Shown: positions 1-15,047 of the stretch, in pieces
How positions within the stretch are numbered: position 1 is the stretch's first letter
Layout of the letters: the number at the start of each line of letters is the position of its first letter
Virus record (IMG/VR): IMGVR_UViG_2529292716_000006
DNA length: 15,047 nucleotides
Source of the DNA: a virus
Lineage: Duplodnaviria; Heunggongvirae; Uroviricota; Caudoviricetes
Strand: one strand, 5' to 3'
Translations under genes and position numbers: made by a program
The notes under the pieces: model-generated
What the model saw: only the letters and a program-made list of their open reading frames with translations
What the model was told of the DNA's origin: nothing
Database searches by the model: none

Positions 1-287
1 GTCTGGTCTGAAAACATCAATGTCGCGTAAAGGTAACTGTTACGACAACGCTCCGATGGAAAGCTTCTGGGGAACGCTGAAAAATGAGAGCCTGAGCCAC
101 TATCGTTTTAATAACCGGGATGAAGCCATCTCAGTAATACGGGAATACATTGAGATTTTCTACAATCGTCAGCGTCGTCACTCTCGTCTGGGGAATATCT
201 CCCCGGCAGCCTTCAGGGAAAAATATCATCAGATGGCTGCTTAAAAAAAGAACAAATGGTAGTGTCCGCTATTGCCAGTACACCTCA
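1..287 (+). mobile_element. IS600 (IS3 family), partial copy: 3' end only, truncated by the window edge
   Basis: Bases 1-287 are the reverse complement of the orfB-distal end of the two complete 1264-bp copies at 6653-7916 and 11379-12642, ending in the same terminal ...CACCTCA. Opposite orientation to the complete copies. The IS600 name rests on OrfA/OrfB sequence and the 1264-bp length, recalled from memory. Confidence 0.8.
20..244 (+). pseudogene. IS600 OrfB transposase, C-terminal 74-aa fragment
   Basis: The 74-aa translation is identical to the C-terminus of the 272-aa OrfB ORFs at 6696-7514 and 11422-12240. Confidence 0.85.
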
Positions 288-486
288 TCCATCACCGAAA
301 AAAATTGGCTTTTACACCATTGGCGATAAAAGCATTTACCTGTATGACCTACGCCGCATGGATGAAATCATGGAGGCTCTTGATAATCGTTCGTCGATGG
401 ATTGGTGTGTTGCTGTTCATGATATGAATGCAGGGTTTGATGAAAAGATTTTGTTCCCCTCATCAGTTGAAAGCACTGCGGGTTAA
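256..486 (+). CDS. Hypothetical protein, probably a 3' fragment whose original 5' end was replaced by the IS600 insertion
   Basis: The open frame starts inside the IS600 terminus (IS ends at 287), so the annotated Met is unlikely to be native. An internal ATG at 359 could give a 42-aa product. No recognisable family. Confidence 0.25.
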   Translation: MVVSAIASTPHPSPKKIGFYTIGDKSIYLYDLRRMDEIMEALDNRSSMDWCVAVHDMNAGFDEKILFPSSVESTAG

Positions 487-496
487 GGAGTAACAC

Positions 497-664
497 ATGA
501 CCACTATTACCAAAGAACGTATTGAATTGTTCATTAAAAACCCGCTTGAAAACGGGCTTACCCGTGGTGAACAAATGGAACTGGCACGGATTGCGCTGGC
601 ATCGCTGGAAGCAGAGCCGGTTGTGTTCTGGTTTGAAAAATATCAAGAAGGGGCTACGGCATGA
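497..664 (+). CDS. Hypothetical small protein (55 aa), first gene of a coupled three-ORF operon
   Basis: Strong Shine-Dalgarno AAGGAG at 485-490, 6 nt before the ATG at 497. Its stop overlaps the next start (ATGA at 661-664). N-terminus MTTITKER and an IAL-SL-AEP motif are shared with the following 114-aa ORF. It is below the 60-aa cutoff of the ORF track. Confidence 0.5.
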
Positions 665-1005
665 CGACTTTTACCAGAGAGCAGTTAATAGCTCACGCAG
701 AGGAGACTATTGAAGCACAGAGACTGTGCATACCGGGCACAATCGACCATGACATCATCCGCACATATAAGATGGATATTGCTGTTCTGGAAATCGCACT
801 GGTATCGCTGGCAGCAGAGCCAGCCGGTAAATTGCATGAATACAAACCAGTGGGATATCAGCGTCTGGTCGATGAGTTAACCATGCTGGTAAAGCAGTTA
901 ACCTGGCAACTGAGGAAAGCGAAGCCAGACTGCAAATTACCGGATAAGGCGATGAGTTATCTGGAGCGGAACGGACTGATAAGCGTGGAGGATATTTTAC
1001 GATGA
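661..1005 (+). CDS. Hypothetical phage protein (114 aa), paralogous to the upstream 55-aa ORF
   Basis: ATGA start/stop overlap with both the upstream and the downstream ORF. Shares MTTFTREQ and [12 protein letters not shown] with the 55-aa product. Confidence 0.55.
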
Positions 1006-1085
1006 CCTGGCCTGAAGCATTAACAACGGTAGGAATTGCGATGGCGGTGGCGCTGGTGGTGTATTCGATTTGCCGCTGGGGATAA
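1002..1085 (+). CDS. Putative 27-aa single-pass membrane peptide ([27 protein letters not shown])
   Basis: Its ATG overlaps the stop of the 114-aa ORF (ATGA at 1002-1005). The hydrophobic core is long enough for one transmembrane helix. Very short, so speculative. Confidence 0.3.
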
Positions 1086-1296
1086 AAACGGTTTGCGGGA
1101 AAAGGAGAGTTAAGTAGAATTGCAGCGGGTGCTTGAGGCTATCTGTCTCAGGCATGAACACCAAAAGGCAGATAGAGAAAAGCCCCAGTTAACATTACGC
1201 GTCCGGCAAGACGCTTAACATTAATCTGAGGCTCAATCTATGAACGGCAAATCTAGGTTAGCCTCTTACGTGCCGAAAGGCAAGGAGAAGCAGGCT

Positions 1297-1452
1297 ATGA
1301 AGCAGCAAAAGGCGATGTTAATCGCCCTGATCGTCATCTGTTTAACCGTCATAGTGACGGCACTGGTAACGAGGAAAGACCTCTGCGAGGTACGAATTCG
1401 AACCGGCCAGACGGAGGTCGCTGTCTTCACAGCTTACGAACCTGAGGAGTAA
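1297..1452 (+). CDS. hokD: Hok-family type I toxin (HokD/RelF-like), 51 aa
   Basis: Translation MKQQKAMLIALIVICLTVIVTALVTRKDLCEVRIRTGQTEVAVFTAYEPEE matches the Hok/Gef family signature and, from memory, HokD of the K-12 Qin prophage. Shine-Dalgarno AAGGAG at 1282-1287. The track ORF 1240-1452 is an in-frame upstream extension. Confidence 0.85.
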   Translation: MKQQKAMLIALIVICLTVIVTALVTRKDLCEVRIRTGQTEVAVFTAYEPEE

Positions 1453-1522
1453 GAGACCAGGCGGGGGAGAAATCCCTCGCCACCTCTGATGGGTCAGGCA
1501 TCCTCAATGCACCCACACTTAA

Positions 1523-1547
1523 CCCGCTTCGGCGGGTTTTTGTTTTT
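1523..1547 (+). terminator. Intrinsic terminator downstream of hokD
   Basis: Hairpin CCCGC-TTCG-GCGGG followed by TTTTTGTTTTT. Confidence 0.6.
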
Positions 1548-1669
1548 ATTTTCAACGCGTTTGAAGTTTTAGATGGTGCCGGAATAGAATCAAAAATACT
1601 TAAGTAGCGCGCAGGGAGAAGAGGGATGGACCCCGAACAGGGGAGTGCTATTTATCTGGAAGGATTCTG

Positions 1670-1954
1670 TTGATGAAAATCGAAGAATTACGTGAAATTT
1701 TTAGTGAAGATGGCCTCTATACTGTGCGCGTTGAGAATGGCGCTATTGTCAGCCACTGCCTTCCAGACTACACAATTCTGATAATTCAGCCGTCTTTGCC
1801 AGCAGGCACGGGCGGCGCTCTCACGCATTTAAATCTGATTGGTACCAGCATCCCCCATGCACTGAAGAACAGGCCGAATGGCTCATTCAGTGTTACCGCA
1901 GGCGCGGATGCGAGGTTAAAAAAGCCCTTAGCCTCGACTACCGTCACTGGATAA
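1670..1954 (+). CDS. Hypothetical phage protein (94 aa), in the position occupied by rem in Qin
   Basis: Clean ORF with GGAAGGA upstream of the ATG at 1673. Placed between hokD and the YdfU-like gene, as rem is in K-12 Qin, but sequence identity to Rem is not verified. Confidence 0.45.
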   Translation: MMKIEELREIFSEDGLYTVRVENGAIVSHCLPDYTILIIQPSLPAGTGGALTHLNLIGTSIPHALKNRPNGSFSVTAGADARLKKPLASTTVTG

Positions 1955-2029
1955 TCTCCGTCAGGCTCCCTTACTCCGAACGGCCAACGCGTCCGTCCCG
2001 CACATTCCAGCAACGGATCTGGAGGTAAT

Positions 2030-3088
2030 GTGCGGGTATTACTTCGACCTGTTCTGGTACCGGAACTCGGTCTGGTTATCGTTAAGCCAGGCCGTGAATC
2101 AATGTCAGCATTCCATAACGGCAGAATACTGGTGGAGCCGGAACCAAAAAGCATGCGTAATCTGCCGTCCGGGGTCGTTCCTGCCGCTCGCCAGCCGCTG
2201 GTGGAAGACAAAACATTGCTGCCGTTTTTCAGTAACGCACGGGTGATTCGTGCTGCTGGTGGTGCTGGTGCATTGTCTGACTGGCTGTTGCGCCATATTA
2301 AATCCTGCCAGTGGCCACACGGCGATTATCATCACAGCGAAACCGTCATTCACCGTTATGGTACCGGCGCAATGGTGTTGTGCTGGCACTGCGACAACCA
2401 GCTGCGTGACCAGACATCCGAATCACTCGAGCAACTTGCTCATCAAAACCTGTCAGCATGGATGATTGACGTCATCGGTCACGCAATAAGCGGTACGCAG
2501 GAGCGTGAATTATCTCTGGCTGAATTATCCTGGTGGGCGGTCCGCAATCAGGTGGCGGACGCGCTACCGGAAGCGGTATTACGTCGTTCGCTGGGGTTGC
2601 GTGCGGAAAAAATTCGCTCTGTGTACAGTGAAAGCGACATCATACCGGGAGAGCAGACAGCCACCAGCATACTGAAGCAGCGCACAAAAAATATTGCGTT
2701 ACTGCCTCACGTCCACCAGCAACAGAACCCACCACAGGAAAAGACGGTGGTCAGCATTGCCGTTGATCCGGAGTCACCGGCTCAGTATCTCCAGCGCCAG
2801 AAATCACAACGGGAAGAGATGCCTGTATACACGCGCTGGGTAAAAACGCAGAAATGCATGACGTGTGGCAATCAGGCAGATGATCCGCATCACATCATTG
2901 GTCATGGACTGGGAGGGATGGGAACAAAGGCTGATGATTTGTTTGTTATTCCGTTATGCCGTAAATGCCGTAACGAACTACATGCCGGAGTAAAAGATTT
3001 TGAAGAGAAACACGGCAGTCAGCTGTTGTTGCTGATTCGTTTTTTAATGCACGCGAGAAATTCGGGTGTTCTGAAGTGGAAAGCATAA
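2030..3088 (+). CDS. DUF968/YdfU-like nin-region protein with a C-terminal HNH-like zinc-binding motif
   Basis: 352-aa ORF. C-terminus reads CMTCGNQADDPHHIIGHG...CRKCRNELH (CxxC...HH...CxxC...H). Size and position upstream of Q match YdfU of Qin. The start codon is uncertain (GTG at 2030 or an internal ATG). Confidence 0.6.
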   Translation: MRVLLRPVLVPELGLVIVKPGRESMSAFHNGRILVEPEPKSMRNLPSGVVPAARQPLVEDKTLLPFFSNARVIRAAGGAGALSDWLLRHIKSCQWPHGDYHHSETVIHRYGTGAMVLCWHCDNQLRDQTSESLEQLAHQNLSAWMIDVIGHAISGTQERELSLAELSWWAVRNQVADALPEAVLRRSLGLRAEKIRSVYSESDIIPGEQTATSILKQRTKNIALLPHVHQQQNPPQEKTVVSIAVDPESPAQYLQRQKSQREEMPVYTRWVKTQKCMTCGNQADDPHHIIGHGLGGMGTKADDLFVIPLCRKCRNELHAGVKDFEEKHGSQLLLLIRFLMHARNSGVLKWKA

Positions 3089-3469
3089 ATGACCGAGCGC
3101 ATAGAATTTGTTTTACCTTACCCGCCGACGGTGAACACTTACTGGCGTCGTCGTGGCAGCACATATTTTGTATCAAAAGCCGGGGAGCGTTATCGCCGGG
3201 CAGTGGCGCTTATTGTTCGCCAGCAGCGGCTGAAATTAAGCCTGTCCGGAAGGTTGGCAATAAAAATTATTGCAGAACCACCGGATAAGCGCCGCCGTGA
3301 CCTGGACAATATTCTGAAAGCGCCGCTGGATGCGCTGACGCATGCGGGGTTGCTAATGGACGATGAGCAGTTTGATGAAATCAATATCGTTCGTGCTCAG
3401 CCAGTATCTGGTGGACGTCTGGGGGTGAAGATTTATCCCATAATGCTTGAAGGGCAGGTCAAAAAATGA
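3089..3469 (+). CDS. rusA: RusA-family Holliday junction resolvase
   Basis: The 126-aa product has the RusA hallmarks (PPTVNTYWRR near the N-terminus, RRRDLDNILKAPLDALT, DDEQ). Starts directly after the upstream stop and overlaps the Q start by ATGA. Confidence 0.85.
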   Translation: MTERIEFVLPYPPTVNTYWRRRGSTYFVSKAGERYRRAVALIVRQQRLKLSLSGRLAIKIIAEPPDKRRRDLDNILKAPLDALTHAGLLMDDEQFDEINIVRAQPVSGGRLGVKIYPIMLEGQVKK

Positions 3470-4287
3470 AACTGGAAGATTTACCGAAATACTACTCCCC
3501 AAAATCCCCCGGCCTGACTGATGCATCGGCCTCAACGTCGAAAGATGCGCTGAGTATCACTGATGTGATGGCCGCGCAGGGCATGACACAGAATCGGGCT
3601 GAGATGGGGGTTTCTGCGTTCCTTGGGAAAATGGGCATTAGTATGAATGACAGAGAGCGGGCAACAGAATTGCTGACAGAATATGCACTCAGTCGGTGTG
3701 ATCGCGTGGCGGCGTTAAGAAAACTCCCGGCAGAAATAAAACCGGCAGTGATGCGTATTATGGCTTCGTATGCGTTTGAAGATTATGCCCGTAGCGCGGC
3801 GAGCAAAAAACAGTGCCCCTGCTGTCACGGAAAAAAATTTATTGAAAGCGAGGTTTTTACAAACAAGATCCAGTATCCGGATGGTAAGCCGCCGGTATGG
3901 GCAAAGTGTACGAAAGGTGTGTATCCGTCTTACTGGGAAGAATGGAAAAAAGTCAGGGAGGTGGTAAAAGTTGCCTGTCCGGAGTGTGGCGGAAAGGGTG
4001 AGGTTTCCACCGCCTGTAAGGATTGCCGTGGGCGTGGTGTCGCCATTCATCGTGAAGAGTCGGTAAAACGTGGTATGCCTGTTATCAGAGACTGCCAGCG
4101 TTGTGGTGGTCGTGGCTATGAAAGACTACCATCAACGGAGGCATTTAATGCTATATGCGAGGTGACAAACCAGATAACACGCGCGTCATGGGAAAAAACA
4201 GTTAAGAAATTTTATGATGCGCTGGTGACCCGGTTTGATATTGAAGAAGCATGGGCTGAGCGGCAGTTAAAAAAGGTAACTAGGTAA
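3466..4287 (+). CDS. Q: Lambda-family Q late antiterminator, with an approximately 65-aa insertion carrying extra CxxCGGxG zinc-finger repeats
   Basis: Blocks collinear with lambda Q as recalled: YSPKSP, TDVMAAQGM, YAFEDYARSAA, CPCCHG, CQRCGGRGYERLP, SWEKTVKKFYDALV. 273 aa versus 207 aa in lambda. Immediately followed by a PR'-like promoter. Confidence 0.85.
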   Translation: MKLEDLPKYYSPKSPGLTDASASTSKDALSITDVMAAQGMTQNRAEMGVSAFLGKMGISMNDRERATELLTEYALSRCDRVAALRKLPAEIKPAVMRIMASYAFEDYARSAASKKQCPCCHGKKFIESEVFTNKIQYPDGKPPVWAKCTKGVYPSYWEEWKKVREVVKVACPECGGKGEVSTACKDCRGRGVAIHREESVKRGMPVIRDCQRCGGRGYERLPSTEAFNAICEVTNQITRASWEKTVKKFYDALVTRFDIEEAWAERQLKKVTR

Positions 4288-4292
4288 CAAGG

Positions 4293-4335
4293 TTGATTTT
4301 TCCGGAATCTGTGGTAAATTCGTCATAACGATGGG
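4293..4335 (+). promoter_or_regulatory. Late promoter PR' with sigma70-dependent pause element (Q engagement region)
   Basis: -35 TTGATT (4293-4298), 16-bp spacer, -10 TAAATT (4315-4320, same hexamer as lambda PR'). AACGATGGG at 4327-4335 sits at the same spacing after the -10 as the lambda AACGAT pause-inducing element. Confidence 0.7.
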
Positions 4336-4369
4336 CGTTTTATGCCTGACGTTAGAAGAGTTTCTACAA

Positions 4370-4392
4370 CCCGCCGCCGAGCGGGTTTTTTA
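4370..4392 (+). terminator. tR'-like intrinsic terminator of the short PR' leader
   Basis: Hairpin CCCGC-CGCCGA-GCGGG followed by TTTTTTA, roughly 45-65 nt downstream of the predicted start site. Confidence 0.6.
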
Positions 4393-4511
4393 TGACTGAA
4401 ATCGCGTCAGTACAGTAAACGCGCTGGTGGCGGTGAATACCTGTCTTTCAGCTTGCTGGCTTTTTCGACAAGAGTTATTGGTGTGTCACGTTAACCGGAA
4501 AAGGAAAAGAC

Positions 4512-4709
4512 ATGCTAAAACAGCAGGATATGACAGAAACCGCCAGAGTGGTGTTTAATGAATTAAGCGTTACCGAACCGGCGACAGTCGGGGAGATAGC
4601 GCAGAATACTTACCTTTCACGCGAACGCTGCCAGTTAATACTGACCCAGCTGGTTATGGCGGGTCTGGCAGACTATCAGTTCGGTTGTTACAGACGCCTT
4701 CCGCAGTGA
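4512..4709 (+). CDS. Hypothetical 65-aa protein, possibly a small helix-turn-helix protein
   Basis: ORF with GGAAAAGGAAAAG upstream. The segment VGEIAQNTYLSRERCQLILTQL looks like a helix-turn-helix. Its stop codon lies inside a terminator hairpin. Confidence 0.45.
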   Translation: MLKQQDMTETARVVFNELSVTEPATVGEIAQNTYLSRERCQLILTQLVMAGLADYQFGCYRRLPQ

Positions 4710-4720
4710 AGGCTTTTTTA
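4696..4720 (+). terminator. Intrinsic terminator
   Basis: Hairpin GCCTTC-CGCAGT-GAAGGC followed by TTTTTTA. Confidence 0.6.
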
Positions 4721-4859
4721 TTTGTGGTAAATGGGCGGCTGGTGGGTGTTAGGGGCACCCACCAGCCATCTGCTCATGCGTTGGGTTCACAAGCAAACCT
4801 CAGGCCCACTGCTTTGCGCAAAAGCAGAATGAGCCTATCAGAGACAGGCTTAATGATCC

Positions 4860-5918
4860 ATGCTTAATACTGTAAAAATATCCAGTTGTGAGTTAATCAA
4901 CGCCGACTGCCTGGAATTTATCCGGTCGTTACCCGAAAATTCTGTTGACCTGATAGTCACGGACCCGCCGTACTTTAAAGTGAAGCCTGAGGGCTGGGAT
5001 AACCAGTGGAAGGGCGACGATGATTACCTGAAGTGGCTGGACCAGTGTCTGGCGCAGTTCTGGCGGGTGCTGAAACCTGCCGGAAGTCTTTACCTGTTCT
5101 GTGGTCATCGCCTGGCATCTGATATCGAAATCATGATGCGTGAACGCTTCAGTGTGCTGAACCATATTATCTGGGCGAAGCCGTCCGGACGCTGGAACGG
5201 ATGCAACAAGGAAAGCCTGCGGGCGTATTTCCCCGCCACAGAGCGCATTCTGTTCGCGGAACATTATCAGGGGCCGTATCGTCCGAAAGATGCCGGGTAT
5301 GCGGCGAAGGGCAGTGCACTGAAACAGCATGTGATGGCCCCGCTGATTTCTTACTTTCGTGATGCGCGAGCTGCCCTGGGGATAACGGCAAAACAGATTG
5401 CAGATGCCACAGGAAAGAAAAACATGGTGTCGCACTGGTTCAGTGCCGGTCAGTGGCAGTTGCCGAATGAAAGCGATTATCTGAAATTACAGGCGCTGTT
5501 TGCCCGGGTGGCAGAAGAGAAGCATCGGCGTGGTGAACTGGAAAAGCTCCACCACCAGCTGGTGGATACGTATACCTCACTGAACCGGCAGTATGCGGAG
5601 CTGCTGAGTGAATATAAACATCTGCGGCGGTATTTTGGCGTGACGGTGCAGGTGCCGTATACCGATGTGTGGACGCATAAACCGGTGCAGTTCTATCCCG
5701 GGAAACATCCGTGCGAAAAACCGGCAGAAATGCTGCAGCAGATAATCAGCGCTAGCAGTCGTCCGGGTGACCTGATTGCAGATTTTTTCATGGGGTTGGG
5801 TTCGACAGTGAAAGCGGCACTGGCGCTCGGGCGTCGTGCAATTGGCGTTGAGCTGGAGACTGAACGTTTTGAGCAGACGGTTCGGGAAGTACAGGATTTA
5901 GTCAGCCAGAACGGATGA
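4860..5918 (+). CDS. Orphan beta-class DNA methyltransferase (N6-adenine or N4-cytosine)
   Basis: Motif IV TDPPY near the N-terminus and motif I FMGLGST near the C-terminus; IV-before-I order defines the beta class. No restriction endonuclease partner is evident nearby. Confidence 0.85.
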   Translation: MLNTVKISSCELINADCLEFIRSLPENSVDLIVTDPPYFKVKPEGWDNQWKGDDDYLKWLDQCLAQFWRVLKPAGSLYLFCGHRLASDIEIMMRERFSVLNHIIWAKPSGRWNGCNKESLRAYFPATERILFAEHYQGPYRPKDAGYAAKGSALKQHVMAPLISYFRDARAALGITAKQIADATGKKNMVSHWFSAGQWQLPNESDYLKLQALFARVAEEKHRRGELEKLHHQLVDTYTSLNRQYAELLSEYKHLRRYFGVTVQVPYTDVWTHKPVQFYPGKHPCEKPAEMLQQIISASSRPGDLIADFFMGLGSTVKAALALGRRAIGVELETERFEQTVREVQDLVSQNG

Positions 5919-5920
5919 TA

Positions 5921-5949
5921 TTGAAGAATTAATTACGCGTCGTTATTAT
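5921..5949 (+). promoter_or_regulatory. Candidate sigma70 promoter for the tRNA cluster
   Basis: TTGAAG (5921-5926), 17-bp spacer, TATTAT (5944-5949), ending about 10 nt before the first tRNA. Confidence 0.5.
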
Positions 5950-5958
5950 GCGGCTCCC

Positions 5959-6034
5959 GGCCCTTTAGCTCAGTGGTGAGAGCGAGCGACTCATAATCGC
6001 CAGGTCGCTGGTTCAAATCCAGCAAGGGCCACCA
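5959..6034 (+). tRNA. ileZ: tRNA-Ile2 (anticodon CAU, lysidine type), ileX/ileZ-like
   Basis: Hand-folded cloverleaf: acceptor GGCCCTT/AAGGGCC, T-arm GCTGG-TTCAAAT-CCAGC, anticodon loop CTCATAA, 3' CCA encoded. Near-identical to E. coli ileX as recalled. Confidence 0.85.
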
Positions 6035-6041
6035 TCACATA

Positions 6042-6118
6042 CCGCCATTAGCTCATCAGGAAAGAGCGCCAGCCTTCGAAGCTGGCTGCGCGGGGTTCAA
6101 GTCCCCGATGGCGGTCCA
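6042..6118 (+). tRNA. argN: tRNA-Arg (anticodon UCG), argN-like
   Basis: Acceptor CCGCCAT/ATGGCGG (7 Watson-Crick pairs), T-arm CGGGG-TTCAAGT-CCCCG, anticodon loop CTTCGAA, 3' CCA encoded. Confidence 0.8.
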
Positions 6119-6131
6119 TTATCTGCATCAT

Positions 6132-6208
6132 GCGTTGTTAGCTCAGCCGGACAGAGCAATTGCCTTCTAAGCAATCGGTCACTGGTTCGAATCCAGTACA
6201 ACGCGCCA
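6132..6208 (+). tRNA. argO: tRNA-Arg (anticodon UCU, reads rare AGA), argO/argU-like
   Basis: Acceptor GCGTTGT/ACAACGC, T-arm ACTGG-TTCGAAT-CCAGT, anticodon loop CTTCTAA, 3' CCA encoded. Confidence 0.85.
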
Positions 6209-6222
6209 CACTTATTTTCCCT

Positions 6223-6248
6223 GGCTCGCTTTTGCGGGCCTTTTTTTT
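6223..6248 (+). terminator. Intrinsic terminator after the tRNA cluster
   Basis: Hairpin GGCTCGC-TTTT-GCGGGCC followed by eight T residues. Confidence 0.7.
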
Positions 6249-6253
6249 AAATG

Positions 6254-6468
6254 TCTCACAATTCAGACGGTTGACAGTTGTCTGTTTTGCGGGGAGTTTG
6301 TTAAAAGAAACTGGCATGGTGAATCCCCCTGTGCGGAGGGGCAATCAGCGAGTAGGTATATGGGATAATCGCGGATTCAGGTGCTGGTACTGAATTCACC
6401 GGGAGGCACCCGGCATCATGCAATGGCACATAGCGCCACTCTCCAGCCCTCTCCGGAGGGGCTTTTCT
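6254..6468 (+). repeat. Structured non-coding module, copy A (candidate sRNA or leader)
   Basis: Shares ordered blocks with copy B (7988-8222): CTCACAATTCAG, GTTGACAGTTG, TTTGTTAAAA, GCATGGTGAATCCCCCTGnGCGGAGGGG, a 6-bp hairpin, TCACCGGGAGGCACCCGGCA, and a terminal GC-rich hairpin CCCTCTCCGGAGGGG followed by a T-run. Confidence 0.45.
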
Positions 6469-6594
6469 GTGCCGGATACATCACAGTTTCTGGAACCTTA
6501 GGTACTACAGTATCAGTCAGGGTGCTATATTTTCAGATGTGATGAAAGCCTGTCAGCAGGCAGGGCGTATCGGAAATGACCCAGTAGAGAAAAC

Positions 6595-6652
6595 GTTGAC
6601 TCAGATACCGGTGCTGAGTTACCGGGAAACCGGCATCACATGACCGCTATCC
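6595..6652 (+). repeat. Structured non-coding module, copy C, 5' part (split by IS600; 3' part at 7917-7951)
   Basis: CTGAGTTACCGGGAAACCGGCATCACATG parallels CTGAATTCACCGGGAGGCACCCGGCATCATG of copy A and the equivalent block of copy B. Its terminator-like hairpin resumes directly after the IS600 target duplication. Confidence 0.35.
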
Positions 6653-6695
6653 TGAGGTGTACTGGCAATAGCGGACACTACCATTTGTTCTTTTT

Positions 6696-15047: not shown

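Follow-up and report, generated by a model that had tools for sequence, protein, structure and literature searches.

An array of small genes upstream of hok

The window (the whole stretch of DNA analysed, 15,047 nt from the Caudoviricetes record IMGVR_UViG_2529292716_000006) contains three ORFs, encoding proteins of 55 aa, 114 aa and 27 aa, upstream of an intact hok gene (Table 1). Their layout is as described in the original prediction: stop and start codons overlap as ATGA at both junctions (661-664 and 1002-1005), and the first ORF has a strong Shine-Dalgarno sequence, the strongest amongst the three, all of which can be seen in the sequence. The dN/dS ratios of these frames, calculated by the NG86 method on haplotypes from the fetched loci, were 0.21 for the 55 aa ORF, 0.26 for the 114 aa ORF and 0.27 for the 27 aa ORF, values that rule out their being chance ORFs; all three small overlapping genes are real.

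Table 1. Features of the array and of the adjoining hok locus, with positions in the window.
Feature	Position	Strand	Description
IS600, right end	1-287	+	Transposase C terminus, ORF 20-244
phrog_1714 gene remnant	288-486	+	5' end truncated by IS600; mechanical ORF 256-486; PHROG 1714, E = 5e-37, positions 21-87 of 87
Shine-Dalgarno of 55 aa ORF	485-490	+	AAGGAG, 6 nt 5' of the ATG; read from the sequence
55 aa gene	497-664	+	N-terminal helical-hairpin module and little else; PHROG 3323/60; RefSeq WP_000207997.1, 'hypothetical protein'
114 aa gene	661-1005	+	N-terminal helical hairpin, linker and highly conserved C-terminal tail of ~45 aa; PHROG 660; RefSeq WP_000206826.1, 'hypothetical protein'
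Shine-Dalgarno of 27 aa ORF	987-991	+	GGAGG, in the 3' end of the 114 aa gene, 10 nt 5' of the ATG
27 aa gene	1002-1085	+	Predicted single-pass membrane peptide; ATG overlaps the TGA stop of the 114 aa gene
Putative hok promoter	1093-1120	+	TTGCGG-16 nt-TAGAAT; inferred from its position relative to 1127, where the Rfam match and the fold-back pairing begin
hok mRNA unit	1127-1546	+	Fold-back inhibition by pairing of the 5' end (1127-1138) with 1502-1514; terminator stem 1521-1538
sok antisense RNA	1178-1248	-	Coordinates transferred from 933W sokW by alignment
mok frame	1240-1452	+	70 aa; contains hok in the same frame
hok	1297-1452	+	51 aa; matches the whole Pfam Hok/Gef profile (PF01848, positions 1-42 of 42) with E = 3e-23

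The IS600 end at 1-287 is fully (100%) complementary to the termini of two more copies in the window, at 6653-6939 and 11379-11665, and matching E. coli DNA is annotated in RefSeq as 'IS3-like element IS600 family transposase'. Homology with uninterrupted prophages begins at 288/289; the IS600 insertion at 287/288 cuts the array off from the upstream early operon in the window, and would have severed it from its native upstream promoter. The gene truncated by IS600 is 264 bp long when uninterrupted. Uninterrupted prophages have the array after replication and ead/Ea22-like genes, and before hok, DUF968, RusA and Q; E. coli 042 and ABU 83972 are amongst the lysogens whose array is uninterrupted.

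The array is mosaic in structure. The trio sits in the same arrays as the Ea22, ead/Ea22-like, EaA and DUF551 genes of the lambdoid exo-xis region, beside ead/Ea22-like and DUF551 genes, and the families to which it belongs follow the pattern of lambdoid ea-type genes, in which a common N-terminal segment is combined with swapped C-terminal domains. However, the 55 aa and 114 aa proteins match no Pfam family at E <= 1, Ead_Ea22 (IPR025153) and DUF551 included, the latter domain being present only in some of the relatives with the common N-terminal head; and in this type of prophage the array follows the replication genes and does not lie between exo and xis. An analogous mosaic organisation has been published for Ea22 genes (PMC10834534), and Ea22 is reported to favour lysogeny (PMC7093339). 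Such mosaic arrays of small genes beside ead/Ea22-like and DUF551 genes in lambdoid prophages support the third of the readings initially offered for the trio, namely that these are ordinary early-region phage genes.

The 55 aa and 114 aa proteins

Searches of Pfam, NCBIfam and PADLOC gave no match for any ORF in 256-1085. Both larger proteins matched the PHROG profiles 3323, 60, 660 and 5117, the 55 aa protein falling into phrog_3323 (E = 1.3e-19) and the 114 aa protein into phrog_660 (E = 8e-43). They had been thought to be paralogues, which holds for part of their length: the two are 33% identical over 54 residues (pairwise E = 1e-5), but this similarity is confined to the N-terminal module. 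The module formed by the first ~45 residues of the 55 aa protein stands at the front of at least 243 cluster representatives, which are 53-457 aa long and some of which end in a DUF551 or a dATP/dGTP pyrophosphohydrolase domain, and amongst homologues of the 114 aa protein the heads and middles vary, with the C-terminal tail near-invariant. The AlphaFold2 model of the 114 aa protein (pLDDT 78) has helices at residues 6-26, 30-51, 65-87, 95-103 and 109-113; a Foldseek comparison of this model with viral and PDB libraries retrieved nothing below an E value of 0.1, just generic helical hairpins, and a PDB profile search yielded nothing but designed coiled coils, with E > 0.005. Profile searching and structure prediction, which had been suggested as a check on these proteins, gave no informative PDB, Foldseek or family match, and what matches there are lead to uncharacterised families, not to well-characterised early-region proteins. 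On these comparisons the 55 aa and 114 aa proteins are assigned to mosaic phage families without known function (PHROGs 3323 and 660). Some of their relatives carry the database names 'EaA' or 'Eaa protein'.

One reading of the 55 aa ORF, which would be compatible with the explanation favoured below for the locus as a whole, is that recombination between two genes sharing a 5' module left it behind as a fragment consisting of the head alone, without a role of its own. The protein covers only positions 1-58 of the 90-position phrog_3323 profile, its likeness to relatives that run on to 457 aa ends around residue 45, and a 101 aa relative (P0031) has a 55 aa-type head joined directly to the tail of the 114 aa protein. 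However, the ORF is intact in all ten of the haplotypes, in which its dN/dS of 0.21 is accompanied by a third-position excess (4, 3 and 10 variable sites at the three codon positions, from what is little variation overall); it has, as noted, the strongest Shine-Dalgarno sequence of the trio, and the identical protein is a widespread RefSeq entry. We hold it possible, but not probable, that this gene is such a fragment.

Rare database proteins in which the 55 aa is fused with the 114 aa product, or the 114 aa with the 27 aa product, were considered as signs of programmed frameshifting and rejected, being single-member clusters with scrambled junction residues that look like indels.

A conserved gene for a predicted 27 aa membrane peptide

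The third ORF had been described as encoding a one-helix hydrophobic peptide, and the product indeed has a single hydrophobic stretch at residues 7-23 (mean Kyte-Doolittle 2.16), followed by Arg25. There was no significant match to it in Pfam, NCBIfam, PHROGs (searched with five variants) or PADLOC and none in a PDB sequence search; KdpF and a glycine-zipper family gave weak, non-significant profile echoes. A text search of the literature for strings of the peptide sequence found none, and the peptide does not appear in the supplements to the Sakai small-gene ribosome-profiling study. The gene is nevertheless common, occurring in 1,325 of 5,426 complete E. coli genomes (about a quarter) at 1,829 places, with up to five copies each. 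In a stringent species-level scan with a degenerate DNA pattern, it was restricted to Escherichia and Shigella, besides two short contigs (a Segatella MAG and Xanthomonas pisi) that are possibly contamination; the phage matches to this pattern are nearly all to phages of Escherichia or Shigella, and the peptide is present in the virulent Vequintavirinae phage Av-05. Eight of 111 copies (about 7%) are disrupted, hence the gene is dispensable in prophages.

In its size, single hydrophobic helix and C-terminal basic residue, the peptide is like KdpF, AcrZ, MgtS and MgrB, and like TisB, ShoB and DinQ, although it has no significant sequence likeness to any of them; the spacing of small residues in its helix (G11, A13, A15 and A17) is also like that of small single-pass membrane proteins. 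These properties bear on the suggestion that the trio is a toxin-antitoxin (TA) or abortive-infection module of its own, in which the 27 aa peptide would be a membrane toxin checked by the 114 aa protein, the 55 aa protein or both. The peptide does resemble type I toxins in its size and hydrophobicity, it is closely linked to the C-terminal tail of the 114 aa family (78 of the 79 loci with the conserved tail carry its gene), and the neighbouring slot gathers TA cargo, either hok/sok or a ParE-like pair. However, type I toxins have an antisense RNA and a standalone promoter, whereas the peptide has neither a promoter and leader of its own nor a cis antisense RNA and is probably coupled to varied upstream phage genes: on both strands of 950-1100 there was no Rfam family and, in a crude consensus scan that could pass over a weak promoter, no promoter-like site. 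PADLOC and the TA families of Pfam and NCBIfam were equally empty. Elsewhere the peptide is found behind unrelated genes that lack the C-terminal tail, encoding DUF551 proteins, Ea22-like proteins and 933W L0139, hence a dedicated protein antidote is not conserved. Furthermore, the peptide gene closes a long coupled array and is not part of a standalone two-gene cassette, and at 19 of 80 loci different genes that share its head stand in place of the 55 aa gene. These searches gave no positive evidence for an independent module, and we consider it very improbable that the trio forms one. The same replacements, together with the 409 genomes that have the trio as against the 1,325 that have the peptide, led us to reject the trio as a fixed unit.

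It might be argued instead that the frame is not a gene at all, the 84 bp being kept as a lambdoid recombination 'linker' or as regulatory DNA upstream of hok. The segment lies exactly at the mosaic breakpoints 1002 and 1085/1086; its 3' half is almost invariant in DNA amongst E. coli prophages, even at synonymous sites; one reverse-strand frame is open across it; and it is without annotation in both RefSeq records inspected. However, the copies in 933W, BP-4795, PhiR12_1, PhiR5_1 and Av-05 all have exactly 27 codons at DNA divergences of up to about 35%, and divergent copies that differ at 18-28 of 78 positions retain the start, the stop, the 27 codons and the residue pattern W-P-[ED]-A...G...[YF]-S-x-[CF]-R-W-G. 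The dN/dS of the gene is about 0.26-0.27, with dS up to 1-2, and there is an excess of third-position changes (11, 8 and 19 variable sites by codon position), including synonymous switches at Gly11, Gly27 and Arg25, the last being encoded by CGC, CGT or AGA. Both other forward frames contain stops, and the one duplication found, of 6 nt at a single locus, is in frame. A purine-rich stretch like a Shine-Dalgarno sequence is kept behind five different upstream C termini (mostly GGAGG, with AAGGTGA in 933W and GGGGATGA in Av-05), and in these five contexts the start codon overlaps the upstream stop as ATGA in four and directly follows it in BP-4795, such that both features have been recreated in unrelated upstream sequence. 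The gene is also found where hok is absent. The frame is therefore kept in homologous regions, contrary to a concern raised alongside the original prediction, and it is very unlikely that this stretch has been retained as something other than a gene.

The 27 aa ORF is a conserved gene whose product is predicted, from its sequence, to be a single-pass inner-membrane peptide, and which is mostly missing from the annotated records checked. It probably encodes a genuine small membrane protein of phages, which is translated but is usually passed over by automated annotation. A minus-strand ORF at 997-1164 was rejected as a gene, only the portion within the hok leader being conserved in other contexts.

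The hok/mok/sok cassette and K-12 Qin

Both hok and mok are whole, in agreement with the initial description of hokD as intact, and the RefSeq name of the hok product is 'type I toxin-antitoxin system toxin HokD'. Every hallmark of the hok/sok/mok loci known from plasmid R1 parB, 933W hokW/sokW and chromosomal hokD is present at 1093-1546, namely a Hok/Gef peptide, an in-frame mok start upstream of it, a Sok RNA overlapping the leader, and fold-back pairing with a terminator. The pairing between 1127-1138 and 1502-1514 comes from an in silico minimum-free-energy fold, and a slightly shorter stretch of the mRNA unit has a z score of -5.7. The Rfam sok family (RF01794) matches 1127-1302 with 112 bits, the gathering score being 59. 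In 933W, where mokW and hokW are annotated in the same arrangement as mok and hok in the window, sokW is at 2676-2746 on the minus strand of the fetched locus, in a region of 92.8% identical DNA. The putative hok promoter was absent from the output of the consensus scan because its -35 hexamer is too weak.

The mosaic boundaries of the cassette lie at about 1080-1119 on the left and about 1540-1547 on the right. None of the described hok loci includes the three ORFs, which fall outside the hok transcript: the trio ends at 1085, short of both the promoter-like site and the mRNA 5' end (1127). Hence hok/mok/sok is a self-contained type I TA cassette, independent of the trio. Such loci have been found to be enriched in prophages (bioRxiv 10.1101/2025.08.07.668861).

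The lack of relBE had initially appeared anomalous by comparison with K-12 Qin, which does carry relB-relE-hokD. RelBE was not detected upstream of hokD in the window, where there was no Pfam, NCBIfam or PADLOC match in 256-1085, the three ORFs bear no likeness to RelB or RelE, and there was no homology to K-12 upstream of 1283. From 1283 onward, the hok coding sequence, the 3' UTR and the downstream rem-like and ydfU-like genes are nearly identical in K-12 Qin, which is without window positions 1086-1282 (the hok promoter, leader, mok start and sok) and has relBE in their place. Given that the homology starts only at this breakpoint, relBE would have replaced the 5' half of the hok locus, including its promoter, the mok start and sok, to give a derived, truncated relBE-hokD arrangement in K-12. 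The hokD of K-12 is reportedly inactive and truncated. A prophage hokD without relBE, as in the window, is the intact hok/sok form and not a rearranged one, K-12 Qin being the odd one out.

Association of the array with hok

The possibility that the trio is an alternative partner module for Hok is not borne out, as hok has its own Sok, promoter-like site, fold-back structure, terminator and mosaic boundaries. Co-occurrence, which had been proposed as a check, is also incomplete in both directions: 61 of 80 hokD-like viral loci are without the upstream genes, and hok is missing from 23 of the 77 loci with the 114 aa gene. Of the complete E. coli genomes, 4,483 have the hok leader, 1,325 the 27 aa gene and 409 the whole trio. 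The 27 aa gene does directly adjoin the hok leader in at least 1,085 of its 1,325 E. coli carriers, which is more than expected under independence, unless the pair spreads as one recombining block; common ancestry of one junction type would fit such a spread. The putative hok promoter begins 8 nt past the stop codon of the peptide.

It is very doubtful that the 27 aa inner-membrane peptide both marks and functionally interacts with the TA cargo just downstream, for example by tuning the membrane action of Hok, or by serving as a membrane toxin or immunity factor itself. Also very unlikely is a functional tie of the peptide or trio to Hok in particular, through membrane insertion or pore formation or through an effect of peptide translation on hok transcription: the two are both small membrane peptides, the direct abutment is frequent, hok lies within about 450 nt 3' of the peptide across several junction sequences, and 933W-type Stx phages match the window exactly from the peptide ATG into hok behind a different upstream gene, but the peptide gene is absent from the 61 hokD-like loci mentioned above, there are about 10,200 hok-leader places as against 1,829 for the peptide, the peptide is found without hok in ArgO145-type phages, in BP-4795, PhiR12 and PhiR5 (where it precedes DUF4222-xis-int) and in the virulent Av-05, most left boundaries of the hok cassette fall past the peptide stop, and control of Hok by Sok, mok and fold-back is complete without the peptide.

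A mosaic array of accessory genes

The explanation we favour, and regard as likely, is that a mosaic array of small accessory genes in the early operon of a Rac/Qin-type lambdoid prophage has its distal end at 288-1085, the hok cassette being independent of it. The packing of stop on start codons as ATGA would let ribosomes move from gene to gene along the array, whose members may be shuffled amongst phages through recombination in conserved gene ends. The 55 aa and 114 aa proteins are probably soluble and helical, having in common an N-terminal hairpin that is joined elsewhere to hundreds of different downstream sequences; the former would be essentially this head alone, and the latter the head with a conserved C-terminal tail. 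The slot after the 27 aa gene would be a cargo site, occupied in most E. coli prophages by hok/sok, which is an independent type I TA insert with its own promoter-like site, Sok and terminator, and by other cargo elsewhere. The region also illustrates clearly how conserved heads, tails and short linker genes are put together into lambdoid accessory genes, next to a slot that collects TA systems.

The findings leave the current understanding of Hok and of phage biology unchanged. The only mildly new item is the conserved 27 aa membrane peptide gene, the other two being ordinary, uncharacterised accessory genes; about one complete E. coli genome in four carries this 84 bp peptide gene, and neither of the two inspected RefSeq annotations includes it. 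We infer that the peptide is translated by coupling to whatever gene precedes it, that it would sit with its N terminus out and Arg25 in, and that it may bind a membrane protein of the host or phage in early infection or during induction. As the searches assigned a function to none of the three proteins, this role is proposed by analogy with other small membrane proteins. Small membrane peptides often act as regulators of transporters, kinases and cell envelope processes, which makes the 27 aa gene a cheap candidate for small-protein screens.

A coupled gene array and an autonomous hok cassette

Two units make up the region: an array of coupled small accessory genes and, downstream of it, a self-sufficient type I toxin-antitoxin cassette. 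The original prediction described the array accurately: three ORFs, encoding 55, 114 and 27 aa, lie upstream of an intact hok gene and are joined at both junctions by ATGA stop/start overlaps, and the strong Shine-Dalgarno sequence ahead of the first is AAGGAG at 485-490, 6 nt from the ATG. The 27-aa ORF has GGAGG at 987-991, 10 nt from its start. The first two products, proposed to be paralogues, match the same PHROG profiles and have a common N-terminal module (33% identity over 54 residues in a pairwise comparison, E 1e-5); the third is, as suggested, a one-helix hydrophobic peptide, in which residues 7-23 form the one hydrophobic stretch and Arg25 comes after it. All three ORFs open with ATGAC.

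Features of the window, with coordinates and supporting evidence
Feature	Position	Strand	Evidence or remark
IS600 end	1-287	+	one of three IS600 copies
55-aa ORF	497-664	+	direct reading of sequence
114-aa ORF	661-1005	+	direct reading of sequence
27-aa ORF	1002-1085	+	direct reading of sequence
Promoter-like TTGCGG-16-TAGAAT	1093-1120		putative; site not reported by consensus scan
sok match	1127-1302		Rfam, 112 bits
Fold-back pairing	1127-1138 with 1502-1514		RNA fold from 1127
sok antisense RNA	1178-1248	-	mapped from sokW annotation of phage 933W
mok	1240-1452	+	reading frame downstream of array
hok	1297-1452	+	Pfam Hok/Gef, E 3e-23
Terminator stem	1521-1538		downstream of fold-back pairing
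Three tRNA genes, then two STnc100 sRNA matches	5959-6205, 6285-6474, 8019-8228		STnc100 matches 124 and 161 bits
IS600	about 6652-7900	-	middle copy
IS600	about 11378-12650	-	third copy

The hok cassette is an autonomous type I toxin-antitoxin unit, standing apart from the array. Its RNA has the 5'-3' fold-back pairing typical of hok mRNAs, and a slightly shorter stretch gives a folding z of -5.7; phage 933W, 92.8% identical over the hok region, has sokW annotated on the opposite strand. In 80 IMG/VR loci carrying a hokD-like gene, the block of homology that includes hok begins for the most part at window positions 1080-1119 and extends to 1539-1547. In 61 of these 80 the 114-aa and 27-aa genes are both missing upstream, and diverse other genes are found there; hok, in turn, is missing downstream of the 114-aa gene in 23 of the 77 loci that could be assessed. 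Hence the suggestion that the trio is an alternative partner of Hok is not borne out.

The absence of relBE, which accompany hokD in the Qin prophage of E. coli K-12, had been one of the reasons for thinking the trio worth testing. In an alignment Qin is near-identical to the window starting at the hok ribosome-binding site (1283), and there is no homology further upstream; the hok promoter, leader, mok start and sok are therefore missing from K-12, where relBE take their place. The window thus holds the complete hok locus and K-12 a derived one, and the missing relBE needs no special explanation. Further downstream, the first ~30 residues of a 94-aa ORF (1670-1954) resemble the start of K-12 Rem, and also phrog_340; alignment with K-12 DNA extends to about 1690, and the remainder of the ORF varies among loci, hence it looks like another mosaic gene.

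A conserved gene for a 27-aa peptide

The pattern of conservation argues that the 27-aa ORF is a real gene. This 84-bp sequence is found in 1,325 of 5,426 complete E. coli genomes, in up to five copies per genome. Its frame is intact in all but 8 of 111 fetched copies, one of the 111 having an in-frame 6-nt duplication. The disrupted copies (about 7%; loci L005, L030, L031, L066, L082, L084, L090 and, in phage POCJ13, L176 2001-2009) have a 1-nt deletion directly after the ATGA, a TGG-to-stop change at codon 3 or a 1-nt insertion; the deleted copy of phage vB_EcoS-689R5 (L005 3626-3736) is annotated as a 36-aa out-of-frame ORF. Every intact copy examined has exactly 27 codons and the motif M-x-W-P-[ED]-A...G...[YF]-S-x-[CF]-R-W-G. 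Variable sites are distributed 11/8/19 over the codon positions, Arg25 being encoded by CGC, CGT or AGA and Gly11 and Gly27 by three codons each; in pairwise comparisons the mean dN/dS is 0.26 and dS rises as high as 1-2, and the two remaining forward frames contain stop codons. The original concern that this frame might lack conservation is thereby removed.

Searching at the protein level also picked up diverged copies in BP-4795, VT1-Sakai, PhiR12_1, PhiR5_1 and Av-05, the last a virulent 121 kb phage of the Vequintavirinae. The intact Av-05 homologue (L175 2001-2084, MTWPEAFTTVGVVMAVAFAVYSVCRWG) lies behind an unrelated gene of 220 aa, again with an ATGA overlap; in related large phages, database records give the upstream gene the name 'EaA protein'. 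Five upstream contexts are represented (the 114-aa tail, DUF551, Ea22-like, 933W L0139 and the Av-05 protein), all with a purine-rich Shine-Dalgarno-like stretch about 5-10 nt upstream of the start. Four have the ATGA overlap with the preceding gene; in BP-4795 the start directly follows the preceding stop. A scan of species-representative genomes with a stringent degenerate DNA pattern found the gene in E. coli and Shigella only, plus two short contigs filed under unrelated taxa. The peptide has no significant match in Pfam, NCBIfam, PHROGs or PADLOC, and its ORF is left unannotated in both RefSeq records inspected. The residual novelty of the region is this conserved, unannotated membrane peptide gene.

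The 114-aa family precedes the gene in 78 of 79 loci. In 933W-type phages the ATG of the gene (1002) is the exact point where homology to the window sets in, continuing into hok, and in loci without hok homology ends at 1085/1086; thus the gene is a short shared segment at module joints. The slot following it holds hok/sok in most cases, otherwise extra small ORFs and then hok, DUF4222-xis-int (BP-4795-type phages), or, in the hok-less ArgO145-type loci (phage ArgO145, L004 3105-3616; L080 3550-4175), a 99-aa ParE-like toxin together with an antitoxin, encoded on the opposite strand. The slot seems to collect different toxin-antitoxin cargo. The hok leader abuts the gene in at least 1,085 of the 1,325 E. 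coli genomes carrying it; since the most frequent sequence at the junction is identical throughout, this adjacency may be read as the spread of one composite block.

We propose, with modest confidence, that ribosomes reaching the end of the 114-aa gene would restart translation at the 27-aa ORF, and that the peptide would insert into the inner membrane with Arg25 inside and, like other small membrane proteins, act on a membrane protein early in phage development.

The 55-aa and 114-aa proteins

Both proteins, labelled 'hypothetical' in RefSeq (WP_000207997.1 and WP_000206826.1), have no match in Pfam, NCBIfam or PADLOC, and fall into PHROG families of unknown function (3323 and 660 respectively). 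An exhaustive profile-free search of protein cluster representatives with the 55-aa protein found at least 243, of 53-457 aa, sharing only its first ~45 residues, with 71-98% identity over this head in the best 150; some end in a DUF551 or dATP/dGTP pyrophosphohydrolase domain. Conservation of the head (497-640) among otherwise unrelated proteins is in keeping with a hotspot of recombination at the genes' 5' ends. Proteins homologous to the 114-aa protein are listed as 'hypothetical' or 'prophage protein' in E. coli, Shigella and Salmonella; they vary in their heads and middles and have a near-invariant C-terminal tail. A parallel pattern of heads with swapped tails has been described for the Ea22 proteins of phage lambda and of Stx phages (PMC10834534), although neither protein here matches the Ead_Ea22 profile. 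The AlphaFold2 model of the 114-aa protein (pLDDT 78) confidently places a helical hairpin, made of helices 6-26 and 30-51, in the head; three further helices follow after a linker. Fold and PDB searches returned only generic hairpins. Polymorphism in both genes is consistent with coding constraint (dN/dS 0.21 and 0.26 respectively). Rare database fusions of 55+114 or 114+27 aa (P0001, P0002 and P0011), frameshifted at the ATGA junctions, are probably indels or sequencing errors.

Prophage setting and IS600 insertions

In matching E. coli prophages, the trio comes after the genes for repressor/cro, replication and DUF977 and a series of ead/Ea22-like ones, and precedes hok, a DUF968 (YdfU-like) gene, RusA and the Q antiterminator, which upholds the more cautious original reading of ordinary early-region phage genes. 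Homology to intact prophages begins at 288/289. The first IS600 truncates the phrog_1714 gene just upstream of the trio, so that the array is decapitated, being separated from its upstream operon. Three IS600 copies within 15 kb, with 100% identical ends, suggest a Shigella-like or otherwise IS-rich host. Two related loci, L070 and L025, have the order 27-aa gene, hok, phrog_1714 gene, 55-aa, 114-aa and 27-aa genes, hok, hence the 27-aa/hok unit is tandemly repeated; L025 alone has an IS600 between the first hok and the phrog_1714 gene. This tandem arrangement probably extends leftward of the window start.

The tRNA/STnc100 region lies between Q and a 617-aa esterase gene, the position that stx occupies in Stx phages; there is no ORF of stx size. 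The STnc100 matches flank the middle IS600, as do 88-nt repeats that are 82% identical.

Follow-up and report, generated by a model that had tools for sequence, protein, structure and literature searches.

Why is an orphan DNA methyltransferase gene of a lambdoid prophage preceded by two conspicuous inverted repeats? The gene lies in a 15,047-nt stretch of viral DNA (the window), and an earlier note on that sequence had offered two answers: an operator bound by a small helix-turn-helix-like protein encoded upstream, as in C-protein control of restriction-modification genes, or an RNA stability or processing element. The two repeats, here called P2 and P4, are probably helices of one conserved, cis-acting structured RNA, a methyltransferase leader of ~135 nt found in lambdoid prophages, for which we propose switching between folds.

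The repeats and their late-operon setting

The first repeat consists of GGCTGGTGGGTG (4737-4748), the loop TTAGGGG and CACCCACCAGCC (4756-4767), and is exactly the perfect 12-bp hairpin that had been reported. It exceeds chance expectation, being the sole perfect 12-bp close inverted repeat within the window, with none appearing in 60 first-order Markov resamplings of the window. The remark that it lacks a T-run and is not a plain terminator also holds, as the stem is followed by ATCTGCTC with no U-tract found and the terminator scan omits 4737-4767. The second repeat, CTGCTTTGCGCAAAAGCAG at 4809-4827, has two readings, a 7-bp stem (CTGCTTT/AAAGCAG) closed by a 5-nt loop and a perfect 10-mer inside it, TTTGCGCAAA; the methyltransferase ATG (4860) lies 32 nt further on. 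This near-palindrome is present as described but does not by itself go beyond chance, with 9 stems of its size in the window against 5.5 expected. Since such stems are common by chance, the palindrome matters only through its conservation.

The surroundings of the repeats are as follows.

3466-4287, plus strand: Q antiterminator gene (Pfam PF03589 Antiterm, E 1.6e-53; PHROG 'anti-termination protein Q-like')
4293-4320, plus strand: possible late promoter pR', read from the sequence (TTGATT, 16-nt spacer, TGgTAAATT)
4368-4393, plus strand: terminator-like hairpin from the terminator scan (AACCCGC..GCGGGTT and T6), candidate tR' that would end a short pR' RNA
4512-4709, plus strand: gene for a 65-aa winged-helix protein (phrog_331, E 1.4e-37), often though not always found beside the leader
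4696-4719, plus strand: terminator-like hairpin from the terminator scan (GCCTTC-CGCAGT-GAAGGC and T6), which overlaps the 65-aa ORF at its stop codon
4723-4859 (approximate), plus strand: structured non-coding leader (5' UTR) of the methyltransferase mRNA, from alignments A2, A3 and A4 and the covariance model
4860-5918, plus strand: gene for an N6_N4-family (beta-class, DPPY) DNA methyltransferase (Pfam PF01555, E 8e-42)
5959-6208, plus strand: three tRNA genes, Met/Ile-like CAT, Arg TCG and Arg TCT (ARAGORN, Rfam)

The Q gene is annotated 'antitermination protein' in an identical RefSeq locus and, because it lies just upstream, the methyltransferase is taken to be a late gene in a Q-dependent late operon. 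Lysis and terminase genes follow in an intact relative, and in Stx phages the stx genes come after this tRNA position (phiP27 and Stx2k phage annotation). The pR' candidate was not called by the promoter scan and is proposed with low confidence. The candidate tR' is conserved in phiP27, PhiR5_1 and the Stx2k phage, and a weak, sub-threshold isrK match covers 4320-4391. Short late-leader RNAs running from pR' to tR', such as lambda 6S RNA, StxS and IsrK, are encoded immediately downstream of Q and before the first late genes (PMC7547250). The methyltransferase leader shares this neighbourhood, but those RNAs end at tR', whereas the leader lies beyond both tR' and the second terminator-like hairpin and goes with the methyltransferase gene. 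Its start falls at the U-tract of that second hairpin; a GC-rich hairpin of differing sequence stands directly before the leader in nearly every homologous locus, and the gene and terminator upstream vary from locus to locus. The Q gene, the hairpin at 4696-4719 and the Chi octamers on both arms of P2 (see below) had been absent from the earlier note.

The PDB relatives of the methyltransferase are the RsrI, CcrM and MboIIA methylases, and no restriction gene adjoins it. M.EcoGIX was considered as a related phage enzyme and dropped, being plasmid-borne according to the literature. The start of the gene lacks a canonical Shine-Dalgarno sequence and has a conserved UGAUC just 5' of the AUG.

A structured leader tied to the methyltransferase gene

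The leader is obligatorily tied to the methyltransferase gene. It stands at a fixed distance before the methyltransferase ATG at all 41 Enterobacterales species loci, where the covariance model (R1) scores 104-191 bits, and it is present in each of 80 viral contigs collected by anchoring on the methyltransferase protein. By tblastn the methyltransferase is found at the fixed offset from the leader in 40 of the 41 loci, the remaining one having a decayed copy, and P4 is missing from both annotated phage loci that have no methyltransferase (PhiR5_1 and the Stx2k phage). Conservation of the two repeats with the methyltransferase, a check that the earlier note had proposed, thus proves to be that of P2 and P4 as parts of one methyltransferase-linked leader. 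Matches occur in 2033 of 5426 complete E. coli genomes (~37%), with up to seven copies per genome, and the leader extends to at least 15 genera of Enterobacterales. This order is the range over which the leader was seen, all the relatives among the matches listed in a search for distant methyltransferase homologues being at least 74% identical.

The leader is an undescribed RNA, absent from Rfam. Rfam 15 has no gathering-level match in 4700-4860 and permissive thresholds gave nothing relevant, the best sub-threshold match being P26 on the minus strand, at 24 bits against a cutoff of 36. The leader is unannotated in RefSeq, no paper describing it was found in the searchable literature, and full-text search of exact sequence strings gave no relevant paper. 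The Pas and STnc100 sRNAs are neighbours of the leader but a different element. A conserved CsrA (GGA) motif was not found in the leader, and the promoter scan did not support a sigma-70 promoter within it. The leader is non-coding, because one-base indels in its alignments rule out coding. Two frames considered there, a small upstream ORF from ATG 4829 to TAA 4867, coupled to the start of the methyltransferase, and a 60-aa ORF at 4685-4867, are unconserved, with one-base indels and frame differences.

The leader fold has a z-score of -4.0, and its helices (P1, P3 and P5 from the RNAalifold consensus) are these.

4732-4808, plus strand: P1, UGGGC (4732-4736) with GCCCA (4804-4808), the closing helix of a three-way junction around P2 and P3
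4737-4767, plus strand: P2, the 12-bp hairpin, present in every homologue with G-U wobbles or a bulge of one base
4769-4797, plus strand: P3, UCUGCU (4769-4774) with AGCAAA (4792-4797)
4809-4827, plus strand: P4, CUGCUUU with AAAGCAG and a 5-nt loop, the core GCUUU/AAAGC almost invariant
4830-4852, plus strand: P5, UGAGC (4830-4834) with GCUUA (4848-4852)
4784-4858, plus strand: proposed alternative long-range helix, GGUUCACAAGC (4784-4794) with GCUUAAUGAUC (4848-4858)

P2 and P3 covary clearly, and P4 and P5 modestly. Over the whole structure 84.5% of cells are paired, against 27-52% in controls with slid partners, though most of the homologues are close kin and independent events are fewer than such cell counts suggest. 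Pairs that change on both sides number 12, against 5.7 +/- 1.3 in shuffles, none of 500 of which reach 12. The alignment fitted by the covariance model leans towards the structure given to it, and pairs were counted by anchored parsing because in P4, and also at the top of P2, its register is wrong for the bulged majority variant.

The arms of P2 have undergone compensatory replacement in Rosenbergiella, Lonsdalea, Symbiopectobacterium and Serratia, and in its right arm transitions and one-base bulges alter half-site sequence and spacing while RNA pairing is retained. Most variants of P2 fold more stably as plus-strand RNA than as its reverse complement; the most divergent taxa are the main exceptions. 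In both P2 and P5 G-U pairs are far more numerous than A-C mismatches. In P3, 92 distinct sequences show U-A (48), C-G (29) and A-U (10) at the pair 4771:4795, and the window-type sequences (56 of the 92) have a C-A mismatch at 4770:4796. The outer pair of P4 passes through U-A, U-G and C-G (CTG..CAG 78, CTG..CGG 60, CCG..CGG 1); an apical extension pairs in some taxa (TTTAGCGCTAAA), and Serratia has another hairpin, GCUGUACAGC, in the P4 position. In P5, 97% of cells are paired and there is one compensatory change, U-A to A-U, again in Serratia. The compensatory substitutions, G-U wobbles and one-base bulges in the stems point to the plus-strand RNA as the conserved form, and the substitutions mostly suit plus-strand pairing.

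Several blocks of the leader are nearly invariant: AAUGGGC, GCUCAUG, UCACAAGCNAACC, GGCCCA and GAGCCUAUCA. In a riboswitch, covarying stems would surround the invariant junctions and loops of an aptamer; here P2 and P3 covary, and the pairs of the closing helix P1 are invariant and so give no covariation evidence. The loop of P3 carries the conserved block GG(U/A)UCACAAGC. A boxA/boxB-like antitermination site was considered for the UGCUCAU block, which is partly paired in the covarying P3, and was rejected.

Could the repeats serve simply to protect the upstream 3' end of an RNA or a processed downstream 5' end, or to act as a back-up pause site or terminator, with no switch? The P2 hairpin is very stable (about -26 kcal/mol) and a terminator-like hairpin immediately precedes it; the late transcript on which it would lie is long and polycistronic and includes tRNA genes in need of processing. 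However, no U-tract follows it, typical RNase III sites need a longer stem, and a simple stabiliser would not need ~100 further invariant nucleotides with covarying helices reaching up to the AUG. We regard this generic role as quite unlikely. The RNA alternative in the earlier note was broadly right but too narrow, its features being helices of a larger leader.

The operator proposal fares worse, and we judge it improbable that the 65-aa protein binds the inverted repeats as DNA to control methyltransferase transcription in the manner of a C protein. The ORF is genuine and conserved, with 334 database relatives, and about 27 of the 41 species loci have it immediately before the leader. The AlphaFold model of its product (pLDDT 90.7; H-H-H-strand-strand topology) is a confident winged helix, for which Foldseek returns many DNA-binding structural relatives among the winged-helix domains of IclR/MarR regulators, together with O-methyltransferase N-termini and SelB; a further point for an operator is that the P2 of the window is a 12-bp inverted repeat with a 7-bp spacer. 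The ORF described as helix-turn-helix-like is thus real, but it does not encode an Xre-type C protein: Pfam (only a weak TrmB match, E 0.0026, below cutoff), AlphaFold and Foldseek gave no Xre-type controller. Moreover, about 14 of the 41 species loci keep the whole leader without the ORF, and the repeats lie downstream of the ORF, beyond a terminator-like hairpin and with no sigma-70 promoter found nearby by the scan, where C-protein operators would be upstream of the C gene and travel with it. No linked restriction endonuclease gene was found, tRNA and lysis genes following the methyltransferase instead. The wobbles, bulges and, in distant taxa, full replacement of both arms suit RNA and not fixed half-sites, and on this account too an operator is disfavoured. 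The likeness to C-protein/C-box systems therefore extends to a small helix-turn-helix-type gene beside a modification gene with inverted repeats near, and ends at the fold class, the position of the repeats and their persistence without the ORF.

Alternative folds and proposed control of the methyltransferase

The most likely role of the leader is probably cis control of methyltransferase translation through alternative folds that hide the start. The minimum free energy structure of the window sequence includes the long-range helix at 4784-4794/4848-4858 and reaches -64.3 kcal/mol, against -55.0 for the covariation-supported fold, and RNAalifold applied to the covariance-model alignment yields the same helix. 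Such a helix would, on these predictions, sequester the methyltransferase start region. Both of its blocks, P1 and the P4 core are near-invariant, so covariation cannot test them. P1 also competes with a pairing of AUGGGC (4731-4736) with GCUCAU (4772-4777), found in the single-sequence minimum free energy structure.

A mechanism can be proposed on this basis. Judging from its context, the leader would be transcribed rightward from the Q-dependent late promoter, and would run from the U-tract of the terminator-like hairpin to a methyltransferase AUG without a canonical Shine-Dalgarno sequence. The RNA may then toggle between two folds. One would be the three-way junction P1-P2-P3, with P4 and P5; in the other, P2 would be extended and the GGUCACAAGC block of the P3 loop would pair with GCUUA-N-UGAUC beside the AUG. 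The balance between these folds could set the level of methyltransferase translation, keeping a potentially harmful enzyme off in lysogens and timing its appearance in lytic growth. Folding kinetics could be the trigger, and so could a small ligand or one of two proteins, the methyltransferase itself and the winged-helix protein. In its position in a 5' UTR at a fixed distance from the start codon, its compensatory stems, its invariant junctions and loops and its alternative start-hiding fold, the leader resembles known structured mRNA leaders, riboswitch-like or protein-responsive; it differs in having no Rfam match, and here the switch is proposed from sequence and predicted folding.

The stronger claim, that the leader represents a translational switch of a new class, one that senses a ligand or a protein (for example SAM, SAH, the winged-helix protein or the methyltransferase) and gates a promiscuous phage methyltransferase, is a tentative one that we think fairly unlikely. 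If true, it would make the leader a widespread and overlooked regulatory RNA of E. coli, given its presence in ~37% of complete genomes, carried on the same Q-dependent late transcript as tRNA and, in many Stx phages, Shiga toxin genes.

A protein partner can also be imagined. In phage Mu, the late DNA-modification gene mom, whose product is potentially harmful to the host, is preceded by a ~60-aa ORF, com, and by a structured leader that occludes the mom start; Com is a zinc finger. The present locus shares this arrangement of a late modification gene, a small upstream ORF and a structured leader able to occlude the start, and the gene order and sizes are similar. The winged-helix protein or the methyltransferase might thus bind the leader RNA and activate or repress translation, as Com does for mom, or the small protein might be a specificity subunit of the methyltransferase. 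The Foldseek relatives of the 65-aa protein include the RNA-hairpin-binding winged helices of SelB, and the alternative folds of the leader could be shifted by a binder. However, the winged-helix fold of the 65-aa protein differs from the zinc finger of Com, there is no sequence similarity to the Mu system, and one third of the species loci lack the ORF with the leader unchanged, so that the small ORF is dispensable for conservation of the leader. In an Stx prophage, a different methyltransferase has been found to associate 1:1 with a small winged-helix protein encoded upstream of it (PMC10810198). That rRNA methyltransferase is an unrelated MT-A70 enzyme encoded at the opposite end of the prophage and serves as an analogy only. 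A partner of this kind seems to us fairly unlikely.

Whatever might trigger it, cis control by the leader could time the methylation of progeny DNA and so help it to evade host restriction. In phiP27 and several Stx2a phages the Shiga toxin genes lie downstream in the same Q-to-lysis region, where a regulatory RNA could influence the expression of late genes or of the toxin. The leader appears to have been overlooked in the heavily studied prophages of E. coli even though it occurs in over a third of complete genomes of that species.

Chi sites in the hairpin

The DNA of P2 carries a Chi octamer, GCTGGTGG, on each arm, and another lies upstream.

4423-4430, plus strand: Chi GCTGGTGG, conserved with varying flanks
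4738-4745, plus strand: Chi within the 5' arm of P2, oriented for recognition by RecBCD that enters downstream, on the cos/terminase side
4759-4766, minus strand: Chi within the 3' arm of P2, arising in the window variant as a by-product of its perfect pairing

This opens a purely DNA-level explanation, in which the hairpin would be two Chi sites in inverted orientation that signal recombination or protection from RecBCD, usable from either side and possibly marking a mosaic module boundary, and any RNA structure would be incidental. The window has 10 Chi sites against 0.63 expected, including a second back-to-back Chi palindrome at 5552-5565, and across related loci Chi favours the plus strand by about 4:1 (215 to 52). 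Loci of the PhiR5_1 type lose homology exactly past the left arm of P2, and Chi-rich lambdoid phages are on record (PMC12315714; PMC3784561). However, E. albertii and Mixta are the only two of the 41 species loci with the minus-strand Chi of P2, in four distant genera the hairpin survives through compensatory changes with no Chi at all, and neither P3, P4, P5 and the invariant single-stranded blocks nor the fixed distance to the ATG would be explained. As the whole explanation of the hairpin, a DNA-level signal is unlikely.

As an addition to the structured leader, Chi fits more easily. The 5'-arm site is present in 33 of the 41 species loci, and the G-rich 5' arm of P2, spelling Chi in the RecBCD-active orientation, would add a DNA-level layer to the proposed control of translation: one sequence with two uses, an RNA stem whose DNA spells a recombination signal. 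The near-invariance of this arm within the Enterobacteriaceae could reflect selection for Chi and not for RNA sequence, and where conserved blocks fall at module boundaries, recombination between phages is another use that they could have. The exact octamer at 4738-4745 is co-directional with late transcription, with terminase downstream in the intact relative, as expected from the rule that RecBCD entering from the cos side meets an active Chi at its 3' side (PMC12315714). It belongs to a cluster of the kind already published for lambdoid phages, in which Chi is likewise concentrated towards the late, right end and mostly in the cos-entry orientation (PMC12315714; PMC3784561). The difference here is that the 5' arm of a conserved RNA hairpin contains one Chi, to which, in the window variant, the complementary arm adds an inverted Chi.

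Genomic setting and the two inverted repeats

The window covers part of a lambdoid prophage of Stx-phage-like type, in which hok/sok, DUF968, RusA and the Q antiterminator lie upstream of the leader region and three tRNA genes lie downstream of the methyltransferase. Past the tRNA region, the holin, endolysin and terminase genes come next in an intact relative; in phiP27 and an Stx2k phage the stx genes come after the tRNAs. The features around the leader are:

3466-4287, Q antiterminator (PF03589, E 1.6e-53)
4368-4393, terminator-like hairpin after Q, candidate tR' (terminator scan)
4512-4709, plus strand, 65-aa ORF, between the candidate tR' and a second terminator-like hairpin
4696-4719, that second hairpin, GCCTTC..GAAGGC with T6 (terminator scan), overlapping the 65-aa ORF stop codon
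4860-5918, plus strand, N6_N4-family methyltransferase (PF01555, E 8e-42)

This order, from Q through the terminator-like hairpins, 65-aa ORF and leader region to the methyltransferase, places the last early on the Q-dependent late transcript; the leader region is therefore its 5' leader there. The hairpin at 4696-4719 had been overlooked in the earlier note. A candidate short pR' transcript (4320-4393) ends at the tR'-like terminator, where other lambdoid phages have StxS or 6S RNA, and shows a weak, sub-threshold resemblance to Salmonella IsrK (16 bits, E 0.5).

The two inverted repeats described in that note are present. The first (4737-4767) is a perfect 12-bp repeat with a 7-nt spacer, GGCTGGTGGGTG-TTAGGGG-CACCCACCAGCC; nowhere else in the window do 12 bp pair perfectly at close range, and 60 first-order Markov resamplings produced no such repeat. 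It has no T-run after it and is not among the terminator-scan calls, which rules it out as an intrinsic terminator. The second, the palindrome CTGCTTTGCGCAAAAGCAG (4809-4827), forms a 7-bp stem with a 5-nt loop and is followed 32 nt further on by the ATG (4860); its size is not unusual (nine such stems in the window against 5.5 expected). Folding of 4685-4875 is more stable than that of shuffles (z = -4.0).

These repeats had been read as a C-protein-like operator or, alternatively, as an RNA stability or processing element. The leader element differs from C-protein controllers in every defining feature tested (protein class, operator position, restriction-gene linkage and ORF co-occurrence), and the operator reading is rejected. 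The RNA alternative stands and can be extended: the element is the structured RNA leader of a late prophage methyltransferase, widespread and not described before, and one of its stems contains a Chi site. No Rfam family matches the leader, and text searches found no description of it in the literature. In arrangement it is closest to structured translational leaders and is similar, by analogy, to Mu com-mom; membership is claimed in neither case.

Conservation and structure of the leader

Homologues were collected by two DNA-pattern scans of viral contigs, a scan of species-representative genomes for a conserved block outside the hairpin, a protein-anchored scan that started from the methyltransferase, and BLAST searches of phages and of complete E. 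coli genomes. In all four collections a conserved non-coding segment of ~135 nt (window ~4723-4859) keeps a constant spacing to the downstream methyltransferase ATG, and a coding explanation is ruled out by one-base indels between variants. The leader is retained in 41 of 41 true matches among species representatives, one of which has a decayed methyltransferase, and in 80 of 80 viral loci of the protein-anchored scan. The species loci come from Escherichia, Citrobacter, Salmonella, Enterobacter, Klebsiella, Kluyvera, Kosakonia, Buttiauxella, Mangrovibacter, Trabulsiella, Erwinia, Mixta, Rosenbergiella, Lonsdalea, Serratia and Symbiopectobacterium. Matches occur in 2033 of 5426 complete E. coli genomes, at up to seven copies each, and none of the 2033 carries an RNA annotation of the leader.

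The leader RNA is reasonably well supported as a structured element; its proposed helices are P1 to P5. P1 (4732-4736 with 4804-4808) closes a three-way junction holding P2, the 12-bp hairpin, and P3. The perfect P2 stem is a minority form of E. coli/E. albertii-type sequences; most variants carry either a bulge of one base or G-U wobbles arising from C-to-T or A-to-G changes in the 3' arm, and the hairpin is kept in all. Both arms are replaced in Rosenbergiella (GACUGG/CCAGUC), Lonsdalea (GAUCGG/CCGAUC), Symbiopectobacterium (GACCGGG/CCCGGUC) and Serratia (GCGGUG/CACCGC). P3 (4769-4774 with 4792-4797), which RNAalifold also recovers, has one pair that is U-A in 48, C-G in 29 and A-U in 10 of 92 distinct sequences, and a C-A mismatch in window-type sequences. 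In P4, the palindrome, the core GCUUU/AAAGC is nearly invariant and the outer pair varies (U-A, U-G, C-G); some taxa also pair an apical extension, and in Serratia the position is taken by a different hairpin. In P5 (4830-4834 with 4848-4852) a U-A pair is exchanged once for A-U. No variation is seen among homologues in P1 or in the core of P4.

On a model-fitted alignment, whose register is wrong for the bulged majority in P4 and at the top of P2 and in which many sequences are close relatives, 84.5% of cells are paired, against only 27-52% in slid-partner controls. Twelve pairs vary on both sides, where shuffles give 5.7 +/- 1.3 and none of 500 reaches that number. G-U pairs are far more frequent than A-C mismatches in both P2 and P5, and for most P2 variants the plus-strand fold is the more stable, the exceptions being mainly the most divergent taxa; both argue for an RNA read in the methyltransferase direction. 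In two viral contigs (L183 and L207), 40 nt are deleted between copies of a short direct repeat, ATCTGCT, by which P3 is lost and P2 is joined straight to P4.

Chi sites in the hairpin and beyond

Chi, GCTGGTGG, is found in each P2 arm, on the plus strand at 4738 and on the minus strand at 4759. The plus-strand site of the 5' arm occurs in 33 of 41 species loci and may explain the near-invariance of this arm in Enterobacteriaceae. The minus-strand site occurs in only two of the 41 and is thus a by-product of perfect pairing. Four genera retain the hairpin without any Chi, so Chi is not the primary reason for the hairpin.

The window holds 10 Chi sites (0.63 expected), all inside 1052-5565 (4.5 kb) and six of them on the late-transcription strand, the orientation productive for RecBCD coming from the cos side. 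In 317 kb of related prophage DNA from the 41 species (L225-L277), 215 lie on that strand and 52 on the other. This dense cluster and strand bias fit the recently described class of Chi-rich lambdoid phages (PMC12315714; PMC3784561). A back-to-back inverted pair, CCACCAGCTGGTGG, lies within the methyltransferase ORF (5552-5565), and its plus-strand Chi keeps the same codon position (offset +771) in about half of the 41 loci.

The annotated loci of PhiR5_1 and the Stx2k phage keep the 65-aa ORF and have another downstream gene, with neither the palindrome nor the remainder of the leader; PhiR5_1 retains the left hairpin arm alone. There (L002, 3340-3360) and in nine similar viral loci, homology to the window stops exactly past this Chi-containing arm, with unrelated sequence and gene beyond, and the break may be a recombination junction at Chi.

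A proposed translational switch and the 65-aa protein

No canonical Shine-Dalgarno sequence precedes the methyltransferase AUG. One or two bases 5' of it there is a conserved UGAUC, whose complement, GAUCA, occurs close to the 3' end of 16S rRNA. Conservation in the leader is highest in two blocks, GG(U/A)UCACAAGC in the P3 loop and GCUUA-N-UGAUC beside the AUG, which are mutually complementary. Their pairing, with an AUGGGC/GCUCAU extension of P2, gives the minimum-energy fold of the window sequence (-64.3 kcal/mol, against -55.0 kcal/mol for the covariation-supported three-way-junction fold), and this long-range helix is also found in the alignment consensus. The complementary blocks and the two competing folds therefore lead us to propose, as a hypothesis for the regulatory mechanism, a translational switch. 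The leader would toggle methyltransferase translation, one fold concealing the start region and the other exposing it.

The 65-aa protein is predicted with confidence to be a winged helix (pLDDT 90.7), with structural relatives among DNA-binding IclR/MarR domains, O-methyltransferase N-terminal winged-helix domains and SelB, whose winged helices bind RNA hairpins. It might regulate the leader RNA or associate with the methyltransferase; a small-protein partner has been shown for an unrelated prophage methyltransferase by Koudelka and colleagues (PMC10810198). Its ORF adjoins the leader on the upstream side in ~27 of 41 species loci, and since it is absent from a third of them the protein is not required for leader function. 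In these loci another hairpin precedes the leader, sometimes a tR'-like terminator right after Q.

Elsewhere in the window, the nin region carries a hok/sok type I toxin-antitoxin module (1127-1452; sok 112 bits; Hok/Gef ORF 1240-1452). Two copies of the STnc100 prophage sRNA (6285-6474 and 8019-8228; 124 and 161 bits), related to PasD sRNAs according to a 2026 preprint, lie either side of an IS insertion. An IS3-family element (HTH_Tnp_1 and rve ORFs, minus strand) is present twice (6652-7852 and 11378-12578), the copies being identical over at least 300 nt, and IS21-type remnants (IstB, rve, Mu-transposase C-terminal domain) occupy 12635-14209. The lysis region is broken up (P21-type holin 10349-10669, DUF1327 10674-10988), and because of this interruption the prophage is probably defective. 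A 617-aa protein (8451-10304) combines DUF1737, SASA (sialate O-acetylesterase) and DUF6645 domains and is similar to the NanS-p esterases that Stx prophages encode.
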